Part shown: in pieces, positions 1 to 43,420 of the stretch | Layout of the letters: every line of letters begins with the position of its first letter | How positions within the stretch are numbered: position 1 is the stretch's first letter | Source of the DNA: Acinetobacter phage SH-Ab 15497 | DNA: 43,420 nucleotides | Sequence record: MG674163.1 | Direction: 5' to 3' (one strand) | Made by a program: the position numbers and the translations under genes | Notes under the pieces: generated by a model | Database searches by the model: none | What the model was told of the DNA's origin: nothing | What the model saw: only the letters and a program-made list of their open reading frames with translations

Positions 1-600
1 ATGTCCCAAAACGCACTCAAACATGATAAAGACATCGAAATGACTGAGGTCCGTGACCCTAGATCATTAGTCGAAGGCTGTGCCGACGACCAGTATGTTG
101 TCCAACCACGTGATGAGAGTGAAATAGGTCTATCTGACTTAGCTCAAAGGTTCCAGATCAGTGATTTCGAACAAGAGTTTGTAGATATACTTCTCACCGA
201 CCCGTATCGCAATCAAACCAAAGCATTGATGAAGCTGCGCCCTAATGCCAAACCCGCTTCTGCGAAGACCGAGGCCAGTCGTATTATATCTGACGTCAAC
301 GTGCGTTCATATATGAAATACTGTGTTGAGTCCAAGCATGAGGCCCTGATGGCCACCCGTGAAATGATTCAGGCCAACCTTAAGGTAGTGGCCGATCGTT
401 GTATGCAGGTGACACCAGTGCTTGATCAAAAAGGCCAGCCAACTGGTGAATATAAGTTTGACGCATCAGGGGCCAACCAAGCTCTCAAGCTCTTAGGCCA
501 GACAATCGGGTTGTTCAAAGAAGAGTCTCGCATCAAAATCCAAGCAGACCGACCTTTATTAACTATCACAGTGCCAAAACAACCCAAAGAGGAAGTCTGA
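1..600 (+). CDS. terS: Terminase small subunit (Terminase_2-like)
   Basis: The 199 aa ORF lies immediately upstream of the lysis genes and terL. Its central segment (FVDILLTDPYRNQTKALMKLRP..ASAKTEASRIISDVNVRSYM) fits the small-terminase pattern. A promoter and RBS at the window end (43372..43412) are positioned for this ATG if the genome is circular. Confidence 0.6.
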   Translation: MSQNALKHDKDIEMTEVRDPRSLVEGCADDQYVVQPRDESEIGLSDLAQRFQISDFEQEFVDILLTDPYRNQTKALMKLRPNAKPASAKTEASRIISDVNVRSYMKYCVESKHEALMATREMIQANLKVVADRCMQVTPVLDQKGQPTGEYKFDASGANQALKLLGQTIGLFKEESRIKIQADRPLLTITVPKQPKEEV

Positions 601-603
601 CAC

Positions 604-1233
604 ATGACGATGACAACCAAACGTATTTTCGACCATATGCGTCCGAATCTCACGGACTCACAAGTACAGGCTCTCTATAAGCTGATGGAAAAAGGTGCAG
701 ACCTTGATACCATCGCACAGTTCGCAGGAGTTCCCGCCGTGGTATCTACAGCCAATATGAAGAAGCCGAGTGGTTTCCAATTCAGCCAAACATCGCTAAA
801 ACGACTTGAAGGTGTTAACCCTAAGTTGGTGAAAGTGGTTCGCCGCGCCCTAGAGATCAGTAAAGAAGATTTCATGGTGATTGAGGGAGTCCGCACCAAA
901 GAGCAATGCTACATTAACTTTGGCAAGGGCCGCAGTGGGGCCGAGTGCCTAGCCGCAGGAGTTCCTTCCAAGTATGCCCAGCCCAACCTAGCCAAGGTAA
1001 CGTGGCTCAAAAACCCTCTTAATAGTAAGCATGTGACAGGCAACGCCGTTGACCTAGCCCCTATTCCGCTTGATTGGAATGACCTTAAACGATTCGACCA
1101 AATGGCCCAAGCGATGTTTCAGGCATCTGCAGAGTTGAATATCCCTATCCGTTGGGGTGCTGACTGGGACAATGACGGCGTTTTCCGTGAAAAAGGTGAG
1201 ACTGACAGCCCGCACTTTGAATTAGTGGGGTGA
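604..1233 (+). CDS. Endolysin, peptidase M15 family (L-alanyl-D-glutamate / D-Ala-D-Ala type zinc peptidase)
   Basis: It has the M15 zinc-binding motifs SKHVTGNAVDL and DSPHFEL and an AGGAAG RBS 6 nt upstream of the ATG. A membrane protein follows it. Confidence 0.75.
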   Translation: MTMTTKRIFDHMRPNLTDSQVQALYKLMEKGADLDTIAQFAGVPAVVSTANMKKPSGFQFSQTSLKRLEGVNPKLVKVVRRALEISKEDFMVIEGVRTKEQCYINFGKGRSGAECLAAGVPSKYAQPNLAKVTWLKNPLNSKHVTGNAVDLAPIPLDWNDLKRFDQMAQAMFQASAELNIPIRWGADWDNDGVFREKGETDSPHFELVG

Positions 1234-1236
1234 GCC

Positions 1237-1584
1237 ATGAGCGCGAATAATGAATTTAACATTATCGAAATCTTGTCTTTTGCAGGCTTTTCGTCACTGG
1301 GGGGATTGTTAAGTTACTTGATGCGCCAACACACTAGTAATCAGCCGATTAAACTTAGTCGTGCCGTACTGGAGGCTGTAGCGTCAGGTTTCACAGGCGT
1401 CATCGCTATGTTTATTTGTTACGCAATCCACTTGCCTTGGTATTGGGCAGGTGCCTTTGTTGGTATCACGAGCTGGCTAGGTGCTGAGGCATCTATCTTT
1501 GTATTCGCCCGTGTAGTGCGCAGCAAGATCGGCCTTGATCTAATCCCTGAAAAGGAGAAAGATGATGAGCAGAAAATGCAGTAA
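1237..1584 (+). CDS. Holin-like membrane protein, about 3 TM helices
   Basis: The 115 aa ORF has three hydrophobic helices, directly follows the endolysin, and has a GGGGTGAG RBS. Confidence 0.45.
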   Translation: MSANNEFNIIEILSFAGFSSLGGLLSYLMRQHTSNQPIKLSRAVLEAVASGFTGVIAMFICYAIHLPWYWAGAFVGITSWLGAEASIFVFARVVRSKIGLDLIPEKEKDDEQKMQ

Positions 1585-1702
1585 ATCAGTGGAGTTCATT
1601 TTGATAGTACTTATTACACTTGTGATGATGCTGTCATATGGTATCTATAAAATGTATTACGAGAACCGCAATCAACCTGAGGCGACAAGCTGTAAACCAT
1701 GA
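1562..1702 (+). CDS. Small single-TM protein, 46 aa; possible lysis accessory protein (antiholin or spanin-like)
   Basis: This ORF was found by eye and is below the ORF-track size cut-off. It translates as MMSRKCSKSVEFILIVLITLVMMLSYGIYKMYYENRNQPEATSCKP. It overlaps the 3' end of the holin-like gene and its stop overlaps the terL start (ccATGAtc). Confidence 0.3.
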   Translation: MMSRKCSKSVEFILIVLITLVMMLSYGIYKMYYENRNQPEATSCKP

Positions 1703-3159
1703 TCAGAGCACCCCAAGCCCATATCGACATCGCATTACACCAACGCCAAGCCGACGCATTGTTCTCGCAAGCCAATGAGATCATGTACGGCGGGGCGGCG
1801 GGAGGCGGCAAGTCACACTTAATGCGTGTCCTTGCCATTATGTTTGCGATGGAAATTCCAAAGATCCAGATCTACTTATTCCGTCGTCATTACGCCGACT
1901 TATTTAAGAACCATTTGGAGGGCGCGGGGTCTTTTTATGAACTACTTGGCCCAATGATAGACACTGGACAAGTTGAAATATTGGAATCTAAGAACCAGAT
2001 CCGCTTTTGGAATGGTTCTAAGATCCATCTCTGCCATTTGCAGAGGGCGAAAGATCTCACTAAATACCAAGGTGCGGAAATCCACCTTCTCCTAATGGAT
2101 GAGTTGACCCATTTCCATGAACATGAATATCGGTTCCTTCGGGGCCGTGTACGTATCGGTGGACTCTATGTGCCGCCTGAGTACAGAAATAAAATTCCTA
2201 TGGCCCTAAGTGGAACAAACCCAGGGGGTATTGGTCACTCTTGGGTCAAACGAGCATTTGTTGACAATGCTGCACCGATGCAAATCACGCAAATGGACAA
2301 AAAAGAAGGCGGTATGCGCCGTCAGTTCATCCCTGCATTGATGTCAGACAACCCTACCTTGATGGTCAATGACCCAGACTACATCGACCGTCTTGAGGGT
2401 CTAGGAGATCCTGCATTAGTAAAAGCCATGAAAGACGGGGACTGGAACATCGTAGCAGGCGGGGCGTTGGACGACGTGTGGAGCAGCAAGTTGATCTTGC
2501 CACGGTTCAAGGTTCCTCTCGGATGGCATGTGGACCGCTCATTTGACTGGGGTTCATCGCAACCATTCTCAGTGGGATGGTGGACCGAGGCCAACGGCGA
2601 GGAAATCGAATTCGTGGACGGCACAACCTTCGCACCACCACGTGGATCATTGATCCGCATCGCCGAATGGTACGGCACTGAATTGATTGGCTCAAATAGA
2701 GGTCTTAAACTGTCGGCCAAGGAGATCGCAGAGGGTATCAACTACCGTGAAGAGGCTATGCTTGAGTTAGGCTGGATCCACACCAAGCCAGTGACAGGCG
2801 TTGCCGATTCATCGATTTTTGACGAAAGGGAATCCGATGTGGACTCAATTGCCAAAAAGATGGAAGATGAAGGCATATTCTGGGAGCGTGCCAATAAATC
2901 TGCAGGGTCTAGGGTCAACGGACTGGAGATTTTGCGTGTTCGTATGAAAAATGTGAAGAAGTCAGAAGGTGCGGGTATCTTTTTCACAGAGAACTGCCGT
3001 GCTACAATAACCACATTGCCAATTTTGCCAAGGGATGAGAAAAAGCCTGAGGACGTCGATACTGATGCAGAAGACCACGTATACGATGACATTCGATACA
3101 GAGCACTGCAAGCAGGTACTCGATACCTAGGCGAATTACCATTCAAGACATCGTATTAA
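1699..3159 (+). CDS. terL: Terminase large subunit
   Basis: It has a Walker A motif (YGGAAGGGKSH) and a Walker B-like motif (HLLLMDELTHF). The C-terminal half is nuclease-like, and the gene sits in the terS-terL-portal order. Confidence 0.9.
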   Translation: MIRAPQAHIDIALHQRQADALFSQANEIMYGGAAGGGKSHLMRVLAIMFAMEIPKIQIYLFRRHYADLFKNHLEGAGSFYELLGPMIDTGQVEILESKNQIRFWNGSKIHLCHLQRAKDLTKYQGAEIHLLLMDELTHFHEHEYRFLRGRVRIGGLYVPPEYRNKIPMALSGTNPGGIGHSWVKRAFVDNAAPMQITQMDKKEGGMRRQFIPALMSDNPTLMVNDPDYIDRLEGLGDPALVKAMKDGDWNIVAGGALDDVWSSKLILPRFKVPLGWHVDRSFDWGSSQPFSVGWWTEANGEEIEFVDGTTFAPPRGSLIRIAEWYGTELIGSNRGLKLSAKEIAEGINYREEAMLELGWIHTKPVTGVADSSIFDERESDVDSIAKKMEDEGIFWERANKSAGSRVNGLEILRVRMKNVKKSEGAGIFFTENCRATITTLPILPRDEKKPEDVDTDAEDHVYDDIRYRALQAGTRYLGELPFKTSY

Positions 3160-3168
3160 GGGCCTGAT

Positions 3169-4689
3169 ATGAGAGACAGTAACAACATCAAGTACGTCCG
3201 CGAGGACGCCAAGAAAATGCACAAGCTTTGGGCGCATATCAGGATGGCAATGGAAGGTTCCAGAGCCATTAAAGACAACGCCAAAGAGTTTGTACCCCAC
3301 CCTGACAACACCAAGGCCACAACACCTGAGGGAGTGGCACGCTATAAGGCATACATCGAACGCGCTGTTTGGTACGGGGCCAGTGCAAACACCGTGGACG
3401 GCATGTTGGGCCAGATTTTCGCACGTGACCCAGTGTTTACTGGACCCGAAGACAAATTTGATATGTTGATCAACGATGTTGACGGAAGTGGTCTGAGCAT
3501 CCACCAACAGGCCAGAGATAGTGCCGAGGATGCGCTTTCTTTGGGGCGGGGCGGCCTTTTCGTTGATTATAGCTATGTTACTACCAACGGAGTCTCCGAG
3601 GCCCAAGAAGAGTCAGGAGAGGCCCGTCCGTATATTAAGTTCATCGCGGCAGAAGACATCTTAAACTGGCGTGAACGTTGGGTAAATGGAGCCAAACGCA
3701 CCACTTTGTTAGTATTTCGTGAAGAGTCGGATGCCGACGATGATGGATACCAAATTTACAAGGAAGAGGTGTGGCGAGAGCTTCGCCTAGTTGATGGCAC
3801 ATACTGGCAGCGTACATGGCGCGAGAATGACGGCCAATTGTATGTTGATGACTGGATCAGTCCAACCAAAGCAGATGGCAGCCAATTCGATGAAATCCCT
3901 TTTGTGATCTTTGGCTCCAAAAACAACGACCCGACAATCGACATGCCGCCTATGCGCGATCTAGTGGAGCTGAATATAGCCCATTTCCGCAACTCTGCGG
4001 ACTATGAAGAGGCGTGTTTCATATGTGGTCAGCCTACACTGTTCCTTTCAGGTTTAACAGAACATTGGGTTAAAAACGTACTGGGCGGCGCAGTTGTCAT
4101 CGGTTCACGCGATGCGGTTCCTTTGCCAGTTAATGCCAAGCCAGAATTGTTGCAGGCCGAGGGCAACGGTATGGTCAAAGAGGCCATGGACCAAAAAGAG
4201 CGCCAAATGGTAGCACTTGGGGCCAAGTTAATTGACTCAGACAAGACCCAGAGGACATTCGGCGAGGCTTCTATGGAGGCCGCGGCACAGAACAGTGTGT
4301 TATCTCGTGTGTCTAAAAATGTGTCTGATGCATATACAAAGGCCCTTCGATGGGCGGCAATGTTCTTGGGACTGGATGAAAAGATCGAGTATGAATTGAA
4401 CTCTGATTTCGACATCAATAAAATGTCTCCTGAGGAACTGGCAGCAGTTATTTCAGCGTGGCAATCTAATGCGATCAGCTTCACTGAGATGCGTTGGCAG
4501 ATTAAGAAGGGCGGCCGAGCATATCTGGAAGATGAGGACATGCGCAATGAAAGCGAACAGGACGATCCTCTAAAACTGGACATCACCAAACCAGACCCGA
4601 ACGAGGATCCGAACGCCTCTGAGGACGACCAAACCGACCCGAACGACGAAACGAAGGAAAAAGATGCAGAGACAGGAGGTGCTGAATAA
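3169..4689 (+). CDS. Portal protein
   Basis: The 506 aa ORF lies directly after terL and has the acidic C-terminal tail typical of portals (EDEDMRNESEQDDP..DDQTDPNDE). Confidence 0.75.
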   Translation: MRDSNNIKYVREDAKKMHKLWAHIRMAMEGSRAIKDNAKEFVPHPDNTKATTPEGVARYKAYIERAVWYGASANTVDGMLGQIFARDPVFTGPEDKFDMLINDVDGSGLSIHQQARDSAEDALSLGRGGLFVDYSYVTTNGVSEAQEESGEARPYIKFIAAEDILNWRERWVNGAKRTTLLVFREESDADDDGYQIYKEEVWRELRLVDGTYWQRTWRENDGQLYVDDWISPTKADGSQFDEIPFVIFGSKNNDPTIDMPPMRDLVELNIAHFRNSADYEEACFICGQPTLFLSGLTEHWVKNVLGGAVVIGSRDAVPLPVNAKPELLQAEGNGMVKEAMDQKERQMVALGAKLIDSDKTQRTFGEASMEAAAQNSVLSRVSKNVSDAYTKALRWAAMFLGLDEKIEYELNSDFDINKMSPEELAAVISAWQSNAISFTEMRWQIKKGGRAYLEDEDMRNESEQDDPLKLDITKPDPNEDPNASEDDQTDPNDETKEKDAETGGAE

Positions 4690-5753
4690 TGGCCCTCCCT
4701 CTGGTCGATATCCTGACTAGATATCAAGTGATACTGGAGCGGTTTAAATCCAGTATCCATGGTAAGTACCGCGAATCAACACTGTTGGAAATCGACAAGG
4801 CGATTCGGGACATAATGTCAAAACTGGAAAACGGCACTCTTTCGGACACTATGTCAGTGAAAGAGCTTAACAATTTGATTAAGTCACTGGAAAACGCACA
4901 GCTCAAAGTTTATAGGTCTTTCTATACTGAGTTCCAGAAAGACTTGAAAGAATTGGCCCAAGATGCAGCTTTGTTCGAGTCGGATGCCTTGACAGAAGTC
5001 ACAAATGGTGTTAAAATCGAAGCTGCAAAGGCCGCTGTAGCGTTTAGTCTAGCCGCAACCCGTCCTTTAAATGCCACAGGGCAACTACTAGACTCCTTCA
5101 TCAACACTTGGGCGACCAATGAGATCAAGGCGGTAGAGGCAGAAGTCCGCAAGGGATATTATGAGGGGAAAACCAATGGTGAACTCCTTACGATCATCCG
5201 AGGCACAAAAAAGAACGGATATAAAGACGGCATACTAGGTCGAAATGACCAAAACGCGAAAACCATCATCCGCACAGGCGTTCAGCATGTTGCAAACACT
5301 GCACGGATGGCGACGTGGACCGAAAACTCCGATATCTTTGACGGGTATATGATAGTAGCGACGCTCGACGGCAGAACTACCGTAATATGCAGGTCACTAG
5401 ACGGAAAACAGTTCGAAATCGGTAAGGGACCAGTCCCTCCATTGCATCCGAACTGCAGATCAACGACTGTGCCGATGATCAAAGCCAAGTACCTAGACCC
5501 AAGCGAAGAGAAAACCCGTTCAAGTAAAGACGGTTATGTTAACCAAAAACTTACTTATTACGAATGGTTAAAAACTCAACCCGCTAAGTTTCAGGATAAG
5601 GCCCTTGGACCAACAAGAGGCAAATTATTCAGGGACGGTGGTTTAGATGCGACGGAATTTGCCAGACTCAACCTTGGCAGAAACTTTGAACCACTGACAC
5701 TAGAAGAAATGAGAGCCGCAAGGCCCGAAATTTTCGAAAAAGCCAGTCTGTGA
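4689..5753 (+). CDS. Head morphogenesis protein, Mu F / SPP1 gp7 family
   Basis: The Phage_Mu_F-like block HVANTARMATWTENSDIFDGYMIVATLDGRTTVICRSLDGKQFEIG..HPNCRSTTVP is present. The start overlaps the portal stop (ATAATGG). Confidence 0.8.
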   Translation: MALPLVDILTRYQVILERFKSSIHGKYRESTLLEIDKAIRDIMSKLENGTLSDTMSVKELNNLIKSLENAQLKVYRSFYTEFQKDLKELAQDAALFESDALTEVTNGVKIEAAKAAVAFSLAATRPLNATGQLLDSFINTWATNEIKAVEAEVRKGYYEGKTNGELLTIIRGTKKNGYKDGILGRNDQNAKTIIRTGVQHVANTARMATWTENSDIFDGYMIVATLDGRTTVICRSLDGKQFEIGKGPVPPLHPNCRSTTVPMIKAKYLDPSEEKTRSSKDGYVNQKLTYYEWLKTQPAKFQDKALGPTRGKLFRDGGLDATEFARLNLGRNFEPLTLEEMRAARPEIFEKASL

Positions 5754-5801
5754 CTGGGTAGTGGTAAACAATAAATAAGGTCTGTGACCTATGGAGCAAA
5801 T

Positions 5802-6485
5802 ATGAAATTCCGCGTAAAGAGTCTTGACGAAGTTGATGAAAAGTACCGTGATCTTTATGTTAAAGACGGCGATACTTTCGTGCTTAAAGTTGAAGATGAT
5901 CCTGCAGAGGGCATGCGTACGGCTCGTGACCATGAGAAAGAGCGCCGCCGTAAAGCCGAAGAAGAGCTTCGTAAGCTCAAAGAGCAGCAGGAAGACGAAC
6001 AAAACGATAAAAACCGCAAAGAAGGCAAGATTGAAGAAATCGAGAACGCTTGGAAAGCCAAGTTCGACAAAGAAGTGAATCGCCTAAATGGTGAAATCAC
6101 CGCTCGCGATCAACAACTTCAAACTATGCTCATCGACAACGTTGCTGTGCAACTAGCGGGTGATCTCTTCACCTCACCAAACTTGGCGTTACCACACATT
6201 AAATCACGTTTAGGCGTTGAGGCGGTGGACGGCAAATTTGTGACACGCGTCAAGGATGCGACAGGTGCAGTGACTGCAAACACTATCGACGAGTTCAAAG
6301 CAGAATTAGCGGCAGACGCGAGTTTCGCACCGATTCTCAAGAAATCAAACGCGGGCGGTGGTGTAGGTGCTCCAAAAACAAACTTTAATCACAACCCTAA
6401 TGGGGGTGACGGTAAGCCGAAGAATCTAGCTAGCGCTAGCCCTGCGGAACTGGTTGCTCACATCCAAGCTAAGGAATCACAATAA
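5802..6485 (+). CDS. Scaffolding protein
   Basis: The protein is highly charged with a coiled-coil-like E/K/R-rich region and lies between the head morphogenesis gene and the capsid gene. The ORF-track start at 5784 is a GTG. The ATG at 5802 has GGAG 5 nt upstream and is preferred. Confidence 0.55.
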   Translation: MKFRVKSLDEVDEKYRDLYVKDGDTFVLKVEDDPAEGMRTARDHEKERRRKAEEELRKLKEQQEDEQNDKNRKEGKIEEIENAWKAKFDKEVNRLNGEITARDQQLQTMLIDNVAVQLAGDLFTSPNLALPHIKSRLGVEAVDGKFVTRVKDATGAVTANTIDEFKAELAADASFAPILKKSNAGGGVGAPKTNFNHNPNGGDGKPKNLASASPAELVAHIQAKESQ

Positions 6486-7450
6486 TGGCTTTATCGGACT
6501 TACAAGTTTTCAATGACTGGGCTTACAAGACCATGTCAGAAGTGCTCGACCAGCAAGTTGAATTATTCAACGGAGCGACTCGCGGCGCGATCATCCTGCG
6601 CTCTGCAGGCAATACTGGTGACTTAAGCGAAGCAGCTTTCTGGGCTAAAATCCAAGGTTTAGTTCGTCCACGTGACCCGTACTCAAACGCAGACGTTGCG
6701 GCCAAAGACCTTCGTCAATTGGTTGACAACACAATCAAAGTGGCGTCTGGTACTCCACCGATCAACATCCCGCCATCAATGCTTCGTTGGATTCAAAAGA
6801 ACCCGCAAGAAGCGGGCGCGGTAATCGGACAGCAGCTTGCGGGCGACACCATGCAAGACATGCTTAACAACGGTCTTGCGGCGGGTAAAGCAGCATTCAC
6901 AGCGGGTGGCGCAGTTCACGACATCTCTGCGGCTGGCACTGGCCTTATGACACAACGTGCATTCAATGCGGCTCAACGTATATTCGGCGATCGTTCAACA
7001 GACATTCAAGTTTGGGTGTCACACTCAAGCCCGTTGTTTGACTTATATGACAACGCTTTAGCTAACGCCGAACAGCTTTACGTATTCGGAACGGTTAACG
7101 TCCGTGCAGATGCGTTTGGTCGCCCTATCATCATTACTGACTCACCTGCTCTTGTATCAGGTGCTGCAGAAACTCTACGCCACAGCACATTGGGTCTTAC
7201 TACTGGCGCGATCTTGATCGAACAGAACCAAGACTTTGACTCAACAGTAGTTGACGGCACTGGTAAGCAAAACATCACGCGCCAATACCAAGCGGAATGG
7301 TCTTACAACCTAGGTGTTAACGGCTACGCCTACGACATCGCGACAGGCGGTAAAGCACCTAACCCTACGGCTCTGGCGACTGCGGCGAACTGGGATAAAA
7401 TCTCAACTTCGATCAAAGACACTGGCGGCGTTGTCCTAGTAACCAAATAA
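6485..7450 (+). CDS. Major capsid protein
   Basis: The 321 aa ORF follows the scaffold gene, its start overlaps the scaffold stop, and it is followed by a strong hairpin. Its codon usage is typical of a highly expressed gene. Confidence 0.7.
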   Translation: MALSDLQVFNDWAYKTMSEVLDQQVELFNGATRGAIILRSAGNTGDLSEAAFWAKIQGLVRPRDPYSNADVAAKDLRQLVDNTIKVASGTPPINIPPSMLRWIQKNPQEAGAVIGQQLAGDTMQDMLNNGLAAGKAAFTAGGAVHDISAAGTGLMTQRAFNAAQRIFGDRSTDIQVWVSHSSPLFDLYDNALANAEQLYVFGTVNVRADAFGRPIIITDSPALVSGAAETLRHSTLGLTTGAILIEQNQDFDSTVVDGTGKQNITRQYQAEWSYNLGVNGYAYDIATGGKAPNPTALATAANWDKISTSIKDTGGVVLVTK

Positions 7451-7454
7451 TGAA

Positions 7455-7475
7455 CGGGGCTTTCGCCCCTTCTGG
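7455..7475 (+). terminator. GC hairpin after the capsid gene with a weak T-tract; terminator or RNA-stabilising element
   Basis: The stem-loop is ACGGGGC-TTTC-GCCCCTT followed by CTGG. The T-run is short. Confidence 0.4.
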
Positions 7476-7484
7476 AGTTAAACA

Positions 7485-7757
7485 ATGAAAAAGGTTATCT
7501 ACTTCTATGATGATAAAATTGTTAAAAAGCATGGTGGTATGGACGGGCTTAAAAAACACGCTCGCACTAACCGTTATCTCCTTCGTGATGCTGACCTTTC
7601 CACTGTTGAGGGCAACATCGAAGAAGCCGATGAATACAAAGGCGCGTTGCCGAAACATTACGAAGAATACTTATCTCAAGCAACAGAAGAGCCTGCAGAT
7701 AAGTCAAAGGGTAGTGATGAATCAAAAGGTACTCCCCCAGTAGATCCAACGGCTTAA
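7485..7757 (+). CDS. Hypothetical protein, 90 aa
   Basis: It has a GGAG RBS 7 nt upstream and lies between the capsid and connector genes. Confidence 0.5.
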   Translation: MKKVIYFYDDKIVKKHGGMDGLKKHARTNRYLLRDADLSTVEGNIEEADEYKGALPKHYEEYLSQATEEPADKSKGSDESKGTPPVDPTA

Positions 7758-7768
7758 GGTGAAACATC

Positions 7769-8260
7769 ATGGCTCTAATCATTGAAGACGGTACAAATGT
7801 TGCAGGTGCAAACTCCTATGTAACGGAGGCTGACTTGCAGTCATACTTAGACCAACGGGGTCTAACACTTCCTGCGGGGACCAACCTGCAGCCTTTGATC
7901 TTTAGGGCCATGGACTACTTAGAGAGTCTTTCTTTCAATGGTGTTCGCACTTTTGATGGACAAGCGCTCTCTTTTCCCCGTCAGGGGGTTTTTGTTGATG
8001 GCGTGGAACTTGCGAAGGATTCTATCCCGACCATGTTGAAGCAAGCGCAATGCCGATTGGCGTTCGAATCTAATAGTCAGGATTTACTGCCTACCTCAAA
8101 CGGGAAGGTGGTCGTCCGTGAGCGTGTGGAGGGGGCAGTAGATGTGTCTTACGATGCTAACCTGTCTAGTAGTCTACCTTCGTTCGCCCTTGTCGATGCG
8201 CTCCTTAAACCTCTTCTCTCTGGCGGGACCTTCGGACAATTAAAGGTGAGGCGTGGATGA
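7769..8260 (+). CDS. Head-tail connector / adaptor, gp6-like
   Basis: The N-terminus (ALIIEDGTNVAGANSYVTEADLQSYL...LIFRAMDYLESL) resembles gp6-like head-tail connector proteins. An AAGGTG RBS is present. Confidence 0.5.
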   Translation: MALIIEDGTNVAGANSYVTEADLQSYLDQRGLTLPAGTNLQPLIFRAMDYLESLSFNGVRTFDGQALSFPRQGVFVDGVELAKDSIPTMLKQAQCRLAFESNSQDLLPTSNGKVVVRERVEGAVDVSYDANLSSSLPSFALVDALLKPLLSGGTFGQLKVRRG

Positions 8261-8610
8261 ATTTCTATGAGCAAATGGCCGCTACGGCCGTTCGCTTGCT
8301 GACCCAGTTCGGAACCGACGCCACTCTTCAAACGGGTGGCGTCACCGTATCGGACAAGGTAGCAGGCACAGTGACCAAAACCAATGTTGAGTCAAAAACT
8401 GTCAAGGCAGTTGTGACCGATTTCACTAAGTCCTTGATTGATGGAACAACCGTTTGCAAGGGTGACAAGAACGTCGTTATGGCTCCGACGGAAAAACCTG
8501 CAATAGGAGACACCATCACGATCAATGGATATACGTGGAGCATATTGGATATCAATGAGTCAAACCCTGCAGGGACTGTACTGGTGTATTTCTTACATGT
8601 GAGGAAGTAA
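8257..8610 (+). CDS. Hypothetical head-tail joining protein
   Basis: The gene lies inside the connector block and its start overlaps the upstream stop. Confidence 0.45.
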   Translation: MNFYEQMAATAVRLLTQFGTDATLQTGGVTVSDKVAGTVTKTNVESKTVKAVVTDFTKSLIDGTTVCKGDKNVVMAPTEKPAIGDTITINGYTWSILDINESNPAGTVLVYFLHVRK

Positions 8611-8611
8611 T

Positions 8612-9025
8612 ATGGGCCAATGGGAAGTGGATATGAGACGCCTGAAAGGGCTGACCGAGGCAAAAATGGTCAAGGTCCTAAAAATCGCGGCCATGGAAAC
8701 GATGCGTGACGTCATCATGGACACACCTGTTGATACTGGGAGGTTGCGCGGAAACTGGCAGGTGGGCATCGGTCAAAAGGAGTCGGGGCAACTAAGCGTC
8801 CTTGATCCTAACGGCGGTATTACTATAGCAAGAATCACATCCAAGCTAGTACAAATCAACAAAAACGACACAATCGTGTTCTATAACAACCTGCCATATG
8901 CATACCCTATCGAATTTGGACATAGCGCAGTTAAGGCCCCGCAAGGTATGGTTAGGAAAAATATAGCCAACTGGGGCGGCAGGGTGGCACGTATTGCTAG
9001 AGTGGTGAAAAATGAAAGAGCGTGA
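8612..9025 (+). CDS. HK97 gp10-family head-tail joining protein
   Basis: It carries the motif DTPVDTGRLRGNWQV that is characteristic of the HK97 gp10 family. Confidence 0.65.
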   Translation: MGQWEVDMRRLKGLTEAKMVKVLKIAAMETMRDVIMDTPVDTGRLRGNWQVGIGQKESGQLSVLDPNGGITIARITSKLVQINKNDTIVFYNNLPYAYPIEFGHSAVKAPQGMVRKNIANWGGRVARIARVVKNERA

Positions 9026-9431
9026 GTATATTGAAGAGGCCCTCAGGCAAGCAGTAATCGCGGCCTTGGGCAACATCCCAGTTACGGTAGGCAATATTAT
9101 CGACGAATTGCCAACAGACATCAGCGAATCAGTGGACATCCACTATATGCCCGCGGGGGTGAGTGTGGCGACACTGGGCAAAAACGGAGAGGACCATCAC
9201 GAAGGGCTAATGCAATGTGACATCAAGGTCAAAACTGGCACGGGAACGGCTAGGAGTGGCGATATTGCACATTTGCTGACTGGTATCTTTACAGCAGGGC
9301 ATAGGGTTTGGTATAATACCACAGAAGTAGTGATCACCAAATCTGCCAAGGAACAAAGTTTCGACAGGAGCGGGTGGTGGGTTACTCCCGTTTCTATTTA
9401 TTGGTATTCAAGGGTTAAAAGAGGAGTATAG
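9012..9431 (+). CDS. Tail completion / tail terminator-like protein
   Basis: The call rests on position alone, between the gp10-like gene and the major tail gene. Confidence 0.4.
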   Translation: MKEREYIEEALRQAVIAALGNIPVTVGNIIDELPTDISESVDIHYMPAGVSVATLGKNGEDHHEGLMQCDIKVKTGTGTARSGDIAHLLTGIFTAGHRVWYNTTEVVITKSAKEQSFDRSGWWVTPVSIYWYSRVKRGV

Positions 9432-9433
9432 CC

Positions 9434-10357
9434 ATGTCAGATGGTTCACGCCACAGCATGCATCAGGTATTGGAAACCGTCTACGGCGAAGTACCTGCAA
9501 CACCTGCATTTAAACGAATTCGTCACAACAGCACAACACTGGCTACGGCGATCAACACTTTAACATCAGAAGAGCTTCGACCAGATCGTAACTCTATGGG
9601 CATCAGACACGGGACGCGCCAAGTCGGCGGCGAGATCGTATCCGAGCTTTCATTCGAGTCGCTGGACGACACTCTAGAGGCCTTGATGTGCGGGACTTGG
9701 AACGCCGATGCTTTGGTGAATGGTGTTACCCGTCGTTCGTTCAGCATTTTGCGTCAGTTTAACGATTTAACTAGTGCTTCGTTGCCAAACTTCGTATATG
9801 TCGGGTGTGAATATAACACCATGACTTTATCGATCACAACAGAAGCGATAGTCATGGCGACATTCGGTATCGTAGGTATGAACCAGTTGGAGCCTAGTTC
9901 GACTGTCCCGACTGGCGCTACCTTCGTAGAAGCCCCGACCACAGAGCCGATGGACTCATTCACTGGCCATGTTAAAGAGGGGCTAGCAGACATCGCCGTG
10001 GCAACTGAATTAGAGTTACAAATCGAGAACGGCATCGCTCCGCGTTACGTCATCGGCTCTAAGAAGTCTATCAAACAATCAATTGGGCGATTCAAAGTAT
10101 CAGGTACTTTAACTGCTTATTTTGAAGACGCGACCCTTGTGGGTAAATTCTTGCGTGAAGAAGCATCGTCACTTGAATTCGTAGTGACTGATGGTCTAGC
10201 GGGCAATTCCTACAAGTTCGAACTACCTAAGATCAAATATACTGGTGGTCAACCAGATGTAGGCGGCGAAGGACCGATCACTCTTTCGATGCCGTTTGTA
10301 GCTGAGTATGACCCGACTATCTTAGGCACACTTAAAATCACACGTATCGGAGCATAA
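9434..10357 (+). CDS. Major tail (tube) protein
   Basis: The 307 aa ORF sits immediately upstream of the chaperone pair and the tape measure gene. Confidence 0.6.
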   Translation: MSDGSRHSMHQVLETVYGEVPATPAFKRIRHNSTTLATAINTLTSEELRPDRNSMGIRHGTRQVGGEIVSELSFESLDDTLEALMCGTWNADALVNGVTRRSFSILRQFNDLTSASLPNFVYVGCEYNTMTLSITTEAIVMATFGIVGMNQLEPSSTVPTGATFVEAPTTEPMDSFTGHVKEGLADIAVATELELQIENGIAPRYVIGSKKSIKQSIGRFKVSGTLTAYFEDATLVGKFLREEASSLEFVVTDGLAGNSYKFELPKIKYTGGQPDVGGEGPITLSMPFVAEYDPTILGTLKITRIGA

Positions 10358-10359
10358 CA

Positions 10360-10830
10360 ATGTCAATGGATAAGTTCTTCACACGCGGAAAATCCAACGA
10401 AGGCATCAAACTTCCACTTCCACTGCCTAGCGGCCTACCATCTGGCGACCACCTTGTGATCGTAGGTAAATACTCAGACTTGTATCGTACCAATGAAGCC
10501 GATATGAAGCGACGCGCAGTGGAGATCTGCTCTAAGTACCCCGATGATAAGAAAAAACGCACTCAATTGCTTTTAAGTCTTGAGATCGAATTTCTTGCAT
10601 CATTGGTGCTAGGGTGGTCATTTGAGCAGGAGTTCAACAAAAAGAACATCGAGATGCTCCTACGAGAGGCCCCACAAATCATGGACCTAGTTGATAAGTC
10701 GGTGATGAATAACAGCCTTTTTTTCGGGGAAAGCTCGACGAACTCTTCGAATCCTGCCGAAGAGCCTTCGAGCTTGAAAAAGTCCCAAAAGGATCAAAAA
10801 CCTCAATCAGAAAGCACCTTGAACAAGTAA
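10360..10830 (+). CDS. Tail assembly chaperone, gpG-like
   Basis: The ORF lies between the major tail gene and the tape measure gene and contains a slippery heptamer near its 3' end. Confidence 0.6.
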   Translation: MSMDKFFTRGKSNEGIKLPLPLPSGLPSGDHLVIVGKYSDLYRTNEADMKRRAVEICSKYPDDKKKRTQLLLSLEIEFLASLVLGWSFEQEFNKKNIEMLLREAPQIMDLVDKSVMNNSLFFGESSTNSSNPAEEPSSLKKSQKDQKPQSESTLNK

Positions 10831-11054
10831 AGAAACAAACAGGCAATACCCCGCAGCAATTGCGGGATTTGCCTCCACCGCCCGAAGAACTAGACCACAT
10901 CTTGGATTGGTACTATCAAGTGGCAGGAACAAGTCGGTTAACATGGGTAGAGTTGCAGGCGTGGTCCGATATAACTAAGACGTTGCTAAAGCCTTATGAG
11001 GCTGAGGCTATAATGGCTATAGATAGGATATACTGGAGCGTCATAAATGGCTGA
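10360..11054 (+). CDS. Tail assembly chaperone frameshift product, gpGT-like, via -1 ribosomal frameshift
   Basis: The heptamer T_TTT_TTC at 10719..10725 is in the 0 frame. The -1 frame is open from the slip site through ORF 10860..11054 to a stop that overlaps the tape measure start. Confidence 0.5.
10719..10725 (+). other. Programmed -1 frameshift slippery site, T_TTT_TTC
   Basis: This is an X_XXY_YYZ heptamer in the correct frame of the gpG-like ORF. It is the position conserved for this recoding event across long-tailed phages. Confidence 0.5.
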
Positions 11055-13629
11055 TATGGCTGACTTGGTAATTAGGTTCTCCGAAAGGGGGGCCTCATCT
11101 GTATTAAATCAAATCGATCAAGTATCGACTAGCGGTTCCAGAGCAACCGCTGTCCTTAAGGGGGCGGCTGTCGCTGGGGCTGTATTCGGTGCGGCGATCG
11201 CTGGAATTGGGTATGCTACTACTCAAATCAAAGACGCCACTGTAAAATTCGAGTCACTTCAAGCAGGTATTCAAACTGCTGTAGGCTCCGCAGAAGAAGC
11301 GCAAACAGTATTTAAAATCCTTCAAGATTTCGCCGCTAAAACTCCTTATGATGTGGAGCAGGTAACAACTGCGTTCACTCAGTTGGTTAACTACGGCCTA
11401 ACTCCGTCTGAAAGGGCGTTAAAATCATACGGTAACACCGCCGCTGCAATGCGCAAAGACATGAGCCAGATGGTTGAGGCGGTTGCCGATGCCGTCACTG
11501 GTGAATTTGAAAGGTTGAAAGAATTCGGTATCAAATCGAAGGTAGAAGGGGACAACGTAAAGTTCACATTCCGTGGCGTAACCACATCTGTGAAGAACGA
11601 TGCCGAATCAATCGAAGGTTATTTAATTAAACTGGGCGAGACGAACTTCGGCGACGCCATGGAAAACCAAGCCAAGACACTAGGCGGGCGTATCGATGCC
11701 TTGCAGTCTTCTTGGGAAAATATGTGGTATGAAGTTGGTCAAATGGGCCTAGGTGACGCAATCGGCGACGGCGTCCAGTCGGCCACAGAAGGTATCGAGA
11801 CGATCACTGGAATGTTGCAGTCGGGCGAGATCGAGGCATATCTAGATATCATCGGGGCGTATTTCGGCAGCACATTCGATACGGTGAGCGAGGGGGCCGC
11901 AGCGATCACCTCATGGATGAGTGATCTTTGGGCCAAACACGGTGATTCCGTGATGGGAGTTATCGGATACATTGCCGATGCTTGGATGTCCCTGCCTATG
12001 ACAATTAGGTATTGGGTATCTAGAGCAACTATCGTTGTAGCGTCGTTTGTGGAGAAAATGGTCGCATACGGCAACGTGATTCGCCAAGCCTTGAACCCGT
12101 TCGATGATGTGTCAATCAAGCAATCGAAGATCAACCTTGACACAACCCTAGCGGGAATCAAACGAGTGGACGAGGCTTCGATCAAGTCCATCAATGATCA
12201 ATATGCGGCCAACAGGAAACAGGTAGAAACCGCTCTTTCAAATGCACGCAAATTAACTGCAGAGAGACTTAGCGGAAATAAAAAAGTTGCCAAAGCGGAA
12301 GGGGATAGGCTAGCCCAATACGCGATCAAAGGCAAAAACAATAAAGACAAAGACGATGATAAGAAAGGAGGCTCTGGGGGCAAGAAGGGCGGCGGTTCAG
12401 GCAAATCAGCAGCTGATAAAGCCAAGCGCGAGGCCGATAAGGCAGCCCGTGAAGCAGAGCGTGCGGAGGAAAGGGCGTTACAGGAGTTCCAAAGGCTGAA
12501 AGAGTCCCTAGAAACTGGGACCGAAACGGCGGCACGCGAACAGAAAGAGCGCAATGCGATCATCATGAAGTCCACGAAAGAGGGCAGCGCGGAGCGTACG
12601 GAGCTTTTACGCCGTTCCGAGGAAAAATTTGCAGATGATATGCATTCCCTCAGGACTACTGGGGAACTTGCTAACCTCAAGAAGTCGATGGCTAAAGAAG
12701 AGGACATCATCAAAGAGTCATATGAAGAGCGTAATCGTATCATTAATAGATATGCCCCTGACTCTGAGAAGGGCGGCCTAATAGATAAGTCCAAGGAAGT
12801 CTATGAGCGAGAACAACAAGAACTGAAAGATCGACGAGAACAGGCACGCCAATCATTAATGGAAGGCCTAATCTCAGAGGAGGCAGAGATAATCGCATCA
12901 TACGACAGACGTCGTCAGGCGATTCTTTCTGCTACTGAACTTACAGAGGAAGAGAAGGCAGATCTTGTTAAGAAGTTGGGTGAAAAACATAAGCAGAACT
13001 TAGATATATTGATGATCGAGCAGATCGACGCCGTTACTTCAAACATGGCCAGTAGTCTAGGTGTAATGACCGACATGCTGTCAGATGCGGGTAAAGAATC
13101 TAATTTCTTGTACAAAGCAATGATCATGGCTCAAAAGGCCGCAGCAATCCCGCAAATCATGATTTCCACAGAAGTGGGTGCAGCTAAGGCACTGGAATTA
13201 GGTCCTATTGCAGGTCCTATTGCGTCTGGTGCAATCCGTGCCTTGGGTTACGCGGCGATGGGCACAGTAGCAGGTCAAGCCATCGCGGGCCTATTTGACC
13301 AAGGCGGGATGATTCCTTCGGGTAAATACGGTATCGTAGGTGAGCGTGGTCCCGAATTAGTGAAAGGGCCTACTATTGTGACTTCTAGGCAACAGACTGC
13401 TAGTCAGTTGAAGTCTGGAGGAGGCGGTAGCACTCAATTAAACCTTACAGTGCATAATAATGCGCCAGTCAAGGTGGAAACTACAACAAGCAAAAACGGC
13501 GACATCGAAATGGTGATCAATGAAGTGGTTGCCCGTGCCGAGAAAGCAATCGCGGGAGGCATATCACGAGGAGAAGGTGATGTGACCAAAGCAATGCAAG
13601 GTTCATACGGACTTAAGAGAGGTGGATAA
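11047..13629 (+). CDS. Tail tape measure protein
   Basis: The 860 aa protein is long and alpha-helical/coiled-coil with Gly-rich segments, and sits directly after the chaperone pair. Confidence 0.85.
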   Translation: MADMADLVIRFSERGASSVLNQIDQVSTSGSRATAVLKGAAVAGAVFGAAIAGIGYATTQIKDATVKFESLQAGIQTAVGSAEEAQTVFKILQDFAAKTPYDVEQVTTAFTQLVNYGLTPSERALKSYGNTAAAMRKDMSQMVEAVADAVTGEFERLKEFGIKSKVEGDNVKFTFRGVTTSVKNDAESIEGYLIKLGETNFGDAMENQAKTLGGRIDALQSSWENMWYEVGQMGLGDAIGDGVQSATEGIETITGMLQSGEIEAYLDIIGAYFGSTFDTVSEGAAAITSWMSDLWAKHGDSVMGVIGYIADAWMSLPMTIRYWVSRATIVVASFVEKMVAYGNVIRQALNPFDDVSIKQSKINLDTTLAGIKRVDEASIKSINDQYAANRKQVETALSNARKLTAERLSGNKKVAKAEGDRLAQYAIKGKNNKDKDDDKKGGSGGKKGGGSGKSAADKAKREADKAAREAERAEERALQEFQRLKESLETGTETAAREQKERNAIIMKSTKEGSAERTELLRRSEEKFADDMHSLRTTGELANLKKSMAKEEDIIKESYEERNRIINRYAPDSEKGGLIDKSKEVYEREQQELKDRREQARQSLMEGLISEEAEIIASYDRRRQAILSATELTEEEKADLVKKLGEKHKQNLDILMIEQIDAVTSNMASSLGVMTDMLSDAGKESNFLYKAMIMAQKAAAIPQIMISTEVGAAKALELGPIAGPIASGAIRALGYAAMGTVAGQAIAGLFDQGGMIPSGKYGIVGERGPELVKGPTIVTSRQQTASQLKSGGGGSTQLNLTVHNNAPVKVETTTSKNGDIEMVINEVVARAEKAIAGGISRGEGDVTKAMQGSYGLKRGG

Positions 13630-14099
13630 TGGCAGAAAATTATATATCTTATCCTGATTTTCTACCCGCGCCATCGGAGAATTTCAGCGGAACCCTGTCG
13701 ACCCCGACCCAAACCACTCAATTTACTAGCGGTAAAATCAGACGCAGGAAAATTGGTAGGACATCGGTAAAGCGGGTTTCTCTGGAGTGGTTTTTCACTC
13801 CAGATGAGTACGACATGTTTGAAGTGTTTTATAACGATACCTTGAACGCGGGCTGTGACAAATTTGAAATACAAATGTGTAGTGGGGGTGATTTACAGAC
13901 TGGTCCGCATGTGGTACAATTTGTGGGGGATCCGAGTTTCAATCATGAAGAGTGCAATTGGAGGGTTACTGCGGATTGTATCATTTACCCTTATCCTAAG
14001 GGCGAAGACGGTCTATTACTTCCGTATTATTTAGGTGGGCCAGTGGAAGACTTCTTAGAGATCATGAACATCTATTATGACAGGAATTATATACAATGA
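13629..14099 (+). CDS. Minor tail protein, lambda gpM-like
   Basis: It lies immediately after the tape measure gene. The spacing pattern of conserved residues (..SGKIRRRKIGRTSVKRVSLEWFFTPDEYDMFEVFYNDTLNAGCDKF) resembles the gpM family. Confidence 0.45.
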   Translation: MAENYISYPDFLPAPSENFSGTLSTPTQTTQFTSGKIRRRKIGRTSVKRVSLEWFFTPDEYDMFEVFYNDTLNAGCDKFEIQMCSGGDLQTGPHVVQFVGDPSFNHEECNWRVTADCIIYPYPKGEDGLLLPYYLGGPVEDFLEIMNIYYDRNYIQ

Positions 14100-16075
14100 G
14101 CAGTTCACAACTAGCCGAAGAATTTAAGGCCCTGTTGATTGCCCTCAACACGATCATGTTGGGGGACGAAACGCAGGATATGGAATATAATGGCGTGATC
14201 AAGCCCACTTGGTCCAAATGGCTGTATCAGAACCGCGTCATGATTACCAACAAAGCTGACCAAGCATACGTGGACAGCTTGGCCGCAGCTTGGTCAGGCG
14301 GTTATTTCAAATCATATCCAGACTTGACTACAGCCAATGCTGATATTGCCAACATTCCGCTAAATGTATCCGTCAAGGTTTTATCTGAGCAAGACGGCGG
14401 TGAGTGGTATAAATCCACAGCAGGTGCTACTCAACTTAGCAAGTCGCCTTTTGACCCTTTACGATTGGCCAAAATTTACGCGGATACCGTAGCGGCAGCA
14501 TCGATGCGTTACTCAGAAACCCTTTTCAATGTGGTAAGTGATGGTGTTATTGGTTTGGCTAAGGGCGAACATAGTACAATCATCCCTATATTGACGGACG
14601 GTGAAGGTAAAGCCCTAGCATATTATGACACCGAAGACGAGACATTCAAAGCGGGCGGCCTTCTAGAGTCTATCTTCAATCGCCTAATCGGGTTTAAACT
14701 ACATGAAGATCCGCGTTACTTAGCTTTGCTCACAGACGAGAGCGGTAAAATTTTGATCGGATGGGACAAGCTCAAAGATGAAATGATTGGTGGTTCGGGT
14801 GGCGGGTCGTCTTTTGCCAGCGGCTCAAATTATGTACCATATAAGTATAACACCCGTGCCGTGGAGGCGCAGAAAAACCACGTACTGAGTTACGGCCAGT
14901 CTTTATCGGTAGGTGCCCAAGGAATCCCAGTGATAACTACGTCGCAACCTTATTCGAATGAGACGTTCGGGTTTGTAATGAATGGCATCACATACTCATC
15001 TCCCCGTATGGACGTTGCTGCCACTTTGGTTAGACCTTTATTCGAGGTTCAATATTCACCGTCATCGGATGGATATAATAATAACAGCCGCGGTGAAACC
15101 CATTGTTCAGGCATGGCCAATTACTCGTCTTATCATATGGCGGTGAATTACGGCCGTGACCCAAGTAGCCATGTGATTTTCGCATCGACGGCGGGCCACG
15201 GCGGCTACCGTATTGACCAACTCAAAAAGGGGTCGGCATGGTACAGTGTCCTGATGAACCACGTCACCAAGGGCAAGGAACTGAATGTCGGGTTCACATA
15301 TGCAGTTCAAGCGATCCCTTGGCAGCAAGGCGAAAACAACGCCTTTAGCAGCGGGGTTCAGACCCCGTACGCTGAGTATAAACCTGAGTTAATCCAGCTT
15401 CAATCAGATGCTGAGAACGACATCAAGGCGATCACTGGCCAAACTGGTATCATACCATTCATCACATACCAAATGTCATATGCGGCACGTACTTGGCCAG
15501 ACATTGCGAAAGTTCAACTGGATTTAGTGCGTGAAAACGATCGCTTTATGCTGTCGACCCCCATGTATCATTTACCATACGCAAATGATAATATCCACCT
15601 GAACGCGATAGGCTATAAATGGCTAGGGGCATACATTGCTAGGGCATATAATCAATATATGTTTGAGGGACGTAAATCAGATTTCATAAACCCTAAGCAC
15701 GCATACATCGACGGCAACCGCCTACGGGTGAAATTCGATGTTCCTGCTATGCCTCTAGTATTAGATGAAGATACACTGGCCAAGACTGTGGATTATGGCT
15801 TCGTGGTGAAGGACGGCAGCAACAAAATGACCATCGTGTCGATCATGGCTGACGGGGATGAGGTAATAATTGACCTGAACACCACACCTACTGGGGCAGT
15901 CACAGTTCGGTACGCTATGGATAACTTGGCGGCGGGGGTGTCAATCACTGGCGGTGCTAGCGGGAACCTTCGCGACTCAACCACAGACACGACAGTGATA
16001 GCAAATAATGTATATCCATTATACCATGTTTGCCCTCATTTTGAATTACCAGTTACAGTGTTAAAAGGAATCTAA
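14096..16075 (+). CDS. Tail fiber/tailspike-like protein with a C-terminal SASA/SGNH carbohydrate esterase domain
   Basis: A Gly/Ser linker (GGSGGGSSFASGS) separates the N-terminal part from a domain with a GQSLSVG block-I motif and a DNIHLNAIGYKWLG block-V motif, as in sialate-O-acetylesterase-like SGNH hydrolases. Confidence 0.55.
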   Translation: MSSSQLAEEFKALLIALNTIMLGDETQDMEYNGVIKPTWSKWLYQNRVMITNKADQAYVDSLAAAWSGGYFKSYPDLTTANADIANIPLNVSVKVLSEQDGGEWYKSTAGATQLSKSPFDPLRLAKIYADTVAAASMRYSETLFNVVSDGVIGLAKGEHSTIIPILTDGEGKALAYYDTEDETFKAGGLLESIFNRLIGFKLHEDPRYLALLTDESGKILIGWDKLKDEMIGGSGGGSSFASGSNYVPYKYNTRAVEAQKNHVLSYGQSLSVGAQGIPVITTSQPYSNETFGFVMNGITYSSPRMDVAATLVRPLFEVQYSPSSDGYNNNSRGETHCSGMANYSSYHMAVNYGRDPSSHVIFASTAGHGGYRIDQLKKGSAWYSVLMNHVTKGKELNVGFTYAVQAIPWQQGENNAFSSGVQTPYAEYKPELIQLQSDAENDIKAITGQTGIIPFITYQMSYAARTWPDIAKVQLDLVRENDRFMLSTPMYHLPYANDNIHLNAIGYKWLGAYIARAYNQYMFEGRKSDFINPKHAYIDGNRLRVKFDVPAMPLVLDEDTLAKTVDYGFVVKDGSNKMTIVSIMADGDEVIIDLNTTPTGAVTVRYAMDNLAAGVSITGGASGNLRDSTTDTTVIANNVYPLYHVCPHFELPVTVLKGI

Positions 16076-16076
16076 G

Positions 16077-16817
16077 ATGAAAAACGTATTTATCGAGGCA
16101 AAAGGGTTTATTTCTCAACGCAATCTCCCAGTCGTAAGCCGAGTGGAACCGATTATTCCTGAATTGTCTTATGAGGCAACCGCATACGGCCACTGGGTGT
16201 TCGATAATTCAGGGACCCAACTGACTAGTAAAGTGGGTTCTAAGGTACTGACTGTTCAAGCGGGGGCTACGATTCAGCCTGAATATGGACCAAACTACGT
16301 CGACCTTGCATGTAAGAACGGCAACGCTTTGATGACCGACCTACTAGACAATGCGGCACAATTCACAATGATGGGTGTCATCCATCCACGTGCTACTGCT
16401 CTTGATGTGTCGATGGGCACTATGAGTTCAGGGACTGGGGCCAATGGTGCAGGCTACTTCACTTCGGCAGGTGTACCGTATATCACAATACGAACAAATC
16501 CCGCATCACTGGCGGTAGGTGGGTCTATTCCTTCTGACTCACCATTGTTTGTGGCCCTTTCCGTGGATGTTCCTACTAACACTTATGTGGCTCTAGTCGG
16601 TATCCAAGGTCAAGTGTATTCTAAAACTGGCACAATGACTTGGTCTAAGTCTGATACGGCGATCGCTCTAGGTAATTCCCGTTATGTATCCACTAATACG
16701 GCTAAAATGCGGGCATACGAATTCGCAGTGTTCAATAAATCGTGCACCTTGGAAGAGTTGACCAATATGGAGTATCGCGCCCGTCAGCGCTGTCAATTAC
16801 GAGGCATTACGTATTAA
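16077..16817 (+). CDS. Tail fiber-associated protein (hypothetical)
   Basis: The 246 aa protein is Gly/Ser/Thr-rich and beta-like and lies between the esterase tail protein and the gpL-like gene. Confidence 0.4.
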   Translation: MKNVFIEAKGFISQRNLPVVSRVEPIIPELSYEATAYGHWVFDNSGTQLTSKVGSKVLTVQAGATIQPEYGPNYVDLACKNGNALMTDLLDNAAQFTMMGVIHPRATALDVSMGTMSSGTGANGAGYFTSAGVPYITIRTNPASLAVGGSIPSDSPLFVALSVDVPTNTYVALVGIQGQVYSKTGTMTWSKSDTAIALGNSRYVSTNTAKMRAYEFAVFNKSCTLEELTNMEYRARQRCQLRGITY

Positions 16818-16818
16818 T

Positions 16819-17316
16819 ATGGCCAACGGTTACTCTGACGCGATCAAAGAAGCCTACTCGATCTGTCCATCGGGGGATACCTTGGTGGACACTTTGGAAA
16901 TCAGGCATCCAGATAAGGAATCCGTGTTCATCGTACGCGACCAGATCGACTTTATCGCGGCCCTTGAAGATGGTACAATGGTGAGTTTTCAGCCTCTGGC
17001 CTTTGACTTCAAATTGCCGAAGTCGTCGGACACTGGAGCACAGTCTTTGGACGTGGCGATCGACAATACAAACAATCATGTGGCCGAGTATTTGGAGTCG
17101 GTACGAGGGAGTTTGAAACCAGTGACTCTAGTCTACCGACCATATTTGCTGGCAGATTTATCCAAACCCCAAATGTCCCCTCCATTGACTTTGACTTTAA
17201 CGAGTGCTTTAATAACTACAGCACAAGTTTCAGGCAGAGCCACCTATGCGGACATCGTCAACAAAAGATTCCCAAACGACTATTACACACCGAGACGATT
17301 CAAAAATCTACGCTGA
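16819..17316 (+). CDS. Minor tail protein, lambda gpL-like
   Basis: The N-terminal conservation pattern resembles lambda gpL, and the gene lies directly upstream of the K-like gene. Confidence 0.45.
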   Translation: MANGYSDAIKEAYSICPSGDTLVDTLEIRHPDKESVFIVRDQIDFIAALEDGTMVSFQPLAFDFKLPKSSDTGAQSLDVAIDNTNNHVAEYLESVRGSLKPVTLVYRPYLLADLSKPQMSPPLTLTLTSALITTAQVSGRATYADIVNKRFPNDYYTPRRFKNLR

Positions 17317-17728
17317 TGAGATCGTCAAAAGACTGGGGGTCCCTTGGGTGGCCCTAGGTCGCGGTCCCGATGGTTTCGACTGTTGGGGCTTTGTCATATC
17401 AGTATGGAGAGCACTTGGATGGGCCTCTGCCCCCGATTTCCCATACGGTTCCGACTTCTCGGAACGACGTAACGCCCTAGTCTCCATAGTGGAAGAGAAA
17501 AAGGTGCACGACAATAAGTGGATCCCGATAGATCGACCATTAAATTTATGCCTTTGCGTGATGTTCAAATATGGCCACGCATACCATGTGGGGATCCACG
17601 TGGATGGAGTGGTGTTCCATTGCGTTGAACATAAAGGTGTATTGGGGACAACAATCGCCAAGACCAAAACACTTGGATATGAAAAAATCGAATTCTATGA
17701 TAATGAGGACATGCCGTGGCTCTCGTAA
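17246..17728 (+). CDS. Tail assembly protein K-like, NlpC/P60 fold
   Basis: It has the Cys motif GFDCWGFV and His motifs YHVGIH and FHCVEH. It overlaps the upstream ORF by about 70 nt, so the start is uncertain. Confidence 0.55.
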   Translation: MRTSSTKDSQTTITHRDDSKIYADEIVKRLGVPWVALGRGPDGFDCWGFVISVWRALGWASAPDFPYGSDFSERRNALVSIVEEKKVHDNKWIPIDRPLNLCLCVMFKYGHAYHVGIHVDGVVFHCVEHKGVLGTTIAKTKTLGYEKIEFYDNEDMPWLS

Positions 17729-20700
17729 GAATTGTTAAAAATCCTATTCAACCCTTCAATGTGGAGGAAAGGATTGTTAAAGACGGCCAGACCATTAGAT
17801 CGGCCCTCAAGGAACTGTATACAGAAAGCTTTGTTGAGTTTACTGCCCCTACCATCATCACAGTGAATGGGCGCAGTATGATGCGGGATCAGTGGGACAT
17901 CGTGGTTCTGAATGAATCAGACGTAATGGGGGTCGTCACTATGTCGGCCGAACCTATTACTATCTTTTTTGCAGTGGTGGCGGTGATTTCCCTTGGTATC
18001 AGCTTATATACAATGAGCCAAATGCGAAATATGAATGGGTTTGACGCCCCCGCCCCAGACCCGACGTACAGTTTAAGTGGGCAAAAGAATGATTTCAGGT
18101 TAATGGAGCCTATCGAGGTTAACTACGGCAGGAACCGTGTATGGTGTACCTATGCTGCGAAGCCATTTAATCGATTCATCAGTAATGATCAATGGTTGTA
18201 TCAGTTGTTTTGCATTGGTCAAGGTGAGTATCAAATCAACCAACTGTTCATTGAAGATACCGTGATTTCAAATTACCAAGATGTGGAATATGAAATCATA
18301 CCGCCCAACCAAAAAGTTACTTTGATCGAAACAAACGTTGAAACATCGCCAGAAGTGAGGGACATAGAGTTATTCGGTCCAAATGAAGAGGATTACACAG
18401 TAGCAGGACCATTCACTGTGGTGTCCCCCAATAGGCGCACGAAGAAAATCGAAATAGACCTGACTCTCCCTAGTGGCCTATACTATACTGGTGACAAAGG
18501 GCTAGAATCACGGACGGTCAACGCTGAATTTGAATACAGAGCCATAGACGATACTGATACACCTATAGGTGACTGGCAGGTATTATTCACATGGACTCAA
18601 ACATGGGCCACTACTACCCCACAAAGGTTTACAATAATAACTGATGTGCCTGAGGGACGTTATCAGGTCAGGGGCAAAAGGACGAATGACAAAGATTCAT
18701 CATATCGAGCGGGAAACACACTCAAGTGGGATTCGGCCCGATCTATCATCCCTGATGATTCAACATATGGAAATGTAACCCTTCTGGCGGTTAAGGCCAA
18801 AGCCACAAACAACTTAAATAATGAATCTTCTGCCCGCGTCAACGTCGACTGCACTAGGCTCCTTAAAACCCGCTCCAATGGTGTTTGGTCTGGATTGGTC
18901 CCGACTAGATCGATCGCATGGGCGTTTTATGATATTGTTACAAATCCTATATACGGAGCCGCCCTTCCTGAGGAATATGTCGACATAGATGAATTGGAAA
19001 GATTAGATGGCGAATTGTCTGCAGAGGGCAGATTTTTCGACGGGATACTCAGAAATAAAACCACTGTATGGGATGCTCTGAACACAGTAGCAAAAATCGC
19101 TAGGGCTAGAGCGACGATAAACGGCACAATGATCACCATGGTGAGGGATAAGCCGAAAACCATCCCACAAGGCGTATTTACTGTTGACAACATCGTGGAA
19201 GGGTCGTTTGAGTGGGAAATTTCGATGTGGGATCCTACAGAGGCCGATTCTGTGGAAGTGACGTATGTTGACCCTATAACATATTTGCAAGAGTCGATGA
19301 ACTGTAAAGTGGTCGAATCAGATGGACTTAATCCAGAGAAAGTTGATTTGGTCGGATGCACGGACAGGAACATCGCCTATAGGGACGGCATGTATATCGC
19401 CATGTGCAAAATGTATAAACGCGAGGCAATTAAATTCAAAACTGGCCTTGAGGGAATATTGCCTATGTACGGTGACTTGATCGCTGTACAGTACCCCATC
19501 CCGTCATTCGGACAATCCTCCGTTATATATGAAATGTATGATAACCTAATCATACTGGAAGATGAAATGGTATGGACCGCATCACAACAGCATTTCGTGA
19601 TGATAAGGGGTGATAATGGCGTAGGGTATGGTCCTTACCCAGTAACAAGGGGCACTAGTGATGATATGTTAGTGTTGCCTGCTCCAATAGACATCAACTT
19701 AAGGGACGGAAACAGGGAGCCGCCAATAGTATCATTCGGAGGATCCACGACATTTGCTAGGTTATGTATAGTAGAGGAGATCGCGCCAGAGGGAGGCGAA
19801 TTGGTACAAGTAAGCTGCACCAACTATGACCCTATCGTATTTTCTCACGATAATGACATGGCCCCGCCGATAGAGTTAGATGATGTACAACCGTTGCCAG
19901 ATATACCAGTAGTGCGGAACTTGAACGTCGTAAAAATCCCAGAAATGCCAGACACTATTAGCGTGTCTTGGGACCCAGCTCTAGGGGCCACCTCTTATTT
20001 ACTGGAGAAATCCCAAGACGGCGAAAACTGGTCTACCGTAGCCAATATCAACACAACGTCTTGGCAGTTGCAAGTGTTTAAAGGCATGTTGTATCTGAGA
20101 GTTTCTGGAATAGGAGCGGGTCGGGGTCCTTGGACAAACTGGTCTGGGGAGGTGGGGGATGCTATGGGTGTACCTCAGTCTGTAGGCGAAATAGGTGTAG
20201 TGCAGGATTTCAAAGGGACTGGGTTCACCATTGACTGGAACAGCGTAATTATAGCAGATAAATACAAGATAGAGGTATATGAGGGGTTAGGCAGTACACT
20301 AGCTAGGCAGATAACTACGACCACGCCGTCGTTCACATACAACTATGAAATGGCCAAGACCGACAACAAAGTGGCCAGACAATATGTAGTACGTGTATTT
20401 GCAGTGAATGGTTATGGTGAATCGCCATCATCGTCTATCCTGATGACAAACCCAGTGCCGTTGGCCCCTATAGATGTAACCCACGCATTAACATCGACAG
20501 AACCAACTTATAAAGTGTATCGTATAAGTTGGTCGTATCCTAACCCTCCGTCGGATTTAGCGGGATATAAAGTATACATTTCGGATACAAGCGGATTCAC
20601 TCCATCTGAGTCCAATCTAGAGTTTGATGGTGTTTCTTTGGGTGTTTCGCATCCGATCAACACCGATTCCAATGGTAAACACCCAGCCAAATATTACAGG

Positions 20701-20772
20701 GTGGGTTCTTATGACATATGGGGTGAGGAGGTTTCCCTGTCGGCAGAGTTCACAATCCCTGCCGTGGTATAG
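17716..20772 (+). CDS. Tail tip protein, gpI-like N-terminus fused to a gpJ-like host specificity protein with FN3 domains
   Basis: The N-terminus has a ubiquitin-like segment, a hydrophobic stretch and an I-like block (NDFRLMEPIEVNYGRNRVW). The body is long and J-like. The C-terminal region has FN3-like repeats (ISVSWDPALGATSYLLEKSQDGENWSTVA..). Confidence 0.7.
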   Translation: MALVRIVKNPIQPFNVEERIVKDGQTIRSALKELYTESFVEFTAPTIITVNGRSMMRDQWDIVVLNESDVMGVVTMSAEPITIFFAVVAVISLGISLYTMSQMRNMNGFDAPAPDPTYSLSGQKNDFRLMEPIEVNYGRNRVWCTYAAKPFNRFISNDQWLYQLFCIGQGEYQINQLFIEDTVISNYQDVEYEIIPPNQKVTLIETNVETSPEVRDIELFGPNEEDYTVAGPFTVVSPNRRTKKIEIDLTLPSGLYYTGDKGLESRTVNAEFEYRAIDDTDTPIGDWQVLFTWTQTWATTTPQRFTIITDVPEGRYQVRGKRTNDKDSSYRAGNTLKWDSARSIIPDDSTYGNVTLLAVKAKATNNLNNESSARVNVDCTRLLKTRSNGVWSGLVPTRSIAWAFYDIVTNPIYGAALPEEYVDIDELERLDGELSAEGRFFDGILRNKTTVWDALNTVAKIARARATINGTMITMVRDKPKTIPQGVFTVDNIVEGSFEWEISMWDPTEADSVEVTYVDPITYLQESMNCKVVESDGLNPEKVDLVGCTDRNIAYRDGMYIAMCKMYKREAIKFKTGLEGILPMYGDLIAVQYPIPSFGQSSVIYEMYDNLIILEDEMVWTASQQHFVMIRGDNGVGYGPYPVTRGTSDDMLVLPAPIDINLRDGNREPPIVSFGGSTTFARLCIVEEIAPEGGELVQVSCTNYDPIVFSHDNDMAPPIELDDVQPLPDIPVVRNLNVVKIPEMPDTISVSWDPALGATSYLLEKSQDGENWSTVANINTTSWQLQVFKGMLYLRVSGIGAGRGPWTNWSGEVGDAMGVPQSVGEIGVVQDFKGTGFTIDWNSVIIADKYKIEVYEGLGSTLARQITTTTPSFTYNYEMAKTDNKVARQYVVRVFAVNGYGESPSSSILMTNPVPLAPIDVTHALTSTEPTYKVYRISWSYPNPPSDLAGYKVYISDTSGFTPSESNLEFDGVSLGVSHPINTDSNGKHPAKYYRVGSYDIWGEEVSLSAEFTIPAVV

Positions 20773-21137
20773 AGAATACGCCCCGCTTCAACGGGTTTCC
20801 ACGAGGCGGGACGGAAGGAGTACCTCCGCTATATACATAGCAGCCGAGGTTCCGAGGCCAAGGACGGGCCTCTCGTTTTACAAAATGTGCGGTTGCCGAG
20901 TTACTTGTACGCACGCGGGAGTCGGAAACTGTCGCCCGTTGACAATATTCGGAATCGGGAGCAACCGAGCAACCGAGAGAAGAAACATACCGTCTGACGG
21001 GGCCTCTGAATATATCGGGCGGTTGCCTCACTCAGAGAACTCGGAGCAACCGAGCAACCGAGCAACCACTGTAAGAAACACTGTATTCTACAGCCTAGGC
21101 CCTCAAAGAGGTCTTCGATAGACACTCTCTCGGATCC
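20773..21137. repeat. Inverted-repeat module A with tandem GTTGCTCG octamers and small palindromes
   Basis: Its reverse complement aligns by eye with 42966..43290 over about 300 bp. It holds octamer arrays (GAGCAACC x2 at 20957..20975 and x3 at 21044..21068), the palindrome CCGTCTGACGG, and TGTCAACGGGCGACA. Confidence 0.7.
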
Positions 21138-21157
21138 CCACGTGCGTAAAAGAGAGA

Positions 21158-21186
21158 TTGACGGGAAGGGCGTCTAGTGTTTTAAT
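21158..21186 (+). promoter_or_regulatory. Sigma70-like promoter, TTGACG-17-TTTAAT, for the primase-polymerase gene
   Basis: The hexamers TTGACG (21158..21163) and TTTAAT (21181..21186) have exact 17-nt spacing. Confidence 0.45.
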
Positions 21187-21226
21187 GATCGCCGAGATAA
21201 GAGATACAGCACTCTATGAGGAAACA

Positions 21227-22816
21227 ATGATAGATACATCAGATATCGAAAGGTTTGCCAAACTGTTTAGGGGCAACCTTCGCACCTTTGGGAAATTCTA
21301 CCCCAATGGTAAAGATTACGGGACACATAGAATCAAGCCGCGGGGGGTGGAGACGATCAAGGCCGCACCGTCGATCAACGATTTTGCGGACCATGTGAAT
21401 GGGGTGGAAGGCATCGGCATAGTTCCGATCATGGACGACGGTTATTGCTGGTTCGGGGCACTGGACCTTGATGCCCATGGTGACGACACGCCCGATCTAG
21501 ATATCGTGGAGATCGAAAGAACGGTCCGCGATCTCGATTTGCCATTGATGGTATGCCGATCAAAGTCGGGTGGTGTGCATCTATACTTGTTCGGGGCCGA
21601 GCCGATCAGAGCCTCCACTATGCGGTCAGTGTTGTCCAAGTGGTCACAGCAGTTAGGCTTCGGCGGGTGTGAAGTGTTCCCCAAACAAGAGAACTTGATC
21701 ACTGACAACGATGGCCAGATGCAGAACGGGAACTGGATCAACCTGTGCAACTTCGACGCTGAAAACGACAATGCCCTCAGATGGTGCGTAGAGGGCGGCA
21801 GGAGAGTGTCTTTCGGATATTTCCTAGACCTTGCCGAGTCACGACGTGTCACGGGCGCAATTCTCGTGGAAAAAGGTGATGACCAGCACGCCGAAGCACC
21901 CCCATGCATCCAAAAGATGATCGCCAACGGCGTGCCGTCTGGGAGTCGGAACGAGGCCCTTTATAATATCACCATCTACCTTAAACAGTCACACCCTGAG
22001 ACATACCGTGACAAGGCATTCGATCTTAACAGCAGAATATTTGATAACCCATTGGCCCACGCCGAAGCCAAGAAGACCATCAATAGTGCTTCACGTCGTG
22101 ATTACCGATACCGATGCAAAGAAGAGCCGTGCCGATCATATTGCAACCCATCGGTGTGCATCACTCGCAAGTTCGGAATCACGCCCGAGGAAAAGGGTGA
22201 AATGGAAATGGGTGCGCCGCCCGAATTCAACTCACTGGAGAAGCATTTAACAAATCCAGTGAGATGGCGCCTATATGTTGATGGCATGGGCATATACCTG
22301 ACCACTCAACAGTTGATGGACTACCGCGCAATTCGTGAGGCCGTGGCTGACGCCTTAACTAGGTTGATCCCACCAATGAAGAACGATCGATGGCAGGCCC
22401 AGTTACATCTGTTGATGAAGGACGCCACGGTAGTAGAAGCACCTGATGAAGCATCGACATCTGGATTGATCAACGCACAACTTGAGGCGTTTATCCGCAA
22501 GGCCGATCTTAAGAGCGATGGAACTAAACTGGAGGATAGACAAGCCCTATTAAATGGCGTCCCAGTGGTTCAAGTGGATCCGTCTGACCCGACACAGCGC
22601 AATGTCTACTTCCGAGGCCAAGACTTCGTGCAGCATCTTAAAAAGGTTAGGTTCGAGGAGCTTAAGGGGGCCAATCTGTGGATGGCAATCCGCGACATGG
22701 GCGTCGGACACGGAGCACTGAAAGTAAACAAGTCGTCGGTCAAGGTATGGTATGTTAGACTGACCGAAGACAACATCATCGATTACACTAAATTAAGCAT
22801 CAAGAGTGAGTTTTAA
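21227..22816 (+). CDS. Archaeo-eukaryotic-type primase-polymerase (AEP PrimPol) with C-terminal primase/helicase-loader-like region
   Basis: The AEP motifs GALDLDAHGDD (DxD) and SKSGGVHLYLF (sGGxH) are present. The ATG at 21227 with a GAGGAAACA RBS is preferred over the track start at 21158, which overlaps the promoter. Confidence 0.75.
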   Translation: MIDTSDIERFAKLFRGNLRTFGKFYPNGKDYGTHRIKPRGVETIKAAPSINDFADHVNGVEGIGIVPIMDDGYCWFGALDLDAHGDDTPDLDIVEIERTVRDLDLPLMVCRSKSGGVHLYLFGAEPIRASTMRSVLSKWSQQLGFGGCEVFPKQENLITDNDGQMQNGNWINLCNFDAENDNALRWCVEGGRRVSFGYFLDLAESRRVTGAILVEKGDDQHAEAPPCIQKMIANGVPSGSRNEALYNITIYLKQSHPETYRDKAFDLNSRIFDNPLAHAEAKKTINSASRRDYRYRCKEEPCRSYCNPSVCITRKFGITPEEKGEMEMGAPPEFNSLEKHLTNPVRWRLYVDGMGIYLTTQQLMDYRAIREAVADALTRLIPPMKNDRWQAQLHLLMKDATVVEAPDEASTSGLINAQLEAFIRKADLKSDGTKLEDRQALLNGVPVVQVDPSDPTQRNVYFRGQDFVQHLKKVRFEELKGANLWMAIRDMGVGHGALKVNKSSVKVWYVRLTEDNIIDYTKLSIKSEF

Positions 22817-22817
22817 C

Positions 22818-23015
22818 ATGAATATAAACATTTTAGCACGCATTGCAATGGGCATTTACAAGCACCAAGAAGACCTGACGATTCAGGTGTCTTATAAATC
22901 CAAATTAGTATGGATCAAGGGTAAGAAAGGGTGGAACGAGTACACTTTCAAACAGTTGGTCGACAAACATGCCCCACACAGTGAATACCTCCTCAAGTTA
23001 ATCGGAGCTGCGTGA
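22818..23015 (+). CDS. Hypothetical protein, 65 aa
   Basis: The ATG at 22818 overlaps the upstream stop. The track start at 22806 is a GTG. Confidence 0.4.
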   Translation: MNINILARIAMGIYKHQEDLTIQVSYKSKLVWIKGKKGWNEYTFKQLVDKHAPHSEYLLKLIGAA

Positions 23016-24781
23016 TGAGTGATTTAAAAGTAACGATCAACCCTGATGAAGGCAAGATATTCATTTACTGCAATAAGGCATATAATGATGTCGTGCGTTC
23101 TCTTCCCAACCGCCGTTGGTTGAAATCAAAGGAATGTTGGCAGGCCCCATTGATTCGAGCGAACGCCCAAGTGATTTTGGACAAATTCACTCGATTTAGG
23201 ACTTTTGAATGCTCAGAGAAGGCGCTGGATAAACTACGTGAAGTGGCCAGTTTGAATTTTGTGCCGCAGAATCTGGAGAAATTCCCGTCATGGTATAAGT
23301 TTAAAACCAATCCATTTCCACACCAGTTGAACGCATTGGACTTCGCGTGGTCACGCCCTCAGTCGGCATTCTTCATGGAAATGGGCACTGGTAAATCAAA
23401 GACATTGATCGATTTGGCTTCTGCACGTTGCATGGACGGCCAGATTAATGCCTTGATCGTATTCTGCCCTTATGGTATCCGTGGGACTTGGGAGCATGAA
23501 TTTTCAGTGCACTGCCCTATAGAATACACGACATACGTGGTCGACACTGACGTATATAAATTCGAGAAGAAATTTGATGACTACATTAACCTAGACCACA
23601 AATTTAAAATCGTCATAATCGGCATGGAGTCAATTAGCGGGAAGGAGAAGGACGGCAAGGCATACAACGCCGCCCAGAAATTCGCCAAAACCCATCGTTG
23701 CATGGTAGTAGTTGATGAATCCCAGTATATTAAGAATTACGCATCCAACAGGGCATCCAACGCAACCCAAGTACGTCTGGAGTGTGTCAGTCCAGTGATC
23801 ATGACTGGAACTCCGATTACTCAAGGATACACTGACCTGTTCGGACAATTCGAATTTTTATCACCTGATATCATCGGGGTCGGGGACTTCTATTCGTTCA
23901 GGTCACGGTACTGTGTCATGGGCGGCTTCCAGAATAAATCAATCATTGACTACACAAACACTGATGAGTTGATGGACCTGCTAACGCCGTGGATTTTCCA
24001 AGTAAAGAAAGAGGACGTGTTAAAGGACCTCCCCCCGAAGACCTACACCTCACGAACAGTCGAGCTTACCAAGGAACAGAAAAAGCTGTACGATGAAATC
24101 AAGCAAAATGGATTTGCCAACCTGAAAGACCTCATCAAGGGCCACCCTGAGGACATCGACTTGATTTGTGAAAATGTGTTGACAGTATATTCATCACTGC
24201 AGCAGATCATCGGCGGGTTTGTCACATACTGGGACGAGACAGGTGAGACAAGGGTCAGGAAATTAACCAGAATTATTCCAGTGGATAAAAACCCAAAAAT
24301 CCGCGACATGATGGAGGTGGTTGAGGGCATCGGCAACGCCAGCATGATTATTTGGGCTAGATACCGTGAAGAAATCAAGATGATCAGCGAGGCACTCAGG
24401 GCCAAATACGGCGATGATTCAGTGGTGGAATTCCATGGGGGAGTTACGGCCGAAGATCGAGAGGTCGCAAAAGCCAAGTTCTTGAACAAGGAGGCCCGAT
24501 TCTTTGTGTCGAATGCCGAGACTGGAGGCACTGGATTGACATTGAATGTAGCAACTTATACATTCTATTACTCAAACGACTTCAAGTTGGTGAACCGCTT
24601 ACAATCCGAAGATCGAAACCACCGTATCGGCCAAAAGAACGCCGTAACATATATCGATCAGCCGACCAAGGGCACGATTGATATCAAGATTCTTAGAGCA
24701 ATCAGACAGAAGAAGGATTTGGCGAATTATGTGAAGGAGCGCATATCGGCAGGTAAATCATTGATGGAGTTGTTTGACTAA
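23012..24781 (+). CDS. SNF2-family (SF2) DNA helicase / translocase
   Basis: Motif I is MEMGTGKSKT and motif II is VVVDESQYIKN (DExx box). The C-terminal helicase-C block is FVSNAETGGTGLTLNVATYTFYYS...DRNHRIGQ. Confidence 0.8.
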   Translation: MMSDLKVTINPDEGKIFIYCNKAYNDVVRSLPNRRWLKSKECWQAPLIRANAQVILDKFTRFRTFECSEKALDKLREVASLNFVPQNLEKFPSWYKFKTNPFPHQLNALDFAWSRPQSAFFMEMGTGKSKTLIDLASARCMDGQINALIVFCPYGIRGTWEHEFSVHCPIEYTTYVVDTDVYKFEKKFDDYINLDHKFKIVIIGMESISGKEKDGKAYNAAQKFAKTHRCMVVVDESQYIKNYASNRASNATQVRLECVSPVIMTGTPITQGYTDLFGQFEFLSPDIIGVGDFYSFRSRYCVMGGFQNKSIIDYTNTDELMDLLTPWIFQVKKEDVLKDLPPKTYTSRTVELTKEQKKLYDEIKQNGFANLKDLIKGHPEDIDLICENVLTVYSSLQQIIGGFVTYWDETGETRVRKLTRIIPVDKNPKIRDMMEVVEGIGNASMIIWARYREEIKMISEALRAKYGDDSVVEFHGGVTAEDREVAKAKFLNKEARFFVSNAETGGTGLTLNVATYTFYYSNDFKLVNRLQSEDRNHRIGQKNAVTYIDQPTKGTIDIKILRAIRQKKDLANYVKERISAGKSLMELFD

Positions 24782-24788
24782 ATATTAA

Positions 24789-24817
24789 TTGCGCGGGATC
24801 GGTTATTATGATATAAT
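24789..24817 (+). promoter_or_regulatory. Sigma70-like promoter TTGCGC-17-TATAAT with the -10 embedded in a CGGGATC/GATCCCG hairpin
   Basis: The hexamers are at 24789..24794 and 24812..24817. The hairpin arms are at 24794..24800 and 24819..24825. Confidence 0.45.
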
Positions 24818-24824
24818 TGATCCC

Positions 24825-24877
24825 GTACCCATCTGATGAGCTTGTGAAACCCAAGCGAAACCGAGAGGTCATGGGAC
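24825..24877 (+). ncRNA. Type I hammerhead self-cleaving ribozyme
   Basis: Helix I is GUACCCAU (24825..24832) paired with AUGGGAC (24871..24877), with one bulged A. The core CUGAUGAG is at 24833..24840. Helix II is GCUUG-UGAAACC-CAAGC (24840..24856). GAAA is at 24857..24860. Helix III is A-C-C/G-G-U closed by a GAGA tetraloop (24860..24869). The cleavage triplet GUC has C17 at 24870, so the predicted cut is between 24870 and 24871. Confidence 0.8.
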
Positions 24878-25056
24878 AGCGCACCTTGGTCAATTCCGCA
24901 AGTCGCTTTTGATCAAGAGGACTGCCAACGAATGTGCGCAGGTAGTTGGACGGCACGGTACGATATTGGTCGATTGGCCTCTACGGCAATGAACCATAAA
25001 AGCCACCGTGGGCATAAGGTAAGTAGTGACAGCTCGGAACAGACGGCACTGAATTC

Positions 25057-25133
25057 GCGCTTATAGCTCAGTAGGATAGAGCGATCCCCTCCTAAGGGAT
25101 AGGCCACAAGTTCGATTCTTGTTAAGCGCACCA
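25057..25133 (+). tRNA. tRNA-Arg, anticodon CCU, reads AGG
   Basis: The cloverleaf folds by hand: acceptor GCGCTTA/TAAGCGC, D-arm GCTC..GAGC, anticodon stem ATCCC/GGGAT with loop CTCCTAA, T-arm ACAAG-TTCGATT-CTTGT, discriminator A and an encoded CCA. Confidence 0.85.
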
Positions 25134-25258
25134 AGTAGTTAAATCAAAGAGCGTGGGCGTTCAAAACCATAACCTGTCGGAGATAAGGCAACCCCAGTGT
25201 CCCTCCCGTCCGACCTAGATCAAGGCAGGTAGTCCGCTCTTTTTGATTTAACTACTAG
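25133..25258 (+). repeat. 21-bp inverted repeat flanking an 80-nt segment immediately 3' of the tRNA; possible processing structure or sRNA
   Basis: AAGTAGTTAAATCAAAGAGCG (25133..25153) pairs with CGCTCTTTTTGATTTAACTACT (25234..25255), with a 2-nt bulge. Confidence 0.5.
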
Positions 25259-25278
25259 TTTTCACACGGAGATAAGAG

Positions 25279-25617
25279 ATGCCTACAGTATACGTGGTAC
25301 AAGAAAATCCCCGCATGAACTACCTCCCAGCGGAGAAGTTCGGCGAGGTGAAGTTTTTGACTGCATCGGAGTTCAGTCCGTCGCAGCACAGCTTACGCAA
25401 TAAGCAGATTTTGGAACAGGTCATGGAAAACCTGTCAAATTTTGACCCAGACAAGGATTACCTTGTTCTGAGCGGCAATCCTATCATCATGGGGTTCGTG
25501 TTCAGCCTTCTGATTCAAAAGAAAGGATACCTTCGGGTGCTGTGGTATCACAGTATAGACCGCGAGTATGTGGAAGTAAACTTCAACCCATCGCAAATTT
25601 TGTCGATGAGCAGTTAA
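25279..25617 (+). CDS. Hypothetical protein, 112 aa
   Basis: The start is embedded in GGAGATAAGAGATG (25268..25281). Confidence 0.55.
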   Translation: MPTVYVVQENPRMNYLPAEKFGEVKFLTASEFSPSQHSLRNKQILEQVMENLSNFDPDKDYLVLSGNPIIMGFVFSLLIQKKGYLRVLWYHSIDREYVEVNFNPSQILSMSS

Positions 25618-25636
25618 CACATTTTGGAGATAAGAG

Positions 25637-26173
25637 ATGTCATTGGATCAAGAAATTATTAACCAGTTAGCGTACGAAAACCTTAACACCATGGAGAAGT
25701 TCCATCTGACCATGGAATTAATTCAGATATTGACAGGTGAGTTCTCCCGTGATAAAATAGAGTCTCTAGGTGGGAAGATGCAGACGGCCGACTACGTTCG
25801 ACTGCAAGACCAACTAAACCGACTAATCGATTCCATGGGCGAATCCAAGTCGGCACTTCAAAAGACCTATGATTGGTTACGTGAGGGGAAACTCCCTGAA
25901 ATAATGGAATCACAGGAACTTGAAGGATTAAGGGTAGAAGGCGTTGGACGGGTTCATTTGCAATCTGACGTTCGGATCTCAGTCAAGGCCGACAGCAAAG
26001 CCGAAGCTTATGAATGGTTAGGGGATCATGGACACGGTGGACTGATTCAGGAAACTGTGAATTCAAGCTCCCTCAAAGCGTTCTATAAGGCAGAATTGAA
26101 GAAGGGGAATGAACTTCCCGCCGATTTATTTAATACAAGTCTGTTCACACGAGCAGTAATCACACGCAAATAA
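25637..26173 (+). CDS. Hypothetical protein, 178 aa
   Basis: The start is embedded in GGAGATAAGAGATG (25626..25639). Confidence 0.55.
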   Translation: MSLDQEIINQLAYENLNTMEKFHLTMELIQILTGEFSRDKIESLGGKMQTADYVRLQDQLNRLIDSMGESKSALQKTYDWLREGKLPEIMESQELEGLRVEGVGRVHLQSDVRISVKADSKAEAYEWLGDHGHGGLIQETVNSSSLKAFYKAELKKGNELPADLFNTSLFTRAVITRK

Positions 26174-26184
26174 GGAAGACGACC

Positions 26185-26493
26185 ATGTCTAAAGTAGTAA
26201 TCCGTTCTAAATTAGGTTCAGTATCAGCAGTTCAATTAGGTCTTGCTGTAGCAATCTTAGCATCTGCAAACGAAGTATTTGCAGAAAAACCAGAATTAAA
26301 AGCAACTCAGGTGATCACTCCTGACAATGAAATCACTGTTGTAAGCAAAGTGAAAGACGGCGTGACAATCGAATTCACTGGTCGTGAATATAAAGCAGCA
26401 AATGTGGCTCGTGTAGCTGCAGCACCTGCGCCAGTTGCAACAGAATCAAAATCTGCTGATGCGGGTGTTGTTGATAACGACGACGCAGAATAA
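26185..26493 (+). CDS. Hypothetical abundant early protein with an acidic C-terminus, 102 aa
   Basis: An AGGAAG RBS is present. Its strongly A/T-ending codon usage (tta, gta, gca, tct, cgt) differs from neighbouring genes. The hydrophobic N-terminal segment could be a signal or TM helix. Confidence 0.55.
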   Translation: MSKVVIRSKLGSVSAVQLGLAVAILASANEVFAEKPELKATQVITPDNEITVVSKVKDGVTIEFTGREYKAANVARVAAAPAPVATESKSADAGVVDNDDAE

Positions 26494-26496
26494 GCA

Positions 26497-26525
26497 TTGC
26501 AGGTCAGTGCCGCCAGTGATATAAT
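26497..26525 (+). promoter_or_regulatory. Sigma70-like promoter TTGCAG-17-TATAAT with the -10 inside a GTGCCGCCA/TGGCGGCAC hairpin
   Basis: The hexamers are at 26497..26502 and 26520..26525. The hairpin arms are at 26508..26516 and 26525..26533. Confidence 0.4.
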
Positions 26526-26609
26526 GGCGGCACACCACCTAGACACTGGTGGTTAAATAAAAGGTCAGAATTAAGTAACAAATAAGCGAACGCCCTAGGA
26601 GATATAGAG

Positions 26610-27362
26610 ATGGCAAAAGCTCAAAACGAAGTAGCAACCCAAGAATCTGGATTGGCTGTACCTGATTTCCTTAAGGAAATGATGAACGACAACCGCGGTT
26701 CAGAAGACGTAGGCGCTGATGATATTGTCATTCCGCGACTGGAATTAGTGCAATCGTTATCAAAATGCCGTAAAAAAACCGACCCTGCTTACATCGCGGG
26801 AGCGGAAGAAGGCATGCTATACAACTCAGTAACCCGCGAGTTGTACGGTGAGTCAGTTCAGGTGGTTCCAGTCACATTCAAGAAGGAATTCTTGTTGTGG
26901 CGTGAACAAGACTTGGGCGGCGGTTTCGGTGGTGCTTACCCTACAGAAGGCGAAGCTCATGACGCGAAAGCGGCACAGGAAAAGCCTGATGAATGGGAAA
27001 TTGTGGATACGGCACAGCATTTCTGCTTGCTAATCCAAGAAGGACAGGATCCGCAAGAAATTGTGATTTCTATGTCCAAATCGAAGGGCAAGTGCTCACG
27101 CAAGTGGAACTCTATGGTCCGCTTAAACGGCGGCCCACGTTTCAGTCGTGTGTATGAAGTAGTCGGCATCGGCGATCAAAACTCTGCAGGTCAAGATTAC
27201 CATACCCTTGATGTGAAAAACGTCGGGTTCGTGAACGAAGCACAATTTAAACGTGCAGAAAAGGTCTATGAATTGATTCAAGCAGGCAAAATGACTGCTG
27301 ACCGATCTGTGGAGGGTGAATCACCTGCAGGACAAGACGCAGACAACAGCGGCGAGTTCTAA
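26610..27362 (+). CDS. ssDNA-binding protein candidate, T7 gp2.5-like
   Basis: The 250 aa protein starts MAK and has an acidic C-terminal tail ending in Phe (..QDADNSGEF). It lies upstream of the dCMP deaminase, helicase and polymerase genes. Confidence 0.4.
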   Translation: MAKAQNEVATQESGLAVPDFLKEMMNDNRGSEDVGADDIVIPRLELVQSLSKCRKKTDPAYIAGAEEGMLYNSVTRELYGESVQVVPVTFKKEFLLWREQDLGGGFGGAYPTEGEAHDAKAAQEKPDEWEIVDTAQHFCLLIQEGQDPQEIVISMSKSKGKCSRKWNSMVRLNGGPRFSRVYEVVGIGDQNSAGQDYHTLDVKNVGFVNEAQFKRAEKVYELIQAGKMTADRSVEGESPAGQDADNSGEF

Positions 27363-27421
27363 TCCAAGCTACACAATTCAGAGGGGCGATCGTCGCCCCT
27401 CACTTATATGAGATAATAGAT

Positions 27422-27943
27422 ATGTTCTTAACTAAACCAGAAATCGACCTATATTTAGACATCGCAATCCGTGCGGCGCAAGAGTCGAAGATAGACAAGG
27501 CCAAGGTAGGCTGTGTAAATTTATATGCTAGTGGCTTGATGTCGCTCGGATGGAATCAAATGCCTGAGGGACCAACTTACCCTGACGACGGCCGCCTCCA
27601 CTCAGTGCACGCAGAAGCTGCGGCATCATCTTTGGCTTGGAAAAATGGGCACTCAACCAAACACCACTACAAATTCATCAGTCAGGAGCCTTGCCTTGCA
27701 TGTGCCAAACAGGCGTACTCAGAGGGGGCCACGGCTGTCGTTTTCTTTAAGCCGTACGGCATCGTAGAGGGTCTGCGCTACTTATATAGCCGCGGCATTG
27801 ACGTAGTGGTAAGAAAAGAAAACGGGACGCAGCCGAACACATACTTCTTATTAACCGAGTGGTATGAGGGGATGCCGAGTGAAGCCAAGTGGGACGACGA
27901 GTTCCGAATGTATGCTCACCCGTTGTTTCTGAACGACGCTTAG
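27422..27943 (+). CDS. dCMP / cytidine deaminase family zinc enzyme
   Basis: The zinc-binding motifs are SVHAEAAAS (H-A-E) and QEPCLACAKQ (PCxxC). The start is preceded by GAGATAATAGATATG. Confidence 0.7.
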   Translation: MFLTKPEIDLYLDIAIRAAQESKIDKAKVGCVNLYASGLMSLGWNQMPEGPTYPDDGRLHSVHAEAAASSLAWKNGHSTKHHYKFISQEPCLACAKQAYSEGATAVVFFKPYGIVEGLRYLYSRGIDVVVRKENGTQPNTYFLLTEWYEGMPSEAKWDDEFRMYAHPLFLNDA

Positions 27944-27961
27944 TGGCCGAGGAGAACGACG

Positions 27962-29440
27962 ATGGAAAAAGGTGCACAACGCTACACCATATTCGGACCA
28001 CCTGGCACTGGCAAGAGTACGGAAATAATTAAACGATTTAAGGAATATCTTGATCAGGGATACCATAAGGACCGAATTGGGTTAGTGTCGTTTACAAAGG
28101 CATCGGCCCAAGAATTAGCGGAGCGAATTGGTGTTAAAGCAGGAAAAAACATTAGTACAATCCATTCGATGTGTTATAGAATCTGCGAAGTTATCAGAGA
28201 GCAGGTTATTGGATGGCAGCATTTACGGGAATTCTCAAAAGTCGTTAAGATGGAATTCAGCGGGGCTAATCCTGACGATAGTGAGGAACTCACCGAAGGC
28301 GATGTTTATCTCTCTCTACATGGACTCGCCGTCGCTACCCGTGAGGCGTATCGGGAAGTTTACATGCGGTCAGATCGTGTGGGGTCTATGGCGCAGTTTT
28401 TATGGTTCTGCGAATCTTATGACGACTGGAAACGGGAAAGTGGTTATGTCGATTTCGGAGATATGCTGGTTGATGCACTCCAAAAACCAGCACCAGATTT
28501 CGACGTCCTGTTTGTGGATGAGGCCCAAGACTTATCCCGACTACAGTGGATGGTGATCAATCACTGGTGCCAAGATATCCCGATTGTACATGTGGCGGGC
28601 GACGATGATCAGGCGATTTATGTTTGGGGCGGTGCTGACCCGACGGGGATGTCAACGTGGGAGACGCTTCACAAAGCGGAACGCCAAGTGTTAGGCCAAT
28701 CGTGGCGAATCCCGAAATCGGTGCATGGCTTGGCCCAGTCGGTGATCCATATGGTATCAGAGCGTGTCGAAAAGCCGTACGTGTCTCGCCCCGAAGAGGG
28801 TAAACTGGAGTACATTAATAATGAATGGGCACTCCAAGCTGAGCATGGTGAAGACGTCTTGGTTCTGTACCGTTCCCACTGTTTGCGCGAAGGCATTGAG
28901 GACGTGCTCATCGCTCGCAATATCCCATACACCGTGGACAACGGAAAAGCAGGAATTCTAAACGGTAAACTTGCCAAGGCCATAGCACAGTATTTCAAGC
29001 TAGTTGAAAACATCGACAAAACTGGCATGCCGATGATGACTGACCGTGACTTGCGGATGCTCGCAAAGAACATGAAATACACGTATAAGCTGGCCGTGGA
29101 AAAAGAGGACTGGACAAGATTGGGGGGAGAATGGTATGATGTGCTTCAAGGCGATGAGCATGAATACAATTACCTGAAAGCGGTCTATTCTACTCATGGC
29201 ATGCGGGTGCGCCCTACAATACATTTATCATCAATCCACGGGTCCAAGGGACGGGAGGCAGATCACGTGATTCTGCTGAACGGTGTGACTGAACGGACCA
29301 GTGGGAATATGGCGATGTCACAGGCCAATTATGATGCTGAAATGCGTACGTTCTATGTAGGCGTAACACGTGCCCGCCACAAATTGACAATAGTAGAGGG
29401 ACCTAACCCACTACGTGAAATACGCAACACTTGGAGATAA
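27962..29440 (+). CDS. Superfamily 1 DNA helicase (UvrD/RecD-like)
   Basis: It has Walker A (FGPPGTGKST), motif II (LFVDEAQDL), RIPKSV, and a C-terminal VGVTRARHKLTIV block. Confidence 0.7.
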   Translation: MEKGAQRYTIFGPPGTGKSTEIIKRFKEYLDQGYHKDRIGLVSFTKASAQELAERIGVKAGKNISTIHSMCYRICEVIREQVIGWQHLREFSKVVKMEFSGANPDDSEELTEGDVYLSLHGLAVATREAYREVYMRSDRVGSMAQFLWFCESYDDWKRESGYVDFGDMLVDALQKPAPDFDVLFVDEAQDLSRLQWMVINHWCQDIPIVHVAGDDDQAIYVWGGADPTGMSTWETLHKAERQVLGQSWRIPKSVHGLAQSVIHMVSERVEKPYVSRPEEGKLEYINNEWALQAEHGEDVLVLYRSHCLREGIEDVLIARNIPYTVDNGKAGILNGKLAKAIAQYFKLVENIDKTGMPMMTDRDLRMLAKNMKYTYKLAVEKEDWTRLGGEWYDVLQGDEHEYNYLKAVYSTHGMRVRPTIHLSSIHGSKGREADHVILLNGVTERTSGNMAMSQANYDAEMRTFYVGVTRARHKLTIVEGPNPLREIRNTWR

Positions 29441-29443
29441 GAG

Positions 29444-31318
29444 ATGGCATTCCCGAATATTGAACAGTATCCTCAAATTTCTGTCGACTGCGAGTCCACG
29501 GGTCTTGAGTGGTATAAGGAGGACCGAGCGTTCGGTGTCTCTATTTATCTACCAACTGGCGACGCTGAATACTATGACATCCGAAAGGACCGCAACGCAT
29601 TCCATTGGATGAAGGACAACTTGTGGAAAGCCAAGAAGATCGTCAACCACAACATCAAATTCGATATCCATATGTTGCGGGCGACAGGGATTAACCTTAA
29701 TCCCGCCAATTGTGAATGTACGATGATCAGGGCGGCATTAATTGATGAACACCTCCTCAAGTATGACCTAGATTCACTGCTCAAGAAATACTTAAAGATG
29801 TCAAAGGATAACGACATCTATGCGGATTTAGCACAAATATTCGGAGGCCAACCTACTCGTAAAGTGCAAATCCTGAACCTACACCGTGCACCAGTTGACC
29901 TAGTTGCCCGATATGCCAACATCGATACCGAGGGAGCATATAAACTGTGGGAGTGGCAGGAGGGCGAAATCGAACGCCAAGACCTTCACCAAGTGTGGCA
30001 ACTGGAACGCCGCCTATTCAGGCACATCGTGGAAATGGAACGCCGTGGGATCCGCATCGACCCGAACGAGGCAAACCGCCGTGCGGAGGAACTGGACCGA
30101 GTGACGGCAGAAACTGTGGCCGAATTGAACAGGCTGGCTGGGTTTGAAGTGAACCCGAACCCATCAGGGTCGATCAAGAAATTGTTCAACCCTAAGCAAA
30201 ATGAGGCAGGGATTTGGGTCGCACGTGATGGTACTCCATTACCCAAGACCGATTCGGGCGCACCAAGCCTTGGGGCCAAATCACTGGAATCAATGACTGA
30301 CCCATGCGCCAAGTTGATCTTAAAGGCCCGAAAACTGAACAAGACCAAGGATACCTTTATTCGAGGCCACGTACTGGGACACGCCATTCAAAACGGACAG
30401 GACTGGTTTGTACACCCAAACATCAACCAGACCAAGAGCGACACGGGCGACGGCTCAGAGGGCACGGGAACTGGACGCCTATCATATACCCGACCAGCCC
30501 TGCAGCAGATTCCATCACGTGACAAGGAGATTGCATCAATTGTGCGCCCGATCTTCCTACCTGACCGTGGTCAAAAATGGTCATATGGTGACTTAGACCA
30601 ACATGAATTCCGAATATTTGCCCACTACGCAAACCCGAAGGATATTATCGAAGCCTATGCCCAAAATCCCGATCTAGACATGCATCAAATCGTGGCCGAC
30701 CTAACTGGAATGCCACGGTCAGCAACCAAAGCGGGGGAGGCGAACGCCAAGCAGATCAACTTAGGCATGGTCTTCAACATGGGCGCGGGTGAATTGGCCT
30801 CACAGATGGGACTACCATTCACAATTGAATCGGTGGATTTCGGCGATCATGTGCATGACCTGAAAAAGGCAGGGCCTGAGACACTGGAAATCGTCGAAAA
30901 CTATTATGCCAAGGTGCAGGGGGTGAAGGAAATGGCCCGTAAAGCTAGAACTATCGCCAAATCACGCGGATATGTTAGAACTTTGATGGGACGTCACATC
31001 CGATTCCCGCGTGGGATGTTCACATATAAAGCGTCTGGTTTGATCTTCCAAGGAACCGCTGGCGATCTAAACAAGCTCAATATCTGTAACATTGCGGAGT
31101 ACTTGGAATCTGAGTGCCCATATAACCGTCTATTGTTGAATATCCACGACGAGTATTCAGTATCATTGGAGGATGACGGCAAGGAGATTAAGCACCTGAA
31201 AGAACTTCAAGGATTGGTACAGCATCGCCCAGAGCTTAGAGTGCCTATCCGAATCGATTTTTCACATCCTGCGCCTAACTGGTGGCTAGCCACCCGCGCA
31301 GACCTAGCAACAAAATAA
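29444..31318 (+). CDS. dpoZ: Family A DNA polymerase with 3'-5' exonuclease domain; DpoZ candidate
   Basis: The Exo I motif is ISVDCESTGL. Pol motif A is GDLDQHEFRIFAHYA, motif B is RSATKAGEANAKQINLGMVFNMG, and motif C is LNIHDEYSV. The start is inside GGAGATAAGAGATG and overlaps the helicase TAA stop. Confidence 0.8.
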   Translation: MAFPNIEQYPQISVDCESTGLEWYKEDRAFGVSIYLPTGDAEYYDIRKDRNAFHWMKDNLWKAKKIVNHNIKFDIHMLRATGINLNPANCECTMIRAALIDEHLLKYDLDSLLKKYLKMSKDNDIYADLAQIFGGQPTRKVQILNLHRAPVDLVARYANIDTEGAYKLWEWQEGEIERQDLHQVWQLERRLFRHIVEMERRGIRIDPNEANRRAEELDRVTAETVAELNRLAGFEVNPNPSGSIKKLFNPKQNEAGIWVARDGTPLPKTDSGAPSLGAKSLESMTDPCAKLILKARKLNKTKDTFIRGHVLGHAIQNGQDWFVHPNINQTKSDTGDGSEGTGTGRLSYTRPALQQIPSRDKEIASIVRPIFLPDRGQKWSYGDLDQHEFRIFAHYANPKDIIEAYAQNPDLDMHQIVADLTGMPRSATKAGEANAKQINLGMVFNMGAGELASQMGLPFTIESVDFGDHVHDLKKAGPETLEIVENYYAKVQGVKEMARKARTIAKSRGYVRTLMGRHIRFPRGMFTYKASGLIFQGTAGDLNKLNICNIAEYLESECPYNRLLLNIHDEYSVSLEDDGKEIKHLKELQGLVQHRPELRVPIRIDFSHPAPNWWLATRADLATK

Positions 31319-31321
31319 GTA

Positions 31322-31350
31322 TTGACCCCCAATCCTGCCTGTAGTATAAT
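31322..31350 (+). promoter_or_regulatory. Sigma70-like promoter TTGACC-17-TATAAT with the -10 flanked by CCTGCC/GGCAGG hairpin arms
   Basis: The hexamers are at 31322..31327 and 31345..31350. The spacer contains the cccaatc element shared with the promoters at 35745, 39199 and 42270. Confidence 0.5.
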
Positions 31351-31376
31351 GGGCAGGTCTACTACGGAGATTAGAG

Positions 31377-31676
31377 ATGACACAGCAATATGATAATCGC
31401 AACTCTGGCGCATTGTTTCCAAACGATCGCAAGACTAAGCAATCACACCCAGATTATAAGGGTACAATGACTGACGCAGACGGTCAGGAGTTTTGGATTT
31501 CGGCTTGGGTCAAGCAGGGCAGAAAAGGCGAATTCCTATCATTGGCGTTTGAAAAGAAAGAGGACCGACCTGCTGAGGGACCACGAACCTTGGGCGGCTC
31601 GACCCCTAAGCCATCGGCCCCTAAACAGAACCGCAATCCACCTCCTGCAGACCTTGATGACGACCTTCCATTCTAA
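31377..31676 (+). CDS. Small protein with an SSB-like C-terminal tail (DDDLPF)
   Basis: The 99 aa protein has a Pro/Gly-rich linker (GPRTLGGSTPKPSAPKQNRNPPP) and the terminal DLDDDLPF, which matches the bacterial SSB C-terminal tip motif DDDIPF. The start is inside GGAGATTAGAGATG. Confidence 0.5.
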   Translation: MTQQYDNRNSGALFPNDRKTKQSHPDYKGTMTDADGQEFWISAWVKQGRKGEFLSLAFEKKEDRPAEGPRTLGGSTPKPSAPKQNRNPPPADLDDDLPF

Positions 31677-31688
31677 GAGTAAACAGAC

Positions 31689-32852
31689 ATGAAAAAAGCA
31701 ACAGTAATTTGTGATATGCAATTCGGTTCAACTGGTAAAGGCCTAATCGCTGGCTTCTTGGCTGAACGTGACCAACCAGATGTAGTAGTAACGGCTTGGT
31801 CAGCAAACGCGGGACATACTTACATCAACCGCGAAGGACGCAAGTGGGTGCATTGCATGCTGGCCAACGGCATCGTGTCACCTAAACTTAAGGCAGTATT
31901 GATCGGCGGCGGCTCTCAAATGTCGATCCCTACTTTAATATCTGAGATCATGGGATCATTGGACATTCTCCAAGGTAAATCGATTCTAATTCACGAGAAT
32001 GCATGTATCATTCAGCAACGCCATGTGGAAGAAGAAGCAGGCCCAATGACCAAGATCGGTTCTACTAAGAAGGGCTGTGGTGCGGCAATGATGGAAAAAA
32101 TCCGTCGCAACCCTGAATCTAAAATCGTAGCGAAAGACTTCATCGACGATGGCTTAGAGATCCCAGATTTCAAGCTAGACGGAACAGTTGGATTTAAGGA
32201 CATCTCGCGCCACTTCGAGGAATTAGGTGTCTGCATTAAAGTAGTGAGCAATGAAGTGTATCTGGCCGTACTCCACAAGGCCGAGCGTGTGCAAGTGGAA
32301 GGCGCTCAGGGTTTCAGTCTAGGTCTGCATAATGGATTCTACCCATATGTAACATCGCGTGAATGTACGCCTGCTCAGATTTGTAGCGACTGCAACGTGC
32401 CGATTTCAATGGTCGACAAGGTAGTGGGCACAATGCGCACCTACCCGATACGTGTGGCCAATCGTTTTGACGATGAAGGAAAAATGGTCGGATGGTCAGG
32501 GCCGTGTTACTCGGACCAAACGGAACTTACTTGGGAACAAATGGGTGTCACCCCTGAGAAGACCACCGTGACCAAACTGACCCGCCGTATTTTTAGTTTC
32601 AGCCGCATGCAGACCCGTCAGGCAATGCTGGTATGTATGCCAGATGAAATTTTCTTGAACTTCGCCAACTATTGTGCAAGCGAAGACGAGTTGGCATCGA
32701 TCATCGAAGTGATTTCAAACGAAGGCGGTGACGTATCATACATCGGGTGGGGCGACTCCGCTGCGCACATTGAGACAACGCTCGAAGGCGATTGGTCCGA
32801 CGACACTAATCCGTTGTTCAACCAATACAACAAATCATCAAATATAGCATAA
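31689..32852 (+). CDS. purZ: Adenylosuccinate synthetase homolog; PurZ candidate (2-aminoadenine pathway)
   Basis: The PurA-family blocks are SANAGHTYI (PurA GHNAGHT), GSTKKGCGAA (PurA GTTGRGIGPA) and EGAQGFSLGLHNGFYPYVTSR (PurA [21 protein letters not shown]). The P-loop is GSTGKGL instead of the canonical GDEGKGK. At 387 aa it is shorter than host PurA. Confidence 0.75.
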   Translation: MKKATVICDMQFGSTGKGLIAGFLAERDQPDVVVTAWSANAGHTYINREGRKWVHCMLANGIVSPKLKAVLIGGGSQMSIPTLISEIMGSLDILQGKSILIHENACIIQQRHVEEEAGPMTKIGSTKKGCGAAMMEKIRRNPESKIVAKDFIDDGLEIPDFKLDGTVGFKDISRHFEELGVCIKVVSNEVYLAVLHKAERVQVEGAQGFSLGLHNGFYPYVTSRECTPAQICSDCNVPISMVDKVVGTMRTYPIRVANRFDDEGKMVGWSGPCYSDQTELTWEQMGVTPEKTTVTKLTRRIFSFSRMQTRQAMLVCMPDEIFLNFANYCASEDELASIIEVISNEGGDVSYIGWGDSAAHIETTLEGDWSDDTNPLFNQYNKSSNIA

Positions 32853-32864
32853 GGACTACCGCAC

Positions 32865-34022
32865 ATGTCAGGCAATAAATTCGACCAAGAAAAAGTTGAC
32901 CTACATGTGCTCGACCCTTTCTTTATAGAGGGTACGGCACGTGTGGCACAATTCGGGGAACAAAAATACGGGCGTTCAAATTGGATGCAGGGACTGACCC
33001 AGACACGCATCATAAACGCGATCAAGCGACACATTGCACAAATCGAAAAAGGAGAAGACATCGATGAAGAGTCAGGATTCCACCACGCTTACCACGCAGC
33101 ATGGGGATGCCAAGTACTCGCCTACCAACACCGAAACGGGCAAACCCATCTCGACGATCGCCGTTGGTCAGAAAGTGTTCGAGACGCTGACACTAAAATC
33201 GGGACATGTGAGGGTATTAGCGGACATACCGTGCCGTGCATGTATGAAGGTCCCTTTGGAAGGCTACACCCTGTCGATGGCGAAAAAGATGGACTGGTTA
33301 TGTCCTTCGTGCAATCAGAAGCAGATGAGGGAACGGCGCAAGGCGACCCAATCCAACAACTACAACAAATGATCTCTGAGTGGGCCGATCAAGTATATCC
33401 AGACCGTACAGTTGAAAACGCCCTCACTAAAATGATGCTGCATGAAATCCCTGAATTGTTGCACGGCAAAGCCATGGATCCTGCAGAATTCGCAGACGTA
33501 GCGATCTTATTGTTTGACGTGGCCCACCTCCAAGGAATCGACATAGCACAAGCCATGCGCGAAAAGATGGAAATAAACCAAGCACGCGACTGGAAAATAG
33601 ACCCTGCCACTGGTCTGATGTCACACGTGAAGCCGAAAGGAATGATGGAAACAATACGCGACGCCGTCCAAGGGATAGGTGACGCGGCTAGAATTATGGC
33701 GGCCCCTAGTCGTTTGCTCAATGGCAACAATATGGAACTTGCAGAATATACAGCCGAAACCCTTCCGAAACCGCCCGAAAAACCTTGGGAAATCACTATC
33801 CCAAACTGGGCTTTAAAGACAGAGGAGGGCACGCATATAAAGCTTCGCGCAGGGTCTGGAGTATTTGGACGAGTAAAATATCAGTCTCAATGTATATTAA
33901 TGCACAAGAACATGCGCAAACGCAGCCACCTAGAAACTTATTACTGTGCCACAATCAAAGACACAGTAACAGAAGATGAATACAACGTACCTTGGAGCGA
34001 GATTGAACCATGGACAAACTAA
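32865..34022 (+). CDS. mazZ: Two-domain nucleotide pyrophosphohydrolase, N-terminal dATP/dGTP-PPase-like domain plus MazG-like domain; MazZ candidate
   Basis: The N-terminal domain has [11 protein letters not shown], which is DUF550/dATP_dGTP_PPHyd-like. The central MazG-like helical block is [32 protein letters not shown]...[20 protein letters not shown]. Confidence 0.6.
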
Positions 34023-34621
34023 ACATCCGTGACATCCTTCGGGCACAAGATGTGACCCGTTGGCAAATTGTCCGCACCAAGAAACAATCAGTGGCAGAAC
34101 ACACCTTCGCAGTGCAGGCCGTCTTGATGCGTCTTGTGCCACTCCTTATATCTACGTATACAGCACCTATGAAAGTAGGATTTGAGGAGCGGTTGTTATG
34201 TGAGTGCATAATGGGGGCCTTCTGGCATGATATTCCTGAGGTGATCACTGGAGATATTGCGTCTCCAGTTAAGCGCCTTATACGGGACGGGGGCGACATA
34301 ACCCCGTTGGATGACCTAGAGAAAAAGGTGGATCCAGCGTTCATTAAGTGCTACACGGCGGCCAAGCCTCTGACATTGGCGATCATCAAGTGTGCAGATT
34401 TAATGGAAATGGTGTACCACCTAAACGAATACGGCGACCAACGCGCAAACTCCCACTCATGGAGAGTGCAACATGGCATTAACAACGCATTCCATGAACA
34501 CATACACAATTGCAGCGAGAATTTCCCAGCTTTTAAATGGGATGTCGCCCATGGGTTGCTGATTGAAATGCTGGACCCGTCGCAAGAAACGGATATTGAC
34601 TCTATAGTGAATGGAATATGA
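34010..34621 (+). CDS. datZ: HD-domain phosphohydrolase; DatZ (dATP triphosphohydrolase) candidate
   Basis: The HD motif elements are AEHTF (His) and [13 protein letters not shown] (HD...D). The gene overlaps the mazZ-like stop and the downstream nuclease start. Confidence 0.65.
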
Positions 34622-35085
34622 AGCCTGAACAAAAGCTGTACCAAGACCTGAAAACAAAAGCTCTTGACAAATTGGTAGGTGTGCGTCATGATCGAGTGGA
34701 GCCGATGTTCGGCTTCGCGATCCCAGACTTGACTTTCACATACGAAGGCCATCACGGGTGGATCGAACTTAAGGTGTGTGAATATCTTAAAGCCAAAGGA
34801 TGTGAAGGGAATAAAGTCCCGATGCAATCACCAGTTAAAATGGACTGGCGCCCCAACCAGCGCAAATGGTTATACGACCGTGATCGCCTAGGTGGCAATT
34901 GCTGGTTGCTTGTGTGGCATCACACAGGATACTATGCCCTTAAAGGCATATACGCGATGCAGGTTGCAGAAGCCATGAGCTTATCAGTTACCATAAGCCC
35001 CCAAGAGTTGACAGGGGGATACTACGCCCTCCACTCTACCGACCTAAACCCGAAATTTTTACGCAGAATCATGCAAGGGAAATAA
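34618..35085 (+). CDS. VRR-NUC / PD-(D/E)xK nuclease
   Basis: The PD-(D/E)xK motif is AIPDLTF..GHHGWIELK, followed by PNQRKWLYDRDRLGGNCWLLVW, which is VRR-NUC-like. Confidence 0.6.
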   Translation: MKPEQKLYQDLKTKALDKLVGVRHDRVEPMFGFAIPDLTFTYEGHHGWIELKVCEYLKAKGCEGNKVPMQSPVKMDWRPNQRKWLYDRDRLGGNCWLLVWHHTGYYALKGIYAMQVAEAMSLSVTISPQELTGGYYALHSTDLNPKFLRRIMQGK

Positions 35086-35086
35086 T

Positions 35087-35713
35087 ATGGACATCATAGA
35101 TAAGTCAAGAACAGAACGATTAGTTGAAATAGTATACGGTAACAAGAACGGCGCGCCGATGGATGAGGAATTTAAAGCCAAATTGACCAAGTGTTTCAGT
35201 ATCTGCAAGTGCGCCAACCAAGAGTTTGAGGATAAATCACTTGAATTTAAACTGGCAGTGATGGCCGAACGCGTCAGTGCCGAAATAACAGAAGAGCATC
35301 ACGTTGGACACGACATCGCCGTCCATTATTTCATGGCTCTGTCAATGGAGCGCGATCTCCAAGCAGATAAAGTGGCAAACGAGCTGAAAGCCAAACTCAA
35401 TTTGCAGGACCCAGAGGCCAAAGTGACGCGGGTGATACGCAAGGAATACGACCTATATTACCATCTCAACTTCTATGATGTGGCCTGCAAGCGCAGCCTA
35501 AACATTGCGTTCACTCTAGACGGCCAAAATCTTAGTTCGGAGGATTGGCACGATGAATTTTTGGCCCAAATGAATCAAGTGATCAATGAACACAAGATAA
35601 AGATTATGACTACCCGCCACCCAGACTGTGACGCTAAAGGGTGTCAATATGCCGCAGAGCACGGGGCCGAAGGTTCATGCGCAGGCCGATGTTACTGGGT
35701 GAATATTCATTGA
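35087..35713 (+). CDS. Hypothetical protein, 208 aa, Cys/His-rich C-terminus
   Basis: A GGGAAATAATATG RBS is present and the gene sits in the early module. Confidence 0.5.
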   Translation: MDIIDKSRTERLVEIVYGNKNGAPMDEEFKAKLTKCFSICKCANQEFEDKSLEFKLAVMAERVSAEITEEHHVGHDIAVHYFMALSMERDLQADKVANELKAKLNLQDPEAKVTRVIRKEYDLYYHLNFYDVACKRSLNIAFTLDGQNLSSEDWHDEFLAQMNQVINEHKIKIMTTRHPDCDAKGCQYAAEHGAEGSCAGRCYWVNIH

Positions 35714-35744
35714 CCGCTCGTCGGGCCTTGTTGACAAAATATAT

Positions 35745-35773
35745 TGACAAGGCCCCCAATCTATGGTATAATA
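35745..35773 (+). promoter_or_regulatory. Strong consensus promoter TTGACA-aggcccccaatctatgg-TATAAT; second TTGACA at 35731 inside a GGGCCTTG/CAAGGCCC hairpin
   Basis: The hexamers are at 35745..35750 and 35768..35773 with 17-nt spacing. The hairpin arms are at 35723..35730 and 35748..35755. A conserved leader ATTTGAAAGGCGGCAGGGGTCGC follows. Confidence 0.6.
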
Positions 35774-35831
35774 AAATTTGAAAGGCGGCAGGGGTCGCTG
35801 AAATGGGAAGGGTCCCAATCGGAGATTAGAG

Positions 35832-36521
35832 ATGAAAAAACTGGCAATCAACCTTGACAACAATAAAGTAATCGAAGTTGTAGAAGTGAATGGTGGGTGG
35901 ACCACTTGCCGCGACATCGATGAAGGGTTTGAATTCAAATTACGCAACGGTAAAATTGGTGAATATGTGGCTCCAGCAGAAGAGCCAAAGCCAGCCAAGA
36001 AAGAAAAACCAAAAGCAAAGAAAATCGAAGGATATATCGAACCTGCAAGCGAATGTCCAAAATGCGGATCTACAGAAGTATACCACGGCGTGATCGGTGC
36101 AGATGGCCATACAGTGGTAAATGAGGAAACTGACTGGGGCTGCCACCACTGTGACTTCGAAATGAAAGCCGCAGATTACAACGAAAACGGCGACAAGCTA
36201 GTTAAAGCCGATCTTGACCATTATGTGAAAGGTGCAGGTACAACAAATTCAGGACGCCCAACGGTAGATATCGATGATGTAGTGGCGAAAGCCCTACGCG
36301 GCGATGACTTGGAGATCATCTACCCTAAGGTGGCAAAATGGTTGAAAGCACTGGGCCGTGAATCAATTGGACGCGGAGCCAAGAAAATGGAAGTTACAGA
36401 AGATAACCTCCGCACTCGCTACGGTAAATTGAACGTGGGGATGCAGCGAATGAATCTAGGGAACGTGCTCCGCGGCGCGATGAATGACCTCGGCGTAACC
36501 GAACTACCCGAAATCGAATAA
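35832..36521 (+). CDS. Zn-ribbon protein, possible early regulator
   Basis: It has CPKC...CHHC cysteine pairs and a Lys-rich linker. It is driven by the strongest-looking promoter, and its start is inside GGAGATTAGAGATG. Codon usage is A/T-ending. Confidence 0.6.
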   Translation: MKKLAINLDNNKVIEVVEVNGGWTTCRDIDEGFEFKLRNGKIGEYVAPAEEPKPAKKEKPKAKKIEGYIEPASECPKCGSTEVYHGVIGADGHTVVNEETDWGCHHCDFEMKAADYNENGDKLVKADLDHYVKGAGTTNSGRPTVDIDDVVAKALRGDDLEIIYPKVAKWLKALGRESIGRGAKKMEVTEDNLRTRYGKLNVGMQRMNLGNVLRGAMNDLGVTELPEIE

Positions 36522-36565
36522 TCAGAAACGGGCGAAAGCCCCTCACAACAACACTGGGGAAAAAT

Positions 36566-37006
36566 ATGTTATACGGAAAAACAAAAATCGGTTGCGATCA
36601 ATCATCACATACTTACTATGAATTGGATGAGAACGGCATCAATTATATACCGCATCGCTTCACCATTATCAAAAGCAAGGTGTTCAAGGGCACTGACTAC
36701 CAATACCAGTGGACAATACCAGTAGATGAGGGACGATTTGGCCGTCGTGTGACGATCAGATGGTGGTCAAACAATATGCACACTTGTCAGGTATCCCTGA
36801 TTACTGGGGGCGGGACCCAAAATGGAATTAACCCGAACCCGTTCATCGTGTTAGAATCTGGGGTTTACAACGACCGTGCCGTGGGACTGTTGGATATGGT
36901 CGCACGACGCATTCTACAACTTCGCAAGGAAACACCTGATGTCAATCGACCAAACTGTGGACAAGGCAATCGCCGACATACTATCTATCACAAAGCGAAC
37001 AATTGA
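36566..37006 (+). CDS. Hypothetical protein, 146 aa
   Basis: An RBS-like GGGGAAAAATATG is present. The 3' end overlaps the next ORF in another frame. Confidence 0.45.
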   Translation: MLYGKTKIGCDQSSHTYYELDENGINYIPHRFTIIKSKVFKGTDYQYQWTIPVDEGRFGRRVTIRWWSNNMHTCQVSLITGGGTQNGINPNPFIVLESGVYNDRAVGLLDMVARRILQLRKETPDVNRPNCGQGNRRHTIYHKANN

Positions 37007-37364
37007 GGAGGCTGACACTTGGGGCGACTCGTTCATAGCGGGTCGGATGGCCAAGATCGCTGCAGAAGCCGAACGGATCCAAGAGGAGCATATGCAGTGG
37101 AAAATCGCAGAGTACCGCCGCCTTGGATACACGGAGCTTGATCAGTTCAATACTACCAAGGAGGAGTTTGAGAAATTCGAGCATGAAGTGGAGAATCAGC
37201 GTTCGCGCCTTTGCGTTCTCCTGCTTGCAAATCATCCTGAGTGGATAGACAGCGCATCTGCCATTGTCACCGCCCCATATTCATCACCGTGCCATCTTCG
37301 CAAGATGCATAAAACCAAATTTGAAAAATTACTTGAGGACATGGAAAATGTTAAGATCAACTAA
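36939..37364 (+). CDS. Hypothetical protein, 141 aa
   Basis: The internal ATG at 36939 is preferred over the track start at 36876. The protein is coiled-coil-like and charged. Confidence 0.45.
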   Translation: MSIDQTVDKAIADILSITKRTIEEADTWGDSFIAGRMAKIAAEAERIQEEHMQWKIAEYRRLGYTELDQFNTTKEEFEKFEHEVENQRSRLCVLLLANHPEWIDSASAIVTAPYSSPCHLRKMHKTKFEKLLEDMENVKIN

Positions 37365-37545
37365 ATTAGGAATTTCCATCCTAGCATTCTTGGGACTCAC
37401 TGCAGCAGTTGCCGTGGTGGGGGAGAACGATTACCAAGATCAGGTGGTGGCCCTGCATGCGAAGTGTGAAATGTATCATCAATTAACTGAGTGCCGCGAC
37501 TATGACGATACGGCATATCACAAACTTATGAGTGAGAAGAAATGA
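37347..37545 (+). CDS. Small secreted/membrane protein, 66 aa
   Basis: The N-terminal hydrophobic segment is MLRSTKLGISILAFLGLTAAVAVVG. An ATG starts inside the 3' end of the previous gene, and the track start at 37264 looks too far upstream. Confidence 0.4.
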
Positions 37546-38030
37546 ATCAGATGGAAGTAAAGACCATGGGCGAGGATCCGACAATAGTTCCGTTAACAGA
37601 GCCTGACGTTCCCACGGAAGAAGTAGAGATCCGCGTGGACATTTTCACATCAACATGGAATCATGTACGATATGCGTTGGTCACATCGCAAGAGGAAGTG
37701 GACTGCTTGTTGAAGGCCCACCGCGAGGCCACTGTCCCATACTTCGATCAGAACATGCCGCACCGTGGAGCGGTAACTCACCTATATCGCGATTGGGCTG
37801 TGGTGCACTATGATCTGGGTCCAATAGATAAGGACTTTGAAGAGGGCAAGATCACGCGTGCCGAGGCTTTTGCTGGAATCATGGGAATATTGGCCCATGA
37901 GGCTTATCACGTATGTGAGAAAATCTTTATGGAGATGGGGGAAGACTCCCCATCCAGTGAATTCGCAGCTTATACCATTCAAACTGTTATGGGCGACTTA
38001 GTAAACTCCATCTCAAGGAAAATTTTATGA
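37542..38030 (+). CDS. HExxH zinc metallopeptidase-like protein
   Basis: The motif is LAHEAYHVCEKIFMEMGED, with a downstream Glu. The gene sits among small early genes. Confidence 0.55.
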   Translation: MNQMEVKTMGEDPTIVPLTEPDVPTEEVEIRVDIFTSTWNHVRYALVTSQEEVDCLLKAHREATVPYFDQNMPHRGAVTHLYRDWAVVHYDLGPIDKDFEEGKITRAEAFAGIMGILAHEAYHVCEKIFMEMGEDSPSSEFAAYTIQTVMGDLVNSISRKIL

Positions 38031-38245
38031 AGACGATAACTGGTTTCATGACCCTATCGATGATAGCAATTATCGCTGTAATCTTAAGCGTGATATCAAT
38101 TGTTGCATTGACCTGCGGCGCGATCATATTTGCTGTAGCTTACTCCATCTTATATGTTATCGGAGCGCTTTCGGTGTTAGTGGTGTCTATATACATGTGG
38201 TGGTACTCGTTGCTTCTTAAGGTGATGCATTTAGATCATGACTAA
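38027..38245 (+). CDS. Small membrane protein, 2 TM
   Basis: Two hydrophobic helices are present and the start overlaps the upstream stop. Confidence 0.45.
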   Translation: MKTITGFMTLSMIAIIAVILSVISIVALTCGAIIFAVAYSILYVIGALSVLVVSIYMWWYSLLLKVMHLDHD

Positions 38246-38600
38246 GCTCAGCAAATCAGAGAAGATCGAACAGTTTAAAGTCTTCGCCGAGCGCATCAAC
38301 ACCTTTCCATGGGGGGTTGATGCAAACGTTCAGTTCCACTCTGACACATCCCGCGTTGTGATCGCCACTGACATAGGCTTGATCACTTATTATATGACAA
38401 CTGGCAAAGTCCAAGTAAGGAGCCATATATTCAAGTTGCCTGAGGGTGACGCAATATTCACATTCTTAGACACCCTGTTCACTAAAGGGATCTACACTGA
38501 GCGACCTATTTGGTCGTCCCGTAAGATAGAGCAGGACCCTGAATTCTTGGCCAAAGTAACACACCCATTCATAGAGCGAAAGAAAGATGATAAAGCCTAA
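38238..38600 (+). CDS. Hypothetical protein, 120 aa
   Basis: A compact ORF with start/stop overlaps with neighbouring genes. Confidence 0.5.
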   Translation: MTKLSKSEKIEQFKVFAERINTFPWGVDANVQFHSDTSRVVIATDIGLITYYMTTGKVQVRSHIFKLPEGDAIFTFLDTLFTKGIYTERPIWSSRKIEQDPEFLAKVTHPFIERKKDDKA

Positions 38601-39138
38601 ACATCTAGAACAATTCAAAGCACGTGAACGAAAAATCAACGATTTCATGAACGAAAACAAGATGTTTCGATACTGCACGGACGAAAATTCATTAGTGCCG
38701 CCGCCCGAAGAACGCGCAGTACTAATCCAGACCAAGGACGGCAAAACGTTCATAGCGACCTGCATTGATAGGCAGTGGCACTTGCAGACTGGGGATGTCT
38801 TGCCGTATAATAAAGTGTTGGCTTGGACCCCCGTCCCTGTTTTCCGTGGTCCCAAGAGCCGCCATTACAAATCAACGAAGGAAAAAGGTGCACAGCATGA
38901 CATCAGTCACAATGCCGAAATCGACGATTCAAGACGTCATAACAGCAGGGCTAGACCTAGCAACAACAGTGGGGCGAGTGACTCACGCGGTTACGGGCTT
39001 CATGGATTCTATGGAGGCCACAACCGAGAGCGGCAAATCCAAGAAAGAATGGGTGTTGGTGAAGATGAAGGACTTTATTATCGAAATCGGCCTGAACTGG
39101 CGCGACTGGATGGAGAGGATCGCAACTTTAATCGATAG
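38587..39138 (+). CDS. Hypothetical protein; the 3' half looks low-complexity and overlaps 38897..39184
   Basis: The N-terminal 100 aa look protein-like. The C-terminal half is Arg/Ser/Gly-rich and may be out-of-frame read-through. Confidence 0.35.
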   Translation: MIKPKHLEQFKARERKINDFMNENKMFRYCTDENSLVPPPEERAVLIQTKDGKTFIATCIDRQWHLQTGDVLPYNKVLAWTPVPVFRGPKSRHYKSTKEKGAQHDISHNAEIDDSRRHNSRARPSNNSGASDSRGYGLHGFYGGHNRERQIQERMGVGEDEGLYYRNRPELARLDGEDRNFNR

Positions 39139-39184
39139 TATCATAACGGTCTGGAACTTCTTTAACGGACGACATAAAATTTAA
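38897..39184 (+). CDS. Hypothetical protein, 95 aa, embedded in or overlapping the previous ORF
   Basis: An AAGGTG RBS lies 6 nt upstream of the ATG. The product is hydrophobic and structured-looking (..DFIIEIGLNWRDWMERIATLIDSIITVWNFF). Confidence 0.35.
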   Translation: MTSVTMPKSTIQDVITAGLDLATTVGRVTHAVTGFMDSMEATTESGKSKKEWVLVKMKDFIIEIGLNWRDWMERIATLIDSIITVWNFFNGRHKI

Positions 39185-39198
39185 ATGATGAACGGGGG

Positions 39199-39227
39199 TT
39201 GACAAGGCCCCCAATCTATGTTATAAT
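39199..39227 (+). promoter_or_regulatory. Consensus promoter TTGACA-aggcccccaatctatgt-TATAAT with conserved leader
   Basis: It is nearly identical to the 35745 promoter. The leader is AGATTTGAAGGCGGGCAGGGGCCGCGCC, followed by GAGATTAGAGAT. Confidence 0.6.
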
Positions 39228-39276
39228 AAGATTTGAAGGCGGGCAGGGGCCGCGCCAAGAGATTAGAGATATTGAA

Positions 39277-39942
39277 ATGACTGACATGAACCAAATCTAC
39301 GATCGCATCCAAAAATTATTGGCGATGGCAAAAGACGCAAGCTCACCGAACGAGGCGATGATTGCAATGGAACGCGCACGCCGTCTGATGAACAAATATC
39401 AAATTGAAGAGTCAGACATCATTGGGCGTGGGGCAGACGACAGCCGATTCTCGTTCCAATCCCTGCTCAAGAAGAAATACAAGTTCATGCCGACATGGTT
39501 GAACACGCTAGCGGTTGCAGTAGGTGAACTAAACGGCGTACGCGGTGGACTAGTGGAGGGCAACATCGTGGTGGCTGGGTTCAACGAAGATGTGGAATTG
39601 GCTGTGATGATGTATGATCGTCTGGTGGAAGAGTGCAACCGCCTCTGCAGACTGGACCAAATTGCGCGTGGCTACGGCAACAAATACAACGCCAAAATGG
39701 GCGACGCATTCAAGAAAGGATTCTCAGTTGCAGTGCATGCGAAGGTGAAAGAAATCATCGCGCACCAAGCGCAGGAATGTGACTCAACCGCACTAATCCT
39801 GCACAAGGCCGACGCCGTGGCAAAACGATTCGGGGAAACGCAAACCAAAAAATCCAAAATGAACATCGACAACGATGCGAATGATGCCTATCATGAAGGC
39901 AAACGCCACGGCAATAATGCAAAAATTCAAACGGAGATATGA
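39277..39942 (+). CDS. DUF2786-like protein (hypothetical)
   Basis: The N-terminus (IYDRIQKLLAMAKDASSPNEAMIAMERARRLMNKY) resembles the DUF2786 helical motif. The true start is 8 nt after GAGATTAGAGAT, and the track start at 39199 lies inside the promoter. Confidence 0.5.
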   Translation: MTDMNQIYDRIQKLLAMAKDASSPNEAMIAMERARRLMNKYQIEESDIIGRGADDSRFSFQSLLKKKYKFMPTWLNTLAVAVGELNGVRGGLVEGNIVVAGFNEDVELAVMMYDRLVEECNRLCRLDQIARGYGNKYNAKMGDAFKKGFSVAVHAKVKEIIAHQAQECDSTALILHKADAVAKRFGETQTKKSKMNIDNDANDAYHEGKRHGNNAKIQTEI

Positions 39943-39943
39943 G

Positions 39944-40351
39944 ATGACTTTTGACACAAATCCGACCTGTCCATACTGCGATCACGTGGTGGACAGCGAC
40001 CTTGCAGACCTGTGGGAATACGAGGGTGAGGACAACCCGTATGAGTGCCCCAACTGCGAAAAAGAATTGATCCTCAACGTACAAGTGACGACTGAGTATG
40101 AACTTAAGCGCGTAGAATGTGACGATGACAAGCATGAATATGATGAGTGGACCAGAATAGACGTAAGCCAGCGTTTGTTGGACGATTGGGCTAAAGACCC
40201 AGCCATGTCCAGATACGCGGACGAAAAGCCTCATTCGTGGTACATCAGAGAGTGCAAACACTGCGACGACAAAGATTATTCAATCCAGTACGAATACCAA
40301 CAGGAAGTCCCTCAAGATGAAATCAAATCAAGATATGACAAAGATGAATGA
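39944..40351 (+). CDS. Zn-ribbon protein (CPYC..CPNC..CKHC)
   Basis: The start is inside GGAGATATGAGATG and overlaps the upstream TGA stop. The track start at 39875 lies inside the previous gene. Confidence 0.5.
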   Translation: MTFDTNPTCPYCDHVVDSDLADLWEYEGEDNPYECPNCEKELILNVQVTTEYELKRVECDDDKHEYDEWTRIDVSQRLLDDWAKDPAMSRYADEKPHSWYIRECKHCDDKDYSIQYEYQQEVPQDEIKSRYDKDE

Positions 40352-40715
40352 GAACGATGATCTAGCCTGCCCTGATTGCGGCAAGTCGATGAAGCTCTTG
40401 GGCCACACTATGGTTGTCATGAACGAAAAAGTGATGTGTCCTCACTGTTGGGGATTCATCCATAAAATCGGAGGTCAAGTAGTGTGCAATTCGTGCAAAG
40501 AACAAATGGACTTTAAAGAAATCCTGCGATTTGGTAGTTGGGACGTGTGTCCTAAATGTTGGCACTTCCATCAAATCGCCCCGATCCCAGAATTCAAAGA
40601 TGAACAGCCGCCACACAGTGATGAAGTGGAGAGTTTCTGGGCATGGTTCTTTGTGATTCTATTAATCTGCGCCGTAATTGGCTTTTGTATAGGGAAAGCA
40701 GTATGCACAGTGTAG
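40317..40715 (+). CDS. Zn-finger protein with C-terminal TM helix
   Basis: Four CxxC pairs are followed by the hydrophobic tail FWAWFFVILLICAVIGFCIG. The start is uncertain (40317 or 40335). Confidence 0.45.
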   Translation: MKSNQDMTKMNENDDLACPDCGKSMKLLGHTMVVMNEKVMCPHCWGFIHKIGGQVVCNSCKEQMDFKEILRFGSWDVCPKCWHFHQIAPIPEFKDEQPPHSDEVESFWAWFFVILLICAVIGFCIGKAVCTV

Positions 40716-40948
40716 CATTCGAAGAACGACACCCAGTCAATGCCTACTTGTTCCGTGGGCATCTGGACGAACACCAAGTGCGTGAGTCACTTGAAGATGA
40801 ACTGGGCGACAAGGAACAGGTTGATCGCATCATGCGCAACACTACAATCGCCCATACTTACGGAAAGCCGCTGCCACGGGGCAATTGGTGGCTGACCAAC
40901 GCACCTGAACCAAAACATCGCTGCACGCCAGTGACTATAGTGGGGTAA
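40703..40948 (+). CDS. Hypothetical protein, 81 aa
   Basis: The internal ATG is preferred over the track start at 40643. Confidence 0.4.
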   Translation: MHSVAFEERHPVNAYLFRGHLDEHQVRESLEDELGDKEQVDRIMRNTTIAHTYGKPLPRGNWWLTNAPEPKHRCTPVTIVG

Positions 40949-40950
40949 AC

Positions 40951-41091
40951 ATGAAATGGAAGGTTGACCAAAGGGTCTGGATAAAACATGACATATTTGA
41001 GGGGGCTGATGAGCACAGCCCTGCAGGATGGGTGGCCTACAAGGGTGATCAATTGGCAGTTCATACTTTGTGGTTAAAGAAGACGATTTAA
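40951..41091 (+). CDS. Small hypothetical protein, 46 aa
   Basis: It is below the track cut-off. An ATG follows GGGGTAAAC, and it fills an otherwise non-coding gap. Confidence 0.25.
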   Translation: MKWKVDQRVWIKHDIFEGADEHSPAGWVAYKGDQLAVHTLWLKKTI

Positions 41092-41206
41092 CGGACCAAA
41101 CGCCGCTCATCACAATCATAGAGCAGCAAGAGTACATCAAAAAACACGGCCACAAGAGGGGTGGGTTTGAACCTTTTAATGGCCGTCTTCAAAATAGGAA
41201 AGATTA

Positions 41207-41473
41207 ATGGACGCTTTTTCAATGAAAATCGCCGTTGATGCTTGGGTGAAGGACCTGAAAGAATTAGGCCAAGTCAACCCTGAGACGTTCAACGACCCAA
41301 TTAAATTTGCCTTGGACTTAGGAGGCACTCAATTCGTCCTGCGGGCCGTAGAGCTTGGTAAAATGAGTCCAGACTTCGCCCGTCACGTATTCAATGCATT
41401 CACGACCATGCACAAAGGCGACATTATCAACTTAAACGACGCAATTAAGGAGCAACGGGGCGATGGCACTTAA
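41207..41473 (+). CDS. Hypothetical protein, 88 aa
   Basis: An AGGAAAGATTAATG RBS is present. Confidence 0.5.
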   Translation: MDAFSMKIAVDAWVKDLKELGQVNPETFNDPIKFALDLGGTQFVLRAVELGKMSPDFARHVFNAFTTMHKGDIINLNDAIKEQRGDGT

Positions 41474-42074
41474 ACAACTGACCAAGATAACTAAAGATCA
41501 TCTAAAGCAAATGGCCCATGCCTCAGGCGTTTCGCCACAGTGGCAAGGCTCCACTGAGAAGCTTGACAAATTCTTAGCCTGCGTAGTGGACACAATCAAC
41601 ATTGAACTCAACAAAGTGGTGAATCAAATGGAGCAAGCGACCCCAGTGGCCGAACAACGTAAAACGCACATCGGACTAGGCGACATCATCTCAGTTGCAA
41701 AAATGGAGGGCCTAGACGTATGTATCATGGGTCATCAAAAGACGTTCGAATGCTTCGCTGAAAAGATCGTTGAAATGATTGACGATGAGCTAAGAGCGGC
41801 TTTGGACAACCAACGGGCGCGTTTCCGCGGCGAACTTGAGTCGATGGAGTTTTGGGCGTTGATCAAAATCCAAGGTAAAGAGGTCGCGCTCCTAGGGTCC
41901 TACGCCAAGAAGCCTAAATGGATGACCTTGGCAAACGTTGCTGAACTAGCGGATAAGCTCAATGTGAACAAACTGCGCCGTTTGGCCGAGGAAAACCTCT
42001 GCAAGCTCGATGACTGGACTTCGTACAAGATGATTAGACTTGAGCGTCCAGAAGTGGACTTGGGCGTTTGCTAA
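41463..42074 (+). CDS. Hypothetical protein, 203 aa
   Basis: The start overlaps the upstream stop. Confidence 0.5.
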   Translation: MALKQLTKITKDHLKQMAHASGVSPQWQGSTEKLDKFLACVVDTINIELNKVVNQMEQATPVAEQRKTHIGLGDIISVAKMEGLDVCIMGHQKTFECFAEKIVEMIDDELRAALDNQRARFRGELESMEFWALIKIQGKEVALLGSYAKKPKWMTLANVAELADKLNVNKLRRLAEENLCKLDDWTSYKMIRLERPEVDLGVC

Positions 42075-42269
42075 TACAAAATAAGCTATTCCTATGGGTG
42101 GGCGATCGGGAGATCCCTGCCCTCAATACTATCTCCTTTTCAACGGTTTGCGGAGAGCGGTACTTGGAGGGGGGTCCAAGCTATGTATATAGCGGCGGGG
42201 TGTCAGAGTCCAAGGGAAAGCAAGCGGAATACACAACTTTAGGACGGCGCATTTGGTTACTAAAGGTGC

Positions 42270-42298
42270 TTGACAAGATCCCCAATCTATGATATAAT
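42270..42298 (+). promoter_or_regulatory. Consensus promoter TTGACA-agatccccaatctatga-TATAAT
   Basis: It has the same ccccaatctatg spacer core as the 35745 and 39199 promoters. GAGATCAGAGAT follows at 42309..42320. Confidence 0.55.
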
Positions 42299-42327
42299 AA
42301 AGTCTTAAGAGATCAGAGATAAACAAT

Positions 42328-42579
42328 ATGCCAACTTATATAGACGGCGCGTGCTCATGCTATAGCATAGGGGACGGGCTTACATCAATAACCTGCATAC
42401 GTAAAGACACCGAGGAGCATGAGGCAGGTGATATGCTCCTTTTCCATGTGCTTGTCGCCGTGAATGGGCGGTTTGACTGCACAAGTATTAAGTCACACAA
42501 CGGATCTTGGACAGAGCTTGAATTCGAGGATAAAGACTATGAGCAAGAGCGGGGGCACTATGACTATTGGAGAGGGTGA
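42328..42579 (+). CDS. Hypothetical Cys/His-containing protein, 83 aa
   Basis: It is the first gene after the promoter and the GAGAT motif. Confidence 0.5.
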   Translation: MPTYIDGACSCYSIGDGLTSITCIRKDTEEHEAGDMLLFHVLVAVNGRFDCTSIKSHNGSWTELEFEDKDYEQERGHYDYWRG

Positions 42580-42775
42580 CTGGAAAGAGTTGTATTATTG
42601 GGCAATGGTAAACGCCAGCAGGAAACACGCGTGGAAACCGAATTGGGTATTCATAACGGAGCACGGCGTTGGAAGCACTAAAGCCTATGAGATCTGCAGA
42701 GAGCTAGGGGTTGACCCTGAAAGTATTGAATTCAAACGTAAGGAGCCACAAAGTGAAGACACAAACAATCGATAA
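42560..42775 (+). CDS. Hypothetical protein, 71 aa
   Basis: The ATG after GGGGG is preferred over the track start at 42464. Confidence 0.4.
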   Translation: MTIGEGDWKELYYWAMVNASRKHAWKPNWVFITEHGVGSTKAYEICRELGVDPESIEFKRKEPQSEDTNNR

Positions 42776-42941
42776 AGTTAAGATGCGCATCCAGATCAAG
42801 ACGGCGCTAGGCATGCTCGATAATCCTGAATTCATGGCCCTGTTCGAGCAGTGGGATAAGGACGACGAAGAGCAGGCGAGAGACGGGGCACTGCGACACG
42901 CAAAGGCGGCACTAAGGACACTACAGCAACAACTGGAATGA
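42753..42941 (+). CDS. Hypothetical protein, 62 aa, GTG start
   Basis: AGGAG lies 7 nt upstream of the GTG. It is the last gene of the early block. Confidence 0.4.
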   Translation: MKTQTIDKVKMRIQIKTALGMLDNPEFMALFEQWDKDDEEQARDGALRHAKAALRTLQQQLE

Positions 42942-42965
42942 AACACTGCTCCTTTTCCCGTACGC

Positions 42966-43290
42966 GGGAATCCGAGAACCTTTCAAGGATAGACCCCTTC
43001 GAGGGTCTAGGCTGTAGGATACAGTGTTTCTAGTGGTTCGGTTGCTCGGTTGCTTCTGCTGCCAGTGGTGAAGCAACCGCCCGAAGCCCCCGTCCGACGG
43101 GGTTTCTGAGTATATCGGTTGCTCGGTTGCTCGGTTGCTCGGTATTTCTATATTGTCAACGAGCGACACTTTCGGCTCTCCACACGCGCACCAAGGTAAC
43201 TATATACCTAAAGCCCCCGTCGGACGGGACATTTACGGTTGCTTCATATAGAGAAACCACGGGGAAACCGTGGAACTTGATGGGGGATTT
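42966..43290. repeat. Inverted-repeat module B, the reverse-complement partner of 20773..21137, with GTTGCTCG octamer arrays and terminator-like hairpins
   Basis: The octamer arrays are GGTTCGGTTGCTCGGTTGCTTC (43034..43058) and CGGTTGCTCGGTTGCTCGGTTGCTCGG (43117..43143). It also holds TGTCAACGAGCGACA, and the CCCCGTCCGACGGGG hairpin followed by TTTCT at 43088..43110. Confidence 0.7.
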
Positions 43291-43371
43291 GGGGTTTTCT
43301 AAATGTGAAGGCTGGACGCCTTTGAATGAATAGTGTCGAACGACAAAATCAAGTATATCACGCCGTGTTCC

Positions 43372-43400
43372 TTGGCACAAGTACCCTTCTGTGTTATAAT
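43372..43400 (+). promoter_or_regulatory. Sigma70-like promoter TTGGCA-17-TATAAT with an AAGGAG RBS (43407..43412), positioned for the ATG at window position 1
   Basis: The hexamers are at 43372..43377 and 43395..43400. The RBS lies 8 nt before the window end, which implies the sequence is circularly closed and complete. Confidence 0.5.
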
Positions 43401-43420
43401 GTACATAAGGAGAATTTGCC

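Follow-up and report, generated by a model that had tools for sequence, protein, structure and literature searches.

The satellite phage P4 has octamer iterons (TGTTCACC) at two places in its genome, ori and crr, and crr reportedly works in either orientation. These two sites are unequal and lie a few kilobases apart. In the P4 alpha protein, a primase, the origin is bound by a winged-helix domain at the C-terminus (PMC2777425). Its primase is of the DnaG/Toprim type and is combined with an SF3 helicase. In the replication origin of staphylococcal pathogenicity islands (SaPIs), the iterons are arranged in two sets around a centre, with opposite orientations on each side, and are bound by the C-terminal winged-helix domain of Rep (PMC9371898). 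There is one such origin, AT-rich at its centre, which lies downstream of rep and adjoins the pri/rep genes, and Rep is a self-loading helicase. The siphovirus SPP1, with a genome of ~44 kb, has two distant homologous repeat-containing origin regions, oriL and oriR, and one initiator, G38P, which is a lambda-O-like replisome organiser and not a primase. The classical iteron origins of plasmids and lambdoid phages (RepA/pi/TrfA and lambda O) have phased direct repeats of 17–22 bp in or beside the initiator gene, and an AT-rich unwinding element adjoins them, as do sites for the host proteins DnaA and IHF; the repeats are bound by winged-helix-class initiators, with specificity differing by lineage.

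The window analyzed here (43,420 nt; MG674163.1) covers the whole genome of Acinetobacter phage SH-Ab 15497, a phage whose DNA naturally has diaminopurine (Z) in the place of adenine. The genome contains two inverted copies of a non-coding cassette of ~255 bp consisting of short tandem repeats and small palindromes (modules A and B; Table 1). As in P4, the octamers are found at two distinct places in the genome; however, the sites are full copies of a composite cassette and lie ~22 kb apart, no sequence relationship to the P4 ori/crr system was found, and the primase has AEP and PriCT_1 domains, with no helicase/ATPase domain found, so it is not a primase-helicase fusion of the P4 type. As in the SaPI origin, two repeat sets in opposite orientations surround a centre and the site adjoins the primase gene, but the centre is a G+C-rich dyad with no AT-rich stretch, the primase is not a self-loading helicase, and the cassette is present twice, with one copy upstream of the primase gene. 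The repeats and architecture are unrelated to those of SPP1. Phased direct repeats beside a candidate initiator gene are shared with the classical iteron origins, whereas the units of SH-Ab 15497 are contiguous and 8–9 bp long, are accompanied by three conserved dyads, and have no AT-rich element beside them.

The initial annotation had described an inverted repeat pair with roughly three quarters of its positions matching. This was borne out by Smith–Waterman alignment of the reverse complement of positions 20899–21156 with positions 42949–43201, in which 201 of 276 columns were identical (72.8%; 85.5% over ungapped columns). The alignment score of 158 was far above the scores of Markov-shuffled controls, the comparison for which the annotation had asked (19.4 ± 2.2, maximum 30), and above the maximum of 34 obtained with 156 real segments of the same genome; in direct orientation, the two modules scored only 40. 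A repeat search recovered the pair independently of the alignment, and A and B share no perfect match longer than 24 bp. The extents given earlier (20773–21137 and 42966–43290) took in the core of the homology, but 20773–20898 and 43202–43290 lie outside it, and it reaches further on the other side, to 21156 and 42949. Module A had been correctly placed with respect to the tail gene and the primase promoter, and module B with respect to the last early gene and the terS promoter, and the description of repeats bracketing the early/replication module is accurate for the SH-Ab 15497 genome. Several small ORFs called within these regions in GenBank records of relatives are probably spurious.

Table 1. 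Features of modules A and B and their surroundings in SH-Ab 15497 (positions in the window)
Feature	Position	Strand	Remarks
Intrinsic terminator of late (tail) operon	20854..20872	+	Directly upstream of module A, outside the repeat
Outlying octamer CGGTTGCC	20890..20897	+	Just beyond the aligned core of A
Module A core	20899..21156	+	Origin-like cassette oriented towards the primase gene; orthologous to the primase-upstream cassette of relatives
Terminal box of A, CTTGTACGCACGCGGG	20904..20919		Inverted relative to CCCACGTGCGTAAAAG at 21137-21152; 14/16 positions match
Dyad 1 of A, TGTCGCCCGTTGACA	20930..20944
Array A1, 2 tandem octamers CGGTTGCT	20960..20975	-
Central dyad of A, CCGTCTGACGGGG	20990..21002
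Single opposite octamer CGGTTGCC	21020..21027	+	Between central dyad and array A2
Array A2, 3 tandem octamers	21045..21068	-	Last octamer is TGGTTGCT
Dyad 2 of A, GTCTTCGATAGAC	21111..21123		Preceded by small dyad CTGTATTCTACAG (21081-21093) and CCTAGG
Putative primase promoter	21158..21186	+	TTGACG, 17 nt, TTTAAT; seen in the sequence, below consensus-scan threshold; downstream of module A
AEP primase, 529 aa	21227..22816	+	ATG at 21227; AEP and PriCT_1, then ~210 aa of predicted winged-helix domains
Stop codon of last early gene	42939-42941		Precedes module B
Module B core	42949..43201	-	Complete second copy, inverted; between last early gene and terS promoter
Dyad 2 of B, AGACCCCTTCGAGGGTCT	42991..43008		Followed by CTGTAGGATACAG at 43012-43024
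Array B2, 2 tandem octamers CGGTTGCT	43039..43054	+
Single opposite octamer in B	43072..43079	-	AGCAACCG on the + strand
Central dyad of B, CCCCGTCCGACGGGG	43088..43102		Followed by TTTCTGAGTATAT
Array B1, 3 tandem octamers CGGTTGCT	43116..43139	+
Dyad 1 of B, TGTCAACGAGCGACA	43154..43168
Extra partial unit beside B	43202..43246		Hairpin CCCGTCGGACGGG and octamer 43236-43243; inverted relative to 43069-43115
terS promoter	43372-43400		Beyond module B

The exact octamer CGGTTGCT occurs 12 times in the window against an expected count of 1.28, with 0 of 100 shuffles reaching 12, and 11 of the 12 copies lie inside the two modules. Each cassette contains six to seven octamers (consensus CGGTTnCT), forming two tandem arrays with opposite single copies around the central dyad, with a TGTC..GACA dyad on either flank. 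The modules are laid out as a TGTC..GACA dyad, two to three tandem octamers, the central CCCGTCnGACGGG dyad, an inverted octamer, two to three further octamers, and a second dyad. The arrays had been reported to hold two to four octamers; arrays of two and three copies are present in both modules, but none has four. In DMU1 and vB_AbaSI_2, there are three copies at the A1 position and two at the A2 position. The partial palindrome noted in both modules is indeed found in each (dyad 1 in Table 1), while the CCCCGTC..GACGGGG hairpin, also assigned to both, is perfect in B and is represented in A only by CCGTCTGACGGGG. Isolated octamers had been placed at 20892, 21022, and 43236 on the strand opposite to the arrays. 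All three exist and the third position is right, but the first two start at 20890 and 21020, and the octamer at 43236 lies on the same strand as the B arrays. The opposite-strand octamer of module B (43072–43079) had been missed. A repeat equivalent to the outlying octamer beside module A was also found in L019–L029. The modules are not palindromic as a whole, with self-reverse-complement scores of 22–33 that did not exceed those of shuffles; only the short terminal boxes and, in B, one internal inverted repeat stood out.

When the 300 nt located 5′ of the primase gene were compared among 12 related isolate genomes and 13 metagenomic loci, the same architecture was found directly upstream of the primase gene in all 12 isolates and in 11 of the 13 metagenomic loci, whose primases were at least 40% identical. 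The shared order is a dyad, three tandem 8–9-bp repeats, a CCG(T)nGGACG centre, two inverted repeats, one direct repeat, a second dyad, and a promoter; the repeat orientations followed the type -+++--(+) in 5 of the 10 metagenomic loci scored. The CCG(T)nGGACG motif is kept at the cassette centre across lineages, and most module-bearing lineages have a TGTC-N-GACA dyad at the dyad 1 position, with complementary changes in the inner arms. The linkage to the primase gene is kept even in L022 and L030, where the genes upstream of the cassette are on the other strand. Every module-bearing locus has a syntenic block encoding primase, SNF2, a gp34-like protein, UvrD, DpoZ, PurZ, and MazZ, and the upstream cassette was absent at distant primases without PurZ. 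The PurZ cassette is present in different phage backbones. The repeat sequence itself is lineage-specific, yet the two copies of any one genome share it: CGGTTGCT in SH-Ab 15497, CGGTT(A/C)C in Bhz9/Bhz20, TGGAACG in PMBT28/PSA28, TGGAACC in Kokobel2, and CCTACTAC in L020. Such a pattern would be expected if the sites were recognized by a phage protein that evolves along with them. Scans of viral contigs with sequence patterns were too unspecific, with unrelated sequences among the matches listed.

In all the complete genomes that were checked, a generic module detector, which gave no false hits, found exactly two modules. The Acinetobacter and L020 lineages have the second copy inverted, whereas it is direct in the enterobacterial lineage (PMBT28, PSA28, Kokobel2, and L019), which suggests that its function may tolerate either orientation. 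It adjoins terS only in the Acinetobacter phages. In PMBT28, PSA28, Kokobel2, and L019/L297, the second copy lies inside the early region, 2–4.6 kb upstream of the terminase genes, and the terS-proximal gap contains no repeats. A search of a phage collection with the region around module B matched only nine relatives, Acinetobacter phages that are all collinear with the window, with no inversion isomer. The triple octamer had no Acinetobacter match in one representative genome each of 185,579 bacterial and archaeal species, and the module B core had no relevant match in a plasmid collection; thus, nothing pointed to a form residing in a prophage, on a plasmid, or as a MITE.

The AEP primase is a candidate iteron-binding initiator, as judged from its modeled fold. 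The best structural match to its predicted C-terminus was the iteron-binding Rep of SaPIbov1, a weak match found by two methods. Phages with the same repeat share identical primase wing strands, as would suit a role of the primase in binding, although the differences among phages track the repeat type and the phylogeny equally. All the other early proteins also differed between the repeat-type groups when their identities were compared, and this comparison therefore fails to identify the binder. Searches of 26 early-region and terS products against Pfam, PHROGs, and NCBIfam revealed no other sequence-specific DNA-binding protein, and the early proteins scanned gave no HTH or RHH hit. The gp34-like protein was considered as an alternative initiator and rejected; its model is an OB-fold resembling phiC31 gp3 and not a reader of duplex DNA. 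Homologues of the product of 35832–36521 are labeled “integrase,” but this is a Zn-ribbon protein without a recombinase signature.

The initial annotation had listed four possible roles without choosing among them: iteron-type origins, TerS recognition or pac sites, transcription boundary elements, and substrates for inversion of the early segment. The first fits best, given the linkage to the primase across divergent phages, the lineage-specific repeats, and the predicted winged-helix C-terminus. Because the two modules fill the only large gaps between genes at the operon boundaries and lie upstream of the primase and terS promoters, they might instead be operator arrays for an unrecognized repressor, activator, or insulator, with the late/replication boundary controlled at A and the early/late boundary at B; the primase itself might autoregulate. 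Ribbon-helix-helix regulators (MetJ and omega, for example) typically bind tandem contiguous 7–8-bp repeats, and the second module of PMBT28/PSA28, which has extra repeats, ends ~25 nt from a near-consensus promoter. However, the distance to the downstream promoter is not kept (~90 bp at A versus ~200 bp at B, where the module is inverted), the early proteins include no detectable HTH/RHH protein, the strict linkage is to the primase gene and not to any regulator gene, and a two-sided architecture with three dyads exceeds the usual needs of an operator. We therefore regard operators as unlikely, although they deserve consideration. Action as a transcription boundary element may be a secondary property. 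The position and orientation of the modules relative to promoters are not conserved. It is improbable that the octamers are TerS sites (pac or cosB-like), with B functional beside terS. The pac sites of P1 and SPP1 are known to contain short repeated boxes, B lies directly upstream of terS in the Acinetobacter phages, and TerS, like the repeats, diverges between lineages; but the adjacency to terS is limited to the Acinetobacter lineage, which weakens this role, and the second modules of the enterobacterial phages are remote from the terminase genes, with a repeat-free gap at terS. In other words, there is no conserved place at terS in a single orientation, and the invariant neighbor is the primase. 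Moreover, a full copy in the opposite orientation in mid-genome would direct packaging the wrong way and be harmful. A TerL-based search recovered 1 of the 13 primase-bearing contigs (L297), which hints that the cassette occurs with different terminases, though only weakly, because the retrieval rests on two peptide patterns. Sequence records are opened at terS by convention (PMC12352091). Literature on the relatives contained no report of physical termini and no mention of these repeats.

An action as RNA or single-stranded elements, such as structured RNAs, terminators, or complementary read-through RNAs (late transcripts across A and early transcripts across B), is very improbable. The modules contain several small hairpins, with folding z-scores of −1.9 (B) and −2.8 (A), TTTCT follows the central dyad of B, and the inner positions of dyad 1 change complementarily between lineages. 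Nevertheless, the sole Rfam match at gathering score was a tRNA-Arg (25057–25130), the late operon terminates ahead of A, and the second copy flips between lineages, so that a different strand would be transcribed; the tandem repeats, in which one position is free (CGGTTnCT), point to a protein that reads duplex DNA. We give least credence to the modules as recombination substrates, whether for inversion of the 22-kb early segment or as the MITE- or transposon-like ends of a mobile replication cassette. The inverted pair does bracket the whole replication and early block in SH-Ab 15497, both ends of module A have an inverted 16-nt box, and the occurrence of the PurZ cassette in different backbones would suit mobility. 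However, inversion is left without support by the direct copies of the enterobacterial lineage, the collinearity of the nine Acinetobacter relatives, and the lack of any recombinase or transposase among the proteins found, the “integrase” label being unsupported. The longest perfect match between the modules is short, no extra copies were found in the representative genomes or in plasmids, and the dispersed copies and terminal inverted repeats of a MITE or IS remnant are lacking, the terminal boxes being short.

The modules are most likely replication origins, because one copy almost always precedes the primase gene in related phages. On balance, we favor duplicated iteron-type origins, or an origin and a partner similar to P4 crr, bound by the primase. 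The cassette appears to be the cis-acting part of the diaminopurine (PurZ/DpoZ) replication gene block; we infer both the identity of the binder and the start of replication at this site. A cluster of three or more phased direct repeats and a position in or beside the cognate initiator gene are expected of iteron origins; each module has two plus three contiguous octamers, and the cassette lies directly 5′ of the primase gene. An AT-rich unwinding element is absent from both modules, which are 46–47% A+T against 52% for the genome. Their richest 30–40-nt windows are unexceptional, the richest 30-nt windows being 63–67% A+T, a level reached by 8–14% of genomic windows. GC skew rises monotonically with no inflection at either module; because all the genes are on one strand, the skew carries no origin signal. 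No published origin of a PurZ phage was found in a literature search.

If the modules are origins, the AEP primase would bind the iterons through its C-terminal winged-helix domains, oligomerize on the arrays, and distort or extrude the dyads. It would then prime synthesis for DpoZ, and the adjacent SNF2- and UvrD-type motors may assist. Module A, beside the primase gene, would be the ancestral origin. Module B, ~22 kb away and nearly opposite on the circular map, may fire as a second origin or serve as an auxiliary site that works in either orientation, for which oriR of SPP1 and crr of satellite phage P4 could serve as models. A more speculative extension, which we consider doubtful and distinctly improbable, is a “Z-replicon,” a duplicated and portable origin that has no unwinding element and is opened via its dyads by a helicase-less AEP initiator. 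On this proposal, easily melting AT-rich unwinding elements would be impossible in Z DNA, and opening would instead proceed by extrusion or distortion of the three conserved dyads, driven by the sequence-specific, iteron-bound AEP primase. The cassettes at opposite poles of the circular replicative form would both fire, or would pair by looping, and the cassette together with primase, SNF2, UvrD, DpoZ, and PurZ would constitute a portable, self-contained unit.

SH-Ab 15497 belongs to the reference phages whose genomes are fully substituted with diaminopurine. Much work has been done on the enzymes that synthesize and polymerize Z, whereas the start of Z-DNA replication is undescribed as far as our literature search shows. 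The present analysis provides a conserved and compact cis-element of ~255 bp, tied to the primase of the PurZ/DpoZ block, together with a concrete candidate binder, and the question of how replication starts thereby becomes directly testable. If the origin reading is true, the cassette would be the piece needed for plasmids or engineered phages that replicate as Z-DNA.

Aligned with 42949–43201 (module B), the reverse complement of 20899–21156 (module A) matched in 201 of 276 columns (72.8%; 85.5% of ungapped columns). The score was 158, compared with 19.4 ± 2.2 for Markov controls and 34 for the highest-scoring among 156 other segments of this genome, and the modules aligned in direct orientation scored only 40. 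The inverted repeat pair proposed in the initial annotation is therefore real, with similarity above that of shuffled controls; the boundaries first drawn for it included non-homologous flanks and omitted approximately 20 nt at the opposite end. The octamer CGGTTGCT occurs 12 times in the window (1.28 expected), and 11 of the 12 copies fall within the two modules. The arrays, described earlier as having two to four units, contain two or three, and four were never seen. Among the single octamers previously assigned to the opposite strand, one is actually on the same strand, and another opposite-strand copy had been overlooked.

The elements of module A are listed below, starting at the end distal to the primase gene. 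Module B contains the same set of elements in reversed order, a perfect central dyad, and an additional hairpin-plus-octamer unit of its own. The late-operon terminator lies outside the module A repeat, and the terS promoter is 170 nt past the module B repeat. Module A has 2+3 octamers in the window versus 3+2 in the related Acinetobacter phages DMU1 and vB_AbaSI_2 (20964–20987 and 21057–21072 in locus L005), a copy-number difference between near-identical phages that points to slippage in the arrays. A hairpin resembling a terminator, with a T-run, is found on the minus strand only, with no minus-strand gene nearby. The G-rich repeat located past module B but before the terS promoter has been conserved among relatives, with an expanded version in Barton and JeffCo (GGGGATTTGGGGATTTGGGGGGG); this repeat could be the real packaging signal.

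Features of the window, with elements of module A in order from the primase-distal end
Feature	Position	Strand	Sequence, content or source
Late-operon terminator	20854–20872
Outlying octamer, A	20890–20897		CGGTTGCC
Terminal box, A	20904–20919		CTTGTACGCACGCGGG
Dyad 1, A	20930–20944		TGTCGCCCGTTGACA
Short A+T spacer, A	20945–20959		ATATTCGGAATCGGG
Array A1	20960–20975		2 octamers
Central dyad, A	20990–21002		CCGTCTGACGGGG
Oppositely oriented octamer, A	21020–21027		CGGTTGCC
Array A2	21045–21068		3 octamers
Small dyad, then CCTAGG, A	21081–21093		CTGTATTCTACAG
Dyad 2, A	21111–21123		GTCTTCGATAGAC
Terminal box, inverted copy, A	21137–21152		CCCACGTGCGTAAAAG
Putative primase promoter	21158–21186		TTGACG, 17 nt, TTTAAT
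tRNA-Arg gene	25057–25130		Rfam
DpoZ, family-A polymerase with exonuclease	29444–31318	+	Pfam
PurZ-type adenylosuccinate synthetase	31689–32852	+	Pfam
dATP/dGTP pyrophosphohydrolase	32865–34022	+	Pfam
HD hydrolase	34010–34621	+	Pfam
55-nt cassettes	35744–35798, 39199–39253, 42270–42324
Translation-start contexts	25263–25281, 29428–29446, 35816–35834, 39928–39946		GGAGATAAGAGATG
Module B element set	42957–43196
Central dyad, B	43088–43102		CCCCGTCCGACGGGG
Hairpin-plus-octamer unit, B	43202–43246
Terminator-like hairpin	43257–43273	−	T-run
G-rich repeat	43279–43299		GATGGGGGATTTGGGGTTTTC
terS promoter	43372–43400

All long ORFs of the window are on the plus strand, in the order terS, lysis, terL, and head and tail genes (1–20772), followed at 21227–42941 by genes for primase, helicases, polymerase, and nucleotide metabolism and by many small genes. 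Acinetobacter phage SH-Ab 15497, whose complete genome is the window, has a protein matching the 26610–27359 product at 100% identity. The PurZ, MazZ, DatZ, and DpoZ genes together span 29444–34621, and SH-Ab 15497 serves in the literature as a natural DNA with adenine wholly replaced by 2,6-diaminopurine (PMC13128860). The tRNA-Arg gene, between the SNF2 helicase and gp32-like genes, is the sole Rfam match in the genome. A 55-nt cassette that combines a promoter close to consensus (TTGACA, 17 nt, TATAAT) with conserved sequence downstream occurs in triplicate, each time preceding an early gene block; in PMBT28 and PSA28, a promoter of this type is also found after the second module. The translation-start context GGAGATAAGAGATG recurs before several early genes, and GAGATAAGAGATACAG likewise precedes the primase gene, with a similar sequence in PMBT28.

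Nine Acinetobacter phages in the phage collection are related to the window, with 69–94% nucleotide identity around module A; remoter syntenic relatives are PMBT28, VLCpiS6a, K21lambda1, and Kokobel2 (hosts Salmonella, Klebsiella, and Providencia), and also PSA28. The octamer arrays are present in related phages: both modules occur, at the same positions and inverted, in all seven Acinetobacter relatives whose DNA was read, the A/B likeness being faint in Barton and JeffCo. In the other two, vB_MZM_2AB-P and pB23, both regions were matched by BLAST only. The octamer varies among these phages, yet agrees between A and B of each: CGGTTGCT in the window, DMU1, and vB_AbaSI_2; CGGTT(A/C)C(T/C) in Bhz9 and Bhz20; CGGTT(T/A)CT in phage 53; and an 8-bp-phased repeat (GGTAGCGG, GGTAACAA, or CGCAAACA) in Barton and JeffCo. 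The same architecture, with TGGAACG or TGGAACC repeats, stands upstream of the primase in PMBT28, PSA28, Kokobel2, and the metagenomic contig L019. Small ORFs annotated within the modules of relatives in GenBank (Bhz20 CDS0025–27 and 0067–68, Bhz9 CDS0026 and 0066, Barton gene 62; L009 769–1108 and 23057–23334, L010 795–1013 and 23292–23504, L004 42853–43014) are probably not genes.

When the primase was used as a query against viral contigs, 33 loci were obtained. Where primase identity was at least 40%, the cassette was in the same place in all but two, one with a partial gene duplication (L025) and one with inserted ORFs (L027). In L025, a truncated second copy of the primase N-terminus (10100–10680) lies immediately 5′ of the full-length gene; either an assembly artefact or a genuine duplication may account for it. 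The repeat types in these loci include CCTACTACG, CTACTACAA, CTACA, CTATCAC, CGGTAACA, TGTTCCA, TGTTCGC, and CTGCAACA, and an orientation string of the form -+++--(+) was found in 5 of the 10 loci scored (L019, L020, L021, L022, and L029). In dyad 1, TGTC/GACA is constant across lineages and the inner arm positions vary complementarily (TGTCGCC/GGCGACA, TGTCCA/TGGACA, TTGTCT/AGACAA, ATTGTC/GACAAT). In L022 and L030, the genes preceding the cassette run on the opposite strand, and the cassette is therefore tied to the primase and not to the tail genes. The block of primase, SNF2, gp34-like, UvrD, DpoZ, PurZ, and MazZ genes was present in almost all cassette-bearing loci of sufficient length. 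Primases of 34% identity or less had no PurZ nearby and a coding gene instead of the cassette directly upstream. The repeat sequence is lineage-specific, and the comparison assigns the cassette to the primase.

The cassette also follows a two-copy rule. A generic detector (TGTC-N3-9-GACA, then three tandem 8–9-mers) found the two modules only, with zero false hits, in DMU1 (+20934, −43242), PMBT28 (+20859, +43616), and PSA28 (+8277, +31224), and a second, plus-strand module in the L019 contig (L297). The second copy is direct in Kokobel2; a specific pattern scan of contig L020 revealed a complete inverted one after a run of small plus-strand ORFs. Two lineages thus have an inverted second copy, and one lineage has a direct copy. 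The second copy adjoins terS only in the Acinetobacter lineage; in the others, it lies 2–4.6 kb upstream, within the early region and before a strong promoter. Spacing was derived for three isolate genomes (the window, PMBT28, and Kokobel2), and in each the copies fall at roughly opposite points of the circular map.

The 529-aa primase has AEP and PriCT_1 domains within its first 300 residues, and a domain search found no helicase domain. Residues 320–529, modelled with 57 homologues (pLDDT 91.8), are predicted to terminate in a winged-helix pattern of helix, helix, and beta-hairpin. In SaPI Rep, a C-terminal winged-helix domain recognises short iterons, and the SaPI ori has at least two iterons per side of a central region, in opposite directions (PMC9371898); in P4 alpha and pRN1 ORF904, the primase and helicase domains are likewise followed by a C-terminal winged helix (PMC2777425). 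The primase wing strands are identical among phages with a common repeat type, a correspondence inseparable from overall relatedness, and differ at 3–4 positions between the window and the Bhz phages. The scan of 26 early-region and terS products revealed no other protein recognisable as a sequence-specific DNA binder; the conserved gp34-like protein was modelled as an OB-fold, with phiC31 gp3 closest. Homologues of the 229-aa protein encoded at 35832–36521 are labelled “integrase” in Bhz9 and Bhz20, and their published announcement inferred a temperate lifestyle from that label. The 35832–36521 product contains a CxxC...CxxC zinc ribbon, and searches of Pfam, NCBIfam, and PDB sequences gave no match to a recombinase.

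The most economical reading, which we consider on balance probable, is that the Z-genome replication block has an iteron-type origin cassette, present in duplicate as the two modules and bound by the primase. The main alternative, that they are operator arrays for an unrecognised regulator, is possible but rather unlikely: each module lies ahead of a promoter and the extra repeats of PMBT28 come near a −35 element, but the module geometry is not conserved and no regulator was recognised among the scanned products. Packaging sites are improbable, given that the relation to terS is not conserved and the mid-genome copy is inverted. Structured RNA is more doubtful still, since the modules had zero Rfam hits and modest folding z-scores, and their orientation flips. 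Inversion substrates are disfavoured by the direct copies in one lineage, the collinearity of relatives, and the failure to find a recombinase, as are mobile-element ends by the lack of other copies in genome and plasmid collections.

If the modules are origins, the primase would attach to the octamer arrays that flank the central dyad, distort the DNA there, and prime synthesis for DpoZ, and replication would start at the modules. Module B may act as a second origin or, by analogy with P4 crr or SPP1 oriR, as an orientation-independent partner. Iteron origins adjoining initiator genes and two-site systems are well-known kinds; for diaminopurine phages, such a cassette is unannotated, and we found no description in the literature. 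It is distinctive in being paired with a helicase-domain-free AEP primase, lacking an AT-rich element, and being duplicated as a complete unit, and it brings the initiation of Z-DNA replication within reach of testing.

What the first reader, a model, noticed from the sequence alone, without database searches (positions are those of the whole stretch)
24825..24877. Type I hammerhead ribozyme immediately after a promoter and upstream of tRNA-Arg
All hammerhead consensus elements are present in the correct order and spacing:
- Helix I is GUACCCAU/AUGGGAC with a single bulged A.
- The core CUGAUGAG is present.
- Helix II is a 5-bp stem with a 7-nt loop, UGAAACC.
- GAAA follows.
- Helix III is a 3-bp stem with a GAGA GNRA tetraloop.
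- The cleavage triplet is GUC, with the predicted cut between 24870 and 24871.

It begins about 8 nt downstream of the -10 of the hairpin promoter at 24789..24817. Self-cleavage would therefore strip a roughly 47-nt 5' leader and leave a 5'-OH on the transcript that carries the tRNA.

Inference: hammerhead-tRNA linkage is known in phages. In a phage whose DNA is likely Z-substituted it may also be relevant to how early transcripts are processed.
Basis: partly seen in the sequence, partly recalled or inferred. Interest (0 to 1): 0.8.

Follow-up and report, generated by a model that had tools for sequence, protein, structure and literature searches.

The report
Hammerhead ribozyme heading a phage RNA cassette
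The hammerhead self-cleaving ribozyme is very probably real, but it is not mainly a tRNA-leader device: it is the fixed front end of a portable, about 180-base highly folded non-coding RNA of unknown function that moves between Acinetobacter phages, which hints at what bacterial hammerheads are for.

Summary
A complete type I hammerhead lies at 24828-24875, with the predicted cut between 24870 and 24871. A strict descriptor finds it once in the window and never in 300 shuffled windows. Rfam scores it below threshold (HH9, 21.6 bits against 52).

Comparison with 15 homologous loci changes the interpretation. The hammerhead is the 5' end of a roughly 225-nt cassette (24826 to about 25049). This cassette is a clean presence/absence insertion directly after a backbone promoter, and it also occurs in an unrelated podophage, in prophages and in a Rep3/integrase element.

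Behind the ribozyme lies a roughly 180-nt RNA (here "M1") with six covarying helices and two pseudoknots. It matches no Rfam family. Every M1 copy found carries the hammerhead. tRNA-Arg and the cassette occur independently of each other.

In one sister phage the same hammerhead is fused directly to a tRNA-Met-like gene.

Best reading: the hammerhead is a protein-independent module that makes the 5' end of a portable structured-RNA cargo. Cleavage itself and the function of M1 are untested.

The parts
24789..24817 (+). Backbone promoter: -35-like TTGCGC (24789-24794), 17-nt spacer, extended -10 TGATATAAT (24809-24817). Inverted-repeat arms CGGGATC 24794-24800 and GATCCCG 24819-24825 straddle the -10. 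The expected transcription start is about 24824.
   Evidence: Sequence. The same TGNTAYAAT element and inverted repeat are conserved in relatives that lack the cassette (Bhz9, phage 53, Barton), so it belongs to the phage backbone and not to the cassette. Similar promoters recur at about 26517, 31342, 35764, 39219 and 42290. The generic scan did not call it. The transcription start is inferred.
24828..24875 (+). Type I hammerhead ribozyme. Helix I: 24828-32 with 24871-75. Core CUGAUGA: 24833-39. Helix II: 24840-44 with 24852-56, loop 24845-51. GAA: 24857-59. Helix III: 24860-62 with 24867-69, GAGA loop 24863-66. C17: 24870. A window-specific 2-bp extension reaches 24825 and 24877.
   Evidence: In 15 distinct homologues every substitution falls at N7, in loop II, in loop III or as a compensated helix II pair. 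Other phage hammerheads with the same helix II module have different but complementary helices I and III.
24870..24871 (+). Predicted self-cleavage site, GUC|A. It would leave a 2',3'-cyclic phosphate on the roughly 47-nt leader and a 5'-OH on A24871.
   Evidence: Position follows from the hammerhead consensus (established chemistry). Cleavage itself was not tested.
24871..24949 (+). M1 body, domain 1. Invariant 5' AUGGGACA. Pa: GCGCAC 24879-84 with GUGCGC 24934-39. Variable hairpin Pb: 24885-92 with 24910-17. Invariant AGGACU: 24918-23. Pc: CCAAC 24925-29 with GUUGG 24945-49. Pa and Pc form an H-type pseudoknot.
   Evidence: Compensatory changes at 3 of 6 Pa positions and 3 of 5 Pc positions. 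Pb pairs in every sequence despite a different sequence and length.
24950..25026 (+). M1 body, domain 2. Pd: CACGGU 24954-59 with ACCGUG 25005-10. Pe: UGGU 24967-70 with ACCA 24993-96. Pg: CUAC 24981-84 with GUAG 25023-26. Pg crosses Pd and Pe, forming the second pseudoknot.
   Evidence: Compensatory changes at 4 of 6 Pd, 2 of 4 Pe and 5 of 5 Pg positions. On alignment A2, 98.6% of cells are paired against 25-39% when partners are slid, and 0 of 500 shuffles reach the observed covariation. Covariance model R1 finds one copy per locus.
25028..25049 (+). 3' boundary hairpin of the cassette, GACAGCUCGGAACAGACGGCAC. It is a member of a recurring module-boundary motif: GAC(A/U)RC, stem, GGAA(A/U)AGAC, stem.
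   Evidence: One search found 28 instances of the motif in 16 of the 20 sequences scanned, with covarying stems. In array-bearing phages they flank M1 on both sides and separate other RNA modules. Whether it acts as a processing site or a recombination site is inferred.
25057..25133 (+). tRNA-Arg(CCT), co-transcribed neighbour. RNase P cleavage at its 5' end would set the 3' end of M1 at 25056 in this phage.
   Evidence: ARAGORN and Rfam tRNA, 71.3 bits. It occurs independently of the cassette in relatives. RNase P processing is inferred from general tRNA biology.

Best explanation
The element is a functional type I hammerhead that forms the built-in 5'-end maturation module of a portable non-coding RNA cassette.

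Proposed sequence of events:
1. Transcription starts at the backbone promoter at about 24824, or reads through from the helicase gene.
2. The hammerhead is transcribed first, folds, and cuts after C24870.
3. The short 5-bp helix I lets the products separate.
4. This releases the roughly 180-nt doubly pseudoknotted RNA 'M1' (24871 to about 25049/25056). It has an exact, context-independent 5' end, AUGGGAC, carrying a 5'-OH.
5. The 3' end of M1 is set by the boundary hairpin, by RNase P cutting at the adjacent tRNA-Arg, or by both.

Because the ribozyme travels with the cargo, the cassette yields the same RNA wherever recombination places it: after a promoter, after an integrase gene, or inside non-coding RNA arrays ahead of capsid genes.

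Shown here: the motif, its conservation pattern, the folded structure of M1, the strict hammerhead-M1 linkage, and the presence/absence behaviour of the cassette.

Inferred: cleavage in vivo, the transcription start, 3' processing, and the benefit of a 5'-OH (a defined end and protection from 5'-end-dependent decay).

The function of M1 is unknown. Its architecture resembles a ribozyme or a specific ligand- or protein-binding RNA more than a base-pairing small RNA.
For: - The motif is complete and unique: one hit in the window and none in 300 shuffles.
- There are 16 homologous copies in Acinetobacter phages, prophages and metagenomes. All keep the full core, and variation is confined to N7 (U or C), loop II, loop III (GAGA, GAAA, GCAA, AACAU) and one compensated helix II pair in L095.
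- Scans based only on the M1 body in the viral and genome collections returned only copies that also carry the hammerhead. A covariance model of domain 2 finds no hammerhead-less copy in 318 kb.
- M1 is strongly structured: 17 of 26 core helix positions show compensatory changes and 381 of 387 cells are canonical pairs. In the tool control, 0 of 500 shuffles reach the observed value.
- No open reading frame is conserved across the cassette.
- The cassette is a clean insertion/deletion directly after the promoter hairpin. It is present in the window, DMU1, Bhz20 and JeffCo, and absent in Bhz9, phage 53 and Barton. It also occurs in the podophage Alexa next to an integrase gene and in L028 between an integrase gene and a Rep3 gene.
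- In the JeffCo-like contig L099, the same hammerhead at the same locus is fused to a tRNA-Met-like gene, with the cut 2 nt before G1. The ribozyme was therefore kept while the cargo was swapped.
- Other phage type I hammerheads with the same helix II precede a roughly 105-nt RNA ending in a terminator.
Against: - No Rfam hammerhead model reaches its gathering score (21.6 against 52).
- Within the M1 family, helices I and III never vary, so they give no covariation.
- No tertiary contact was found between loop II and helix I or the flanks. The cleavage rate at cellular Mg2+ is therefore uncertain.
- In this window the promoter already places the transcription start only about 4 nt before the ribozyme, so end definition alone seems partly redundant here.
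- The full-length minimum-free-energy fold and RNAalifold suggest a competing pairing of the ribozyme's 3' half with the cassette's 3' end.
- There are no expression or cleavage data.
- The function of M1 is unknown, so the need for an exact 5' end is an argument from linkage only.
Confidence: 0.62

Rival explanations
1. The hammerhead exists to process the tRNA transcript: it strips the promoter-proximal leader and leaves a 5'-OH on the RNA that carries tRNA-Arg, as an instance of a functional hammerhead-tRNA partnership.
For: tRNA-Arg is on the same strand with no terminator in between. In L099 the identical hammerhead is fused directly to a tRNA-like gene. The locus is a hotspot for tRNA and non-coding RNA cargo.
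Against: 186 nt of conserved, independently folded RNA separate the cut from the tRNA. RNase P would make the tRNA's 5' end regardless. The cassette occurs without any adjacent tRNA (Bhz20, Alexa, L028), and tRNA-Arg occurs without the hammerhead (Barton, phage 53). The hammerhead is linked to M1 in 16 of 16 loci.
Confidence: 0.15
2. The hammerhead acts as an mRNA-processing or regulatory element. It severs read-through transcripts of the upstream SNF2-helicase gene from the downstream genes and so changes their stability or translation. M1 would be a passenger or a regulatory leader.
For: No terminator lies between the helicase stop codon (24781) and the cassette. The literature proposes processing of polycistronic transcripts for bacterial hammerheads (PMC6765202, PMC3088659). 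Other phage hammerheads with the same module sit in 5' untranslated regions of protein genes.
Against: In Alexa and L028 a terminator-like hairpin follows the cassette and no downstream gene lies on the same strand. The flanking genes differ from locus to locus, while M1 is constant and strongly structured.
Confidence: 0.1
3. Hammerhead cleavage supplies a 5'-OH for ligation (for example by RtcB). M1 would become circular or be joined to another RNA, or the cassette would move through an RNA intermediate as retrozymes do.
For: The cassette is mobile between unrelated phages. Hammerhead products have the ends that RNA ligases of the RtcB type use (established chemistry). A possible pairing between the region of the cut and the cassette's 3' end would bring the two ends together.
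Against: There is only one ribozyme per cassette. No second self-cleaving motif is present to make a 2',3'-cyclic phosphate at the 3' end. RNase P leaves a 3'-OH. No reverse transcriptase or ligase was seen near the cassette in the proteins scanned. Mobility is adequately explained by recombination at shared boundary sequences.
Confidence: 0.06
4. The motif does not cleave. It is either a chance match or a hammerhead-shaped structural domain of M1 that has lost catalysis.
For: The Rfam score is below threshold. The thermodynamic z-score of the 53-mer is unremarkable at -1.1. No tertiary stabiliser was found.
Against: None of 300 shuffles gives such a motif. All catalytic-core positions and C17 are invariant in every homologue, while the tolerant positions vary. 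That is the pattern expected for selection on catalysis.
Confidence: 0.05

Closest known systems
Bacterial and phage genomic hammerhead ribozymes, types I-III (Perreault et al. 2011, PMC3088659; Rfam clan CL00010)
   Same: Identical catalytic core, three-helix junction and GUC cleavage triplet. It is phage-borne, and in Alexa and L028 it lies next to integrase genes, the context that paper reports for hundreds of bacterial examples.
   Different: It scores below every Rfam hammerhead gathering threshold. Helix I is only 5 bp, and no loop-loop or pseudoknot stabiliser could be identified. Unlike the published cases, whose function is called unclear, this one is invariably joined to a specific downstream structured RNA.
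Theta ribozymes: minimal HDV-like ribozymes next to phage tRNAs (Kienbeck et al. 2024, PMC10879173)
   Same: A small self-cleaving ribozyme in a phage genome, placed directly against a structured RNA cargo and proposed to trim its end without host enzymes. The L099 relative even has a tRNA-like cargo.
   Different: It belongs to a different ribozyme class. It lies 5' of the cargo rather than 3'. The usual cargo here is not a tRNA but an undescribed, roughly 180-nt pseudoknotted RNA. The hosts are Acinetobacter rather than gut Bacteroidota-type phages with recoding.
Engineered ribozyme insulators and processing cassettes such as RiboJ and hammerhead-guide RNA-HDV designs (from my own knowledge, not checked here)
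   Same: In both, a 5' hammerhead removes variable upstream sequence so that the downstream RNA has the same 5' end in any transcriptional context. This is what I propose the natural cassette does.
   Different: Those are synthetic, and RiboJ is derived from a type III satellite-RNA hammerhead. Here the arrangement is natural, type I and evolutionarily conserved.
Retrozymes and viroid-like circular RNAs with hammerheads (PMC4918200, PMC7761336)
   Same: A hammerhead associated with a mobile, non-coding, highly structured RNA.
   Different: Those need a ribozyme at both unit ends, or multimeric transcripts, and they circularise. This cassette has a single hammerhead, is carried in double-stranded DNA phage genomes, and shows no sign of an RNA replication or reverse-transcription stage.
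Pseudomonadales-1 RNA (Rfam RF03046)
   Same: It occupies the neighbouring slot in the same kind of hairpin-delimited RNA array in contig L095, and it is a roughly 165-nt structured RNA of unknown function in the same bacterial order.
   Different: M1 does not match its model (no hit at E up to 10), and Pseudomonadales-1 has no hammerhead.

Membership tests
Hammerhead ribozyme | Conserved catalytic core: C3 U4 G5 A6 N7 G8 A9, G12 A13 A14, with A15.1-U16.1 and H17 | tested here: met
   CUGAUGA, GAA, A24860-U24869 and C24870. All are invariant in 15 distinct homologues apart from N7, which is U or C.
Hammerhead ribozyme | Three helices around the core in the correct order. For type I, helix I is open and helices II and III are closed by loops. 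| tested here: met
   Descriptor search, minimum-free-energy fold, and HH9 local alignment covering helices I-III.
Hammerhead ribozyme | Base-pair covariation in the helices | tested here: inconclusive
   Within the M1 family, helices I and III never vary. Helix II has one compensatory and one wobble change, both in L095. Across other phage hammerheads sharing the helix II module, helices I and III differ in sequence but stay complementary. Those hammerheads are not themselves validated experimentally.
Hammerhead ribozyme | Score at or above the curated Rfam gathering threshold for a hammerhead model | tested here: not met
   There is no hammerhead hit at the gathering threshold. The best is Hammerhead_HH9 at 21.6 bits against 52, E = 0.0068 in 501 nt. 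Homologues score 18-21.8 bits.
Hammerhead ribozyme | Tertiary contact between the helix I and helix II regions (loop-loop or pseudoknot) that gives fast cleavage at physiological Mg2+ | tested here: inconclusive
   No covarying partner was found for loop II. An internal loop or bulge beyond the 5-bp helix I is possible but is not conserved.
Hammerhead ribozyme | Site-specific, Mg2+-dependent self-cleavage giving a 2',3'-cyclic phosphate and a 5'-OH | not testable with these tools
   This needs in vitro transcription or 5'-OH-specific RNA-seq.
HDV-like / theta ribozymes | Nested double pseudoknot (P1, P1.1, P2, P3, P4) with cleavage at its own 5' end, matching the Rfam HDV-like models | tested here: not met
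   No HDV-family hit at E up to 10 across 24700-25200, nor at E up to 0.5 in related arrays. The helix order of M1 (Pa5'-Pb-Pc5'-Pa3'-Pc3') differs from the HDV order.
Any described RNA family in Rfam 15, tested for the M1 body | Match to one of the 4227 covariance models | tested here: not met
   Only tRNA passes the gathering threshold in the window and in 15 related loci. In the permissive mode nothing else covers 24876-25049 apart from weak chance-level hits.

The most novel reading that the evidence does not exclude
M1 (24871 to about 25049) is an undescribed class of phage-borne functional RNA. It is a roughly 180-nt fold with two pseudoknots and invariant purine-rich junctions, and it may be catalytic or a specific decoy or binder. 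It needs an exact 5'-OH end and therefore carries its own hammerhead. It would be one cassette type in a previously unrecognised system of hairpin-delimited, exchangeable non-coding RNA and tRNA modules in Acinetobacter phages. This would give a concrete biological role for at least one lineage of bacterial hammerheads: portable 5'-end maturases for structured RNA cargo.
Probability: 0.4. Interest if true: 0.75.

Novelty: new variant of a known kind. Interest (0 to 1): 0.58.

Why it matters
Hundreds of hammerheads are known in bacteria and prophages, but reviews still describe their biological role as undefined (PMC3088659, PMC6765202).

Here a hammerhead is tied, in every copy found, to the 5' end of one particular conserved structured RNA. 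In a sister phage it is tied to a tRNA-like gene. This makes a specific, testable claim: the ribozyme is a self-contained device for making the 5' end of RNA cargo that moves between genomes.

The analysis also points to a new complex-folded RNA (M1) and to hairpin-delimited arrays of RNA modules in phages of a priority pathogen, some of which are being considered for therapy. Accessory RNAs of this kind are invisible to protein-based annotation. Bhz20, for example, annotates two spurious small ORFs across the cassette.

Tried and rejected
- Rfam at gathering and at permissive thresholds, on the window and on related loci. There was no hammerhead above threshold, no family for M1, and no second ribozyme.
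- Plasmid collection search with the cassette: no match.
- Coding explanation: no ORF is conserved in frame or length across the family.
- tmRNA or tRNA identity for M1: ARAGORN finds none.
- Search for a covarying partner of loop II as a tertiary pseudoknot: only noise.
- MAFFT alignment of diverse hammerheads for a formal pair count: it was misaligned in helix III, so pairs were tabulated by script instead. That script also mis-parsed the GAAA-loop members.
- MAFFT columns were not structure-consistent for Pa, Pc and Pg. Those helices were therefore curated by hand, and only the hammerhead, Pa, Pd and Pe were checked with the count of structure pairs.
- Thermodynamic significance: z-scores of the hammerhead (-1.1) and of the whole cassette (about 0) are uninformative.
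- Body-only pattern scan of the genome collection: 10 of 12 hits were chance matches in unrelated GC-rich genomes.
- Literature searches for hammerhead plus phage tRNA, hammerhead plus Acinetobacter, and 'Pseudomonadales-1' found no description of this element.

Full report
**1. The observation**

The window is an Acinetobacter siphophage about 94% identical to phage DMU1 over the region queried (window 24400-25400). At 24828-24875 the plus strand carries every element of a type I hammerhead:
- Helix I: CCCAU with AUGGG.
- Core: CUGAUGA.
- Helix II: GCUUG with CAAGC, closed by the loop UGAAACC.
- GAA.
- Helix III: ACC with GGU, closed by the loop GAGA.
- C17 at 24870.

A strict descriptor finds this site and no other on either strand, and finds nothing in 300 dinucleotide-preserving shuffles of the window. 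The 53-mer folds into the three helices.

Rfam does not call it. Nothing but the tRNA passes the gathering thresholds. In permissive mode the best hammerhead hit is HH9 at 21.6 bits against a threshold of 52 (E = 0.0068 for the 501 nt searched). tRNA-Arg(CCT) is at 25057-25133.

**2. The promoter**

Immediately upstream, TTGCGC is followed by 17 nt and then TGATATAAT (24789-24817), an extended -10 promoter. An inverted repeat straddles the -10. The generic scan missed it because the -35 matches only 3 of 6 positions. Similar promoters recur in intergenic regions of the window. The element is also conserved in relatives that lack the ribozyme. It therefore belongs to the phage backbone. The inferred transcription start at about 24824 lies about 4 nt before helix I.

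**3. What the hammerhead belongs to**

Aligning the helicase-to-gp32 intergenic region of related phages shows the following:
- The hammerhead is the first 50 nt of a roughly 225-nt block (24826 to about 25049).
- This block is a clean presence/absence insertion right after the promoter hairpin.
- It is present in the window, DMU1, vB_AbaSI_2, vB_MZM_2AB-P, Bhz20 and JeffCo.
- It is absent in Bhz9, phage 53 (pB23 gives the same partial match as phage 53 but was not aligned) and Barton.

The same block, about 73% identical, sits in the unrelated podophage Alexa downstream of an integrase gene. Pattern scans added further copies:
- IMG/VR contigs L012, L028, L078, L079, L080 and L081.
- Two Acinetobacter genome contigs, L083 and L086.
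- Metagenome contigs L094, L095 and L096.

The genomic contexts differ. Some copies lie upstream of a major capsid gene. In L028 the copy lies between an integrase gene and a Rep3 initiator gene. No plasmid in PLSDB carries it.

**4. The downstream RNA (M1) is a complex fold**

No ORF is conserved across the block. Six helices are conserved instead:
- Pa and Pc form an H-type pseudoknot. The variable hairpin Pb sits in its first loop.
- Pd encloses Pe.
- The loop of Pe pairs with the 3' tail (Pg), giving a second pseudoknot.

The hand-curated strand tables show the following:
- 381 of 387 cells are canonical pairs.
- Compensatory double changes occur at 17 of 26 positions: Pa 3 of 6, Pc 3 of 5, Pd 4 of 6, Pe 2 of 4, Pg 5 of 5.
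- Pb pairs in every sequence although its sequence and length change.

The tool count covers the three hammerhead helices plus Pa, Pd and Pe on alignment A2:
- 98.6% of cells are paired, against 25-39% when partners are slid.
- Nine pairs change on both sides.
- 0 of 500 shuffles reach the observed covariation.

The junctions are invariant and purine-rich: AUGGGAC, GAGGACU, GGACGGC, AAUGA, GGGCA. No Rfam family matches.

**5. Evidence that the hammerhead is under selection as a ribozyme**

Among 15 distinct homologues the body averages about 70-80% identity. In the hammerhead, every substitution falls at a tolerant position:
- N7 (U or C).
- Loop II.
- Loop III (GAGA, GAAA, GCAA, AACAU).
- One helix II position where U-A becomes A-U, next to a U-A to U-G change, both in L095.

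Other IMG/VR phage hammerheads share the helix II module GCUUG-UGAAAYU-CAAGC. They have entirely different but complementary helices I and III. Two metagenomic hammerheads share helix I but have different helices II and III.

I could not find a tertiary partner for loop II. The rate of cleavage in cells is therefore open.

**6. Linkage**

Searches anchored only on the M1 body returned, among true hits, only copies that also carry the hammerhead. A covariance model of domain 2 finds exactly one copy in each M1 locus, and none elsewhere in 318 kb of held sequence.

The tRNA, by contrast, is independent of the cassette:

| Cassette | tRNA-Arg | Phages |
|---|---|---|
| present | present | window, DMU1, JeffCo |
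| present | absent | Bhz20 (Alexa and L028 also carry the cassette with no tRNA gene in the locus fetched) |
| absent | present | Barton, phage 53 |
| absent | absent | Bhz9 |

The most informative relative is L099. It is a JeffCo-like contig with nearly identical flanks. There the same hammerhead, at the same site, is followed directly by a tRNA-Met(CAU)-like gene, and the cut falls 2 nt before G1. The ribozyme was kept while the cargo was exchanged.

**7. Mechanism proposed**

The hammerhead is transcribed first. It folds and cuts before the roughly 180 nt of cargo can compete, and the 5-bp helix I then releases the product. The cargo gains the same 5' end with a 5'-OH from any transcript, whether promoter-proximal or read-through from the helicase gene. 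No terminator intervenes.

In this window the 3' end of M1 would be set by the boundary hairpin (25028-25049), by RNase P at the tRNA, or by both.

A self-contained 5' maturase makes sense for a cassette that has no promoter of its own and is found in many transcriptional contexts. A 5'-OH may also protect the RNA from 5'-end-dependent decay; this rests on established E. coli RNA-decay biology and is my inference here.

The function of M1 remains unknown. Its architecture suggests a ribozyme or a specific binder rather than a base-pairing small RNA.

**8. Rivals**

- A dedicated tRNA-leader role is weakened by the independence data above. L099 keeps it alive as a related use of the same module.
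- An mRNA-processing role is weakened by loci with no downstream gene on the same strand.
- Circularisation lacks a second ribozyme.
- A chance or dead motif is contradicted by the shuffle test and by the substitution pattern.
- A possible alternative pairing between the ribozyme's 3' half and the cassette's 3' end appears in RNAalifold and in the minimum-free-energy fold. It rests almost entirely on invariant motifs, and I leave it unexplained.

**9. Comparison with what is known**

Hammerheads near integrase genes and prophages are documented, with unknown function (PMC3088659). Reviews still say so (PMC6765202). The published ribozyme-tRNA association in phages involves the HDV-like theta ribozymes on the 3' side of tRNAs (PMC10879173).

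I found no paper describing this element, hammerhead-tRNA fusions in phages, or the Pseudomonadales-1 neighbour.

The ribozyme itself is a new member of a known class. Its obligate pairing with a new structured-RNA cargo is a new variant of how that class is used.

**10. Verdict**

- Observation: confirmed.
- Interest: moderate to high. The hammerhead alone is ordinary; the cassette it heads is not.

Noticed in passing
window 25134-25256: A second structured module ('M3') lies directly after tRNA-Arg. It has an 18-bp closing stem, AGUAGUUAAAUCAAAGAGCG with CGCUCUUUUUGAUUUAACUACU, around a variable interior. The minimum free energy is -44.8 kcal/mol with z = -5.6. Homologous modules with a covarying closing stem occur in DMU1, Bhz20 and Bhz9 and in the arrays of L012, L078, L081 and L096. 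There is no Rfam match.
   Followed up: partly
L012 5536-6020; L078 295-1010; L081 66-585; L095 1398-1870; also L079, L080, L086, L094, L096: Arrays of different non-coding RNA modules of about 200-280 nt are separated by a recurring hairpin: GAC(A/U)RC, a 5-bp covarying stem, GGAA(A/U)AGAC, and the return strand. Where the downstream sequence was examined (L012; same ORF pattern in L078, L079, L080, L083 and L086) they lie upstream of capsid genes, and a tRNA-Cys follows the array in L078 and L094. M1 is one such module. This looks like an exchangeable RNA-cassette system, and the role of the hairpin is unknown.
   Followed up: partly
L095 1426-1597: A Pseudomonadales-1 RNA (Rfam RF03046, 81.3 bits) occupies the array slot immediately upstream of the hammerhead-M1 cassette. 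It is flanked by the same boundary hairpins. This gives that orphan Rfam motif a phage-array context.
   Followed up: partly
L099 74-207 (minus strand of the locus): A JeffCo-like siphophage contig in which the same hammerhead is fused to a tRNA-Met(CAU)-like gene with a long variable arm (ARAGORN; Rfam tRNA 39.6 bits). The predicted cut is 2 nt upstream of tRNA position 1.
   Followed up: yes
window 29444-34621: The Z-genome gene set is present: family A DNA polymerase (29444-31318), an adenylosuccinate-synthetase homologue that is PurZ-like (31689-32852), a dATP/dGTP diphosphohydrolase that is MazZ-like (32865-34022), and an HD-domain protein that is DatZ-like (34010-34621). It has no evident connection to the ribozyme.
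   Followed up: partly
window about 24789-24825, 26497-26535, 31322-31358 (also 35764, 39219, 42290): A family of intergenic promoters of the form ATTG(C/A), about 17 nt, (TG)nTATAAT. Three of them have an inverted repeat straddling the -10 hexamer, which could be an operator or a 5' hairpin.
   Followed up: no
L019, L022, L025, L026, L034, L037 (IMG/VR contigs): Another phage lineage has a type I hammerhead with the same helix II module and a long helix III. It is followed by a roughly 105-nt RNA that ends in an intrinsic terminator. This is a second case of a hammerhead heading a small non-coding RNA.
   Followed up: no
L005 (JeffCo) about 2010-2115; L083 about 1925-2030: These M1 copies lack the usual 3' boundary hairpin. 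They carry instead a roughly 100-nt 3' extension with two covarying hairpins. In JeffCo a hairpin resembling a tRNA T-arm lies just before tRNA-Arg.
   Followed up: no
L002 (Bhz20) 1918-2164: The deposited annotation places two hypothetical small proteins (31 and 43 aa) across the hammerhead-M1 cassette. They are not conserved in relatives and are probably artefacts of ORF calling.
   Followed up: yes

Follow-up and report, generated by a model that had tools for sequence, protein, structure and literature searches.

The 27.9–34.6 kb segment of the Acinetobacter baumannii siphophage SH-Ab 15497 genome, whose 43,420 bp are the whole stretch of DNA analysed here, is almost certainly a replication and Z-base module through which adenine is replaced by 2-aminoadenine (Z). 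The Z cluster is a previously characterised system rather than a new one: five of its proteins match GenBank entries AUG85479–AUG85483 of Acinetobacter phage SH-Ab 15497 exactly and over their full length, and this phage, classed under Siphoviridae, is, according to the literature, one of three used to work out the dZTP pathway. The curated names on the matched entries include DNA polymerase DpoZ, N6-succino-2-amino-2'-deoxyadenylate synthase, dATP/dGTP diphosphohydrolase and dATP triphosphohydrolase. A first-pass annotation had placed four open reading frames here, all on the plus strand and at coordinates that proved exact, and had assigned them to a DpoZ/PurZ/MazZ/DatZ-type 2-aminoadenine pathway; exact matches, family models, structures, residues and literature all support that assignment, and the exact protein matches bear out its guess at the Acinetobacter Z-phage lineage. 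We found no observations that contradict the Z-cluster explanation.

Organisation of the module

The cluster was initially described as contiguous and partly overlapping. The four genes are present, but strict contiguity fails because an SSB gene (31377–31676) between the polymerase and purZ had been missed, and overlap is confined to the pyrophosphohydrolase/HD pair (13 nt), the DpoZ–SSB, SSB–PurZ and PurZ–pyrophosphohydrolase junctions being gaps of 58, 12 and 12 nt. The low-GC codon style on which the lineage guess had partly been based is not seen either: the genome has 47.9% GC, and third-position GC (GC3) is 0.47–0.55 in the cluster genes.

Pfam matches of all four originally flagged reading frames exceed gathering scores. 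The NCBIfam HMMs and PHROGs probably contain SH-Ab 15497 sequences themselves, and the NCBIfam and PHROG scores given below are therefore partly circular; this circularity does not affect the structure matches to phages phiVC8 and S-2L or the residue checks.

PurZ is distinct from cellular PurA

The gene for PurZ, N6-succino-2-amino-2'-deoxyadenylate synthase, lies at 31689..32852 on the plus strand (387 aa, exact match to AUG85481). It had been read as a PurA homolog that is shorter than PurA and carries the P-loop GSTGKGL, and both points hold: E. coli PurA chains have 431–432 aa, and the P-loop is G13-S14-T15-G16-K17-G18-L19, with Ser in place of the P-loop Asp. Pfam gives only the generic Adenylsucc_synt family (E=1.7e-30), and several GenBank relatives are named simply 'adenylosuccinate synthetase', as would be expected of an ordinary auxiliary adenylosuccinate synthetase that raises AMP/dATP supply in a phage with normal adenine. 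We regard this explanation as so improbable as to carry almost no weight. The NCBIfam model amino_Aden_PurZ scores 421.5 bits against a cut-off of 300, whereas no PurA equivalog model comes near its own (48–143 bits against cut-offs of 368–700). Among solved structures in the PDB, phiVC8 PurZ (E=1.4e-87) and S-2L PurZ (E=4e-73) beat cellular PurA (3.4e-22 or weaker) by 50–65 orders of magnitude. The dGMP pocket is conserved at 15 of 16 residues, including S14 beside the 2-amino group. An auxiliary synthetase is also hard to reconcile with linkage of the gene to DatZ, a destroyer of dATP, and with the description of SH-Ab 15497 DNA as natural dZ-DNA in the literature.

A three-module pyrophosphohydrolase

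Downstream of the PurZ gene, at 32865..34022 on the plus strand, lies the gene for a 385-aa dATP/dGTP pyrophosphohydrolase ('DUF550' or MazZ-2 in the literature; exact match to AUG85482, 'dATP/dGTP diphosphohydrolase'), which PHROG 801 (dATP/dGTP pyrophosphohydrolase) covers over its full length (E=3e-140). The DUF550 protein of SH-Ab 15497 is reported to convert dGTP and dATP to dGMP and dAMP.

The extra N-terminal domain previously noted on this MazG-like enzyme is confirmed as module 1, a highly conserved DUF5664 (dGTP_diPhyd_N) helical domain (residues 3–98; 32871..33158, plus strand; Pfam PF18909, E=2e-24). The stand-alone DUF5664 enzyme of phage Wayne acts on dATP, dGTP and dUTP, and its kcat is ten times as high for dATP as for dGTP. 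Module 2 is the MazG-like DUF550/MazZ core (residues 161–256; 33345..33632, plus strand), matched by Pfam dATP-dGTP_PPHyd (PF04447) at residues 170–244 (E=5.4e-08). Its best solved match is S-2L MazZ (PDB 7ODY, E=2.3e-14), which is also the top Foldseek match to the predicted model (E=3.4e-06, TM 0.79–0.81), and the MazZ metal ligands E194, E197, E208 and D211 are conserved together with R241. A disordered linker rich in indels leads to module 3, a conserved SH3-like beta-barrel (residues 303–385; 33771..34019, plus strand), of which we found no mention in the literature as far as it could be searched.

The HD protein is DatZ

The gene at 34010..34621 (plus strand) encodes DatZ, a 203-aa HD-domain dATP triphosphohydrolase (exact match to AUG85483, 'dATP triphosphohydrolase'). 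Some evidence would equally suit a general YfbR-like 5'-deoxynucleotidase acting on dNMPs and not specific for dATP: YfbR-like is the best Pfam family (E=3.5e-09, with HD_3 also matched), NCBIfam yields only a sub-threshold 5'-deoxynucleotidase match, and sequence search of the PDB returns OxsA, DatZ and YfbR with indistinguishable E-values (0.0027, 0.005 and 0.0076). Such an identity is nevertheless very unlikely. All 14 published catalytic, specificity and structural residues of S-2L DatZ are conserved, including W18, P86, the triphosphate-binding residues R17, K88 and K127, and I20, by which a purine 2-amino group is excluded. PHROG 7076 (dATP triphosphohydrolase) covers the protein over its full length (E=1.9e-66), and BLASTP aligns it with the homologous phiVC8 DatZ at E=2e-16. 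The gene stays beside purZ in all relatives, and its product bears the curated name dATP triphosphohydrolase and has been used as 'ApdATPase' for yeast engineering.

DpoZ, helicase and SSB

DpoZ, a 624-aa family A DNA polymerase with a 3'-5' exonuclease (29444..31318, plus strand; exact match to AUG85479 and UniProt DPOZ_BPSHA), is matched by Pfam DNA_pol_A (E=1.4e-46) and DNA_pol_A_exo1 (E=3.4e-11) and scores 938.7 bits with NCBIfam phage_DpoZ_1 (cut-off 500). The best solved structure is phiVC8 DpoZ (PDB 7PBK, E=4.6e-144; 45% identity). The three polymerase-domain insertions of phiVC8 DpoZ are shared (residues 332–340, 427–433 and 458–475 in SH-Ab 15497, which also has the signature residues L440 and G532), and L455, G548 and R161 of phiVC8 are conserved; the phiVC8 exonuclease-domain insertion 117–127, however, is missing, and M165 of phiVC8 is Ile here. 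SH-Ab 15497 DpoZ is reported to favour dZTP, its preference over dATP amounting to one to two orders of magnitude.

Directly upstream, with a 3-nt gap and in a position kept in all relatives, is the gene for a UvrD-like superfamily 1 helicase (27962..29440, plus strand; Pfam UvrD-helicase E=4.6e-26, UvrD_C E=1.9e-15). Downstream is that for the SSB, a small single-stranded-DNA-binding protein of 99 aa (31377..31676, plus strand; exact match to AUG85480, 'ssDNA binding protein'; PHROG 18154, single-strand DNA binding protein, E=2.3e-33) with an acidic C-terminal tip, DDDLPF. In Salmonella phage PMBT28, Z incorporation rose when helicase-dpoZ-ssb was added.

The gap between the DpoZ and SSB genes contains a promoter-like site, TTGACC-N17-TATAAT (31322..31350, plus strand; 11 of 12 consensus matches), from which we infer that a separate transcription unit may begin. 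The TATAAT is invariant across four relatives, and the -10 element is enclosed by a palindrome (CCTGCC at 31334–31339, GGCAGG at 31352–31357) of which both arms are altered together in phage JeffCo (CCCGATC/GATCGGG).

Proposed pathway and Z-DNA

The pathway proposed here combines gene identity and families from the present analysis with activities and Z content taken second-hand from literature on SH-Ab 15497. The three-module pyrophosphohydrolase would convert dGTP to dGMP and dATP to dAMP and thereby feed dGMP to PurZ, which would join it to aspartate at the expense of ATP, giving N6-succino-2-amino-2'-deoxyadenylate (dSMP), the reaction ascribed to PurZ in the literature. Neither PurB nor a nucleotide kinase was found in the SH-Ab 15497 genome, and because such genes are absent, host enzymes, none of them phage-encoded, presumably take over after PurZ, as is established in phiVC8. 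DatZ would hydrolyse dATP to deoxyadenosine and triphosphate and so empty the dATP pool, and DpoZ, with the adjacent helicase and SSB, would place dZTP opposite T. The virion DNA is accordingly predicted to contain Z in place of all its adenine, with three hydrogen bonds to T.

Replacement might in principle be only partial, the cluster merely biasing the nucleotide pool towards mixed A/Z DNA. In E. coli, transplanted clusters reach Z levels of only 7–61%, and in yeast about 25%, where transformation with the SH-Ab 15497 PurZ, dATPase and DUF550 genes gave DNA with ~24.7% Z/(A+Z). However, these are heterologous systems with host polymerases retained, whereas in the native phage a Z-selective polymerase acts alongside two enzymes that remove dATP. 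The literature also groups SH-Ab 15497 DNA with completely adenine-replaced molecules, describing a natural dZ-DNA that serves as a dZ-DNA standard. We therefore consider mixed DNA highly improbable and complete replacement the expected state.

The phage had been predicted to be broadly restriction-resistant. This was overstated: against 147 type II enzymes, dZ-DNA was resistant or partly resistant in 53% of cases and still cut in 47%, and Z-containing virion DNA would be expected to withstand about half of this panel.

Neighbouring genes

Upstream of the helicase, at 27422..27943 on the plus strand, is the gene for a dCMP-deaminase-like zinc deaminase (GC3 0.59; Pfam dCMP_cyt_deam_1 E=1.3e-11; PHROG dCMP deaminase E=1.8e-29) with HAE and PCxxC motifs, whose best solved match is deoxycytidylate deaminase 4P9C (E=3.3e-07). 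The domain is as the first reading had it. The accompanying suggestion that it supplies dTTP can still be offered only as a conjecture, since a thymidylate synthase is neither annotated nor detected in the SH-Ab 15497 genome and the deaminase gene is absent from the syntenic Z module of a sister lineage (contig L006). The deaminase is an accessory neighbour, outside the conserved Z module.

At the other end, a small conserved reading frame (34618..35085, plus strand) shares 4 nt, including the stop codon, with the DatZ gene and keeps its location in all relatives. It matches PHROG 2165, labelled 'DNA helicase' (E=7.4e-34), to which a small downstream reading frame of phiVC8 also belongs, and searches of Pfam and the PDB gave no match. 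Its product weakly resembles phiVC8 p23 (E=0.007, in the region of an IELK motif), and membership of this frame in the Z module is uncertain.

Comparison with known systems

Nine sister Acinetobacter Z-siphophages (vB_AbaSI_2, DMU1, vB_MZM_2AB-P, Bhz20, Bhz9, pB23, phage 53, JeffCo and Barton) have collinear genomes of ~43 kb with the same module gene order and 73–95% DNA identity; collinearity with sister phages at 92–95% identity also counts in favour of the identification of the genome. Their pyrophosphohydrolases are strongly diverged in the linkers and the C-terminal module: Megablast similarity ends at about residue 263 in Bhz9, phage 53, pB23 and JeffCo, and the C-terminal module has 40–57% protein identity to those of Bhz9, phage 53, pB23, Bhz20, Barton and JeffCo.

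PurZ of phiVC8 (6FM1) is ~45–51% identical to that of SH-Ab 15497. The gene order of phiVC8 differs in that a primase gene intervenes before purZ, after the polymerase gene, and a separate 86-aa MazG-like reading frame stands where SH-Ab 15497 has its 385-aa three-module enzyme. Between S-2L (DatZ 6ZPA, MazZ 7ODY, PurZ 7ODX) and SH-Ab 15497, the pocket of PurZ is conserved, as are the residues for catalysis and specificity in DatZ and both the fold and the metal ligands of MazZ, but S-2L uses a non-selective PrimPol for replication where SH-Ab 15497 has DpoZ. The S-2L MazZ is short (111-residue crystallised chain) and (d)GTP-specific, whereas the longer SH-Ab 15497 enzyme accepts dATP as well; E34, I16 and N20 of S-2L MazZ correspond to H193, A174 and Y178.

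The PurZ0 phages (Arthrobacter phage Wayne and Gordonia phage Ghobes) likewise make Z-DNA via a PurA-derived synthetase, and the Wayne DUF5664 enzyme, acting on dATP and dGTP, has its counterpart in the DUF5664 module of SH-Ab 15497. Their PurZ, however, is only ~31% identical to that of SH-Ab 15497, whose DpoZ scores only 37 bits with NCBIfam phage_DpoZ_2 (cut-off 350), and they carry DutZ and DmtZ, not DatZ and MazZ.

Gene layout and identity of the Z cluster

For the polymerase, SSB, adenylosuccinate synthetase (PurA)-like, pyrophosphohydrolase and HD proteins encoded in the window, GenBank entries AUG85479-AUG85483 are exact matches from end to end. These entries belong to Acinetobacter phage SH-Ab 15497, which is lytic on A. 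baumannii and has Siphoviridae morphology. The curated names attached to SH-Ab 15497 entries are DNA polymerase DpoZ, N6-succino-2-amino-2'-deoxyadenylate (dSMP) synthase, dATP/dGTP diphosphohydrolase and dATP triphosphohydrolase. A megablast search with the window returned Acinetobacter siphophages only, the best relatives being vB_AbaSI_2 and vB_MZM_2AB-P (92-95% identity, collinear from end to end). The first-pass annotation, working without database searches, had proposed a pathway for replacing adenine with 2-aminoadenine (Z) and a place in the Acinetobacter Z-phage lineage, and it was right on both counts. The DpoZ/PurZ/DUF550/DatZ system of this phage is already known, SH-Ab 15497 being one of its reference phages, and the value of the present analysis is that of a positive control, in which pathway and lineage were correctly recognised from raw sequence alone. 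What we add are leads rather than findings, namely a lineage-restricted SH3-like third domain in the pyrophosphohydrolase, a DpoZ that lacks residues 117-127 of its phiVC8 counterpart, and a promoter-like site with a covarying palindrome before ssb-purZ.

All genes of the cluster lie on the + strand, and the coordinates first assigned to four of them were reproduced exactly in a six-frame ORF list. These are dpoZ (29444-31318, 624 aa; Pfam DNA_pol_A plus a 3'-5' exonuclease domain), purZ (31689-32852, 387 aa; Adenylsucc_synt), the pyrophosphohydrolase gene (32865-34022, 385 aa; dGTP_diPhyd_N PF18909 at residues 3-98 and dATP-dGTP_PPHyd PF04447 at 170-244) and datZ (34010-34621, 203 aa; YfbR-like/HD_3), and the Pfam matches of all four exceed gathering scores. 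The set is not contiguous as first described, since a gene for a 99 aa SSB (31377-31676) sits between the polymerase and PurA-like genes. Co-directionality holds throughout, but the overlap also claimed is confined to the last two genes (13 nt), the other junctions being gaps of 58, 12 and 12 nt. Nor is there a low-GC codon style, because the genome has a GC content of 47.9% and GC3 ranges from 0.47 to 0.55 across the cluster genes and reaches 0.59 in a neighbouring deaminase gene.

The dSMP synthase PurZ and the polymerase DpoZ

The 31689-32852 product carries the P-loop GSTGKGL noted at first reading, and could in principle be encoded by an ordinary auxiliary purA gene. It scores 421.5 bits against the NCBIfam PurZ model NF038379 (cut-off 300), a model that may itself contain this sequence, as the curated models applied to the cluster probably do, whereas PurA equivalog models give 48-143 bits, all far under their cut-offs of 368-700. 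Matches to phiVC8 and S-2L structures and checks of individual residues are independent of the membership of such models. The nearest solved structures are PurZ of Vibrio phage phiVC8 (6FM1/6FKO, E=1.4e-87) and of cyanophage S-2L (7ODX, E=4e-73), compared to E=3.4e-22 for the best cellular PurA. Together with the PurA models falling under cut-off, this preference for PurZ over PurA structures leads us to reject an auxiliary PurA.

The 16 residues of the S-2L PurZ dGMP pocket described in the literature (Y21, G22, S23, N49, A50, G130, S131, T132, R146, Q190, Y203, C204, T205, R240, V241 and R280) were mapped through the 7ODX alignment to F12, G13, S14, N40, A41, G124, S125, T126, R140, Q207, Y220, V221, T222, R255, V256 and R299, of which 14 are identical. 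The two differences are Y21 to F12, at a position that touches the ligand by its backbone only, and C204 to V221; the conserved serine beside the guanine 2-amino group is kept as S14. By model, structure and pocket alike, the protein is thus assigned as PurZ. Its predicted reaction, dGMP + Asp + ATP to dSMP, is taken from the literature and the curated name, and the published account lists the SH-Ab 15497 enzyme, as ApPurZ, among previously characterised PurZ enzymes.

The 29444-31318 product scores 938.7 bits against the NCBIfam model NF038380 (phage_DpoZ_1; cut-off 500), covering model positions 1-607 of 607, compared to 194.7 against the DNA polymerase I equivalog (cut-off 720), and matches structure 7PBK with E=4.6e-144. 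In a scripted alignment it is 45% identical to phiVC8 DpoZ. With insertions and signatures defined as in the published paper, all three polymerase-domain insertions of phiVC8 DpoZ at 349-353, 442-448 and 473-491 are kept (332-340, 427-433 and 458-475 in the window protein), as are the signatures L455 and G548 (L440 and G532); in helix E2, R161 is kept and M165 is replaced by Ile. Catalytic motifs are present as D15-x-E17, TGR at 343-345 and H568-D569 of motif C, and Pfam detects both exonuclease and polymerase domains. Model score, insertions, signatures and motifs together place the predicted protein as a DpoZ of the phiVC8 clade. Catalytic efficiency with dZTP is reported to exceed that with dATP by one to two orders of magnitude for both the phiVC8 and the SH-Ab 15497 enzymes.

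One element is missing. In its exonuclease domain phiVC8 DpoZ has an 11-residue insertion (117-127) with no counterpart in the window protein, where it would fall at residues 104-105. It has been suggested that this insertion may contribute to polymerase-to-exonuclease switching, itself a proposed basis of Z selectivity. SH-Ab 15497 DpoZ, which is reported to be Z-selective, does without it, and this suggests that the insertion is dispensable.

The dATP triphosphohydrolase DatZ

The HD protein might be regarded as a generic YfbR-like nucleotidase, which is how Pfam classes it, and a plain phmmer search of the PDB does not separate the candidates (DatZ 0.005, OxsA 0.0027, YfbR 0.0076). This reading is countered by a full-length match to PHROG 7076, dATP triphosphohydrolase (E=1.9e-66), by a BLASTP match to phiVC8 DatZ (E=2e-16) and by the residues highlighted in the S-2L DatZ structure paper, 14/14 of which are identical. 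The HD metal ligands H34, H66, D67 and D119 together with E70 correspond to H31, H73, D74, D130 and E77 in the window protein. R19, W20, I22, P79, K81 and K116 are found as R17, W18, I20, P86, K88 and K127, and the DatZ-conserved Q29, A32 and G74 as Q26, A29 and G81. In S-2L DatZ, R19, K81 and K116 bind the triphosphate, W20 is a sugar gate and I22 excludes the 2-amino group. The protein, whose curated name is dATP triphosphohydrolase, is best read as DatZ, an enzyme that would convert dATP, but not dZTP or dGTP, to deoxynucleoside and triphosphate. The same enzyme is reported to have been used, as ApdATPase, for making Z-DNA in yeast.

A pyrophosphohydrolase with a third domain

The 385 aa product of 32865-34022 begins with a DUF5664 domain (PF18909, residues 3-98, 85.9 bits compared to a gathering score of 27) fused to DUF550, a fusion that has been described in SH-Ab 15497. 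In that account the tandem is described in detail as converting dGTP and dATP to dGMP, dAMP and pyrophosphate. The second module scores above the gathering score for PF04447 and matches S-2L MazZ (7ODY) over residues 162-255 (E=2.3e-14), which is also the top match of its modelled fold (TM 0.79-0.81). The four acidic metal ligands of the MazG-like all-alpha core, E35, E38, E50 and D53 in S-2L MazZ, are present as E194, E197, E208 and D211, and R83 as R241. The nucleobase-pocket consensus of MazZ-1 is not, E34, I16 and N20 being replaced by H193, A174 and Y178, although I56 and D60 are kept as I214 and D218. Because of this pocket we place the predicted enzyme in DUF550/MazZ-2 and not in MazZ-1, in agreement with the published assignment, which reports the SH-Ab 15497 protein as a longer MazZ-2/DUF550 variant with dual dATP/dGTP activity.

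After a disordered linker, residues 303-385 (33771-34019) form a third module, an SH3-like beta-barrel that is conserved and restricted to the Acinetobacter Z-siphophage group. Pfam searches at E<=10 with this module and the first linker gave no match, and the literature searched makes no mention of an SH3-like third domain in a dATP/dGTP pyrophosphohydrolase. A sister lineage carries a CxxC...HxxxxH zinc-finger-like tail in its place.

By analogy, the DUF5664 domain would act mainly on dATP to give dAMP, following the preference of the stand-alone enzyme of phage Wayne, while the DUF550/MazZ core would act mainly on dGTP to give dGMP, as does S-2L MazZ; that the two catalytic domains share the work in this way is a reasonable hypothesis. 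The barrel could in turn anchor the enzyme on DNA or the replisome, and editing of the nucleotide pool would then take place at the replication fork. The fold class by itself does not fix a ligand for the barrel, and we regard the complete picture, a three-part machine with divided catalysis and an SH3-like tether, as rather unlikely.

From nucleotide pool to Z-DNA

SH-Ab 15497 is one of three phages, with phiVC8 and S-2L, for which the dZTP pathway is reported to have been worked out. In the window phage the pyrophosphohydrolase would yield dGMP and take away dATP, PurZ would join dGMP to aspartate to form dSMP, host enzymes would complete the route to dZTP, DatZ would destroy leftover dATP, and DpoZ, whose gene lies between those for a UvrD-like helicase and SSB, would incorporate Z. 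Completion by host enzymes is reported to have been shown for phiVC8. PurB, nucleotide kinases and ThyA/ThyX are not among the annotations of a collinear relative, nor among the Pfam matches in the replication module and right arm. For Salmonella phage PMBT28, adding the same trio of genes, helicase-dpoZ-ssb, increases the incorporation of Z in E. coli, and yeast transformed with the SH-Ab 15497 PurZ, dATPase and DUF550 genes is reported to contain DNA with ~24.7% Z/(A+Z).

The dCMP deaminase encoded at 27422-27943 had been proposed as a source of dTTP to pair with Z. We do not consider it an integral gene of the Z module, because it is missing from a syntenic metagenomic contig (L006).

SH-Ab 15497 DNA is reported to be a natural dZ-DNA with complete replacement of adenine, by which every A of the window sequence would be a Z in the virion. 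LC-MS and enzymology for this phage have been published. The broad restriction resistance expected of such DNA is real, but it is partial, with 53% of 147 enzymes scored as resistant or partly resistant on dZ-DNA.

Z-genomes matter for phage-host conflict, for phage therapy against A. baumannii and for synthetic biology, all of which is established. They are, to our knowledge, the only natural DNA with a canonical base fully replaced at the Watson-Crick face.

Promoter-like sites, repeats and other genome features

The 58-nt gap between dpoZ and ssb contains a promoter-like TTGACC-N17-TATAAT at 31322, which agrees with 11/12 consensus positions and is kept in four relatives. Its -10 element is enclosed by a palindrome with arms CCTGCC/GGCAGG (31334-31357); in JeffCo the arms are CCCGATC/GATCGGG, with compensatory changes on both. 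As an operator or a hairpin, the palindrome could control ssb-purZ-mazZ-datZ. The right arm carries three copies of a 55-nt element (35744-35798, 39199-39253 and 42270-42324) starting with a perfect sigma-70 TTGACA-N17-TATAAT plus TG extension; the copies head blocks of small genes, and two are mutually 89% identical. The motif CCCAATC is common to this family and the 31322 site, but lies in another register of the spacer and was not counted as evidence.

Tandem 8-nt iterons GAGCAACC occur at ~20959-21080 and return at 43033-43147 in reverse-complement form, GGTTGCTC. Both sets sit within longer inverted arms (20925-21156 and 42949-43173; 83 nt, 76% complementary). The first site falls where the structural module meets the replication module and the second close to the right end of the genome, and they could be origin or regulator-binding sites.

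The replication module contains a single tRNA-Arg (anticodon CCT, 25057-25133), which is followed by a 23-nt inverted repeat (25134-25156 / 25234-25256). Three consecutive genes at 25279-27362 match the gp32-, gp33- and gp34-like families of phage Pam3 (E=3e-30, 7e-39 and 2.4e-75). The gp34-like protein is labelled a primase by pharokka, and its gene also heads the syntenic Z/replication block on L006, a distant contig of 46 kb.

A 155-aa ORF (34618-35085) shares 4 nt with the end of datZ, at its stop codon, a position kept in all relatives. It has no match in Pfam or PDB searches and a weak one to phiVC8 p23 (E=0.007), centred on an IELK motif reminiscent of PD-(D/E)xK nucleases; its PHROG label, DNA helicase, is implausible at that size.

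The + (coding) strand of the whole window is composed of 29.5% A, 22.7% T, 25.5% G and 22.4% C, and is thus strongly skewed towards purines and towards A over T. This skew and a monotonic rise in cumulative GC skew fit the location of nearly all genes on one strand.
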